From: a virus
Virus record (IMG/VR): IMGVR_UViG_3300045988_152201
Length of the DNA stretch: 39,912 bases
Strand: one strand, 5' to 3'
In this document: piece after piece, positions 1 to 39,912 of the stretch
How positions within the stretch are numbered: the stretch's first letter is position 1
How the letters are laid out: each line of letters opens with the position of its first letter
Made by a program: the position numbers and the translations under genes
Notes under the pieces: model-generated
The model's input: only the letters and a program-made list of their open reading frames with translations
Databases searched by the model: none
Told to the model about the DNA's origin: nothing

Positions 1-99
1 TAATATACTGTGATATCCCGTATATAAATACGGCTAAATATAAATATCCGTTTAATCATGATGAGTTTTATGATTGGTGCATGCTCCACAAAGGGCATA
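1..99. repeat. Left copy of a perfect 99-bp terminal inverted repeat (partner 39814..39912)
   Basis: Bases 1..99 are the exact reverse complement of 39814..39912. Identity breaks at base 100 (c versus t). AT-rich, with internal hairpins ccgtat/atacgg (18..33) and aatcat/atgatt (54..75). Confidence 0.95.
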
Positions 100-581
100 C
101 AGCATGACTCGTATTTTCGCCGATACTCATCCAAGTGCAGATTTATATCATTTGGACTCCCATCTGTTTTAATGCCCATCCTATCAAAAAAGGATAAGTC
201 CCCAAATGCCCTTGCATGGTGCAGCGCACGCATCCACGGCTCTATGTACTGCCCGTACAAATATTGCTTCGCATTGTTTCCAAAAGACCAGCACAGAGCC
301 ACGTAGGGGTCAGTGTCCTTCAGCCGTAAGAAATCCTCACGGCTTATCCATCGTTTCTCGTCCTTGTATTTACCGTCAATTGCGTCCCGAAACAACGTTA
401 CCGGACGGAAATCCAAATCATTCACATAGACGTTCTTGTACTTCCCGGAGAGTATGGCAGCGTGCGCCACTGCACAGCCTCCTGCGAACAAGTCGTAAAA
501 ATTCTCCGCTTCCGGGAGGAACTTCACGATGTCCTCCGCTATACTATTCTTTGATCCCATGTATGGTACTCCGTAATTCAT
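1..581 (-). CDS. N6-adenine DNA methyltransferase, D12/Dam class, truncated at the window edge
   Basis: Minus-strand frame is open from the ATG at 581..579 to base 3 with no stop. It is missing from the ORF track because it is open-ended. The N-terminus MNYGVPYMGSKNSIAEDIVKFLPEAENFYDLFAGGCAV carries the Y-x-GSK and F-x-G-x-G AdoMet motifs of D12-class MTases. No DPPY catalytic motif appears before the edge. Confidence 0.7.
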   Translation of the reverse strand, partial: MNYGVPYMGSKNSIAEDIVKFLPEAENFYDLFAGGCAVAHAAILSGKYKNVYVNDLDFRPVTLFRDAIDGKYKDEKRWISREDFLRLKDTDPYVALCWSFGNNAKQYLYGQYIEPWMRALHHARAFGDLSFFDRMGIKTDGSPNDINLHLDEYRRKYESCCMPFVEHAPIIKLIMIKRIFIFSRIYIRDITVY

Positions 582-597
582 TTTTTTATTGTTTATG

Positions 598-765
598 TTA
601 TTCTTTACCCCCCGGCAGTTCTATCTCCGAGCATCTGACTCTTTTCGCATGGCCTATGATAGCGACATGCTCCCTCCGCTCAATATCCACCACCTTGAGG
701 GTCTTCCCTTTATACCGGATTTCGCTTCCGACCCTTACTTTCTCATCAAAATCTTTTATCGTCAT
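598..765 (-). CDS. Small hypothetical protein (55 aa)
   Basis: Hand-translated ORF MTIKDFDEKVRVGSEIRYKGKTLKVVDIERREHVAIIGHAKRVRCSEIELPGGKE. The ATG lies 4 nt after the terL stop and the stop lies 16 nt before the methylase ATG. It is below the ORF-track size cut-off. Confidence 0.4.
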   Translation of the reverse strand: MTIKDFDEKVRVGSEIRYKGKTLKVVDIERREHVAIIGHAKRVRCSEIELPGGKE

Positions 766-769
766 TGCC

Positions 770-2458
770 TCAAAGTTTGATATAAGACGGACCTATGTCC
801 GCAAACCCGTCTATGTCGGTTGACATATATGCACCGTATGCGTTTGCCATTGCCACGCACCCGTCTATCTTTTCCGTGCTGCGCTTTTTGTCCATTTTGA
901 TGTTGTCATTCGCATCTCGGTAAATGACCACATTGCTAAACATCCACCGGATGACCGGGTTGCGCATCAAGTCCACTTTGCCGGACGACACGTCCGCTTC
1001 TATCTTCTTCGCCGGCTCGCTCATGTTTTGGATGCCCTGCGAAAACTCGTCCAATATGTCGTCAAAGCCCTCCTTTTGCAGTCCTTGTATGACACCGTGA
1101 TAAGCTTTCGCCGGGTCAAACGCAAGGCTTTGCACATCGTATTTCCGCAAGATCTTGGCCAAGTCAGCCACCATCTCGTCAATGTCTATCACGTTGCCGT
1201 TGGTGACACGGATGTAGCCGTCCTTCTGCCATTGCCTGTAATCCACATGGTCTTCTTTTTCCTTCACCTTGTCTTCCGGGATCCAAAAGAAAAACAGGCA
1301 ACAAGGTATTTCCCGCTCCGGGAAATAGAGGCAAAGGGCATTGATGTCCACGTGCGAGGCAAGGTCCAAACCCGCATAGCAGGTATCGCCCTCCAGCTCT
1401 TCGACCGTAGTGCCGTAATCGCACTTGCCGACCAGTTCGTCACGGATCCAAACGTCAGGAGCGTCCACCCACAGGTTCAAATTCTTTGTTTTAAAGTTCA
1501 CCTCTGTCGTGCTCCCTTTGTTGATGGCTGCCTCAAATTCCATCCGCATATATTCCTCGTACACGGACACGCCCAGGTTCGGGGATGCCTTCTTCCAAGT
1601 CGCCTCGTCTTTCCAATCGTCATCCTTGTCGGGGCAAAAAATCAAGACGAATGTGCTGTTGTCCTTTTTAATCCCCTTGAGGATGTCGACATAGAATCTC
1701 CGCATCTGGTAATAAGGGGAGTTCATGTCGAACCCTGCCGTGGTGATGGAAAATATCAGAGGCTGGCGGCGTGCGCCCATGCCTGAGCGTATCAGGTTGT
1801 AAAGGTCATCCGTTGACCAAGCGTGCATCTCGTCGCAGATGGCGAAGTGCGGGTTCAGCCCATCCTTGTTCCTCGTCTCCTTTGACAGGGGCTTGTAAAA
1901 GGATGCCGCCTTGTCGTAGGCGATGGAAGTAGTCCACACCGTCAGCATCTTTTGCAATACCGGGGACTGCTCCACCATCCGGCAAGCCGCCCGCCAGCAA
2001 ATAGCCGCTTGATCCTTGTCCACGGCAGCTGAAAAGACCTGGGCCCCCAGTTCCCCGTCAGCGACCAGACCGTAAAGGGCTATGATTGCGCCCAGCATGG
2101 TCTTGCCGTTTTTCCTGGGCACTTCGACCGCTGCGTATTTGTACCGCCTTATGCCGCCTTTGGTCTTCCATCCGAAAACAGACCAGAGTATAAAGCATTG
2201 CCATCCCTCCGGGATAAACTCCTGCCCAGCCCACTCGCCTTGGTAGTGCTTGATGACTTGACAAAAAGCCAAAGCCTTTTTACCTGCCTTTTCGTCAAAA
2301 TAGATCCCAAGCTCCATGGCGTGTTCCAAGTCCGACACATGCCTTTGGACGGCAAGCCGCTCCAGCTCCCCGGCATTGCGGCTACCGGACAGCACGCTGT
2401 CTATGTAGTCGAGGGCTTTCTTTTTGTATATCTCCTCCTTGCGCCTCATGTCCGTCAA
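770..2458 (-). CDS. terL: Terminase large subunit
   Basis: 562 aa with a Walker-A-like VPRKNGKT. The length and layout are typical of Terminase_1-type TerL, and it lies downstream of a P27-type small subunit. Confidence 0.9.
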   Translation of the reverse strand: MTDMRRKEEIYKKKALDYIDSVLSGSRNAGELERLAVQRHVSDLEHAMELGIYFDEKAGKKALAFCQVIKHYQGEWAGQEFIPEGWQCFILWSVFGWKTKGGIRRYKYAAVEVPRKNGKTMLGAIIALYGLVADGELGAQVFSAAVDKDQAAICWRAACRMVEQSPVLQKMLTVWTTSIAYDKAASFYKPLSKETRNKDGLNPHFAICDEMHAWSTDDLYNLIRSGMGARRQPLIFSITTAGFDMNSPYYQMRRFYVDILKGIKKDNSTFVLIFCPDKDDDWKDEATWKKASPNLGVSVYEEYMRMEFEAAINKGSTTEVNFKTKNLNLWVDAPDVWIRDELVGKCDYGTTVEELEGDTCYAGLDLASHVDINALCLYFPEREIPCCLFFFWIPEDKVKEKEDHVDYRQWQKDGYIRVTNGNVIDIDEMVADLAKILRKYDVQSLAFDPAKAYHGVIQGLQKEGFDDILDEFSQGIQNMSEPAKKIEADVSSGKVDLMRNPVIRWMFSNVVIYRDANDNIKMDKKRSTEKIDGCVAMANAYGAYMSTDIDGFADIGPSYIKL

Positions 2459-2835
2459 AATGGCAAATCCGACATCTCTTCAATCACTTTCCCGACCTTC
2501 TTGACCTCCGACGCCGCATTCTTTGGCTCGTAAGGTTTCAAGTTGCCGAAATAGGGGATTTTCTTCATGTCCTCCTCGCCCATGAGCTGCCGGACTTCCT
2601 TCGGGTAATTTTGCTTGATGGAGTGCGTGTCCCCAAATTGTGACAGCTGCCGGTTTTCCCATGCCATAAAATCGACATAGACTCCTTTGGCGTTGCCCTT
2701 GTCGTCGGCAGACACAAACAGGCAGTTGTCGTCTATCGGGATGAAAACGCCCCTTTTCTTCATCGTTTTCCCCTGCACGTCTATGACGCATGCGCTCTTA
2801 AACCTGAGCAGGTTTATTTTCCCTGTAAAATTCAT
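2455..2835 (-). CDS. Hypothetical protein with an SSB-like acidic C-terminal tip (…EEMSDLPF)
   Basis: 126-aa ORF between terS and terL, with a 4-nt overlap onto terL. The C-terminus ends in D-L-P-F, resembling the D-[IL]-P-F protein-interaction tip of bacterial and phage SSBs. The OB fold was not verified. Confidence 0.4.
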   Translation of the reverse strand: MNFTGKINLLRFKSACVIDVQGKTMKKRGVFIPIDDNCLFVSADDKGNAKGVYVDFMAWENRQLSQFGDTHSIKQNYPKEVRQLMGEEDMKKIPYFGNLKPYEPKNAASEVKKVGKVIEEMSDLPF

Positions 2836-2847
2836 AACCGTTTTTTT

Positions 2848-3363
2848 TTATTTGATTCCTCTGAAAATTTCATCCAATTCGTCTTTCTCCTCGACCATGG
2901 GCTGGCTGATCCTCTGCCTTGACACCGGAGTAAAACCAAATTCAGCCCCGATCCTGTTAACCTGCTCGACCATCTGCCTGTATAACGCAATCTCCGGTGG
3001 AGCGATATACCCGACCAAATTGCCGTCCTTGTCAAACCTCTCCAACGCCGGTTTCCTCATGCCCTCGAGGCAGGAGAACAACACGTCCAAGCTGTTTGCG
3101 TAAACCGCAAGGTGTTCCAAGTCGAGCTCCGTCAAAACCTGCAAGCCTATCAGCTGGTTCGCCTTCGTTTTGAAAATTTCCTTTGCCCGCTTCGTGGGTA
3201 GGAGCTTCATCCGGCTGCATGACATGATTTGCCGGACGTTCCCGATCTTGTCCACACCGTCATCTCCGGACATCCGGCACGGCTGGTCGGTCCCGCGCAT
3301 CACCTTTACCGCATCCGGCAGCGGCTTACGCCCCCTGCCCATGGCAAACCTCCAATTTTGCAC
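2848..3363 (-). CDS. terS: Terminase small subunit, P27 family
   Basis: 171 aa. The N-terminus MGRGRKPLPDAVKVMRGT is characteristic of P27-family small terminase subunits, and the gene sits upstream of terL. Confidence 0.8.
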   Translation of the reverse strand: MQNWRFAMGRGRKPLPDAVKVMRGTDQPCRMSGDDGVDKIGNVRQIMSCSRMKLLPTKRAKEIFKTKANQLIGLQVLTELDLEHLAVYANSLDVLFSCLEGMRKPALERFDKDGNLVGYIAPPEIALYRQMVEQVNRIGAEFGFTPVSRQRISQPMVEEKDELDEIFRGIK

Positions 3364-3506
3364 GCACGGAAAGCGACCCGGGGCGTGGTTCGGCGGTCGA
3401 GCCGCACAGAGATTCAGACCCCCCTCCCCATGCGGTGTCCCGGATGTGTGCGTTTTTTAATCTATTTTCATTCATAAACATTTATTAACTGTATATTAAT
3501 ATTATG

Positions 3507-4475
3507 CTAATAGCTCCGTCGCTGCTTTTTGTTCCGGATTGTGCCGTTTTTTGCATCTGCGGTCGAATCTAAGGCAATGACGGATATTGCCCTTACTGCA
3601 GGATTGACAAGCCTCATTTCATCGTCCAACGAGCGCAAATAGACCTCTGTCGTGCTCACGTTTTTGTGTCCCAGCATGACCTGCACCTCCCTGATGGGCA
3701 CTTTTGCCTTGATCGCCCTCACAGCCGCCGTGTGCCTCAGGCTGTGCGCAGTCTTTTTGGCCGAGTAGACCCCCGCCGCTTTCATTCGGTCCCTTATCAT
3801 CCGTCCGACCAGCAGGGGGGTCATCTCCCTCTCGCCCGTCTTGCCGTGCGTGCAAAAGGCCGGGAAATCCTCGCCGCCTACCCCTCTTGCGTCGAAGTAG
3901 TCGAGTATCGGCTGCAAGATTTCCGAAGTGACCCCGAAGCTTGTCGTTTTGCGTGTCTCCCCTTTCCGCTGTATCTCCAGGTACTGGTAACGCTCGTCCA
4001 TGTGCACGTCCCCGACCGACAGCCTCGATATCTCCACGCACCGAAGCCCGGTGCAGAGCATGAGGTAGATGATGGCGTAATCCCTTAACCCTATCAGCTT
4101 GCTGCGGTCTATGCTCGACAGCAGTGCGACCACCTCGTCGTCCGTCAGATGCTCTTTGTAAAATCCTTTGTGCTTGCGCTTGTAACGGATGCCCAGCGCT
4201 ATGTTGTCGCCCTCACCCGAATCCTCGACGAACTGGTAAAAACGGCGGACTACCAACAGGTAAAAGTCCATCGTGCTTTCCGATTTTTTTGACCGCTCGA
4301 GGTAGGCCTTGTAGGCGAGGATATCCGCCCGCTTGAGCTGGTTGATGTCCTTCCCCTCGTAGACAATCCACTTTTTAAACTGCGTCAAAGCCCATCCGTA
4401 CTCCTTTTTGCTCAGGGCTTTGATGTCCAAGTTTTCAAAAAAAGACCGTTCGACTTCGCTGAATAACCGCTTCAT
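3507..4475 (-). CDS. Tyrosine recombinase, XerC/XerD-like (second recombinase of the element)
   Basis: 322 aa. Catalytic signature: CTGLRCVE (Arg I), HSLRHTAA (H-x-x-R) and LGHKNVSTTEVY (His/Tyr). The start overlaps the HNH stop by 4 nt. Confidence 0.85.
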   Translation of the reverse strand: MKRLFSEVERSFFENLDIKALSKKEYGWALTQFKKWIVYEGKDINQLKRADILAYKAYLERSKKSESTMDFYLLVVRRFYQFVEDSGEGDNIALGIRYKRKHKGFYKEHLTDDEVVALLSSIDRSKLIGLRDYAIIYLMLCTGLRCVEISRLSVGDVHMDERYQYLEIQRKGETRKTTSFGVTSEILQPILDYFDARGVGGEDFPAFCTHGKTGEREMTPLLVGRMIRDRMKAAGVYSAKKTAHSLRHTAAVRAIKAKVPIREVQVMLGHKNVSTTEVYLRSLDDEMRLVNPAVRAISVIALDSTADAKNGTIRNKKQRRSY

Positions 4476-4813
4476 GGTTGATATTTCTCCTTGCCTTGTA
4501 TGTATTTTTTATCCCTGTTCCCCTTTGCTATGTTACAGGACTGGCACAGGGCTTGCCAGTTGCCCTCGTCCCAAAAATCCTTGCAAATGGCTACCGGGAC
4601 GATATGGTCAACCACCTTGGAGGGCGTGTAGATGCCTTTCCGCAAGCACTCCTCGCAAAGGGGGTGCTCCGCACGGAAGGCTGCGCTCGCCTTGTGCCAC
4701 CGGTTGGTGTGGTAGCGGCTGTCCGACTTTGGACGCTGCCTCGGCTTGGACGGGTCCACACCGGCATTCATCCCGTACATCCTTATCCTCTTTTTTTTGG
4801 GTTTAGTCGTCAT
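4472..4813 (-). CDS. HNH endonuclease
   Basis: 113 aa with HPLCEEC…VVDHIVPV…NWQALCQSCNIAKG, matching the Cys/His-Asn-His pattern. It lies upstream of the terminase genes, as in HK97-like cos phages. Confidence 0.85.
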   Translation of the reverse strand: MTTKPKKKRIRMYGMNAGVDPSKPRQRPKSDSRYHTNRWHKASAAFRAEHPLCEECLRKGIYTPSKVVDHIVPVAICKDFWDEGNWQALCQSCNIAKGNRDKKYIQGKEKYQP

Positions 4814-4828
4814 ATCTGTCCTCCTGCG

Positions 4829-6253
4829 TTAAAATGGCACCTCGCCCTTATCCACCGCCCTCTGCACATCCCCGATGCAGGTCAGCGACTCGTTGTAGGC
4901 AAATTCGACTTTGCCCGTCCTGCCGTCCCTCTGCTTGGCTATGTTGATGATGCCGACCCCCTTGATGGCGTCCTCGTCTTTGTAGTACTCGGGGCGATGC
5001 AGCAACAGCACCACGTCCGCATCCTGCTCGATAGCCCCGGATTCCCTCAAGTCCGCCATGCCCGGAAGGTCCGGGCTGAGCTGCCCCCTCGCTTTGGCCT
5101 TTGACTCGATATTGCGGTTGAGCTGCGACAGCAGGACGACCGGCACTTGCAGGTCTTTTGCCAACCGCTTCAGCAGGCGTGTCGTCCTCGATATCTCCTG
5201 CTCCCGGTTGTATTGCCTGTTGTCCCCCCTCATGTCCATCAGCTGGAGGTAGTCTATCATGACCACGTCCAACCCCTGCCGCCTTTTGAGGTTAAGGCAG
5301 CGGACTTTGAGCTGCTGCATCGAGATGTTGGGCGTCTCGTCTATCACGATGGGCAACCGCCTTATCTCCCCTACTGCGTCCAAAACCTGCTCTTTTTGTC
5401 CCTGCGACAGGTAGCCTCCCCGGTATGCCGCCGTGTCCATGCCCGGGCAACAGGACAATATCAGCCTGTTAGCCAACGAGACGTTGCTCATCTCGAGTGA
5501 GAAGATACAGACCCGTTTGCCCGACTGCGCCATGTTTTTGGCAAAGCTCAGCATCACGCTCGTCTTGCCCATTGCAGGACGTGCGCCCAACACGACCAGA
5601 TCGCCCGGCTTAAACCCTGCCACGTACTTGTCCAGCACCCTTAGCCCGGTCATGATGCCGTATGTCCTGCCCTCCGCCCTTAGCCGCTCCTTTTCGGAGT
5701 ACTGCTCGAGGGCTTTGTTGGTCGCCTCCTCCATGCCTACAGCCGGGTTATCGTAGTCCATCTCGTTAGCCACCGCCTCGATAATCTTGATCGACGACGA
5801 GACCTGGTCGCTCACGTCCTGCGTCAAGTCCCCGGCTATGTCACGTATCTGCCCGCCCGCTTGCATCAAGGCACGCTGCGTGTGGCATTGCCGGACGTAT
5901 AGCGCATGATCCTCGAGGTTGGCGGTGGATGCCACCTTGGAGGCAAGCTGGCTTATGCCGTACATGCCCCCCGCCTTTTCGAGGTCGCCCGATTTTAACA
6001 GCGACTCGCACACCCGGAGCATGTCCGGTTTGCCCCCGTCCGTCCAAATGCCGTAGACGGCTTTGTAGATTGCCGACATCGCAGGGTCGTAAAAATGACC
6101 CGGCTTGAGGATGCCGGAGATCCTCACGATAGCCTCTGACTCGAGCAGCACCGCACCGCAGACCATCCTCTCTGCCGCCTTGACCTGCTCCAGCCGCCTA
6201 TCTAAGGCAATCGTCGTAGATTGACCCTTGTTTGTTGACCTGTTGTTTGCCAT
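4829..6253 (-). CDS. dnaB: Replicative DNA helicase DnaB
   Basis: 474 aa with Walker A GARPAMGKTS, DYLQLM, SQLNR, and an N-terminal AAERMVCGAVLLE motif. Confidence 0.92.
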   Translation of the reverse strand: MANNRSTNKGQSTTIALDRRLEQVKAAERMVCGAVLLESEAIVRISGILKPGHFYDPAMSAIYKAVYGIWTDGGKPDMLRVCESLLKSGDLEKAGGMYGISQLASKVASTANLEDHALYVRQCHTQRALMQAGGQIRDIAGDLTQDVSDQVSSSIKIIEAVANEMDYDNPAVGMEEATNKALEQYSEKERLRAEGRTYGIMTGLRVLDKYVAGFKPGDLVVLGARPAMGKTSVMLSFAKNMAQSGKRVCIFSLEMSNVSLANRLILSCCPGMDTAAYRGGYLSQGQKEQVLDAVGEIRRLPIVIDETPNISMQQLKVRCLNLKRRQGLDVVMIDYLQLMDMRGDNRQYNREQEISRTTRLLKRLAKDLQVPVVLLSQLNRNIESKAKARGQLSPDLPGMADLRESGAIEQDADVVLLLHRPEYYKDEDAIKGVGIINIAKQRDGRTGKVEFAYNESLTCIGDVQRAVDKGEVPF

Positions 6254-7028
6254 TTGCCCGTCCTCCTTGTTTGCGGTATTGCCATGTCACGACTGCCTGT
6301 TTCCACCTCACCATCGGGCTGCGCCCTACCTTCCATCCTTTGCTCTCGTAAAAGGCCACGAAAGCGGCGGCATCGACATCGAATTTTTTTTTCTCGATAT
6401 AGGCTGCAACCTCCTCGATTGTTGGCTTTACGAAACAGGTGTTTCCCCCCCCTGCACCCCCCTTTATATTATATATATTATTATTATTATTATATATATT
6501 ATTATATATATAGGGCGAAACAGGTGTTTCGCTGTTTTCCGAATTTGTAAAAACCTGATTATCAGGTTTTAATGCTATAGCATTGCTTGAGCATTGCTTT
6601 AGCATTGCTATAGCATTGCTTGAGCATTCCCCAGCCCCATTTTCTTCCGTTTTTCCCGCCTTGTCCCACCTTTTTTTAGCAGCTTCCAAAGCCCTGTTTT
6701 TCCGGGATTCGGCTGCACTTTCTATCGCCTCCATCCTCCTGTTTAAGGACTCGGAGAAGAACATACGGCCGTCCAAAATGGTGAACAACCCGTAGCTGCC
6801 TATGACGGTCTTAAGCTTTGCCTCCGTCACGTTGTACCGTTGCGCCAAAGCCGGGATCATGGAGACCGGAAGGCTGTAGCCCTCCTGCCGTCTCAACGAC
6901 TCTATCAACGCCCAGAACATGCCGTAGCCCTCCATGCCCAGCTCGGACACGAGCATCATGCATTTAGGATCCTCGAGCGCATGTGCGTCATGGGTGAAAT
7001 AATCATTTGCCTTGTCCATTGCCGTCAT
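6198..7028 (-). CDS. Replication initiator / replisome organiser (DUF4373-like N-terminal domain)
   Basis: 276 aa. The N-terminus YFTHDAHALEDPKCMMLVSELGMEGYGMFWALIESL resembles the Lin1244/DUF4373 domain of phage replication proteins. A central low-complexity linker (SSNAIAMLKQCSSNAIAL…YIYNNIYNNNNNIYNIKGG) is encoded by DNA repeats. The gene lies directly upstream of dnaB. Confidence 0.7.
   Translation of the reverse strand: MTAMDKANDYFTHDAHALEDPKCMMLVSELGMEGYGMFWALIESLRRQEGYSLPVSMIPALAQRYNVTEAKLKTVIGSYGLFTILDGRMFFSESLNRRMEAIESAAESRKNRALEAAKKRWDKAGKTEENGAGECSSNAIAMLKQCSSNAIALKPDNQVFTNSENSETPVSPYIYNNIYNNNNNIYNIKGGAGGGNTCFVKPTIEEVAAYIEKKKFDVDAAAFVAFYESKGWKVGRSPMVRWKQAVVTWQYRKQGGRANGKQQVNKQGSIYDDCLR
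6431..6630. promoter_or_regulatory. Putative origin of replication embedded in the initiator gene
   Basis: A 50-bp pure A/T tract (6463..6512) is flanked by two identical 15-mers, cgaaacaggtgtttc (6431..6445 and 6516..6530, arms GAAACA/TGTTTC). Next to it are five AGCATTGCT iterons at an exact 11-bp period (6579, 6590, 6601, 6612, 6623). Confidence 0.5.
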
Positions 7029-7170
7029 TTTTTGGAGTAAAATAATCGCATTGCCTTTTGGCGTTGCCCACCTTTCCTACCATGAGGATTTTACACCTGC
7101 ATACGATGTTGACCCGTGGTCCAGCGTGTTCGCAGTCCACGCACCTTACTGTGTCTTTATTTGTTCCCAT
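7003..7170 (-). CDS. Small Cys-rich (zinc-ribbon-like) protein, 55 aa
   Basis: Hand-translated MGTNKDTVRCVDCEHAGPRVNIVCRCKILMVGKVGNAKRQCDYFTPKNDGNGQGK with CxxC…CxC…C. It overlaps the neighbouring genes by a few codons and is below the ORF-track cut-off. Confidence 0.35.
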   Translation of the reverse strand: MGTNKDTVRCVDCEHAGPRVNIVCRCKILMVGKVGNAKRQCDYFTPKNDGNGQGK

Positions 7171-7318
7171 GCGCCTGCTCCTTATTGATTTTATAGGCGG
7201 AAAAGGTGATTATCGCCAGCCCTGCCAAGTTGATTACAAAACCTGACATCTCTGCCGGGTCGTTTGCAGCCAGTACCAGCCCGAAGAAGAATAGTAATGT
7301 GTATAATACTGTTTTCAT
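7157..7318 (-). CDS. Small membrane protein, 53 aa
   Basis: Hand-translated MKTVLYTLLFFFGLVLAANDPAEMSGFVINLAGLAIITFSAYKINKEQAHGNK, with two hydrophobic segments. It lies 12 nt downstream of the 7330..7548 gene. Confidence 0.4.
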   Translation of the reverse strand: MKTVLYTLLFFFGLVLAANDPAEMSGFVINLAGLAIITFSAYKINKEQAHGNK

Positions 7319-7329
7319 GACTTTGATTT

Positions 7330-7548
7330 TTAACGGTTTACCCTTATAACTATGTGCCTTGCGAGATACCTGTCAAGGCTTTTTAACTCGTACCAAATCA
7401 TGTTTTTATGCCTTGCAAACGTCAGCTCTGCGTTTTCCCTCAGGGTACGCAGGTAATCCTCGCTGCACCCTAAATAACCCATGGCCTCGTCCTTGCTGAG
7501 CCACGTCTTTTTGACAGGCTCTACTTTGCCTACAATACGTGTTGCCAT
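7330..7548 (-). CDS. Helix-turn-helix DNA-binding protein, excisionase/MerR-like
   Basis: 72 aa. WLSKDEAMGYLGCSEDYLRTLRENAELTFARHKNMIWYELKSLDRYL fits the excisionase-family HTH pattern. Confidence 0.65.
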   Translation of the reverse strand: MATRIVGKVEPVKKTWLSKDEAMGYLGCSEDYLRTLRENAELTFARHKNMIWYELKSLDRYLARHIVIRVNR

Positions 7549-7578
7549 ATCGTCCTCCTTTTGTTTAATGTTAATTTG

Positions 7579-7661
7579 AGGATGCCGGGGAATCGAACCC
7601 CGCTCGTTCTGTCCCTGCTACCATTACAGGCTTAGGCATCCATTTTTGTGCCGCCTATCCT
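7579..7661 (-). tRNA. tRNA-like element 1 (irregular; isotype not assignable)
   Basis: On the minus strand: canonical T-arm CGGGG-TTCGATT-CCCCG, then GCATCCT. The acceptor partner is either GGATGCC (7635..7641; 62-nt form with no D-arm) or AGGATAG (7655..7661; 83-nt form with D-like stem GGCA/TGCC). The anticodon-like arm is CCTGT-AATGGTA-GCAGG (centre TGG, no U33). Confidence 0.4.
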
Positions 7662-7734
7662 CACGGACGGGAGGCACTGAAAGATGTGAGTTTAAAAACC
7701 AACTATATTTATGGAAAAAATATTGTACTGCACC

Positions 7735-7810
7735 CGGGTTCGAACCGGGATCCCGCTCGCTTGCGGTGCTCTGTGCTCTGACCTGTTGAGCTATGCAGCC
7801 GGCTCGCCTG
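7735..7810 (-). tRNA. tRNA-like element 2 (irregular anticodon arm)
   Basis: On the minus strand: acceptor GGCTGCA/TGCAGTA (6 of 7 pairs, including one G:T wobble; 1:72 mismatch), D-arm GCTC-AACAGGTCA-GAGC, and T-arm CCCGG-TTCGAAC-CCGGG, total 76 nt. I could not find a 5-bp/7-nt anticodon stem-loop; the best is CCGC-AAGCGA-GCGG. Confidence 0.45.
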
Positions 7811-7889
7811 TCCTCCCGGACGTGCTTGCCGATAGCTGTTGCTTGATAACCTAAAAAAGCACCTTACAAAACTAAACTTGACTGAAACA

Positions 7890-8111
7890 CTAATGAATCT
7901 CGTTTTTGGGGAACAAGTCCTCGATTTTAATCCCTAACTTGTCCGATATCAGCTCCTTTTTGAGCTGGTCGGGTGTCCTTCGCTGGTACAGCCAGTGGCG
8001 GACTGTTATCGTCTTTACCCGGCACATGTCCGCAAGCTCCTTGATAAATTCCGTTTTAGGAGCTTTGACCACCCGCTCGGGCAACTTGTCGTAATACTCT
8101 TTTAATGTCAT
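7890..8111 (-). CDS. Small HTH regulator (Cro/antirepressor-like position)
   Basis: 73 aa. FIKELADMCRVKTITVRHWLYQRRTP is an HTH-like segment. It is the second gene of the early leftward operon. Confidence 0.55.
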   Translation of the reverse strand: MTLKEYYDKLPERVVKAPKTEFIKELADMCRVKTITVRHWLYQRRTPDQLKKELISDKLGIKIEDLFPKNEIH

Positions 8112-8243
8112 GTCTTTTAAATTTTAAATTCAGTCCCCGCCCCGGTCTCGCTCCAGGATGAAAGGCATGGTTACCTTTTGCGGGTTGTCAAGGAGTTGGC
8201 TGTTGCCTAAGGCAACACATATGTTAAAGCAATTATCACATAA

Positions 8244-8618
8244 TCAAAGGTCTTGCGGAATACGGATATCTCTCGGATGTGGTCTACGCAAAAGACGGCT
8301 GCGCCGCAACCATTTCGGGAGGCGATTGACGCACCCTTTTAAAAGCCGGGCGAGGATACCTCTCCTCTCCGGCAAAACCCATCCGAATGTCTTGCCCTTG
8401 ACCTTTGAGCCCAACGGGATGCACCCCATACTAAACAGCTCGACAGCCCGGAATATGTCCGGATTTTTAAGCGAACGGTCGTACTCCTCAAACGTGAGCC
8501 TGTCCGAATACTCGACTTCCCCATCATATAAAAACCTCCTGTCCACCTTGATGTCGTGCGGTTCGCCCGTCATCTCGATTTCCAATCGGTAGATATGTTT
8601 GCTATTTATTGTCTCCAT
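8244..8618 (-). CDS. Hypothetical early protein
   Basis: 124-aa ORF and the first gene downstream of the divergent promoter region. No recognisable motif. Confidence 0.6.
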   Translation of the reverse strand: METINSKHIYRLEIEMTGEPHDIKVDRRFLYDGEVEYSDRLTFEEYDRSLKNPDIFRAVELFSMGCIPLGSKVKGKTFGWVLPERRGILARLLKGCVNRLPKWLRRSRLLRRPHPRDIRIPQDL

Positions 8619-8782
8619 ATTCCATTTTTTACTTATATTTGCCGCAATAGTTTAATTGCTACAAGTGATTTAATTATTAATCACACTGCAAATATACAAG
8701 CAGTGATTGTTATATACAAGCAAATAACAATTTATTTTCTTCGATTTGATATTTATTAACATATAATACTTGTAATACGTAT
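8619..8782. promoter_or_regulatory. Divergent promoter/operator region (putative lysis-lysogeny switch)
   Basis: A 164-bp AT-rich gap lies between the divergent genes 8244..8618(-) and 8783..9241(+). The minus strand carries TATATTTG (Bacteroides -7 box, TAnnTTTG) within ACACTGCAAATATA (8683..8696). A palindrome AATCACACTGC-N-GCAGTGATT overlaps it (about 8679..8707). Confidence 0.55.
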
Positions 8783-9241
8783 ATGGAGGACAATAAAAAA
8801 GAAAAAATGCCTGTTGCTAATCAAAATGTGAAGAATCTTATAAATCAAACATTTAACGGCAATATAACCCAATTTGCAAGGCAAATAGGGATGTCACAAC
8901 AAAGGGTGGATAGATTGTTTAAAACAGACCCGAGAAGCGGGAAATATCCATCTGTGTCGGAAAAGATGAAAAACGCTATCAAGAAAACGTTTAATATAGA
9001 CGATTTTTGGTTTTTTATTGAGAATGCGATGTGCCCTGGCGTTATGGGAAACAGCGATGAAGACATATTCGGACCGCAAAATGATAATATAATACAAAGT
9101 GACAACGAAAGCAGCAAAGAAAAGGAGATTGAGCACTTGAAGGAATTGCTAAGGGCTAAGGACGAGCTAATAGCAAGCAAGGACAACCAGATAAGGCTGC
9201 TGGAGATGCTTGTAGGGAGAGGGAATGATAAAAAAGTTTAA
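8783..9241 (+). CDS. HTH DNA-binding protein, repressor-like
   Basis: 152 aa with an HTH segment ITQFARQIGMSQQRVDRLF and a C-terminal coiled coil. It is divergent from the early operon and on the same strand as the integrase. Confidence 0.6.
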   Translation: MEDNKKEKMPVANQNVKNLINQTFNGNITQFARQIGMSQQRVDRLFKTDPRSGKYPSVSEKMKNAIKKTFNIDDFWFFIENAMCPGVMGNSDEDIFGPQNDNIIQSDNESSKEKEIEHLKELLRAKDELIASKDNQIRLLEMLVGRGNDKKV

Positions 9242-9698
9242 ACTATTGCGAGGATATGAACCATCTTGCAAAGCTACCTGTTTTATATCGAAAAAAACGT
9301 GTATGATACTGGACAAGCTGGACAGGAGGAGACTCGTCAGGATGCGGAAGATAGCGAAGGTGTCGGTAGGGGTTTTGCCCGTCGTCGTCGCCTTGCTGAT
9401 GTGCGCCCATTGCGCCACGCTCCTCGCAGGCAGGCACTGGGCACTGGCAAGCCTCCTTTGCAAGCACGGCGTGCTCTTTTTTATCCTGATGATGGTGCTG
9501 TCATACAGCTACGACTTTTGTGCCCTGCACCGTATGTTTTGCATCTACGACTTTTTGGTCAGCCTCTGCATCTGGTGGCAATTGGAGGTGGGGTTCGGTC
9601 CCCTCCTGCCAGCCGCAAGAATCATCATGCTCATATTCGGGGCGGTCCTCTTTGCGGAGCTGTACGAGCACGGGGTAAAAAAGTTCCTCGGCTGTTGA
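9225..9698 (+). CDS. Multi-pass membrane protein (function unknown)
   Basis: 157-aa ORF with an alternative start at 9303 (MILDKLD…). It has several hydrophobic helices (VGVLPVVVALLMCAHCATLLAG, VLFFILMMVLSY, IIMLIFGAVLFAELY). It is expressed from the lysogeny strand, so superinfection exclusion is one possibility. Confidence 0.55.
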   Translation: MIKKFKLLRGYEPSCKATCFISKKTCMILDKLDRRRLVRMRKIAKVSVGVLPVVVALLMCAHCATLLAGRHWALASLLCKHGVLFFILMMVLSYSYDFCALHRMFCIYDFLVSLCIWWQLEVGFGPLLPAARIIMLIFGAVLFAELYEHGVKKFLGC

Positions 9699-9715
9699 CC
9701 CTCGTCCCGGTATCA

Positions 9716-9777
9716 AAAAAGGTAATAAGCTTTCCCCAAAAAGGTAGTAAGCTTTTGGAAAAAGGTAATAAGCTTTT
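9716..9777 (+). repeat. Three tandem direct repeats AAAAAGGTA(A/G)TAAGCTTT (putative arm-type or Xis binding sites)
   Basis: Copies start at 9716, 9738 and 9759 (21-22-bp spacing). They lie about 130 bp upstream of the tRNA-fragment core and upstream of the integrase gene. Confidence 0.6.
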
Positions 9778-9889
9778 GGACGGAATCACCATAAAAACAA
9801 CCCGAAATATCGCAAAATTGTTGCAAATGAAAATAACCGACCTTGCAAAAAGCTATGAATCAGATATTTAAATGGCTCGACAATTAGTC

Positions 9890-9932
9890 TGGGGGGCGCG
9901 TGGTCGCTGGTTCGAATCCAGTCATCCCGACA
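9890..9932 (+). other. tRNA 3'-end fragment, putative attP core
   Basis: GCTGG-TTCGAAT-CCAGT T-arm (9906..9922) followed by the acceptor-like CATCCCG-A. No matching 5' acceptor, D-arm or anticodon arm lies upstream. It sits 150 bp upstream of the integrase. Confidence 0.55.
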
Positions 9933-10081
9933 AAACGCTAAACGCTGATAATCAACGAGTTATTAAATATATAATTCGTTGATTATTTTTGTTTAAGGTG
10001 GTTTTTGCCCGGTTTTCCCCTGTTTTTTGGGGTTTTTGGACGTGATTTTGTTGCAAATTTGTTGCAAATAATTTTATAGCT

Positions 10082-11284
10082 ATGTCTTACGAAAAACTTA
10101 TACTTGACAAACGCAGGGCAAATAAGGAGGGCAAGTACCCTGTCAAGATTTACATCAGACACAAAGGGGTCATTTTGATCTCCACATCAATCTATGCCCC
10201 CGAGGAAAATTTTAAAGGGGGGCTGCTCTCTAAACGTGAGCCTGATTACAAACCCAAAAACATCATGCTCGCAAACCTGCTGACTACTGCGATGACGGAG
10301 GTCGCACTCTTGGACTCGTCCGGGCGGTTGCGCATGATGACGGACAAGCAACTCAAGGATCATCTGACAGGCATCCTGTTTGGGTCAAAAGATTGCGATA
10401 AAAGCAAAATAATTGGTGTATTTGACGATTTTGTCGCATCCAAAATCAATAAAAGGACGCAGGAAATTTACATATCAACACGCAACAGGCTGTGCAGGTA
10501 TGACGAGGGCTGCACGTTTGACGCTGTAGACAAAAGATGGCTTGAGCTATTTGACAAGTCGATGGCGGAGGACGGGCTTAAAATCAATGCAAGGGGGTTG
10601 CACATGCGAAACTTGAGAGCTGTCTTTAACTATGCGATAGACAACGACATAACAAACAACTATCCCTTTAGGCGGTTTAGGATAAAAAAGGAGGAGGCAA
10701 TGAAAAGGTCGTTGACGGTAGGACAGCTCCGGGAACTGAAGGAAATGGAAGTGGAGGACTATCAAGAGCAATACAGGGATTTATTTTTACTTGTCTTTTA
10801 TCTTATTGGTATAAATATCGGCAACCTGCTGACGCTCAAAAAAACGGACGTGAGAAACGGGCGGATTGATTATTACCGCAACAAAACAAACAAGCTTATA
10901 TCCGTCAAGATACAGTCGGAAGCGGCGGAGATAATCGAAAGGTATGCCGGGAGAGGAGACTACTTGCTCAACGTGATGGACCGCTACAGCGATTACCGTA
11001 ACTTTGCAAAACGAATGAACATGGCATTGGGTAAAATCGGGATATGCGAGGTAGGGAAGCAAGGGAAGAAAACCATAAAGCCGGCATTTGACGGGCTCAC
11101 GACCTACTGGGCAAGGCACACATGGGCGACCATTGCGGCAAGCCTCGACATACCTAAAGAGACCATTGCCCATGCCCTGTCGCACTCGTTTAACACAGTG
11201 ACGGACGTCTATATCAAGTTTGACGGCAGGAAGGTGGATGATGCTAACAGGAGGGTAATTGACTATGTTTTGCACAACAAATAA
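10082..11284 (+). CDS. int: Tyrosine integrase, Bacteroidetes type with N-terminal Arm DNA-binding domain
   Basis: 400 aa. The N-terminus DKRRANKEGKYPVKIYIRHKG is Arm-domain-like. The C-terminal catalytic motifs are WARHTWAT and HALSH…VTDVYIKF. Confidence 0.88.
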   Translation: MSYEKLILDKRRANKEGKYPVKIYIRHKGVILISTSIYAPEENFKGGLLSKREPDYKPKNIMLANLLTTAMTEVALLDSSGRLRMMTDKQLKDHLTGILFGSKDCDKSKIIGVFDDFVASKINKRTQEIYISTRNRLCRYDEGCTFDAVDKRWLELFDKSMAEDGLKINARGLHMRNLRAVFNYAIDNDITNNYPFRRFRIKKEEAMKRSLTVGQLRELKEMEVEDYQEQYRDLFLLVFYLIGINIGNLLTLKKTDVRNGRIDYYRNKTNKLISVKIQSEAAEIIERYAGRGDYLLNVMDRYSDYRNFAKRMNMALGKIGICEVGKQGKKTIKPAFDGLTTYWARHTWATIAASLDIPKETIAHALSHSFNTVTDVYIKFDGRKVDDANRRVIDYVLHNK

Positions 11285-11286
11285 AT

Positions 11287-11310
11287 AAGCCCGGGTTAAT
11301 CCGGGCTTTT
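11287..11310. terminator. Bidirectional Rho-independent terminator hairpin
   Basis: AAGCCCGG-gttaat-CCGGGCTT followed by TT. It lies between the convergent integrase stop (11284) and the stop of the minus-strand cassette (11313). Confidence 0.6.
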
Positions 11311-11312
11311 AC

Positions 11313-11477
11313 TTATGCGTTACGGATACACTCATTTATGTATTCCGTCTTGTTTCCTACCTCCTCAAGCTTGCGCAGGACATCAACGTCAGCCCGGAAA
11401 GCCACTATCTTCCGGTCGGATTTCGGGCGACCTGCGCCCTCCCTCCTGCCTCCTCTATTGCTCTTTTTACCCTCCAT
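11313..11477 (-). CDS. Small basic protein, ribbon-helix-helix-like (54 aa)
   Basis: Hand-translated MEGKKSNRGGRREGAGRPKSDRKIVAFRADVDVLRKLEEVGNKTEYINECIRNA. The GRPK…beta-strand…helix pattern is typical of CopG/RHH-type proteins. It is below the ORF-track cut-off. Confidence 0.45.
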   Translation of the reverse strand: MEGKKSNRGGRREGAGRPKSDRKIVAFRADVDVLRKLEEVGNKTEYINECIRNA

Positions 11478-11481
11478 TTTT

Positions 11482-11718
11482 TTAATCTCTAATGATATCA
11501 GTCAATTTGTTTACAAGTATGCCACAAGCTACAAACAAGCTGTTAGCAGTCTGACGTATGCTCATCATCTCTGCGACAACGTCAGCGTCTTGCTCTCCAT
11601 CGTGCTTAGGATAAGCCAAATCCATCATGTCGAGGCTATGATGGCTTATAAGGTCGTTGATTAACTCGTAAGCCCTTTCAGCTTCGGTTTTTACGTCTGT
11701 CAAGTTTTTTGTTGTCAT
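11482..11718 (-). CDS. Hypothetical protein (78 aa from the internal start)
   Basis: The ORF-track frame is 11482..11871. The ATG at 11718 (MTTKNLTDVK…) avoids an 86-nt overlap with the upstream gene. Helical and acidic, with no recognisable motif. Confidence 0.5.
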   Translation of the reverse strand: MTTKNLTDVKTEAERAYELINDLISHHSLDMMDLAYPKHDGEQDADVVAEMMSIRQTANSLFVACGILVNKLTDIIRD

Positions 11719-11785
11719 AATTGTTGACTTAACCGTGATGTCGAGGGCTGAAAATAATCTATAAACCAGTGAAAAATCTCCGATG

Positions 11786-12376
11786 CTAAAACGAGTAAAT
11801 TCCATTACCGAGGAGACGGGGAATGATTTCAGCGTCAAGAATGCTATCGTAATCCTGGAGGTGGGCACCAAAATCTTTCTGCAACTTCGCTACTGCCATT
11901 TCATATGCCTCCTCGCCATTCTCGGCATAGCCTTCGTATTTATAATATTTATAGGAAAAATTGACGGTTGCATAAAGGCAGACGGTAAAGAAACCCTTTG
12001 GCATCGCTGCCAGCTTCTTGCGGCGCTCGTTGATTTCCCGGGCAATACGCTGCTTCTCCTGGATCTCCTCATCCTGCTTGCGCTTGCGGTCTGCCGCCTC
12101 CTTTGCTATGATAGCCTTCTCACACTCCTCGGGAGTATCAGCAAGGGCGGGGTAACAATAAATGTAAGATGATGGGCTGCAACCTGTAGTCTGCAATTTT
12201 CTACCCGCCTGCTCGTCCTGATAAATCTTTTTCAGGATGGCGTAAACGTTGTAGTTAATCTCCAGCTTTCTGCCGCCCGGCTCGTTCTTGTCGGTCAGGC
12301 TATTGATAAACTTCTCAGCTTCCTCTGCTGAGTCAATAATAACTTTCTTGTCGAAATATACAAAAAACTTCTTCAT
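11786..12376 (-). CDS. Hypothetical protein
   Basis: 196-aa ORF with a central K/E/R-rich helix. It lies in the AT-richer accessory cassette. Confidence 0.6.
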   Translation of the reverse strand: MKKFFVYFDKKVIIDSAEEAEKFINSLTDKNEPGGRKLEINYNVYAILKKIYQDEQAGRKLQTTGCSPSSYIYCYPALADTPEECEKAIIAKEAADRKRKQDEEIQEKQRIAREINERRKKLAAMPKGFFTVCLYATVNFSYKYYKYEGYAENGEEAYEMAVAKLQKDFGAHLQDYDSILDAEIIPRLLGNGIYSF

Positions 12377-12421
12377 ATTGTCTGCGCTTCACCGTGATGC
12401 GCCTAGGGCTGGATAGTTCTT

Positions 12422-12862
12422 CTACAAATCTTTCGTTGCTTCAAGAGACTTCTCTATCGCTTCTGCCTTATTCTGCTCTATCTTCCCCAACTCCTCTATA
12501 ATGGCGGCAGCATTATTCAGGAAGTTAAGCGCATGCTCGTTGGAGCATGGGAATGCGAAAAAATTCCTCATTGAATCCTCATCTGTACATGAAACGCGAT
12601 CTTCCATATTTGAGTTGATTGCTCGATATTCTTCATAAGGGCAGGAATCTTCTTCTTTTTCCGGTGTACGTATATACAAATAGCCTTTTAAGGAAAAGAT
12701 ATTCATACCATTCACGCAGATTCCTTTTCTCTTTCCGCTTAGGTTAAGGTCTACCATTTTGTTAGCAATGGCATCCTCTACCATGTCGCACTTTTCCCTT
12801 AAAGACTTAGTTAATTTAATATAGTCTTGCCGTGCTAAAATCTTATTTAAATCTGTTGTCAT
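12422..12862 (-). CDS. Hypothetical protein
   Basis: 146-aa ORF, the first gene after the promoter at 12888..12901. No recognisable motif. Confidence 0.6.
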   Translation of the reverse strand: MTTDLNKILARQDYIKLTKSLREKCDMVEDAIANKMVDLNLSGKRKGICVNGMNIFSLKGYLYIRTPEKEEDSCPYEEYRAINSNMEDRVSCTDEDSMRNFFAFPCSNEHALNFLNNAAAIIEELGKIEQNKAEAIEKSLEATKDL

Positions 12863-12887
12863 GATTGTATTTGTTTTTTTTATTATT

Positions 12888-12901
12888 ACACTGCAAATAT
12901 A
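12888..12901 (-). promoter_or_regulatory. Bacteroides-type -7 promoter box within a 14-bp motif shared with the early promoter
   Basis: The minus strand reads TATATTTGCAGTGT, with TAnnTTTG satisfied. This is identical to 8683..8696. It lies 26 nt upstream of the ATG at 12862. Confidence 0.5.
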
Positions 12902-13102
12902 ATATTAATATTTGATATACGTATAACAACAATAAAATAAATTCATGCTTTTAAGTTTTATTAAATCATTCGGGGCTAATGCTGAAATAGTATTAAATAT
13001 TATAGCAAACAAGTACAATGTATAATATATGTTGTTATATTTGTGTCGTCAGAAATGGCAAGTCAGCCTCACGGCTGTGGATTGAAACGAAATCAAACCA
13101 GA

Positions 13103-13124
13103 AAGGGCGGGGAAACCCGCCCTT
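13103..13124 (-). terminator. Rho-independent terminator
   Basis: AAGGGCGGG-gaaa-CCCGCCCTT 9-bp stem. On the minus strand it is followed by TTCTGGTTTGATTT. It lies 4 nt downstream of the stop of 13128..13469. Confidence 0.7.
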
Positions 13125-13127
13125 TGT

Positions 13128-13469
13128 TTATCTTTGTTGCATGCACCGCATGTAAATCCAAACCTTATTTTCCGGCGCATCCTCGTCGGCAAAATAAAAG
13201 GCGTGCGAAGCCCTTAATACGAGCTCGTCCGTCAATACACGGCAAAAGTCGGCATATCCGGCATTAAAGGCTACGTATTTGTCCCAGTCCGTCACGCCTT
13301 CCCGGAACTTCATCCCGTTTGTCGCATCCATCACCTGTTCTTTCGTCCAGTGTGCGCCTTCCCTCTTCTGCCCGTCACGGTCTGTGTAACAAATCCGTGA
13401 TACGGCTTTCTTCGCCTCCGCCTCGTCAAAATGGCGGCATCTCCCTTTTAATACGATAAATAGACCCAT
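13128..13469 (-). CDS. Hypothetical protein
   Basis: 113-aa ORF, tightly packed behind 13474..13950. Confidence 0.6.
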   Translation of the reverse strand: MGLFIVLKGRCRHFDEAEAKKAVSRICYTDRDGQKREGAHWTKEQVMDATNGMKFREGVTDWDKYVAFNAGYADFCRVLTDELVLRASHAFYFADEDAPENKVWIYMRCMQQR

Positions 13470-13473
13470 GGTT

Positions 13474-13950
13474 TTACTTTTTAAATTCCGACAAAAAGGA
13501 GGACAGCATGTCGCTTATCTTGTCCACCTTGCTTTCCAATCCTGTTATCCTCTCTTCCTGTTTCTTTCGCTCCGCAAAAGCCGGATTCCAATCCTGCAAA
13601 ATTTTGTCGCAGCTCTCGATTGTCGCTTTGTGCTTGTCGATGGAGTTGACGATGTCAACGCTCTTGCCTTTAAGAGCCTCCACCTCCCTCAATATGCCCT
13701 CACGGTCTGTGGACAGCACCAAGTCGCCCGCATAAGTGACACTGAGGGATTCGGGTATGGCATATTGCCGTGACACCCCTTCCGTCTCGATCGTGATGTC
13801 AACGACTATCTGCGTCTGCTGTATGCCCTGCATCTGCATGTACCGTGGACCGGACACGCCCACTACCTTGCCTGTCACGGCTTCCATCTTTCCCCGGTCG
13901 AGCATATAGACCGGATAGCCGCTTTTGATGTCTTTAAATATCATAATCAT
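13474..13950 (-). CDS. Hypothetical protein
   Basis: 158-aa ORF with a C-terminal coiled coil. Confidence 0.6.
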   Translation of the reverse strand: MIMIFKDIKSGYPVYMLDRGKMEAVTGKVVGVSGPRYMQMQGIQQTQIVVDITIETEGVSRQYAIPESLSVTYAGDLVLSTDREGILREVEALKGKSVDIVNSIDKHKATIESCDKILQDWNPAFAERKKQEERITGLESKVDKISDMLSSFLSEFKK

Positions 13951-14015
13951 TGTTTTTAAATCCTATAAAAAGAGGAGAGGCAATCCCCTCCTCGTAGCCG
14001 GTAATCCGCATTTTG

Positions 14016-14819
14016 TCAAGCGGTGGTCGTTTTCGCAGGCGCAAGAACCGAAATCAATGCGGCGTTCTGCCGTTGCTGCGACAACTCCAGTTCGGCACGG
14101 TTCAACCGCAATTGCAAGTCCTCCTGCCAGTGGCTGTTAAGAGTGTCGATGATGCGCTGCGTGTTGGCATTTGCGTTGGTCTTCAAGTCGCAGGTCATGG
14201 ACGACAACTGGAATCCGATGTTGCTGAATCCCCTCTCAATGCCTGTGTTAGTGTAGGCGAATCCCTGTTGTATGCCGTTGATGATGTCCTTTTGCCCGAG
14301 CTGGTTCTCGTAACCCATCCGTATGATGTTTTGTTGGGTTTGGCAGCAGCAGTCCTTCAACTGCTGGACGATGTTCATGTCCCCGAGGTTCACCGCATTG
14401 ATGACACGCTCTGCAGAGCATCCCACCTTGCCTCCGACCTGCTGGATGGCTGCCTGTACGGCGCACACGCCGCTCTGCAATTGGTTGAAATCGCAGTTAA
14501 GGTTGCCTGCAAGCTGTCCTAATGCGGTCGTGTTCCCCTTGATGGCGTCCATCAACAGGTTGGTGTTGTTGCCGTCTTGGAGTTGCGTGCTGAGCTGATT
14601 CAGCTTGGATTGAATTTCGGCATCCTGTAACTGGTTTCCACGGTTTCCCCAGCCGAAGCCACCGTTGCCGAACATGGCCATAAACATGATGTAAGCAAAC
14701 GGATTGTTCATCCATTGGTTCATGGCGTTGTCGTCTCTGTTTGCGTTCGCCATAGCCGCATAGGCCAATGCGTCGTTGCTCCGTCCTCCGTCACAACAAA
14801 TAATCTTTTCCGCTTCCAT
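14016..14819 (-). CDS. Q/N/G- and Cys-rich hypothetical protein
   Basis: 267 aa with IICCDGG, FGNGGFGWGNRGNQ and DCCCQTQQ, plus many Q/N-rich helices. The biased composition leaves several shadow frames open. Confidence 0.6.
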   Translation of the reverse strand: MEAEKIICCDGGRSNDALAYAAMANANRDDNAMNQWMNNPFAYIMFMAMFGNGGFGWGNRGNQLQDAEIQSKLNQLSTQLQDGNNTNLLMDAIKGNTTALGQLAGNLNCDFNQLQSGVCAVQAAIQQVGGKVGCSAERVINAVNLGDMNIVQQLKDCCCQTQQNIIRMGYENQLGQKDIINGIQQGFAYTNTGIERGFSNIGFQLSSMTCDLKTNANANTQRIIDTLNSHWQEDLQLRLNRAELELSQQRQNAALISVLAPAKTTTA

Positions 14820-14898
14820 ATTTTTTGATAATTAAGAATTACGGCCAATATCGACCGCATTACAAAGTTGGAAAATACGGGATTGATATGTAAATTAT

Positions 14899-15195
14899 TC
14901 ATTGCGAGTGCGTTGCTACCTTGTTTCTCGCATTCCTGAACGCCATTAACAGGTAGAAGCTATGCTCTATCCGCTCCGGGTATATGTTTTTGAGCCTGTT
15001 GACAGCCTGCCTCGTCAATCCTGTCAGTGCGCTTATCAGCCCGTCCGGGATGCGCTTTGCCAGCAGGCACACAATCAATCCCCTTGCGTCCACGCACCTC
15101 TCCCTGTTTGTCGAAAAAGCCGCCACGGGGTCCAATTCCAGTTCCTCGCACACGGCTTCAACCACTTCTTTGTAAAATCTTCGCACTTCCTTCAT
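14899..15195 (-). CDS. Hypothetical protein with possible HTH (DnaA-domain-IV-like)
   Basis: 98 aa. NRERCVDARGLIVCLLAKRIPDGLISALTGLTRQAVNRL resembles DnaA C-terminal-type HTH domains. Confidence 0.5.
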   Translation of the reverse strand: MKEVRRFYKEVVEAVCEELELDPVAAFSTNRERCVDARGLIVCLLAKRIPDGLISALTGLTRQAVNRLKNIYPERIEHSFYLLMAFRNARNKVATHSQ

Positions 15196-15223
15196 TTTTT
15201 TAACACTCTCTTGTGAACAAAAA

Positions 15224-15276
15224 GGGCTGCGCCCCTGTTTTTAAGGTAAAAGCCCCTGAAACAGATTGCGCAGCCC
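15224..15276 (-). terminator. Rho-independent terminator after the lysis cassette
   Basis: On the minus strand, GGGCTGCGC…GCGCAGCCC forms a 9-bp outer stem with inner CTGTTT/AAACAG pairing, followed by TTTTTGTTC. Confidence 0.55.
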
Positions 15277-15359
15277 ATATCCTCTGCAAAAGAATGTCGC
15301 CTTGTGGATTTGCGGACGGGGCATCTTTTTGTCGCCCCTCTCCATATATTTCCCTCCTG

Positions 15360-15848
15360 TTATTTCATGATTTTGTATCTCCTTAACCCGTAATAGATGG
15401 CAACGGACACGGCCACGGCAAGCAGCCCGATAGCCTTGCCCCCGTAGTTTATTTTAACCTGCTGCCATTTGGTAAGCTGTTTTTCTACCGGGACAGGGAC
15501 TTCAACATCTCTATCGACATATATTTCCCTTGACGGGAGATATAAGGTGTCTTTCTTTATCCTCATGTCAGCAATCACATGCCCCAAGCTGTCGAGTTTG
15601 AATTGCAAATCCACATTCCGGCTGTTCGCCATGTCAAGCCACCGCAATACGACTTTGCCCCTCTCATCGCATTCCACCAACGCCCTTATTGTCGCACTGT
15701 CGGCAGGTACAGGGTATGGAACAAGACGGTCTATGTAGACTGAATCGTGCCTGCTCTCGACTGGCACGTATTTTATATGCGTGCGGCAACCGGACAGGCA
15801 CAAGGCTAACGATATTGTAATACAAAACAGCCTCATAACAGATTCCAC
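15360..15848 (-). CDS. Lipoprotein with a C-terminal transmembrane anchor (unimolecular-spanin-like)
   Basis: 162 aa. It has a lipobox LALCLSGC near the N-terminus and a C-terminal TM segment AIGLLAVAVSVAIYYGL. It overlaps the end of the endolysin gene. Confidence 0.5.
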   Translation of the reverse strand: MESVMRLFCITISLALCLSGCRTHIKYVPVESRHDSVYIDRLVPYPVPADSATIRALVECDERGKVVLRWLDMANSRNVDLQFKLDSLGHVIADMRIKKDTLYLPSREIYVDRDVEVPVPVEKQLTKWQQVKINYGGKAIGLLAVAVSVAIYYGLRRYKIMK

Positions 15849-16237
15849 CCTTTGATAACGTCAGTCATTACCGCCTCGACCCCGTTCTCGACCTTGCTCA
15901 TGCCTGCGACAATCCTTATCATCTGCTCACGGTCGTTGATGTTTATCGGGTCGTCCGGCTTGATCCCGGCATAACCCGATACGGCATCGATGTAAGCTGC
16001 CGTATTGTTCTCCTTTTCCGGGGCCCAGCGTGTGATCATCTTGCGGATTGTGTACAGTGCGTACTTGGTGTGATAGTTGCGCAATATCTTAAAAATAGCC
16101 CGGTAGCCGTATGCGGGCGTCTCAAACTGTTTAAAAGACTTGTCCGTGCTTGGTCTTATTTCGCCCCTGAACAGGTCCCCGTTGATACGTATGTTCCCCG
16201 GATTGTTGTTCCTTAATCCTCTTGCTTTTTTCTTCAT
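15833..16237 (-). CDS. Putative endolysin / peptidoglycan hydrolase (RNNNPGNIR-motif family)
   Basis: 134 aa. The N-terminal GLRNNNPGNIR motif occurs in small phage lysins that are often labelled 'structural protein P5'. It is flanked by membrane proteins. Confidence 0.5.
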   Translation of the reverse strand: MKKKARGLRNNNPGNIRINGDLFRGEIRPSTDKSFKQFETPAYGYRAIFKILRNYHTKYALYTIRKMITRWAPEKENNTAAYIDAVSGYAGIKPDDPININDREQMIRIVAGMSKVENGVEAVMTDVIKGWNLL

Positions 16238-16289
16238 GATAAAATCCTCTATTGGTTTGATTAATAACTCGATTATGATTAATTAAATA

Positions 16290-16679
16290 CTAAAACTCGC
16301 TCGGCGGCTCCCGGTCCGGGCATCCGTGCTTGTTGCATTTGCGGAACTCTAATGCGCTGTTCTTGATCACAAGCTCCGTGTTCTGCTTTGTCAACGCCCT
16401 TACCCTTGTACGATATTCGTCCATTTGTGCATACAGCGAGTCTATCTTTGCATCAAGCTGTTCTACACGTATCTCCTTCTTCTCGTACAGCTCTTTCCAC
16501 TCTGCCGCATATTGCGTTATGGTGTCAGCCTCTGCTTTTTTAGCCTCAGCCTCCGCCTTGCGCTTGTTATACTCCCTGTACCCCCAATATCCAGCAAGGG
16601 GTATTATTACGGCTGTCACGATGCCTCCTGCGACATCAGACAGCATGCTAAGCGTAGCCAATAATCCTTCTTCCATCAT
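16290..16679 (-). CDS. Membrane-anchored coiled-coil protein (holin- or spanin-like)
   Basis: 129 aa with an N-terminal TM segment GGIVTAVIIPLAGYWGY followed by a charged coiled coil. It lies immediately upstream of the endolysin. Confidence 0.4.
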   Translation of the reverse strand: MMEEGLLATLSMLSDVAGGIVTAVIIPLAGYWGYREYNKRKAEAEAKKAEADTITQYAAEWKELYEKKEIRVEQLDAKIDSLYAQMDEYRTRVRALTKQNTELVIKNSALEFRKCNKHGCPDREPPSEF

Positions 16680-16688
16680 CGTGGTGAT

Positions 16689-16925
16689 TTATATGATTAA
16701 CGCCTCCGCTTCCGACTCCTCCTGTTCCTCCCTCAGTGCGCATATCTCCTGCTCAAGCCTGTTGATCGTCTCCCTCGCCTCCTTGCGCAGCCTCTTGGTC
16801 TCAGCGTCCATCGCCTCGCCACCGTCAAGCTCACGCAGCAGCTTATAGTCCATGCCGTTAAGCAGGTTTCTCGCCTCGATGATCCTCTTCTCCCGTCCGT
16901 TGATTTCCAGTTCCAAATCTTTCAT
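16689..16925 (-). CDS. Small coiled-coil protein
   Basis: 78 aa and highly charged. It has an ATGA overlap with the RT stop. Confidence 0.5.
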   Translation of the reverse strand: MKDLELEINGREKRIIEARNLLNGMDYKLLRELDGGEAMDAETKRLRKEARETINRLEQEICALREEQEESEAEALII

Positions 16926-18103
16926 GCATAAATCCTCCTAAATTTATAGTCAATAAAATCGTTATGTTTATACCCGTCCTTCGCCACAACGCACAGCCTG
17001 TCCCAGTCCATGTCCACGTAAGCTTTCCATCCTCCGCCTACCATGTCCCAAAGCCGCTCGATGTTGCGGAACTCGTTCTTGTTTTTCAGCAAGCCCAAAT
17101 ACGAGTTAATCGTGCTGACGAACTGATCCAGCTTGCCAAGCTTGCCCTTGCAGGTGTTTAGCTCCCCGATTCTCGCCTTCGCCTTGCGAAGCGTTCGACC
17201 CGCTATGTAAACCCTGTCACCTTTGATGTAACACCCAAGGAATTTAACGCCTTTTGCCACCTCCTGACAGCTGAATTTTCTCGGGTGCATCGTTGAGCCG
17301 ACAGCCCTATACCTCTCACGGAAGAGAGGCAACAAGGCCAACGCAGCCTCTTTGTTCTCAACTATCAATGCAGTATCGTCCATGAACCTTGTATAAAATA
17401 GCCCCATATCGTCAACCGCCCAATGGTCTATGTCGCTGTAATACAGGTTCATCGTCACCTGCCATATCAGGAAGCCTATTACGCCTCCAATCCCATAGTC
17501 CTTGTCTAATATGCTTTTCCCGGGCTTGATTAATCCCCATTCCTCGATCGAGCTCTTGCGATAAAAGTGATATTGCGGATTTGCATGTATTGCAATCATA
17601 GACATCCATAACAAATCCTCCTTGTCCTCGCCTTCGTACCGCTCGATAAGCCTCCTCAATATGCCGTAAGCAATGCCGCAGTCGGCATTAGGGAAGCATC
17701 CCTGCAAGTCCCATTGGATTGCGTATGCCGCCCGGGTAAAGTTGCAGCTGACCGTCCGTATGTCATCTATCACGTTGTTGACCGCAGCTTCGACGCCCAT
17801 GCCGATGCGGTTGTTGAAGGTGCGCCCGGAAAGCTCACGCTCGAATATGTCCGACATCCTCCATACAACGTACCATTGTATCATGCGGCTCTCGAACTCG
17901 CTTCCGAACACCTCCCTGGGCTGCGGATATTTTGAAATAAAGGCATAGTTATGGTCGCATCGCATGGTGCGCTCGTTGATCATGGAAAGCAGCTTGTCCA
18001 GCTTCGCTTCGTAATCAAGCTCGAAGAGCACGGCGTCCTCGCTCCTGCGCTTGTTCGCACGGGCAAGCCAATATACAGTATATAAATCCTCTATCCTTAC
18101 CAT
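16922..18103 (-). CDS. DGR reverse transcriptase
   Basis: The ORF-track frame is 16922..18232. The likely start is the ATG at 18103 (MVRIEDLY…), preceded by AGGGAG and just past the TR. It carries RT motifs including IGFLIWQ (the DGR-type [ILV]GxxxSQ with W replacing S) and catalytic RFMDD. Confidence 0.9.
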   Translation of the reverse strand: MVRIEDLYTVYWLARANKRRSEDAVLFELDYEAKLDKLLSMINERTMRCDHNYAFISKYPQPREVFGSEFESRMIQWYVVWRMSDIFERELSGRTFNNRIGMGVEAAVNNVIDDIRTVSCNFTRAAYAIQWDLQGCFPNADCGIAYGILRRLIERYEGEDKEDLLWMSMIAIHANPQYHFYRKSSIEEWGLIKPGKSILDKDYGIGGVIGFLIWQVTMNLYYSDIDHWAVDDMGLFYTRFMDDTALIVENKEAALALLPLFRERYRAVGSTMHPRKFSCQEVAKGVKFLGCYIKGDRVYIAGRTLRKAKARIGELNTCKGKLGKLDQFVSTINSYLGLLKNKNEFRNIERLWDMVGGGWKAYVDMDWDRLCVVAKDGYKHNDFIDYKFRRIYA

Positions 18104-18124
18104 AATCTCCCTGTCATACAAATT

Positions 18125-18250
18125 CGGGCCACAGCCGCCACCGCAAAGCGATAGTTGAAGCTGTTGTTGTCGCATACCCCGTAGCCGTTCGAGTACCAAG
18201 CGTAGCAGGCGCTGGAACGGCTGCATGACCAACGATTAGCGGTGCCGCTG
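18125..18250 (-). repeat. DGR template repeat (TR)
   Basis: The 126-bp TR is 112/126 identical to 18789..18914 at a constant offset of 664. It lies between avd and the RT start. The 94-aa ORF spanning it is not considered coding. Confidence 0.85.
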
Positions 18251-18350
18251 TATGGGTGTCCTTGCTGTCGTAGCCATAAATGATGGCAGACACTCCTTTT
18301 ATATTTCCGGACGTGGTCGCACCTCTGGTGTGCGACTCTTGCCGAGCGGA

Positions 18351-18722
18351 TTATTCCGATATCACCATGCTGTTGCGCCATTTTTCTATGCCTTCATGTA
18401 GTTTTACTGTCAATTCCTTTATCTCATTCACAAGTCCGGGCACTTTAAGCATCTTCGCTTCTCCGTCCACTACCATGCGTATCTCCACTTTTAGGGCTTC
18501 GAAATGGGCTGACATAGCGTCAACATACCTACGCTTATCGACAAGTCTGTCTTCACGGTATGCCAATGCAAAGTTTGATATGATAGCCTCAGTGTGATCC
18601 AACATGCGGGTTACTAAAACAGGACGATCCCGCTTCGGTATTTCAAATTGTGCTTTATAAATCGTCCTTAGCAAGTTTTGAGCATCCACGTAGATGCCTG
18701 ATTTGTCTATTTTCCGTGCCAT
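18351..18722 (-). CDS. avd: DGR accessory variability determinant (Avd), four-helix-bundle protein
   Basis: 123 aa from the second Met (MARKIDKSGIYVDAQNLL…); the track frame extends to 18755. It is basic and helical, resembling 23S-rRNA-IVS/Avd family proteins, and sits between VR and TR. Confidence 0.75.
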   Translation of the reverse strand: MARKIDKSGIYVDAQNLLRTIYKAQFEIPKRDRPVLVTRMLDHTEAIISNFALAYREDRLVDKRRYVDAMSAHFEALKVEIRMVVDGEAKMLKVPGLVNEIKELTVKLHEGIEKWRNSMVISE

Positions 18723-18737
18723 TTTTTTGGTGATAAT

Positions 18738-18761
18738 GCGCCCGTGACGTAGCACGGACGC
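18738..18761 (-). promoter_or_regulatory. GC-rich hairpin downstream of VR (DGR target-site structure candidate)
   Basis: On the minus strand, GCGTCCGTG-ctacgt-CACGGGCGC forms 9 bp with one G:T. It begins 12 nt after the target-gene stop codon. Confidence 0.5.
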
Positions 18762-18772
18762 AATGTTAATAT

Positions 18773-19945
18773 TTAATCGAGTTTAAAGCGGGCCACAGCC
18801 GACACCGCAAAGCGATAGTTGAAGCTGTTGCGGTCGCATACCCCGTAGCCGCCCGAGCACCAAGCGTCGTTGGCGTAGGAACGGCCGCATGACCAACGAT
18901 GAGCGGTGCTGCTGATTTGACTCCAACCCTTTCGCACCCCGAGGGCTATATTAACAGGGTCGATCGGCTGCTTTGTGTCCTTTGTGATGTCTCTCATTAA
19001 TCGCCCTAATTCGCTAAATCCAGCCTGATGGAACGTTCCCGGGCCATATCCGTCTACTCCACAGTCATACTGATTAGCCCACACCGCACCAGGATAAGCA
19101 TATGTTTCCACGCCTCTTATCAGTAGCTTTTTTGACAGTAGCCTGTCTGCCAGCTCCTTACCATCCCTGTATCGCATAATGCCGACTCCCCTGTCCGGCT
19201 CTGCGGCTCTCACCATGCAAGCATCGAGATAATCCTCATATGTCGAAAAGTGCGCCCTTAAACCGTCCCCAAAATCCCCGTCATAGTATGCTCGAGAGCA
19301 AGGATAAGTAATAAATAGCCTCGTCTCGCCATCCATCCTTGATTCGGGATTGTTATTTTTATCAGTACTCTTTTCAGCCCATTCACCAAGCCTTGCTCTG
19401 CATATCCCGTTATAAATAGCTTTTTGCAATATCTGATTGCGTGTAGTGGATACCGTGCTGTCTGCCAACTCCTCGCCTACACGCTTGCGCAGCTTGCAGC
19501 CAGCTACCGAACAGGCACTCTCATAAAGCGTGTAATCAGACAGTTGCAAAACGGCTGTCTCCCCGTCCATGTACGCCTCCCATTTCGGTGCATTTACCGA
19601 TAACCACGTGTTCAGCTGCGACACAAACTCATCCTTTGTCCCGTCCGATTTTGTGTAGCTAAAGTTGCCGACAACCTTATCATGCAACCTGACCTCGCAC
19701 TCAGCCGATTCGGCAGGGATTGCCTCAATCTCGTAATCTGCCGCCTCCGACCACCTAAACGTCTTATCATTAACTCCTGCTACAACATCATACAGCTTGC
19801 CGAACACGTCATACACAACGCCAACAGCCTGTAATGCGTCAGCCTCTTCATTTGTCACGTCCGCTCCACTGACAAACATTTTACTTCCGTCCTTGATAAA
19901 AAATATGTCACCCACCTTCGGGTATCGTCTAATCTTGTCGCCCAT
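18773..19945 (-). CDS. DGR target protein (C-type-lectin/DUF1566-like variable C-terminus), probable receptor-binding accessory protein
   Basis: 390 aa. The C-terminus AHRWSCGRSYANDAWCSGGYGVCDRNSFNYRFAVSAVARF is encoded by the VR. It lies directly downstream of the tail-fibre genes. Confidence 0.85.
   Translation of the reverse strand: MGDKIRRYPKVGDIFFIKDGSKMFVSGADVTNEEADALQAVGVVYDVFGKLYDVVAGVNDKTFRWSEAADYEIEAIPAESAECEVRLHDKVVGNFSYTKSDGTKDEFVSQLNTWLSVNAPKWEAYMDGETAVLQLSDYTLYESACSVAGCKLRKRVGEELADSTVSTTRNQILQKAIYNGICRARLGEWAEKSTDKNNNPESRMDGETRLFITYPCSRAYYDGDFGDGLRAHFSTYEDYLDACMVRAAEPDRGVGIMRYRDGKELADRLLSKKLLIRGVETYAYPGAVWANQYDCGVDGYGPGTFHQAGFSELGRLMRDITKDTKQPIDPVNIALGVRKGWSQISSTAHRWSCGRSYANDAWCSGGYGVCDRNSFNYRFAVSAVARFKLD
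18789..18914 (-). repeat. DGR variable repeat (VR)
   Basis: It matches the TR with 14 mismatches. Eight fall at TR coding-strand adenines (TR plus-strand T at 18167, 18168, 18188, 18189, 18194, 18213, 18222, 18237). Confidence 0.85.
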
Positions 19946-19952
19946 AATAAAA

Positions 19953-20858
19953 TCAATTTAATACAACCCAGTCGCTTACACTATTTGCCCCAAATGCCAT
20001 GTAAACCTTTCTTTTAGCTAAATCCATATATATCTGCCCTGCGAAATCCGGTGCTACCGATGGGGCGTCTACCGCAAATACCGTGATTGGCAGACCGCAT
20101 ATTGTCGGCCATTCCTGCGTGTCCATACTGATTGCTTCCATCCTTCCTGCCCTGTCTCTCGCCTCTATCAAACGTTCGATATCCCCTGCGTTTTGCGTTG
20201 CCTTTTCGGTCACTCCGTCAAGCTGCGCTTGTCTTTTCCCCTCCGCTTCGACCCTCGCTTGCTCCGCTTTTTCCCTTTCCGCTTCCGCTGCAATGCGCTG
20301 CTGCTCCGCTTCGACCCGCAAGGTTTCATTGCTCGCACGGTCAACCTCTGATGACACTCGTTCCTTTTCCGTTTCCGTCCTTGCCGCCTCTGCCGCTGCC
20401 CTCCCCGACTCTGCTTGCACCCTTGCCGCCTCGGCTTCGTTGCGCTGCTGCTCCGCTGTTGTACGCTCAGCCTCGCCTTGCAAAATCTCTTTGTACAGCT
20501 TGTTGACCTCTTCGAGGTTGGCTCGTGCCGCCTCCGCTGCATTATTTGCAGCTTCCGTAGCTCGTACCAGCTCGTCAAATTGCTGTTGCTTCTGCGTTAA
20601 AAACTCCTCCTCCGTGCCTTCAAACCTGCCAGTCCTGACACACATCTCATACCAGCTGTCTCCTCGCTTAGCCAGCAGCATCCAAGTGCCTTCGAGACTG
20701 TCGGTTGATGGATCAATGCCTACGTTGTCTTTCAGTGCCATGTAGCTTTGCCCGTCCTTTGCTACGATATCGAGCACATGATACTGCGTGCTTGCGTTGT
20801 AGGTCTTTCTGCCGACAACCGCCACCTTGCCTAATACTACCTCTTTTGTTACCATCAT
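19953..20858 (-). CDS. Tail fibre-like protein with a long A/E/R-rich coiled coil
   Basis: 301 aa. It has a globular N-terminus, a central stretch of EAER/AEAAR-type heptads, and a C-terminal globular domain. It lies within the fibre gene block. Confidence 0.55.
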   Translation of the reverse strand: MMVTKEVVLGKVAVVGRKTYNASTQYHVLDIVAKDGQSYMALKDNVGIDPSTDSLEGTWMLLAKRGDSWYEMCVRTGRFEGTEEEFLTQKQQQFDELVRATEAANNAAEAARANLEEVNKLYKEILQGEAERTTAEQQRNEAEAARVQAESGRAAAEAARTETEKERVSSEVDRASNETLRVEAEQQRIAAEAEREKAEQARVEAEGKRQAQLDGVTEKATQNAGDIERLIEARDRAGRMEAISMDTQEWPTICGLPITVFAVDAPSVAPDFAGQIYMDLAKRKVYMAFGANSVSDWVVLN

Positions 20859-21436
20859 ATTATCATTTTTAAATATCCATCCGCATCTATCTTAATCTCG
20901 TCTCCTTGATAGTAGTCCGGGGCAACCGCTTTGAGGATACCTGTATCCGGGTTGATGTAAAACTTCGGGTAAGCAAACGTGCCGTCCCTGCCCTCCGCCC
21001 TTACTCCTGTGTCAACACCATCAACAATCCAGTTCCCGTTGTCGCCTATTACGGGTATGACGGGCTTGATTTTAGACAGGTCGATTGTTGATTCAAGGGC
21101 GAGCGATTCGATTGACACGTTGCCGCACCCTCCGTCTGACACGCACGACCTTGACACGAGCCGGAACGGAGAGCATACATCGACCGTCACCATCCCCTCT
21201 TTGCCCTGATTTTCGACAAGCGTCAGGGTGTGTGGACCTGTTGTTTTTTGGTCTTTCCCGTAAAAAACCCATGTCAGCACATTACCGCTGACAGAAAAAC
21301 CTTTTACCTCGTTTGCCCTTGTTATCGTAGTGACAATGAGCTTTAAGTCCTTGCCCTCAAGGTTGTAAGCATCTCCGCCAACAAGATTGAGTTTCCATTG
21401 TATCGCTATGTCGTTACCTATCCTTATGCTCCTCAT
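20855..21436 (-). CDS. Tail/baseplate-associated hypothetical protein
   Basis: 193-aa ORF that is translationally coupled (4-nt overlap) within the fibre block. Confidence 0.5.
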   Translation of the reverse strand: MRSIRIGNDIAIQWKLNLVGGDAYNLEGKDLKLIVTTITRANEVKGFSVSGNVLTWVFYGKDQKTTGPHTLTLVENQGKEGMVTVDVCSPFRLVSRSCVSDGGCGNVSIESLALESTIDLSKIKPVIPVIGDNGNWIVDGVDTGVRAEGRDGTFAYPKFYINPDTGILKAVAPDYYQGDEIKIDADGYLKMII

Positions 21437-21463
21437 ATCTATTTATTTTAGTTAGTTAATTAA

Positions 21464-22492
21464 TTACTCATACATGATAAGGTAATTTACCTCTGCTTTA
21501 ACTATATAATTGACATATAGTACAAGTTTGCCACTTGATGGCAAATTCTCGTTAGCATGTTCTTTGGTAAACGTCCACTCTTGATACGGTCCAAGAGAGC
21601 CTGTATCAAATTTATCAATGTAATAAACAGTATTTCCGAATGTGTCTGCCACATGGACAACGCATTGATTGATAATTTCATTACTTCCTGTTACATTCTT
21701 GATTCTAACTGTATATGTCAATACTCCGTTTGCATATACTCCTTGTACATGCCCTTCAACCGTAGAAGACTTGATTGACATAGGACGAATGTCCCCCATC
21801 GGCAAAGCGTAGAATTTTGTCGGGCCTTCGGCGGAAGAATTAAAACTTGGTTTTCTACGCTGAGATATGAATGTAAAAACCTGTGCAGTACCTGTAGTAA
21901 ATACTGTATCAGTATAGCCAGCAACTGGAGCAGTAACTGACATATTACCTGCTGTGCTATTTGTCATCCAATACACTGTAGACCCTCTCACTATAGCCAA
22001 TCCAAAATACCATTCCGTATCTAATCCGTCAAATATGTCTGTCGGAGGAATTTCATAATCTTCATAATTGCCATTTTTATATATCGCTGTTACGGTCATA
22101 CTGGTAGCAGACTGATATATTATTCCGGGAATCGGGGAGTCCCTAAGCACTGGTAAAGCCGCCGGATTATATCCTGCGAAATCACCGAGGCGATAATTAT
22201 TTGCTGGTTTATTATGGAAATATTGCTTTTCTCCGTTCTTTAATGAATTATATAAATCATTGGGAGAACTGTGCTGTTTTATTGAAATGCCGCAATCCAG
22301 CAGCGCACCCTTCCACCAGTCGGTCGGGCGGTCTGTAAAATGATGGATGACTGGCTTATATTTGCTCCAAATGTTTATCCTGTCGGAGGTGCACAGCTTG
22401 GATAGCCGTGTCTCCAGCTTACCGTTGACCACTTCGCCTATAGTGCAAGCCACATGATATAATTGTCGTATATTCGTCTTAGGTATGTTCAT
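21464..22492 (-). CDS. Hypothetical tail-fibre-region protein (AT-richer cassette)
   Basis: 342-aa ORF with a 4-nt overlap onto the upstream fibre gene. Its composition is visibly more AT-rich than its neighbours. Confidence 0.55.
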   Translation of the reverse strand: MNIPKTNIRQLYHVACTIGEVVNGKLETRLSKLCTSDRINIWSKYKPVIHHFTDRPTDWWKGALLDCGISIKQHSSPNDLYNSLKNGEKQYFHNKPANNYRLGDFAGYNPAALPVLRDSPIPGIIYQSATSMTVTAIYKNGNYEDYEIPPTDIFDGLDTEWYFGLAIVRGSTVYWMTNSTAGNMSVTAPVAGYTDTVFTTGTAQVFTFISQRRKPSFNSSAEGPTKFYALPMGDIRPMSIKSSTVEGHVQGVYANGVLTYTVRIKNVTGSNEIINQCVVHVADTFGNTVYYIDKFDTGSLGPYQEWTFTKEHANENLPSSGKLVLYVNYIVKAEVNYLIMYE

Positions 22493-24438
22493 ACCGCACC
22501 TCCTTTCATCCTCTCGACCTCCTGCATCAGCAAGGCGAGTTTTGATTGCAAATCGTCAATAGTTTGTTGCTGCTCTTTATATTTTGCGTATAGCTCTTTA
22601 CAGCCTCCGATTGCCACGACAGCCCCGAGGGTAGCGTAATCGACAGTATAATATTGTTCATTGTTTGTATCATCAACGAAATCCCTTACAGCAATCGTAG
22701 GGAAAGTTTTCGCAACCTCTTGCGCTATGACACCAACCCGCAAAATTTTATTTTCGTCATCAACTCTTGTATATTCATATACATTTATACACTGTATTTT
22801 ACCTAAAATATCCTCTTTCCTTTCAAATATGGTTTTGAGTCTTTTGTCTGAAAGTGACCCTGTGCCGTTTTTAGTTAATATCTTACCGTTTCCACCCGAA
22901 TTTATTGTTGCAACTTGCGTTCCTTTATTGTCTCCATTCCCGATATAGATTTCAGCATTGGAGCTCTGGCAAGTATAATTTAGCCACAATCGTTGATTGT
23001 AACTGCTTGGGGAATACGTAGATATATCATTTCCATAAATGCGACATTGAGTTGAGTTTGAAGCCTTTGCCATGATAGGGTTCGTCACAGTTCCACCGTT
23101 CCACGAGCCGCTTCCTCCACCGCTACCCGGGTCGCCTTTCGGTCCTTTCAAATCCACATAAGACCCCCAGCTAACATTTCCGCTGCTATTAATCGTACCA
23201 AGTCTTAGCTGAGTTCCGCTCCACTGATAAGTGACTCCTTGCCCTTTCGCCCCGGTCGCCCCCGGGTCACCTTTCGGTCCCTTGATATTGACGGACGAGG
23301 GGGTTGATTCGCTCTCGCTGAGCGTCCATGACAATAATCCGCTTGTATTGACGGACGGTCTCCAATACTTAACGACTCCGGTGCTTCCGCCTCCTTGCAC
23401 GGTGCAATAGAGCTGCCCGCTGCTGTTTTTTTTGATTGTCAAATTGTCGTACTTGACAAGACCGTAAGTCGTATTGTCCGCAACAGGGACGACGCTTGTA
23501 AATGATGTCGTAGTACTATTCGCCACGACATCGCCCGGAGCTGTAAAGTTTTTGCCTGTAAATTTAAAATCGTTCGATGCTGTGTTGTTCGTGCGGATTA
23601 GATAATCACCACTGCAAATAATAGTAGTAGAGCCGTAATCAGTCCAATCCGAGCTTGTTGTATACCCCTTATTTACATGTAGTTTAGCATACGTATTACC
23701 AAAGATGCTGATATAAGGGTTCATTTCCCCGTTGATATTAGCCCCGATATTGATTTTATAAGTATCAGTGCTAAAAGGTCTTTTCAGGGTCATCAACAGG
23801 GGACCGCTCATATCGTCTCCTGTCTTTTTGACGTAGCCGCTTAAATCATTAACTGTCAAAAAGCTCGGCAGCGTCTTTTCCACACTGCCGTCATATTCGC
23901 CGCCGCTCCACGACAATTTATAGGGGTTTTTGCGGGCATCCGACAACCGTGTGTCATTGCCCTGGCAAGCCGTGCCGGCTATCGTGCCGTACTTGACGCT
24001 AAGCTCATTATCGACCGACATTTGCAGCCCTTCGCCGACCGTAAAGTTGACTCCGCCCCCGGCAAAATCGGGGTTGACGTACCACCCGTTAGTTGCCGTG
24101 TCATAAAGCAGCCCGCCGCCCTGTTTGGCCCTGAACAACCCGGTGGTCGTGTAGTCGGATGCGACAGGCAAGCTGTTTATATCGTCCTCCGTTGCGTTTG
24201 CCGTGACATCCCCGGGCACGACAATATGCTTGCCCTGCACAGGTCTCAGGTAATACCCTGCCTCCTCCAAAGCGTTGCCGTTTGCGTCAACGGTCACCAA
24301 CTCCCAATATTGAGGTGCGCTGTCGGCGGCATATACAGCCCCTCCGGTTGCCGCTGCGGCTTGTATGCCGTCCGTCAACCGCTGATTGCGAGGTGTCGCT
24401 GCCACCTTTTTAACCTGGTAATTGTACGTTTTACTCAT
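22489..24438 (-). CDS. Tail fibre protein with collagen-like triplets and a C-terminal intramolecular chaperone (peptidase S74-like) domain
   Basis: 649 aa. It has two KGPKGDPG(A/S)xG segments. The C-terminus SDKRLKTIFERKEDILGKIQCINVYEYTR…VGVIAQEVAKTFP matches the S74 chaperone pattern. Confidence 0.75.
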   Translation of the reverse strand: MSKTYNYQVKKVAATPRNQRLTDGIQAAAATGGAVYAADSAPQYWELVTVDANGNALEEAGYYLRPVQGKHIVVPGDVTANATEDDINSLPVASDYTTTGLFRAKQGGGLLYDTATNGWYVNPDFAGGGVNFTVGEGLQMSVDNELSVKYGTIAGTACQGNDTRLSDARKNPYKLSWSGGEYDGSVEKTLPSFLTVNDLSGYVKKTGDDMSGPLLMTLKRPFSTDTYKINIGANINGEMNPYISIFGNTYAKLHVNKGYTTSSDWTDYGSTTIICSGDYLIRTNNTASNDFKFTGKNFTAPGDVVANSTTTSFTSVVPVADNTTYGLVKYDNLTIKKNSSGQLYCTVQGGGSTGVVKYWRPSVNTSGLLSWTLSESESTPSSVNIKGPKGDPGATGAKGQGVTYQWSGTQLRLGTINSSGNVSWGSYVDLKGPKGDPGSGGGSGSWNGGTVTNPIMAKASNSTQCRIYGNDISTYSPSSYNQRLWLNYTCQSSNAEIYIGNGDNKGTQVATINSGGNGKILTKNGTGSLSDKRLKTIFERKEDILGKIQCINVYEYTRVDDENKILRVGVIAQEVAKTFPTIAVRDFVDDTNNEQYYTVDYATLGAVVAIGGCKELYAKYKEQQQTIDDLQSKLALLMQEVERMKGGAV

Positions 24439-26521
24439 ATTTGACTGCTGTATAATTGTCGTTTAATACTTGCACCATCACAATGCTGTCCGTGTCGTTG
24501 CGCAAGTCCTGCGACTCCGCCAAAACAATATAGTTGCCCGGCTCGTTTTTGTCCGTATAGATGCCAAAGTCGGTCAATATATCCACCTCCCCGCCCAGCT
24601 TTTTAAGCGGCTCGGCATATTGGCTATAGATAGTGCCTATCATCAACCTCTCCAACGTGTCCGTGTTGCCAGCCCGCCAAAACGAGTTGCAGGCTGAAAA
24701 GTCGGATGTCTTAAACAACTGTCCCAACGCTGCCGGGGACGGACTGTCCATGCAACCCAATTTTGTATCTATTTTAAGACCCTCCTTTGCATCACGGTTA
24801 AGCCACGCTTTTGTCTCTATATCCTGTGCGGAGATGGACGAGCCTGTATGCTGCACAACGTCGATTGCGGCGTCTTTGTAGAGCAGCCACCGGCATTGCG
24901 AGTAAACCGACTCTTTTACCTCCTTGCCATAGTCGTATGCCACCACGCCCGTGCCTATCTGCAGCTCCAGATAACCGCCCACAGGGGGCAGGCTGATAAG
25001 CTCCCCGTTGCCCAGTTTGTCAAAGATGGTGGGCAAGTTTCCCCGATAGTAGCCGATTGACTGCTTGTTTACCTGCCATCCTCCAATGCCCGACTCGTTT
25101 TTGCGGTTGCCCTGGTACCAGCAAAGCCACGCATCGCCCCACGATGCCTCCCCCGTCCGCCACAAAGCCAAAGAGCCGGGGCGTGCAAAGCTGCTGCTGT
25201 TTTTAACCCCTTTGTTGTCATAGTGGTACAGGGCTACGCCGCTGTCGTTCCGCACCGTCAATTTAAAAGGCACGTAGACAAAATTAGCCCGGTTCTGCTG
25301 GTCTTTCCAATTGCCCTCCTCATTGGTGGTCGAGCTCTCCTCGAAGGGGTTGTATCGGGGGTCAAAAAGCATGGACAAGGACAACTTGAGTTTGTATTTG
25401 TCCGATGCAGGCACGCTTGACAGGTAAGGCCTTTTTATTGACGTCAATAAAATGCCACCTATGTTGTAAGTAGGCTCTTTGATGTAGTTGACATACACGC
25501 CGGAGTTGCGGCTTGCAAAGGTCTCCGCCGTCCATGCCACTCCTGCCTCCTTGCTCCCCGAGTAAACAGGCTCGATTTTAAAATATTTGGCGTCTGCGTG
25601 CTTGTCCACCCCTTTGCCCGTGTCGGAGAGGTGCGTGTAAAAACCTATCTCGTCCGCTTCCGCCGCCGTGCTGAACCATGTTGTCAGCTTTTGGCCGCCG
25701 CCCACGCTGTCCGCATCGACGTCAGCCTTTAAAATGTCCGTTTTTTCGTAGGGCGAAAAGGTTACTTTGACGTCATTATACACCTTATCGACCGACAAGA
25801 CCGCATCATCCGAGCTCCAATTAACCGCTGTCGCTGTCTTGTTTTTAAGCAGCGTGTCCGTATCGTACAGGTAGATATTGCCACCTTTTTGCACTAAATG
25901 CAGGGCAAAAGGGCGCAGGGTCTCATCCAAGACCTTGCGCAAGCTCATCGCATCGCCGTCCTCGTCGTAAAAGTTTTGGCTTTGCACCGCTATCGCATCT
26001 ATCAGCGTCTCGCTGCTCGTGCCGAATAGCTTTGTGCCTATGTAGTAAAATATGCCGTTATGCCGGATGCAGGACGACTCGACCAGATGCGCAAACAGCT
26101 GCCGCAGCGTCCTGAACCCGCCCAAAGTGTAATTGAGGCGGTCTAAAATGGCAAAGTCCGCAAACGACAACGACACGACATAGCCGTCCTTGTAAGCAAA
26201 CGGCTCCTCGTACAATTCGGGATCCAGCGTGCCCGACCAATACAGCGACCCGCTGCGGTACACGTCCATCCGCACGCTGCCCGCCTTGATGGTATAAAGG
26301 TCTACAAACTGCCTGTCCGAGTCGCTAAAGAGCTGCAACTTTGCACTGCTGCTCATGACCGGCTCCAACTTGTCCACCTCTTGCCACTCGATCGTGACCG
26401 GGGACTCGCCAAAAGCGACATTGGCAGCCGCACCGCCGTAACCCTCCTGCCAAATCTCGACCCTGTAAAGGGTGTTGGCGACAGAGTAAAACCCGCCTAT
26501 GTATCGTTTGCCCATGCTCAT
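24431..26521 (-). CDS. Distal tail / baseplate protein
   Basis: 696 aa, immediately downstream of the tape measure gene with overlapping junctions. Confidence 0.6.
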   Translation of the reverse strand: MSMGKRYIGGFYSVANTLYRVEIWQEGYGGAAANVAFGESPVTIEWQEVDKLEPVMSSSAKLQLFSDSDRQFVDLYTIKAGSVRMDVYRSGSLYWSGTLDPELYEEPFAYKDGYVVSLSFADFAILDRLNYTLGGFRTLRQLFAHLVESSCIRHNGIFYYIGTKLFGTSSETLIDAIAVQSQNFYDEDGDAMSLRKVLDETLRPFALHLVQKGGNIYLYDTDTLLKNKTATAVNWSSDDAVLSVDKVYNDVKVTFSPYEKTDILKADVDADSVGGGQKLTTWFSTAAEADEIGFYTHLSDTGKGVDKHADAKYFKIEPVYSGSKEAGVAWTAETFASRNSGVYVNYIKEPTYNIGGILLTSIKRPYLSSVPASDKYKLKLSLSMLFDPRYNPFEESSTTNEEGNWKDQQNRANFVYVPFKLTVRNDSGVALYHYDNKGVKNSSSFARPGSLALWRTGEASWGDAWLCWYQGNRKNESGIGGWQVNKQSIGYYRGNLPTIFDKLGNGELISLPPVGGYLELQIGTGVVAYDYGKEVKESVYSQCRWLLYKDAAIDVVQHTGSSISAQDIETKAWLNRDAKEGLKIDTKLGCMDSPSPAALGQLFKTSDFSACNSFWRAGNTDTLERLMIGTIYSQYAEPLKKLGGEVDILTDFGIYTDKNEPGNYIVLAESQDLRNDTDSIVMVQVLNDNYTAVKYE

Positions 26522-29034
26522 CGTGTCCGTCTCCTCCTATTGTTTACCTTTTTTAAAATGCCCTCCAGCACATCGCCCCGGATTTCAAACCGCACCTCGC
26601 CGACACCGCCGTCAGCCCTGTCCGTGTCAATCAGGGAGCGTAATTTATCCAAAGGTGCGATTACCTCCGGGTTGCTGGATGCCCCGCCATACTCGCCCAC
26701 GAGTGCCAAGGTCGGACCGCTCACGATGCCGCCCTCCGCAAAGGCTGTCGCCCGGCTCAAAGCCGCCTTTGCTGCCGCCGTTGCAGCCACCAATGCGCCT
26801 CCGGCCACGATTGCGCCCACTCCCGACCATGCGACTGCCTTTAATGCTTCTGATGCTGCTCCGGCTGCTATCAATGCAGATCCGAATTGTTGCAGCATGT
26901 CCATGACGGTTATCAACATCCTTTTCAGCATCTCCAAAGGGCTGCCGGATGCTATCGCCTCGCCCAATCCGGAAAAAGCGGAAGTGACAAGGCCGTTGAT
27001 TTGCTCCTCCGAAAAGACAACCATCTCCTCGATCGAGTCGGAAAACTGTTGCCGCATTTTCATAAGGTTCTCTTTTATTTTGTTCTCACTGACCTCAAAA
27101 TTTATAGGTATGTCAAGCGATGGTGGAGCATCCACGCCTCTTGTTTGAGGTGTCTTTAACTCCTCTTTATATTTTGTATCGCCTAAATGTCCTGACGCTC
27201 CTACAGCAATCGACCGCTGTAGGAGGTTTAACCTCTCTTTGTATAATGCTATCTCTTTTTCAAGGTTGATGGCTTGCGACAAAGATGCCTTTTCTTGCGC
27301 ATCGCTCAGCTCTTTAATTTTTTGTTTAAGACCCCCTATCGTGTCAAGGCTTGCCCCTTTGTTGTCCGTCAAAACATCTTGAGAACCTTTTAGTGCATCT
27401 TGCAAATTGCCAAACGCAGAAGCGGCTTCCGCTGTCTCGCCCGCCGTCTCCTCCATCTCCGACCCAAATCCAAAAAACTTTTTGACCGCGTCCCATGCCT
27501 TGCCTATCCAACTTGCCAAACCTTTAAAGCCCTCTACCCAGCTATCGATAAGACGCCTAAACCGCTCACAATGTTTGTAAGCCATCACCAATGCTGCCAC
27601 CAAAGTGGTGATACCGGCTATTACAATCCCGACCGGGTTTGCCATTAATGCGATGTTTAACACCTTTTGTGCTGCCGCTGCCGCATAGGTTGCTACCTTT
27701 TGCAGGGTCAACGCCTTTGTAAATGCAAGCACCCTGCCCGGCAAGGTGGCGAATATGCCGACCATAAACTGAGCCGTCAACGAGTAAGCTTTAGCAGCCA
27801 CCAATGCGCCTTGCATGGCAGCCACGGAGGCTTTTGCGGCAGCCGTCAGTTTGACAAACGCAATGACAATCCCGCCGCCTACGATTTTTGCAGTAGTAGC
27901 TATTGCGCCTTTAAATAAAAAAAGTAAAGGTAAACTTTGTGAGATCATCACAGCCGTCTCCCCAACCGCAGACGCATAACCAAAAAGCCCCCCGGATATA
28001 TTTAAAAGGGTTATTTTAAAATCGTCTATATTTGCCTGTATGCGCTTAGTCTGCTCCGCTAATGTATTTGTGCGTATAGCCGCCTGCTCTTGTGCGACGC
28101 TTGTACCCGTTACCGCCATGGTCATCTCTTCCACCGCTTTTGCGTTTGTGATAAGGTATTGTGCCGCCGCTATGTTTTCAGATCCAAACACCTTTGCAAG
28201 ATAGGTCACGTCTTTTAATTTAGGCTTCAGCGAATCAAGCGCATCCGCCAGCCCTACTTTCGACAGATCCATACCTAAAGTGGTCTGTAATTTTAAAATC
28301 ACGTTTCTTAAAGCCGTTCCCGCTTCCGATCCTTTTACATTACTTTGCGACAACACCTCCAACGCTCCTGCCGTCTGCTCCACCGACAGTCCTGCCGCTG
28401 CCGCCGTCGCACCCGTTACCTTAAAGGATTGTGCCAAATCTGTAACTTCCGCCGCTCCATACTTGGATCCAGCCGCCAGCACGTTGACCACCCTGTTTGC
28501 ATGGGTTGCCTCCAGCCCGAATTGGTTGATGGTTGCCGCCATTGCCGTCGCAGCATCGGAAAGGGTCATCCCGCCTGCCTGGGCTAATGTGATCGTCTCT
28601 TTTTGCAGTTGTATCAAGCCCTTTAATCCTATTTTGTCTATCTGTATTTGAGACGCCAACAAAGTAAACGCATCAACAGCGCCTTTTGCTCCTAATCCGG
28701 ATTCCTTTCCTACCCTCCTTGCGGTCTTGGATATTGTTTCAAGGTCTTTCCCCACGATGCCGGTAATCGCTTGCAAATCTGCCATTCCCTGCTCAAACTC
28801 AACTCCGGCTGCGCTTATTTTTTCTAAGGATTCAGCCGTATCTTTAACATTGGAAACAATCGTGCTGAATTTTATGTTTTTAAGCTCGTTGCAGATATTT
28901 GTCAATTTTTGGAACTGCCCCCCGGCTTCCTTGACAGAACGTGTCACACCATCCATCTCTTGTTTAATAATCTTTAACTGCGGAAGCAATCCTGATTTAG
29001 TGTCTAATTTTATTGTATATCTGAGATTATTCAT
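26518..29034 (-). CDS. Tail tape measure protein
   Basis: 838 aa and the largest ORF. It is A/G-rich and helical with hydrophobic central segments, and lies downstream of the G/GT chaperone pair. Confidence 0.85.
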   Translation of the reverse strand: MNNLRYTIKLDTKSGLLPQLKIIKQEMDGVTRSVKEAGGQFQKLTNICNELKNIKFSTIVSNVKDTAESLEKISAAGVEFEQGMADLQAITGIVGKDLETISKTARRVGKESGLGAKGAVDAFTLLASQIQIDKIGLKGLIQLQKETITLAQAGGMTLSDAATAMAATINQFGLEATHANRVVNVLAAGSKYGAAEVTDLAQSFKVTGATAAAAGLSVEQTAGALEVLSQSNVKGSEAGTALRNVILKLQTTLGMDLSKVGLADALDSLKPKLKDVTYLAKVFGSENIAAAQYLITNAKAVEEMTMAVTGTSVAQEQAAIRTNTLAEQTKRIQANIDDFKITLLNISGGLFGYASAVGETAVMISQSLPLLFLFKGAIATTAKIVGGGIVIAFVKLTAAAKASVAAMQGALVAAKAYSLTAQFMVGIFATLPGRVLAFTKALTLQKVATYAAAAAQKVLNIALMANPVGIVIAGITTLVAALVMAYKHCERFRRLIDSWVEGFKGLASWIGKAWDAVKKFFGFGSEMEETAGETAEAASAFGNLQDALKGSQDVLTDNKGASLDTIGGLKQKIKELSDAQEKASLSQAINLEKEIALYKERLNLLQRSIAVGASGHLGDTKYKEELKTPQTRGVDAPPSLDIPINFEVSENKIKENLMKMRQQFSDSIEEMVVFSEEQINGLVTSAFSGLGEAIASGSPLEMLKRMLITVMDMLQQFGSALIAAGAASEALKAVAWSGVGAIVAGGALVAATAAAKAALSRATAFAEGGIVSGPTLALVGEYGGASSNPEVIAPLDKLRSLIDTDRADGGVGEVRFEIRGDVLEGILKKVNNRRRRTR

Positions 29035-29229
29035 CTATTTTTGCTTATAACATTAAACATTTTGGAATGGAATCTTTTTTTATTTTTATCCTTGAAACAA
29101 TCGTGCGGATTATATCATGGGGGCTATGTATTGCGTTCCCCCTTTTCCTGCTCGATGAAATATGGTGGACTCTTACAGGTCATAACCTTTTTCGTAGGGA
29201 TTGTGATGACGACGATGATGATTAAAGTA

Positions 29230-29822
29230 TTAATCCTCCCCGAATAGGGCACTGATTCTTTCGAGATCATCCGAAGTTGTTTTGTCGTGAGTGCTATCCC
29301 ACGGGAATTTTGCTATATCCGTAGGCCTTAGCCGTTTCCCTTTCTTCTGGTAAGGAAGGAGGGCGGTCAAGGCTAAAAAACGGGTGCGCTCCCATCTGTC
29401 CTTGTGCTCCGCATCCTCCTTGTCACTCCACGCTCTTAATATCTCCGACAACTCATCAATCTCCAGCGCATAGACGTCCGCTATCGGTATCCCTGCTTTG
29501 CCTACCGATATGGCAACCAGCTCGGAAATCGTTAGCTTTTTTTTTCGCCGTCCGTTTGCACCTCTGCATCTCCTCCCAGCAGTTCCGCCGCCTCTTGCAT
29601 CCCTATGTAGTCGATTATCTCGTCGGCGGAATTAAATGGGAAATCAACACCGTCCACCTTGCAAGCGGATTTGACGCCATGATAAATAATCACCCCTAAC
29701 TTCTCCATGTCCTCACCGGCAAACTTGGAAAAATCTTCACCAGTTTCCCGCTTGTATGCCACCATCGCTCCTACCGTGAGGCGGAACGGATATTCTTTGC
29801 CTTTGATTTCTATTTTCTTCAT
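29230..29822 (-). CDS. Tail assembly chaperone G-T fusion via a programmed -1 frameshift
   Basis: An A9 run sits at 29537..29545 (heptamer A_AAA_AAA in the G frame). The -1 frame then reads KLTISELVAISVGKAGIPIADVYALEIDELSEILRAW… with no stop until 29230, joining the 73-aa track ORF. Confidence 0.65.
29532..29822 (-). CDS. Tail assembly chaperone G
   Basis: 96 aa, between the major tail and tape measure genes. It ends in …GAA AAA AAA AGC TAA. Confidence 0.7.
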   Translation of the reverse strand: MKKIEIKGKEYPFRLTVGAMVAYKRETGEDFSKFAGEDMEKLGVIIYHGVKSACKVDGVDFPFNSADEIIDYIGMQEAAELLGGDAEVQTDGEKKS

Positions 29823-29825
29823 TTT

Positions 29826-30281
29826 TTACGCCTGTTGTTTTGTTTCCACGTTGCCTGTATTTTCAAACGTTGCCGAATAAGTCGCATCATCATCTGCCGG
29901 GGAACTCTCCTCCAAGTTGGTGATAACAAACAAACCTTCTTCATACGATGTTCCCGTTTCGCTTTCGGTGTAGCCATATTTGAGCTTAACCGGCTTGCGC
30001 AGTTTCATTTGCTTTAACAGTGTGTCGTATCCCATGTCAGCGTCAAACGTCTTTAACGCCTCGCAAGTGATGGTGCAGGACAGTTTTGTCACGCTCTTTT
30101 GGCTAAATGCGCCGTTTTCGGTGTCTTTTGTCACACGCTCCTTGGTCTCGCCGCTGTAAGAAATCGTATGACTTGTGGCTGCCGCTGTCTTTACCCATGT
30201 CGGGTCTGATTCGGTTGCTCCGCTATTGACAAACAGCATGATGTCTCTTCCCTCGATGTAATCTCCTTTTGTCTTGCTCAT
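29826..30281 (-). CDS. Major tail protein
   Basis: 151 aa. The position, directly upstream of the chaperones and downstream of the gp10-like protein, fits a major tail protein, as does the acidic beta-rich composition. Confidence 0.65.
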   Translation of the reverse strand: MSKTKGDYIEGRDIMLFVNSGATESDPTWVKTAAATSHTISYSGETKERVTKDTENGAFSQKSVTKLSCTITCEALKTFDADMGYDTLLKQMKLRKPVKLKYGYTESETGTSYEEGLFVITNLEESSPADDDATYSATFENTGNVETKQQA

Positions 30282-30293
30282 AATCCTGTTTTT

Positions 30294-30809
30294 TTAAATT
30301 GACAATTTCGTAAACACTCTCTTTATCTCTTGATTCATTTTCTGCTCGGCTTCCGTCTCTTTTGCCCGGATTGATTTTTTAAAAAACCATTCCGGTTTGA
30401 TCCGTCCGGTCCGATGCCCTTTCCCAAGCCTCTGTAGGAGCTTTTTCTTGCCCTTCCAGTATCCCCTGTATATTTTCCGTCCTTTTGTCTTTCTCTCCTT
30501 CGTTCCGGATTCAAACCATTTGACCCGGTAGTCCTCCATGATATGGACTTTGGCGGTCTGCTCTTTGTTGCTGATAACAACTTTTGCCACCTTCAGCTGC
30601 ACCTCTTTTTCTTTTCCGCCCCTGGACCGTTTGACTACCTTTTTCCCGGCGAATCCCCTGCGGTTTGTCTTGAAACGTAGGGTCGTCTCCTTGGCTATGA
30701 TATTCAGACCCTTGCGCATCGAGGATAAAATCATCCTTGATGTCTTTTGTTCTCCCAGCCTGTCCAACACCTTGCGCAGGTCTAAATCGTCTACCTCGAA
30801 TCCGCTCAT
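30294..30809 (-). CDS. HK97 gp10-family tail-completion protein
   Basis: 171 aa. The N-terminus DLRKVLDRLGEQKTSRMILSSMRKGLNIIAKET and the …VHIMEDYRVKWFESGT pattern are typical of the gp10 family. Confidence 0.6.
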   Translation of the reverse strand: MSGFEVDDLDLRKVLDRLGEQKTSRMILSSMRKGLNIIAKETTLRFKTNRRGFAGKKVVKRSRGGKEKEVQLKVAKVVISNKEQTAKVHIMEDYRVKWFESGTKERKTKGRKIYRGYWKGKKKLLQRLGKGHRTGRIKPEWFFKKSIRAKETEAEQKMNQEIKRVFTKLSI

Positions 30810-31192
30810 ACAACCTCTCCCTCATACTTTACCTCGTAGGTCAAACGCTGCACAAAGCCACCATCTGAATAAGCCGTCTCAGCCCCTATGAGTGTCGCGG
30901 ACAGTTTCCCGGTCGGGTTGTCAAACCTAATCTCACCGTCCTCCTCGCTTGCAGCCATAATCGAGGTGGCTACCCTGTCGGACTGGTTAAAAGCGCAACC
31001 CCAAATATCAACGCTGTATTGATAAACGTAAGAATAAATACCATCTTTTGTCCGCTTGGTAAGCAGGCTGTCGCACGAAAACACACAATAAGGGTAAACA
31101 GCGTCTTCGTCCGCCACGACAGGATAGACGCTTGTACCCTCGGGTGTCCATTTTGCCAAAAAGGCATATAACGCTTTGTTTACTCGTTGCAT
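30806..31192 (-). CDS. Neck/tail-terminator-like protein
   Basis: 128 aa, positioned between the head-closure and gp10-like genes with overlapping junctions. Confidence 0.45.
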   Translation of the reverse strand: MQRVNKALYAFLAKWTPEGTSVYPVVADEDAVYPYCVFSCDSLLTKRTKDGIYSYVYQYSVDIWGCAFNQSDRVATSIMAASEEDGEIRFDNPTGKLSATLIGAETAYSDGGFVQRLTYEVKYEGEVV

Positions 31193-31515
31193 AAATCCGT
31201 CCTCCTGATATAGTAGATGGTTTTGTTATTACGTTGATGCTCTATGCGTATGATATTGTAGATGTACCCCCGGTATCGCACCCTCCACTCCGTTGATGCC
31301 TTATCGACCGTCCAAGTCTTAAGCGTGTGCGTCTGCTCCTCTGCTAATGCCTCCTGCGTCAACTCGTCTGAGTATTTGATATCGTCTACCTCACAATAAT
31401 GTACACGCTCGTCATAGTAAGACACGGTACGCTCGCCTGTGTCCGTCACGCTCTTTACAGGTTGCAAAAAAGCAACCGGCTCGGTAAACCATCCTATGTT
31501 GTAGTCTCTTGCCAT
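31180..31515 (-). CDS. Head-tail adaptor / head closure protein
   Basis: 111 aa with a size and pattern typical of SPP1 gp16-type head-closure proteins. It lies downstream of the connector. Confidence 0.6.
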   Translation of the reverse strand: MARDYNIGWFTEPVAFLQPVKSVTDTGERTVSYYDERVHYCEVDDIKYSDELTQEALAEEQTHTLKTWTVDKASTEWRVRYRGYIYNIIRIEHQRNNKTIYYIRRTDLCNE

Positions 31516-31787
31516 ATCAAAGGGTCTGCCAATCTTTGTGCCGCCGTCGTGCGCTCCGAAACATGATCGATAGGATTCTCAAACAGCTCCGCCGCATACA
31601 ATAAAATCGCAACGTGCAAGGATTTCGGAAAATCATCGAAGCTTCCGATTTTCCTACCGGAATAGTGTTCGCACCATTCCGCCGCCGCCAGCAAATTTAC
31701 CTCCAGCTGGCTATTAAAATCGTCGGTGGTAATCCTCAGCTGTTTTTTAAGCTCTTCGACCGTTACAGGGCACTGCGCTATGTCCAT
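31494..31787 (-). CDS. gp6-like head-tail connector protein
   Basis: 97 aa. VEELKKQLRITTDDFNSQLEVNLLAAAEWCEHYSGRKI matches the Phage_connect_1 pattern. Confidence 0.7.
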   Translation of the reverse strand: MDIAQCPVTVEELKKQLRITTDDFNSQLEVNLLAAAEWCEHYSGRKIGSFDDFPKSLHVAILLYAAELFENPIDHVSERTTAAQRLADPLIWQETTT

Positions 31788-32068
31788 GATTCTACTTTTT
31801 TTGCAATTTCATCCGCTGTCGCCTTGCTGATGCCTTTGATGTCGGCAAGCACGGGTAATGCGGATTTGACTCTCTCTATCGTATTGAGACCTTCCTTAAT
31901 CAGCAATTTCCTTACCGGGCAATCCTGCGGGAGGTCGCTCTCCTCGCTTGTCTCGGGTATTGCGTACCCATTGGACAGCAGGTCGATGGCTCGCTCATCT
32001 GCCAAATCCCCTACCATGCCCTCGGAGTACGCATATCCTGCCACAGGTCTTAAAAACCGAATCCTCAT
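31778..32068 (-). CDS. Small hypothetical head-module protein
   Basis: The track frame 31778..32338 overlaps the capsid gene. The ATG at 32068 (MRIRFLRPV…) forms an ATGA overlap with the capsid stop, giving 96 aa. It contains a helix-hairpin-helix-like ADIKGISKATADEIAKK segment. Confidence 0.55.
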   Translation of the reverse strand: MRIRFLRPVAGYAYSEGMVGDLADERAIDLLSNGYAIPETSEESDLPQDCPVRKLLIKEGLNTIERVKSALPVLADIKGISKATADEIAKKVESWT

Positions 32069-33312
32069 GCCAAAGCGTCTTTGATTACCGCAAATGCCTC
32101 TTTGCGTCTTACAAACACGTCGTGGTAGGCATTGAGGGTCACTTCGTAAGCACCTTTTTTCTTCAGCGTGTACGGATCCACGACAATGTCCAGGCCTCCC
32201 CAAGTCATGATCCACAACTTGGACCAATCGCCAAACAATACTGCGGAGCATTTTTCGCCCGACGAACCTTTTACAAGGTTGGATGGTACTAAATTGCTCA
32301 TAAATGCCCTGTACCCGTTTATCTCGTTGTTGTCCCAAATATACCCGGCTACTCCTGCGGACTTAAGGGTTCGCTTTAAAAATCCCCTTGCCTTTGCGTT
32401 TGTGATGTACGCCATGCTGCTCGTGTCCGCATCCACCGCAGCTATCTCGGTCTCGAGGTTGACCATCGCATCCCAGCTAAGTTCAGCCCCGTTTGTCGCA
32501 AGCTCAAGCGTCTTGATACCTTCCGTTTGCATCAATCCGGTCGGGCTTGTTGCGCCTGACCCGTTGATGGCGGCTTGCTCGACCGCAACGGCATGCGCTG
32601 CGTAAAAATCGTTAAGGATGATATTGTCCACATCAAAAGAGCTTTGGATAGCAAGCTGCTTGGAGATTGGCACGCTGATGGCGCAACGTTTCGGCTTCGC
32701 CGTGCGTGAGCTAAACTGCTTGACGGTATCGGCTACCTCGTCGTTTTCGCCCTCCCACTGCACGGATATCTTAGCACCGTCAATCAGCTCGATGTTGCCT
32801 GTCAAGCCGCCAACGTAGGTCGCTCCCGCTTGAGCCAAGACAAGGCGGCTGCGTAAAGCCTCTTGATACTGTTTGCTTGTGCCTATCAACAGGCCTCCCT
32901 CTTCCGGTGTGCCTGCCGTTTGCAAAGTGCCTCGTGCGTTAAGGATAGAGGTCGGTATGCTTGCACCTAACAATTTGATGTTGTTTCGTGCCGCTTCCTC
33001 TTGACCCATCTGTGCGACTTCCGCTTCTACCCCGGTCAATCCTCTACCCTCGCCCAGCTCCGCAATAAATTTGGCAAACGAAAAACGCTTTGCAATACCG
33101 TTCAATCCACGGTCTTGCTGCTCCGTTTGCGCTTGTGCGGCTGCCCTGTCGGCTGCCTCGGCTAAGTTGATTTCGTTTAATTCTCCCGTCAAACGCTCCA
33201 CCAATTCGGATGCAGCCCTTAGCTCTTCTGCCGTTGATTTTTGACGATCCATCGAACGCAAAGCTTCCACCGCTGCGTTCAGCTCCCTCATTACCTCCTT
33301 TTTCTCTCTCAT
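32065..33312 (-). CDS. Major capsid protein, HK97 family
   Basis: About 415 aa from MREKKEVMRELNAAVEAL…; the track frame extends to 33372 and would overlap the protease gene. It has an N-terminal coiled-coil delta-like region and follows the prohead protease. Confidence 0.88.
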   Translation of the reverse strand: MREKKEVMRELNAAVEALRSMDRQKSTAEELRAASELVERLTGELNEINLAEAADRAAAQAQTEQQDRGLNGIAKRFSFAKFIAELGEGRGLTGVEAEVAQMGQEEAARNNIKLLGASIPTSILNARGTLQTAGTPEEGGLLIGTSKQYQEALRSRLVLAQAGATYVGGLTGNIELIDGAKISVQWEGENDEVADTVKQFSSRTAKPKRCAISVPISKQLAIQSSFDVDNIILNDFYAAHAVAVEQAAINGSGATSPTGLMQTEGIKTLELATNGAELSWDAMVNLETEIAAVDADTSSMAYITNAKARGFLKRTLKSAGVAGYIWDNNEINGYRAFMSNLVPSNLVKGSSGEKCSAVLFGDWSKLWIMTWGGLDIVVDPYTLKKKGAYEVTLNAYHDVFVRRKEAFAVIKDALA

Positions 33313-33323
33313 AATACTGATTA

Positions 33324-33959
33324 TTAATAATTGATTTTGTTTACTGATAATACACTCTCCCCTATTGCGCATACGGCTCTGACCGACTCGTCCAGCATCT
33401 CGTCAGCCTTTTCTTCTCCTTTGTCCTCGGGGTCAAAGCTCCTAACCTCCGCATATCTATAATTGTTCTCGGGTTCTTCATCCTCCTCTTCGCCAGCCCG
33501 CTCGCTGCGTACCTTGGCATTCGGATTCGCCGGGAATGGAGTCACCGATATCTCTATGAGCTCGCATTTATGGTAATAATAGGTCGGGTTTTTCCCGTCA
33601 ATGGATTCTTCTCCTTCTCCGAACTTTCCTTTTCCGTCGCTCCTGAATCCAACAGAACATCCTTTAATCGTGCCGGCTAACAGTTTCTGAAATACTTTTT
33701 CCGCTTTCGGGTTCAATTCCTCCGCCTCAAATGTGATTTCGCCCAACAGCTGTTTCCCCTCGACCCATGCCCTTGCGCTCCCGATTACGTTGTCGGGGTC
33801 GTTACCGTAGCTTGCATGGTTGTACAAGGCTATGCCTATTTTGTTAAACCGGCTTAAATCCCAGCTTTTGGCAGGTATGACCGTCCCGTACGAGTCCCTT
33901 GTCTCATCGCTAAAGACAAAGGGTATCGTCCTTGTTTTGATTGCTTCACTCTTCTTCAT
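33324..33959 (-). CDS. Prohead protease, HK97 family
   Basis: 211 aa with the motifs LYNHASYG, GCSVGF and ELIEISVTPFPANPNA, placed between the portal and capsid genes. Confidence 0.85.
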   Translation of the reverse strand: MKKSEAIKTRTIPFVFSDETRDSYGTVIPAKSWDLSRFNKIGIALYNHASYGNDPDNVIGSARAWVEGKQLLGEITFEAEELNPKAEKVFQKLLAGTIKGCSVGFRSDGKGKFGEGEESIDGKNPTYYYHKCELIEISVTPFPANPNAKVRSERAGEEEDEEPENNYRYAEVRSFDPEDKGEEKADEMLDESVRAVCAIGESVLSVNKINY

Positions 33960-35211
33960 TTTTATCGTTTATTTTGTTTTCATTCCCCGGGTATAGCATC
34001 TCGTCCAATCCTGCAACCGGGTTCAAGTATTCCATTTGCCGGACTTCGTTCCGGTTCATCCACCCGCTCAACACTGCCTTTTGGTAATACTCAGCCCTTG
34101 CGGACATGTCGCCCCTTAATAATCCGTCAAGGTTAAATTTGCTTTCTATTTTATTTCTTTCGTCCTCAAAAAGGAGCTTTCGGTCTATCTCTTGCTCATA
34201 CATCTTGACGGTCGGTCGGACGTAATGCTTGACAAATTCAATGTCTTGGTGCTCGATGTTGGAAAAAGTAGACCGTGAGAGGTCGCCAAGCAAATGCGGC
34301 GGGACCATGAAAATACGTGCCACGTCCTGTATGGACAACGTTTTGCTCTCGATCATCTGGGATGAGTCCGGCTGCGCCGTGATATTTTTCCATTTAAACC
34401 CATGTGTCAACAGCGGATTCCCGTACTTTTTGGATTCCTCGAAGTTGTCCAAAAATTTCTTTGCGTTGTCTTTGTTAATGCGCTCTTCCGTCTCGATGAC
34501 AGCCCGGATGTTTCCTTTGTTTTCAAAATACTCGTTCCCAAATTCCTGCGCCCCGATGCCTGACGCTATCGCCCCCGCATTGTATTCGATTGGATTTACT
34601 CCTTTTATCCCGTCAATGGAGTAAAAATAAAAGTGCATCATGTCCTCATCCGAATAAATGCCGTCATAGTATTTTGTGCCATACACGTTGTAGTACTTTT
34701 TCCCGGCTTGGACGGAAATCATCACCTGCGTAGGGTGGATAGGTATCAAAGCTTTTGGGGTTGCCGATACCTCCCGCTTGATGAGTACAAACGAGTTGCC
34801 CCAGCCGTCTACGCAGGTATTGATGAAATTCCAGAAAACAAATGGATTTTGAAATGGATTCGGTTTGTTTTTTAATAATTTATAAACAGGGTGGTCTTTC
34901 GCCGTCTCACGCCTGTTGTCGGATATGCTATACAATGTTTTGGGCAAACTTGCGATGGCATTGCTCCTTAGGCGGATAGCCGCATACACCGCCGAAAATC
35001 TCATAGCCCTCTCTGTAGTCATGCCAAAAGCCAAGCCGTTTGCGCTCATAGAATTGAACGTATATCCTGATGATGGGAAGCTGTCGTTCCTTTTTTCTCC
35101 TTTCATAAAGGTTCGGATGTTGGCAATGGTCTCTTTGATTTTAAACATATTGTCTCCCTTTTGCGGCAAATATAAAATAATTTTTTGTATTTTCATCGCA
35201 TTAACACTCAT
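33946..35211 (-). CDS. Portal protein, HK97 family
   Basis: 421 aa, with a possible internal start at MFKIKETIANI…. The position and length are typical of a portal, and it lies upstream of the protease. Confidence 0.85.
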   Translation of the reverse strand: MSVNAMKIQKIILYLPQKGDNMFKIKETIANIRTFMKGEKRNDSFPSSGYTFNSMSANGLAFGMTTERAMRFSAVYAAIRLRSNAIASLPKTLYSISDNRRETAKDHPVYKLLKNKPNPFQNPFVFWNFINTCVDGWGNSFVLIKREVSATPKALIPIHPTQVMISVQAGKKYYNVYGTKYYDGIYSDEDMMHFYFYSIDGIKGVNPIEYNAGAIASGIGAQEFGNEYFENKGNIRAVIETEERINKDNAKKFLDNFEESKKYGNPLLTHGFKWKNITAQPDSSQMIESKTLSIQDVARIFMVPPHLLGDLSRSTFSNIEHQDIEFVKHYVRPTVKMYEQEIDRKLLFEDERNKIESKFNLDGLLRGDMSARAEYYQKAVLSGWMNRNEVRQMEYLNPVAGLDEMLYPGNENKINDKNEEE

Positions 35212-35342
35212 TAACCTCTAATCTTGGATGCGCACAACACAGATGGCGGAGGCTTTGTCCAAATCCGGCTACATGCCCGGTCAAAGGCTATTGACACCTA
35301 AACATGTAGCCGTTATTGTCGCACATATAGGAGAGCCGTAGG

Positions 35343-36464
35343 TTACTCCACCTTACCTCCATTACCGGCATACCACTCGTATACATACAAAAATTGCACG
35401 GGGCTGTCTATCCTGCCCGTCTCCTTGTACTCGTAATTGTCGAGCCACTCACGCACCTTGTCGAGCGGGTATTTGGAGGTGTCACCGTACAAAAAGGCGA
35501 CTTCCGGCTCAAAGAGGTTGCCTTTGTTTATCTCCTCGACAAACCTCTCCGTCAGCCTCTTTTTGTAATTTCCAGCCCAAACCTCGGGGGCGACCGCACC
35601 GTAGCAGTAAATGGCGTGCCGTTTAAAATTCCGTCCGAACAGCTTGTAAACAGGCTCTAAAATTCGGTCGATAACAAAGGTTTCCAGCTTAAAAACAGCC
35701 TTTCGCCAATGCCACGTCCTGTCGCCGTTGAACCTGTCCAGTGCCGCCAAAGTGCCGCCGCTGTAATACCAGTTGTCCGCACCACGTTTCACTTTAAAAT
35801 TCTCCTTGTATGCCTTCTCCCTGTCCTCCTTACGTTTGTCGTACGGCATATTGAGCGGGGGGCAGTACTTGTGGAAATGGACAATCCTGCCCATCCAAGG
35901 GTTGTAGATGACATACTTGTTGTCCACGATCCATTGCAGCACGTTCGCTATCCACCCTTTCGCCTCGTACCCGTGCGTGTATGCGTGGTAGAGGGTGGGC
36001 AGCAAGTTCCAAACTTGGTCTTGGCTCACAAACGGGCTGTGGCACGGGTCCTCGCCCTCCTCTTGGTTAAGCATCAAGTAGTTGCTTACCATTTTATCCA
36101 ACCCCAGCTGCTCCCGTGTGTCGTGGTTTATGTCATCACGCACAAAAAACGGATTGCCCTCAAATCCAAGACGGGACAAGATGCCGGGGAACTTGTCGGC
36201 GTAATAAGCCCAAGCGGTGTCGGACAGCCTGCCGAGCGAAATCAGCACGTCCAGCACTTCCACCGGGCTTTTGCGCCCGTTCTTCCTCCGCAGTTGCAGC
36301 AGCGTCAACAGCTCCGCCATGTTGATAGTGCCGTCCCCTGCATACCCCTTATTGTCGCTGATATACTCCAGCGGCACGCAATAGCCGCTGACCACCGGGT
36401 TCGTATTGACAAATTTAGTCCAATACAAATCCCATAATTTTGCATGTTTCTCTTTTAAATCCAT
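35343..36464 (-). CDS. Hypothetical protein (373 aa)
   Basis: Long, clean ORF that is W/Y-rich and globular, with no motif I recognise. It is the last gene of the accessory block before the portal. Confidence 0.65.
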   Translation of the reverse strand: MDLKEKHAKLWDLYWTKFVNTNPVVSGYCVPLEYISDNKGYAGDGTINMAELLTLLQLRRKNGRKSPVEVLDVLISLGRLSDTAWAYYADKFPGILSRLGFEGNPFFVRDDINHDTREQLGLDKMVSNYLMLNQEEGEDPCHSPFVSQDQVWNLLPTLYHAYTHGYEAKGWIANVLQWIVDNKYVIYNPWMGRIVHFHKYCPPLNMPYDKRKEDREKAYKENFKVKRGADNWYYSGGTLAALDRFNGDRTWHWRKAVFKLETFVIDRILEPVYKLFGRNFKRHAIYCYGAVAPEVWAGNYKKRLTERFVEEINKGNLFEPEVAFLYGDTSKYPLDKVREWLDNYEYKETGRIDSPVQFLYVYEWYAGNGGKVE

Positions 36465-36536
36465 ATTGATAAAATTTAAATCAATCCCATATAAGGGTCA
36501 ATTCATGATAAGCTTCTTTGTTTTTGTAATGTGTAT

Positions 36537-36758
36537 CTAAAGACACACAAAAGCCTTTTTCCTTGAAAAAATAGGAGATTTTTTCGCAGTCGTATATTCC
36601 TCTTTTTCGAATATACGATGACAGACATGCTCCCCTAATCTCGCTTTTTCTGACATATAATTAAGTATTTCCCAAATAAGTCCTTTGTGGGTTTCCTCAA
36701 TTGCTTTCAATGTCATCTTTATCAATTGCCCTTTTATGTCTTCACCTATCTTCATCAT
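36537..36758 (-). CDS. Hypothetical protein
   Basis: 73-aa ORF in the operon context. Confidence 0.45.
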   Translation of the reverse strand: MMKIGEDIKGQLIKMTLKAIEETHKGLIWEILNYMSEKARLGEHVCHRIFEKEEYTTAKKSPIFSRKKAFVCL

Positions 36759-36775
36759 AAGCTATTATATCTAAT

Positions 36776-37186
36776 CTACCGGGCTTTTGCCCCCGTTCTT
36801 TCTCCGCAATCATAATTCCAAAACGATAACTTTCCCTTCACCCCTGTAATCGGTTCGGGGAACATGACCGGGTTAGCCAGTACCCAGTTCCAAGCACCTT
36901 TTTCTGCCCAAATTGACGGGTGGTTTTGGACACAGTCAACTATCTCAACGCTGCCGATGATTGCGCCAAATGGGAGTTCATTAAATATCGCTCCCATCAT
37001 CTTTGTGTTTGCCGCAACATCGATTTGTCTTTGGTTCATTTCACGCCACCCGTTCTTCGATACAGTTTCCCCTGCATGGATAAGGACACGCCCCCGGAAG
37101 TTCGTTTTCCAAGACCTGTTTTCTATGTCTTTCAGCCCGGACACAATAAGGCTTGCCCAAGGCTGTTTAATCGTTATTGCTTTCAT
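36776..37186 (-). CDS. ASCH (PUA-like) domain protein
   Basis: 136 aa. MKAITIKQPWASLIVSGLKDIENRSWKTNFRGRVLIHAG is the classic ASCH N-terminal pattern. Confidence 0.75.
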   Translation of the reverse strand: MKAITIKQPWASLIVSGLKDIENRSWKTNFRGRVLIHAGETVSKNGWREMNQRQIDVAANTKMMGAIFNELPFGAIIGSVEIVDCVQNHPSIWAEKGAWNWVLANPVMFPEPITGVKGKLSFWNYDCGERTGAKAR

Positions 37187-37190
37187 GTAT

Positions 37191-37526
37191 TCAATCCTCC
37201 GTATTCGGTAACAAATCTTCCATGTATGCCCAGCGGACGACGTTAAGCCCTTTACAACACCGTTCCCACCTGTCGGCTTCTACCTTCATAATGAAGGTGT
37301 CAAAACAATCGTTTCCGATTTGCGCTAAAACCCACGCATTGGACTGTGGTAGTTCTTCCGCCTTATGCCACGCATGGTTAATGCGGTAGTTCGCACCAGC
37401 TTTGAAAGCATCTGCAAAGCATTTCATCATTTCTTCTATGTCACTTTCATAGGAAATTTCACCGGGATACCGCATATTTTCATTGGCATAGTCATTTGCC
37501 TCCTGTTCAATACCTTCTTGTTTCAT
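37191..37526 (-). CDS. Hypothetical protein, DUF551-like C-terminus
   Basis: About 111 aa from MKQEGIEQEAN…; the track frame extends to 37580 and overlaps the upstream gene. WHKAEELPQSNAWVLAQIGND resembles the DUF551 W-x(4)-LP pattern. Confidence 0.5.
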   Translation of the reverse strand: MKQEGIEQEANDYANENMRYPGEISYESDIEEMMKCFADAFKAGANYRINHAWHKAEELPQSNAWVLAQIGNDCFDTFIMKVEADRWERCCKGLNVVRWAYMEDLLPNTED

Positions 37527-37548
37527 TCTTCGACTCCTTTCGGTTTGT

Positions 37549-38646
37549 TTATAAATCCACTCTTGTTTCCACAAACACACCGCCCTTCAGCTCATACCAT
37601 GTGTCCTCCTTGATTTTAACCCCGTCCACCTGCTCGGTCTTGACGCAAACAGGCACATATCTTCCATTTTCTATCTCCCATTCGCTCAATGTTATCCACG
37701 ACCCTTTCTTGGCTTTCGCTTTGCTTTTGATTCCGGCACACATTATCACGGCATAATCTCCCGAAGAGCCGATTTGGGCAGAATTGCCCGAAGAGCCGAT
37801 TTGGGCAGAATTGCCTGAAGAGCCGATTTGGGCAGAATCTCCCGAAGAGCCGATTTGGGCAGAATCGCCCGAAGAGCAGATTTTGGCAGAATAGCCCGAA
37901 GAGCTGATTTTGGCAGAATTGCCCGAAGAGCCGATTTTGGCAGAATAGCCCGAAGAGCTGATTTTGGTGGAATCGCCCGAAGAGCAGATTTTGGCATAAT
38001 CTCCCGAAGAGCCGATTTTGGCATAATAGCCCGAAGAGCCGATTTTGGCATAATAGCCCGAAGAGCAGATTTTGGCATAATCTCCCGAAGAGCCGATTTG
38101 GGCATAATAGCCCGAAGAGCTGATTTTGGCAGAATTGCCCGAAGAGCCGATTTTGGTGGAATCGCCCGAAGAGCTGATTTTGGCAGAATAGCCCGAAGAG
38201 CCGATTTGGGCAGAATCGCCCGAAGAGCAGATTTTGGCAGAATAGCCCGAAGAACCGATTTTGGTGGAATCGCCCGAAGAGCAGATTTTGGCAGAATTGT
38301 CTCCAACCTTTGCAAGGTCATTCATCTTTGCAACGCAAAGACCAATGTAATCAGATAGCGTCAGCTCCTTCTTTATCTTGATTTCTGACGAGCATATTTT
38401 AGAGCTACCGTCTTCCTTGTCAATCACCCCGCCCAGTTCGACTTCCGCAAACCGTGAGTTGTAGACAGGATAGTAATCCCATACTTCCAAAGGGTTCGTG
38501 CAGGCGTGGAATCCAGACCTGCATACCTTGACCGGCTTCCCCGATTTGTATTCCTTGCCGACCTCATATTGGAATCCCCTGCACTGGAAATTCTTGTCGA
38601 AGCCCTTATAGGCTGTAATCTTCTGTCCTGCTTCTTTCTGTTCCAT
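37549..38646 (-). CDS. Nonapeptide-repeat protein (N-terminal YKGF…CRGFQYEVG domain plus 21 x 9-aa repeats)
   Basis: 365 aa. Residues 114-302 are 21 consecutive units of SSG[DYN][SY]A[KQ]I[GCS]. The N-terminal domain AYKGFDKNFQCRGFQYEVGKEY…SGFHACTNPLEVWDYY recalls an uncharacterised family seen in many prophages. Confidence 0.7.
   Translation of the reverse strand: MEQKEAGQKITAYKGFDKNFQCRGFQYEVGKEYKSGKPVKVCRSGFHACTNPLEVWDYYPVYNSRFAEVELGGVIDKEDGSSKICSSEIKIKKELTLSDYIGLCVAKMNDLAKVGDNSAKICSSGDSTKIGSSGYSAKICSSGDSAQIGSSGYSAKISSSGDSTKIGSSGNSAKISSSGYYAQIGSSGDYAKICSSGYYAKIGSSGYYAKIGSSGDYAKICSSGDSTKISSSGYSAKIGSSGNSAKISSSGYSAKICSSGDSAQIGSSGDSAQIGSSGNSAQIGSSGNSAQIGSSGDYAVIMCAGIKSKAKAKKGSWITLSEWEIENGRYVPVCVKTEQVDGVKIKEDTWYELKGGVFVETRVDL
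37741..38307. repeat. 27-bp tandem repeat array (21 units), coding
   Basis: The 567-bp array has a strict 27-nt period (cccgaagagc[ct]gatttt?ggc[ag][ag]aat[actg]…). All frames on both strands stay open across it. Confidence 0.9.
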
Positions 38647-38788
38647 ATCCGCATTCCTTTAATTCGTTTTCCAACTGCGCCAATTCCCGTTTCAGCCTTG
38701 CGGCCACGAAATGGCATTTGATCCTCTCGTTGCGCTCAATCCTAAGCTTGAGCATCCTTATTTCCGCTTCCATTTCTTCCATGTCCAT
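38606..38788 (-). CDS. Small coiled-coil protein
   Basis: 60 aa, MDMEEMEAEIRMLKLRIERNERIK…. Its 3' end overlaps the start of the repeat-protein gene. Confidence 0.45.
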   Translation of the reverse strand: MDMEEMEAEIRMLKLRIERNERIKCHFVAARLKRELAQLENELKECGYGTERSRTEDYSL

Positions 38789-38789
38789 G

Positions 38790-39470
38790 TTATTCCTGAT
38801 AAGCTATTTTTTCAACTTCTTCTATTTCCTTTTCCGCTTTTTCAATCGCACCGCCGAACACGCCGCCGGCGAAAAGGGCGTTGGTGAAGCAGGAGAAAGC
38901 GTCAACCACCCGCTTCGACTTGTTCAGGTTCACGGCCTCACGGTTGTCCGCCAGGAGGTTGGCCAGCTTTTGTGTCTTGTACCTTATCGGCTCTTGCCTC
39001 ATGTACTCCAACGGGTTGTTCTTAACCCTCCAAGGGGTCAATGCCATCCGCCTGAAATCGTCGATGACGTATGACAGCACCTGCGCAAGCATGTTGACCA
39101 CGCTCGCTTGTGATGCATGCTCGTTCGCCTCTCCACCCACCCCGGCATCCAACAGGGCCTGCTGCACCGCATACTTGTAGACCGTTATGTGTTTCTCCAT
39201 GCTGCCGCTCACGTTCCCGTTGACCTCGGACAAGAACAGTGCGCTCTTTCCCAAGATGGAGAAGCTCTCGTTGCACGCCACGCTCGCCTCGTTGTATATC
39301 TCGTTCACCGTCTTCTTAACGGCATGACGGTAGTATTTCGATTTCCTGACCCCGTAATACAGGTCGGTCGAGTGGCTGTATACACGGTCATGCAGCCACA
39401 GGACGATGTAGGTAAAAGCCGTCACTTTCCCATTTGTCTTTTTGTCGAGTGCGCCCCAGTTGTCAATCAT
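38790..39470 (-). CDS. Hypothetical protein
   Basis: About 226 aa from MIDNWGALDKK…, with an ATGATTGA overlap onto the upstream stop. The track frame extends to 39524. Confidence 0.6.
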   Translation of the reverse strand: MIDNWGALDKKTNGKVTAFTYIVLWLHDRVYSHSTDLYYGVRKSKYYRHAVKKTVNEIYNEASVACNESFSILGKSALFLSEVNGNVSGSMEKHITVYKYAVQQALLDAGVGGEANEHASQASVVNMLAQVLSYVIDDFRRMALTPWRVKNNPLEYMRQEPIRYKTQKLANLLADNREAVNLNKSKRVVDAFSCFTNALFAGGVFGGAIEKAEKEIEEVEKIAYQE

Positions 39471-39711
39471 GATCCGGTAAAAAATCAATAGTGATATGCG
39501 CCTTGAGCTTGCCTGTGGCATCACAAAACTCGCATGGTTTGTTCTTCCTCGATTCGCAGCGGAATCCTTTACCGTGACAGTGTGGGCAAGTAAAACCCCT
39601 GTATAAAAATTCCTCCCTTGCAGGCGTGTCTTTGTCTACCTGCACCTCGATTATGTTCCTGTATTTGCTCATTTCTTTTAGTTGTTTATATTGGTATGTA
39701 AATTTTTTCAA
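39463..39711 (-). CDS. Small zinc-finger protein (DnaJ-type CxxCxGxG)
   Basis: 82 aa with CPHCHGKG … CEFCDATG. Confidence 0.6.
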   Translation of the reverse strand: MKKFTYQYKQLKEMSKYRNIIEVQVDKDTPAREEFLYRGFTCPHCHGKGFRCESRKNKPCEFCDATGKLKAHITIDFLPDHD

Positions 39712-39813
39712 TTACTACTTTTGAGTTGCATGCGGACGACATGGTACATCTCTTAAGTTTTTGCCATACAATCCTAAACCTATCATTTGGCATGTTATAC
39801 TCCGATATAAATA

Positions 39814-39912
39814 TATGCCCTTTGTGGAGCATGCACCAATCATAAAACTCATCATGATTAAACGGATATTTATATTTAGCCGTATTTATATACGGGATAT
39901 CACAGTATATTA
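39814..39912. repeat. Right copy of the 99-bp terminal inverted repeat
   Basis: Exact reverse complement of 1..99. It lies in an apparently non-coding AT-rich leader upstream of the 39711 operon. Confidence 0.95.

Follow-up and report, generated by a model that had tools for sequence, protein, structure and literature searches.

Adenine-specific change in the template repeat of a diversity-generating retroelement from a gut Bacteroidales phage

In a 39,912-nt stretch of viral DNA (IMG/VR record IMGVR_UViG_3300045988_152201; hereafter, the window), a template repeat (TR) and a variable repeat (VR) are equal at 112 of 126 positions, as an earlier reading of the sequence alone (the sequence-only reading) had counted. 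Grouped by TR base, the 14 mismatches comprise eight at A, four at G and two at T, and the adjoining reverse transcriptase (RT) departs from the motif [ILV]GxxxSQ, a diagnostic convention for RTs of diversity-generating retroelements (DGRs; PMC3575424, PMC7826257). The locus hence raises the question why six mismatches should lie outside template adenines, and whether enzyme, template or assembly is to be held responsible.

Anatomy and setting of the retroelement

The region is a complete, canonical DGR with all parts in the classic order on the minus strand: a target gene with terminal VR, a GC hairpin, an Avd-like gene, the TR and a DGR-type RT. All open reading frames, the 126-nt repeat, the hairpin and the RT motifs described in the sequence-only reading were recovered, and PHROG matches in flanking genes agree with its placement of the element between tail-fibre and lysis modules. 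Upstream are genes for a tape measure (26518..29034), a tail fibre (22489..24438) and, immediately before the target, a fibre-like coiled-coil protein (19953..20858, minus strand) with weak tail-fibre and virion-structural PHROG matches. The lysis module downstream (15360..16679, minus strand) consists of a holin-like gene (16290..16679; holin-like PHROG match), an endolysin-like gene (15833..16237; phrog_873 endolysin, E = 2.4e-47) and a lipoprotein gene (15360..15848; lipobox visible in the translation).

The carrier is a temperate siphovirus-like gut phage of Bacteroidales; it encodes a tyrosine integrase, and RT relatives occur in Parabacteroides, Bacteroides and metagenome-assembled genomes (MAGs) of other Bacteroidales. 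A nucleotide search of a phage collection with this phage returned no match. Known DGRs of Bacteroides and other Bacteroidales likewise reside in temperate gut phages or prophages, where they diversify C-type-lectin-like proteins (Hankyphage, PMC6199706; bioRxiv 10.1101/2024.11.15.621889). Identity with Hankyphage itself was rejected, given a tyrosine integrase instead of a Mu-like transposase and a 390-aa target instead of a protein of >2,200 aa. The kind of element is already known; its moderately interesting aspect is a natural case of template erosion.

The target gene (18773..19945, minus strand; TAA stop at 18773..18775) lies directly downstream of the fibre-like genes and encodes 390 aa, with a VR-encoded C-terminus. 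An exact copy of the protein is deposited as GenBank DAQ52857.1, a TPA record named Caudoviricetes sp., and 179 homologues were found. A Pfam sequence search of the target returned no domain (DUF1566 was absent even at E = 10), and sequence similarity to Mtd of BPP-1 was not detectable. The full-length AlphaFold model reached a pLDDT of 94.1, and the C-terminal domain modelled alone a pLDDT of 57. Foldseek placed a DUF1566 protein on top in BFVD (E = 1.4e-7), and a crAss-like DUF1566 protein superposed on the model with an rmsd of 3.8 Å over 131 columns; in the PDB, the C-terminal domain of Lcl (8q4e) was matched with a probability of 0.92 and a weak E of 0.05. The C-type-lectin fold that the sequence-only reading had proposed to look for thus finds partial backing: DUF1566 proteins are matched by fold, the PDB match is weak and a Pfam domain is missing.

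The VR (18789..18914, minus strand) spans target codons ~345–386, i.e. roughly the 42 codons before the final five, in agreement with the ~42 terminal codons previously assigned to it. Together with the TR (18125..18250) it forms the longest direct repeat of the region. A second VR is absent from the window, where the 3′ repeat block is present in just two copies, with zero occurrences expected. This GC-rich block (18789..18816, minus strand) is the equivalent of (GC)14 and IMH, equals the 3′ end of the ancestral TR (see below) and is free of adenine mismatches. TR changes at repeat positions 106 (contig L079) and 110 (contig L094) reappear in the VRs of the same contigs, so that information transfer must reach at least position 110.

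Past the target stop lies a GC-rich hairpin (18737..18762, minus strand), the candidate target-recognition stem-loop, with a 10-bp stem including one G·T pair and a 6-nt loop (DNA ΔG −10.2 kcal/mol, z = −2.98). The hairpin reported earlier at 18738..18761 is hence real; it starts about 10 nt past the stop. A comparable post-VR hairpin is present in 35 of 35 clade loci, with differing sequences (ΔG −8.9 to −17.2), whereas in each of these loci the sequence downstream of the TR forms a weaker fold (ΔG −1.5 to −9.8). The element accordingly has a GC-rich 3′ block (IMH region) and an inverted repeat that follows the VR and not the TR, both with a putative role in homing. Another small hairpin, located past the Avd stop and ahead of the TR (18316..18336, minus strand; 7-bp stem, ΔG −7.5 kcal/mol, z = −2.07), is unchanged in close relatives and possibly forms part of the template RNA.

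The Avd-like gene (18351..18722, minus strand; 123 aa from ATG) has the position and size given to it by the sequence-only reading, and weak HMM matches are what points to the Avd family: phrog_3206, annotated as 'Avd protein of DGR', at E = 5.5e-6, and Pfam bAvd at E = 0.0045, which misses the cut-off of that family. In the clade, five of 23 orthologues match bAvd as well (best E = 3.4e-5), and a profile of the family gave no match in the PDB.

This anatomy parallels the BPP-1 DGR (mtd-avd-TR-brt) in the order of target with VR, hairpin, accessory gene, TR and RT, in a similarly sized VR placed at the 3′ terminus of a tail-associated gene, in an AAC/AAT-rich template, in adenine-specific mismatches at codon positions 1 and 2, and in a GC-rich 3′ block whose downstream stem-loop is found at the VR alone. 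It differs in the low identity of the RT, with IGxLIWQ in place of IGxLTSQ, and in the TR ending 21 nt before the RT start codon, compared to a spacer of roughly 140 nt in BPP-1; any spacer-RNA equivalent must therefore overlap the RT coding sequence. In BPP-1, directionality depends on IMH, (GC)14 and the stem-loop (PMC3240598, PMC5703328). Unlike in BPP-1, TR and VR agree here throughout their last 28 nt in the ancestral state, and TR/VR discrimination must thus lie further downstream. DGRs with identical IMH and IMH* have been described by Wu et al. (PMC5758913), and the window element shares this property.

By homology with BPP-1, a TR-containing transcript would serve as template for the RT, which probably acts jointly with the Avd-like protein and would insert random bases opposite template adenines during cDNA synthesis. 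The cDNA would replace the VR at the 3′ end of the target gene, and its homing would be directed by the GC-rich 3′ block common to both repeats, by the VR-specific flank and by the GC hairpin. At most some 21 codons could thereby be varied, in the predicted DUF1566/C-type-lectin-like tip of a putative receptor-binding protein.

The reverse transcriptase and adenine specificity across the clade

The RT gene (16922..18103, minus strand; 393 aa from ATG, with YTRFMDD and IGFLIWQ) matches RVT_1 (E = 1e-10) and phrog_1423 (E = 1.3e-40), and its sole PDB match at E ≤ 0.01 is the BPP-1 RT, bRT (8ub7, E = 1.8e-9), where IGFLIWQ aligns opposite IGSLTSQ. These hits assign 16922..18103 to the DGR clade, as had been expected. 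The literal motif [I/L/V]GxxxSQ is missing; IGFLIWQ retains I, G and Q and carries W in place of S.

This departure from the convention suggests one answer to the opening question, namely that the S>W exchange has relaxed the specificity of the enzyme such that G and T are mutated too, the six non-adenine mismatches being normal homing products; Wu et al. indeed weighed atypical RT incorporation as a source of non-A mismatches (PMC5758913). However, among the 92 RT homologues found, 77 carry W and seven F at the S position, making the residue a clade rule rather than the small deviation it had been taken for. In at least 59 loci, RT homologues adjoin adenine-specific TR/VR pairs, and 1033 of 1082 mismatches in 59 related loci (95.5%) fall on TR adenines; W in IGFLIWQ therefore leaves specificity unchanged, and, with function evidently retained, it is no argument against DGR membership. 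An RT protein 100% identical to that of the window is encoded by contigs that carry the intact TR. Among contigs with this identical protein, L079 places all 11 of its mismatches at A, and L081 places 11 of its 12 there. Together with the ancestral state of the six sites, described below, this effectively refutes relaxed specificity, to which we give very little credence.

Fifteen contigs of the same phage carry one identical A-rich TR (33 A) alongside nine different VR alleles, with 101 of 107 TR/VR mismatches at A. VR alleles of relatives bear 6–16 changes each, of which 0–2 are non-A. An invariant TR facing a hypervariable VR is thus the state of the lineage; it fails for the window copy, which in this respect also departs from BPP-1.

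Changes in the template repeat of the window copy

Compared with the ancestral TR, the window TR (18125..18250, minus strand; 126 nt) is eroded, with 22 A instead of 33. It differs at 14 positions (18246, 18226, 18215, 18212, 18210, 18207, 18206, 18204, 18186, 18183, 18177, 18161, 18153 and 18138, minus strand), 12 of which were adenines (binomial p = 5e-6); the changes comprise 11–12 A>N substitutions besides T24A and T112G. The A-rich state is taken as ancestral because in L002, a relative further removed, 11 of the 12 eroded adenine sites are A.

Relative to the Hadza contig L081, the window shows no difference over 3,612 nt of flanking cassette, comprising the fibre-like gene (906 nt), the target outside the VR (1031 nt), Avd (372 nt), the Avd–TR gap (100 nt), the TR–RT gap (21 nt) and the RT (1182 nt), as opposed to 14 differences in the 126-nt TR (Fisher p = 1.4e-20) and 21 in the VR. 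In its hairpin, flanks and proteins, the window copy equals relatives with intact TRs. Non-adenine mismatches are usually read as a sign of decay, i.e. of an inactive DGR whose TR and VR drift by random point mutation, and in one relative (L093), deletion has indeed removed half of the TR along with most of the RT. For the window copy, such ordinary decay is refuted by a local, base-specific pattern of change confined to the TR, transversions included, and by RT and Avd proteins equal to those of relatives with the canonical pattern; we consider it hardly credible.

Knowledge of the ancestral TR also changes how the mismatches within the window are read. The sequence-only reading had counted eight of 14 at TR adenines, which is right and significant by itself (A making up 22 of 126 TR bases; binomial p = 9.5e-4). 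This count understates the signal, since 13 of 14 lie at adenines of the ancestral TR, including five of the six non-A mismatches (all except T112G). Of these 13, four changed on the TR side and one on both sides, indicating that the template itself has been adenine-mutagenised. All 14 affect the first or second base of a codon in the target frame, and the codon pairs listed previously (AAT>CAT, AAC>GGC and AAC-AAC>CGC-AAC) are correct.

The VR, for its part, differs from the ancestral TR at 17 positions, 16 of them adenines and the 17th being T24A, which the window TR has too. Seven window TR sites now hold exactly the base of the VR: among the eight sites changed in both repeats, seven carry identical substitutions (p about 0.003–0.035), which fits a common intermediate, TR1. 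This intermediate was not found among the sequences. Neither the window TR nor the window VR can derive from the other.

Lesser TR variants exist elsewhere in the lineage, with changes at adenines in three of five cases (L079/L108), four of six (L094) and one of one (L001/L009); pooled with the window, 20 of 26 changes are at adenines (p = 1e-7). Inheritance of such smaller variants is seen across two samples, with L079/L109 on one side and the Hadza contig L108 on the other.

Routes by which the template may have been rewritten

We rather favor the reading that a canonical DGR had its TR overwritten by mutagenised cDNA (self-homing), without any later rewriting of the VR, the latter because five internal non-adenine mismatches persist. 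Mutagenised cDNA would have mis-integrated into the TR at least once, probably twice. In the simplest history, which uses DGR-type events alone, the ancestral TR would have given rise to TR1 by seven A>N changes and T24A; TR1 would have been copied into the VR with nine further A>N changes; and TR1 would have become the present TR by five more A>N changes and T112G. Each of the TR-rewriting steps would thus entail about one non-adenine error, compared to 0–2 per VR allele in relatives. The sequences show the anatomy, the adenine specificity across the clade, an invariant TR and variable VRs in relatives, and adenine-specific change limited to the TR; from these we infer cDNA self-homing over another transfer route, this order of events and present activity.

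Alternatively, gene conversion may have put a diversified VR allele, perhaps a selected one, in place of the TR, with a sibling or co-infecting genome as donor and without cDNA at the TR. The mutational load of the window TR (12 A>N changes plus one non-A change) is that of a typical VR allele, several of its substitutions (43T, 46T, 67T, 97T and 64G) recur in VRs of relatives, and the VR of L095 has 24A where its own TR does not, hinting at between-lineage exchange. However, the present VR keeps A at four sites that are non-A in the TR and the differences are interleaved, so it was not the donor and a second, unseen allele would be needed; the seven of eight identical substitutions would in addition require convergent selection. 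The longest exact stretch common to window TR and VR measures only 28 nt, which speaks against gene conversion and, likewise, against misassembly. On balance, we regard gene conversion as unlikely.

Misassembly would mean that the true TR is A-rich and that paths in the de Bruijn graph put polymorphic VR reads between TR flanks. TR and VR are about 90% identical and VR populations polymorphic, and the eroded TR is known only from the window, the ENA assembly ERZ28623069 (SAMN03418258) and the Logan assembly SRR1929574, all probably of one sample and one read set. Yet the sequence is identical in the window and the two public assemblies. Moreover, six TR bases (4G, 38G, 43T, 44G, 46T and 112G) are absent from both the ancestral TR and the assembled VR, which excludes a simple TR/VR chimera. 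The TR-specific flanks are close by: the 5′ flank is 4 nt from position 4, and the 3′ flank is 28 nt from position 97 and 13 nt from position 112. With flanks so near, k-mers joining these positions to TR flanks should exist in the reads. The passage of lesser adenine-biased variants across two samples argues in the same direction, leaving an assembly artefact as a small residual chance.

Self-homing has an engineered precedent: Doulatov et al. are said to have placed IMH at the TR of BPP-1 in 2004 and to have obtained TR self-mutagenesis, with adenine-specific template substitutions. The window TR shares this adenine specificity; here the process would be natural and would have taken place without a VR-like TR flank or an added hairpin. 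No cis cause of TR targeting was found, the sole change outside the mutable part being T112G, which lowers the likeness of TR to VR. No report of natural self-homing was found in the literature searched.

Adenine loss from templates has been modelled in a preprint, according to which TR positions become A or the currently adapted base in stable environments (bioRxiv 10.64898/2026.02.18.706561). The seven window TR sites holding the VR base are in line with this model. Unlike the slow spontaneous TR mutation that it assumes, a fast, adenine-targeted process is needed here, since 12 adenines changed without any other substitution in the 3.6 kb cassette.

More generally, we see an even chance that natural DGR templates are sometimes not invariant, and that their own adenine-mutagenic cDNA may home into the TR and cause stepwise, heritable adenine loss (here 12 of 33). 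If so, self-homing would fix part of the variable protein near a solution reached recently, or else initiate decay of the DGR, and would be a rapid path to a loss of adenines for which theory provides slow spontaneous mutation alone. A share of the unexplained non-A TR/VR mismatches, reported for about 23% of catalogued DGRs, could have this origin as well.

For the window element, the 22 adenines left in the template correspond to 15 variable codons and about 8e11 peptide combinations, compared to about 1e19. Given these adenines and its intact proteins, the element probably remains functional, with a repertoire that would be narrower and in part frozen.

A complete element in a temperate Bacteroidales phage

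A 126-nt direct repeat, longer than any other in the region, lies on the minus strand. Its upstream copy, the variable repeat (VR, 18789..18914), makes up approximately the last 42 codons of the 390-aa target gene (18773..19945), and its downstream copy, the template repeat (TR, 18125..18250), stops 21 nt short of the start codon of the reverse transcriptase (RT) gene (16922..18103; 393 aa from ATG), a gap that measures 11–77 nt across the clade. The ORF list, which places target and RT genes on the minus strand, also includes an Avd-like minus-strand gene (18351..18722; 123 aa from ATG). On the coding strand, TR and VR agree at 112 of their 126 positions; in the 390-aa frame, every one of the 14 mismatches (eight at TR adenines, four at guanines, two at thymines) affects the first or second base of a codon. 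A GC-rich 10-bp hairpin (18737..18762; dG –10.2 kcal/mol, z = –2.98) lies ~10 nt past the target stop. Because the repeat's 3′ block is present just twice in the window, at TR and VR alone, there is no additional target, and a second, remote VR was rejected. The element is a real, complete diversity-generating retroelement (DGR) of known type in a gut Bacteroidales phage; all checkable details of the sequence-only reading, down to its quoted codon pairs, proved correct.

The window represents a nearly complete genome of a temperate siphovirus-like phage encoding terminase, portal, major head protein, tape measure and tyrosine integrase, with a tail-fibre gene at 22489..24438 and the lysis module just downstream of the RT. 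RT relatives were found in Parabacteroides, Bacteroides and other Bacteroidales MAGs, one close relative being integrated beside SusC/FecR-type genes. A megablast search of 50,697 phage records with the cassette returned zero matches, and identity with Hankyphage was considered and rejected. Rfam and tRNA scans of the window were empty.

Several minor features accompany the cassette. A second, 7-bp hairpin between the Avd stop and the TR (18316..18336, minus strand; dG –7.5 kcal/mol, z = –2.07) is identical in close relatives and may act as a terminator or belong to the template RNA. In the Bordetella phage BPP-1, the spacer RNA for RT recruitment and cDNA priming spans ~140 nt; as the TR–RT gap here (18104..18124) is only 21 nt, any counterpart must overlap the RT coding sequence. 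Just upstream of the target, a fibre-like gene (19953..20858) contains a 78-nt internal direct repeat (20233..20310 and 20380..20457; 72% identity, copies 147 nt apart) in its alanine/glutamate-rich coiled-coil part.

The target has many homologues and is without a Pfam domain; at E <= 10, its C-terminus gave no DUF1566 match, and phmmer searches of target and Avd-like protein against PDB returned nothing meaningful. The structural model of the target (pLDDT 94) matched the fold of DUF1566 proteins in BFVD (top E = 1.4e-7) and, weakly, the C-terminal domain of Legionella Lcl in PDB (E = 0.05); the C-terminal 211 residues modelled alone reached pLDDT 57. So far as these matches go, the proposed C-type-lectin fold at the target tip is likely. 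The exact target protein has already been deposited as a hypothetical protein (GenBank DAQ52857.1) in a TPA 'Caudoviricetes sp.' genome, a record without a megablast match in the phage collection searched, and the 85 members of its 90% cluster differ mostly in the VR. The Avd-like protein matched phrog_3206 (E = 5.5e-6) and, weakly and below the cut-off, Pfam bAvd (E = 0.0045), which was matched by five of 23 clade orthologues; a profile of these 23 yielded just a chance syntaxin match in PDB. From position, size and weak HMM matches, the 123-aa protein is a probable Avd.

A reverse transcriptase clade with an altered motif

The RT matched RVT_1 (E = 1e-10), the phage RT family phrog_1423 (E = 1.3e-40) and, as its sole PDB match at E <= 0.01, the BPP-1 DGR reverse transcriptase (bRT; 8ub7, E = 1.8e-9); NCBIfam gave solely a far sub-threshold group II intron RT match. 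Its IGFLIWQ aligns with IGSLTSQ of bRT. The tryptophan in place of the serine of [ILV]GxxxSQ is present as had been noted, but what was taken for a small deviation is a clade trait: among 92 homologues (P0001–P0092) extending to ~35% identity, 77 carry W and seven F (84/92) at the counterpart of bRT Ser186, and S is confined to the most distant.

A single-protein scan of IMG/VR gave one relative, and an alignment query was used instead. We found TR/VR pairs in 59 related loci taken from IMG/VR and elsewhere, and 1033 of their 1082 mismatches (95.5%) sit at TR adenines; most of the others lie at the extreme 3′ end, where the 3′ blocks of VR (IMH) and TR (IMH*) differ. The exchange of S for W or F therefore leaves adenine specificity unaltered and marks a large RT clade of Bacteroidales phages. 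Any motif-based DGR finder demanding a literal [ILV]GxxxSQ (PMC3575424) would miss this clade.

An adenine-depleted template repeat

We gathered contigs of the phage lineage from many samples by exact-protein look-ups (window RT, Avd and target) and from members of the target's 90% cluster, with two more contributed by one JGI scan. Fifteen contigs share an identical 126-nt TR with 33 adenines, accompanied by nine VR alleles, and 101 of their 107 TR/VR mismatches are at adenines. The suggested check for a variable VR facing an invariant TR, run here at the lineage level, thus came out as anticipated, and by these sequences the lineage pattern is that of a textbook active DGR. Across independent VR alleles (L001, L009, L081, L089, L092, L095 and the window), recurrent substitutions are mostly AAC/AAT to TAC/TAT (Tyr) at repeat positions 37, 43, 46, 67 and 97, which points to tyrosine selection or a biased misincorporation spectrum. 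At position 24, the VR of L095 (an ERZ1034687 contig) has A and its own TR has T; 24A is also found in both window repeats, a hint that phage sub-lineages have exchanged stretches of VR or TR. A search with the TR–RT junction gave no matches in GTDB genomes, two in JGI metagenomes and one in IMG/VR; a 28-mer specific to the window TR gave none in IMG/VR.

The window TR retains 22 adenines, the fewest of any locus examined, in a cassette with intact proteins. Compared with L081, a Hadza contig of the same phage, there are no differences in the fibre-like gene (906 nt), the target outside the VR (1031 nt), Avd (372 nt), the Avd–TR gap (100 nt), the TR–RT gap (21 nt) or the RT gene (1182 nt), against 14 in the TR and 21 in the VR (126 nt each; TR excess, Fisher p = 1.4e-20). 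Of the 14 substitutions in the TR, 12 affect positions that are A in the common TR (p = 5e-6): seven became G, four T and one C. Random decay and relaxed RT specificity are both refuted, by changes so local and base-specific and by the occurrence of the identical RT in relatives with the canonical pattern. A foreign TR imported by recombination was likewise rejected, since flank identity extends to the repeat boundaries and the substitutions are specific to adenines. Since the more distant relative L002 keeps A at 11 of the 12 changed sites, the A-rich TR is ancestral; repeat position 64 may be an older polymorphism.

Against this ancestral TR, the window VR differs at 16 adenine sites and by T24A, the latter shared by the window TR. 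Ancestral adenines underlie 13 of the 14 window mismatches, changed on the VR side in eight cases, on the TR side in four and on both in one, so that the six non-adenine mismatches, T112G excepted, are accounted for. The window TR itself thus appears to have been adenine-specifically hypermutated, with strong comparative statistics that come from assemblies of a single sample. The sequence-only reading, right about a complete DGR, had overlooked this.

That the eroded TR is an assembly artefact is unlikely. Six of its bases occur neither in the ancestral TR nor in the VR as assembled, no more than 30 nt separates positions 4, 97 and 112 from flanks specific to the TR, and the longest exact stretch shared by TR and VR is 28 nt. 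The window also agrees with two public assemblies (ENA ERZ28623069/SAMN03418258 and Logan SRR1929574), although a single read set is the probable source of all three.

Proposed route of erosion and its consequences

Neither repeat is derivable from the other, because each retains adenines lost in its partner; TR from present VR and VR from present TR would both require non-A-to-A changes and were rejected. We defined an intermediate, TR1, carrying A wherever either window repeat has A, which equals the ancestral TR with 24A, 35C, 40G, 64G, 67T, 73G, 89G and 97T. The ancestral TR would have given rise to TR1 by seven A>N and one non-A change, TR1 to the VR by nine A>N changes, and TR1 to the present TR by five A>N changes plus T112G. 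Homing events in relatives involve 6–16 A>N and 0–2 non-A changes, and in size and error load each of the three steps matches such an ordinary event. TR and VR carry seven identical substitutions among eight co-mutated sites (p ~0.003–0.035, by base bias), which follow automatically from a common TR1. From these comparisons, we favour retrohoming having mis-directed mutagenised cDNA into the TR. Recombination that moved a VR allele into the TR would leave a similar product; we consider it rather improbable, as it requires an unseen donor allele and would demand convergent selection for the shared bases.

As TR and VR are identical over their last 28 nt in this lineage, what tells them apart must be the downstream flank and hairpin. 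Wu et al. noted some DGRs with identical IMH and IMH* (PMC5758913), and in BPP-1 the direction of transfer is fixed by these elements, namely IMH, (GC)14 and the stem-loop (PMC3240598, PMC5703328). Of 35 clade loci compared, all 35 have a GC hairpin after the VR, despite unrelated sequences, and in each of them the post-TR sequence folds less stably. Flanks and hairpin of the window match those of relatives, so no cis change accounts for the targeting lapse, and a mutated VR hairpin or flank was rejected as its cause.

In the literature searched, no paper described self-homing into the TR in nature, mutation of the TR or erosion of the template. Its sole related item is a 2026 theoretical preprint (10.64898/2026.02.18.706561), in which stable selection leads to TR adenine loss by slow spontaneous mutation; the route proposed for the window would be much faster.

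The window TR specifies 15 variable codons and ~8e11 peptide combinations, compared with 21 codons and ~1e19 for the ancestral TR. The next homing would impose fixed TR bases on four VR codons (Ser to Gly, Tyr to Ser, Asn to Cys, Asp to Tyr); evidently, to judge from the two repeats, no rewriting of the VR has followed the latest TR change. As a DGR, the element is another gut-phage example that adds little. Its eroded template is the useful part, offering a clean natural comparison with relatives that combine identical RT, Avd, flanks and hairpin with an intact template. If reads confirm the erosion, the one-way flow of information from TR to VR leaks in nature, providing a concrete, fast mechanism for template adenine loss and for the narrowing or ageing of a DGR repertoire. 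It would also give a specific cause for non-adenine TR/VR mismatches, which surveys usually ascribe to RT sloppiness or drift, and would mean that finders needing a high adenine fraction or a literal GxxxSQ under-call such elements and the WQ/FQ clade.

Other TR variants of the lineage likewise changed mostly at adenines, in three of five cases (L079/L108, two samples), four of six (L094) and one of one (L001/L009), and each of their changes reappears in the corresponding VR. With the window included, adenines account for 20 of the 26 TR changes in the lineage (p = 1e-7). L069, a member of another sub-clade, keeps in its VR one adenine that its TR has lost. Finally, a close relative in the same phage lineage (L093; Logan ERR10140848) carries a 910-bp deletion from mid-TR into the RT, equivalent to window 17278..18187. 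Only 108 aa of its RT remain, and fusion of its target with the upstream gene has produced a 466-aa ORF. This DGR is clearly dead, a true loss of the element.
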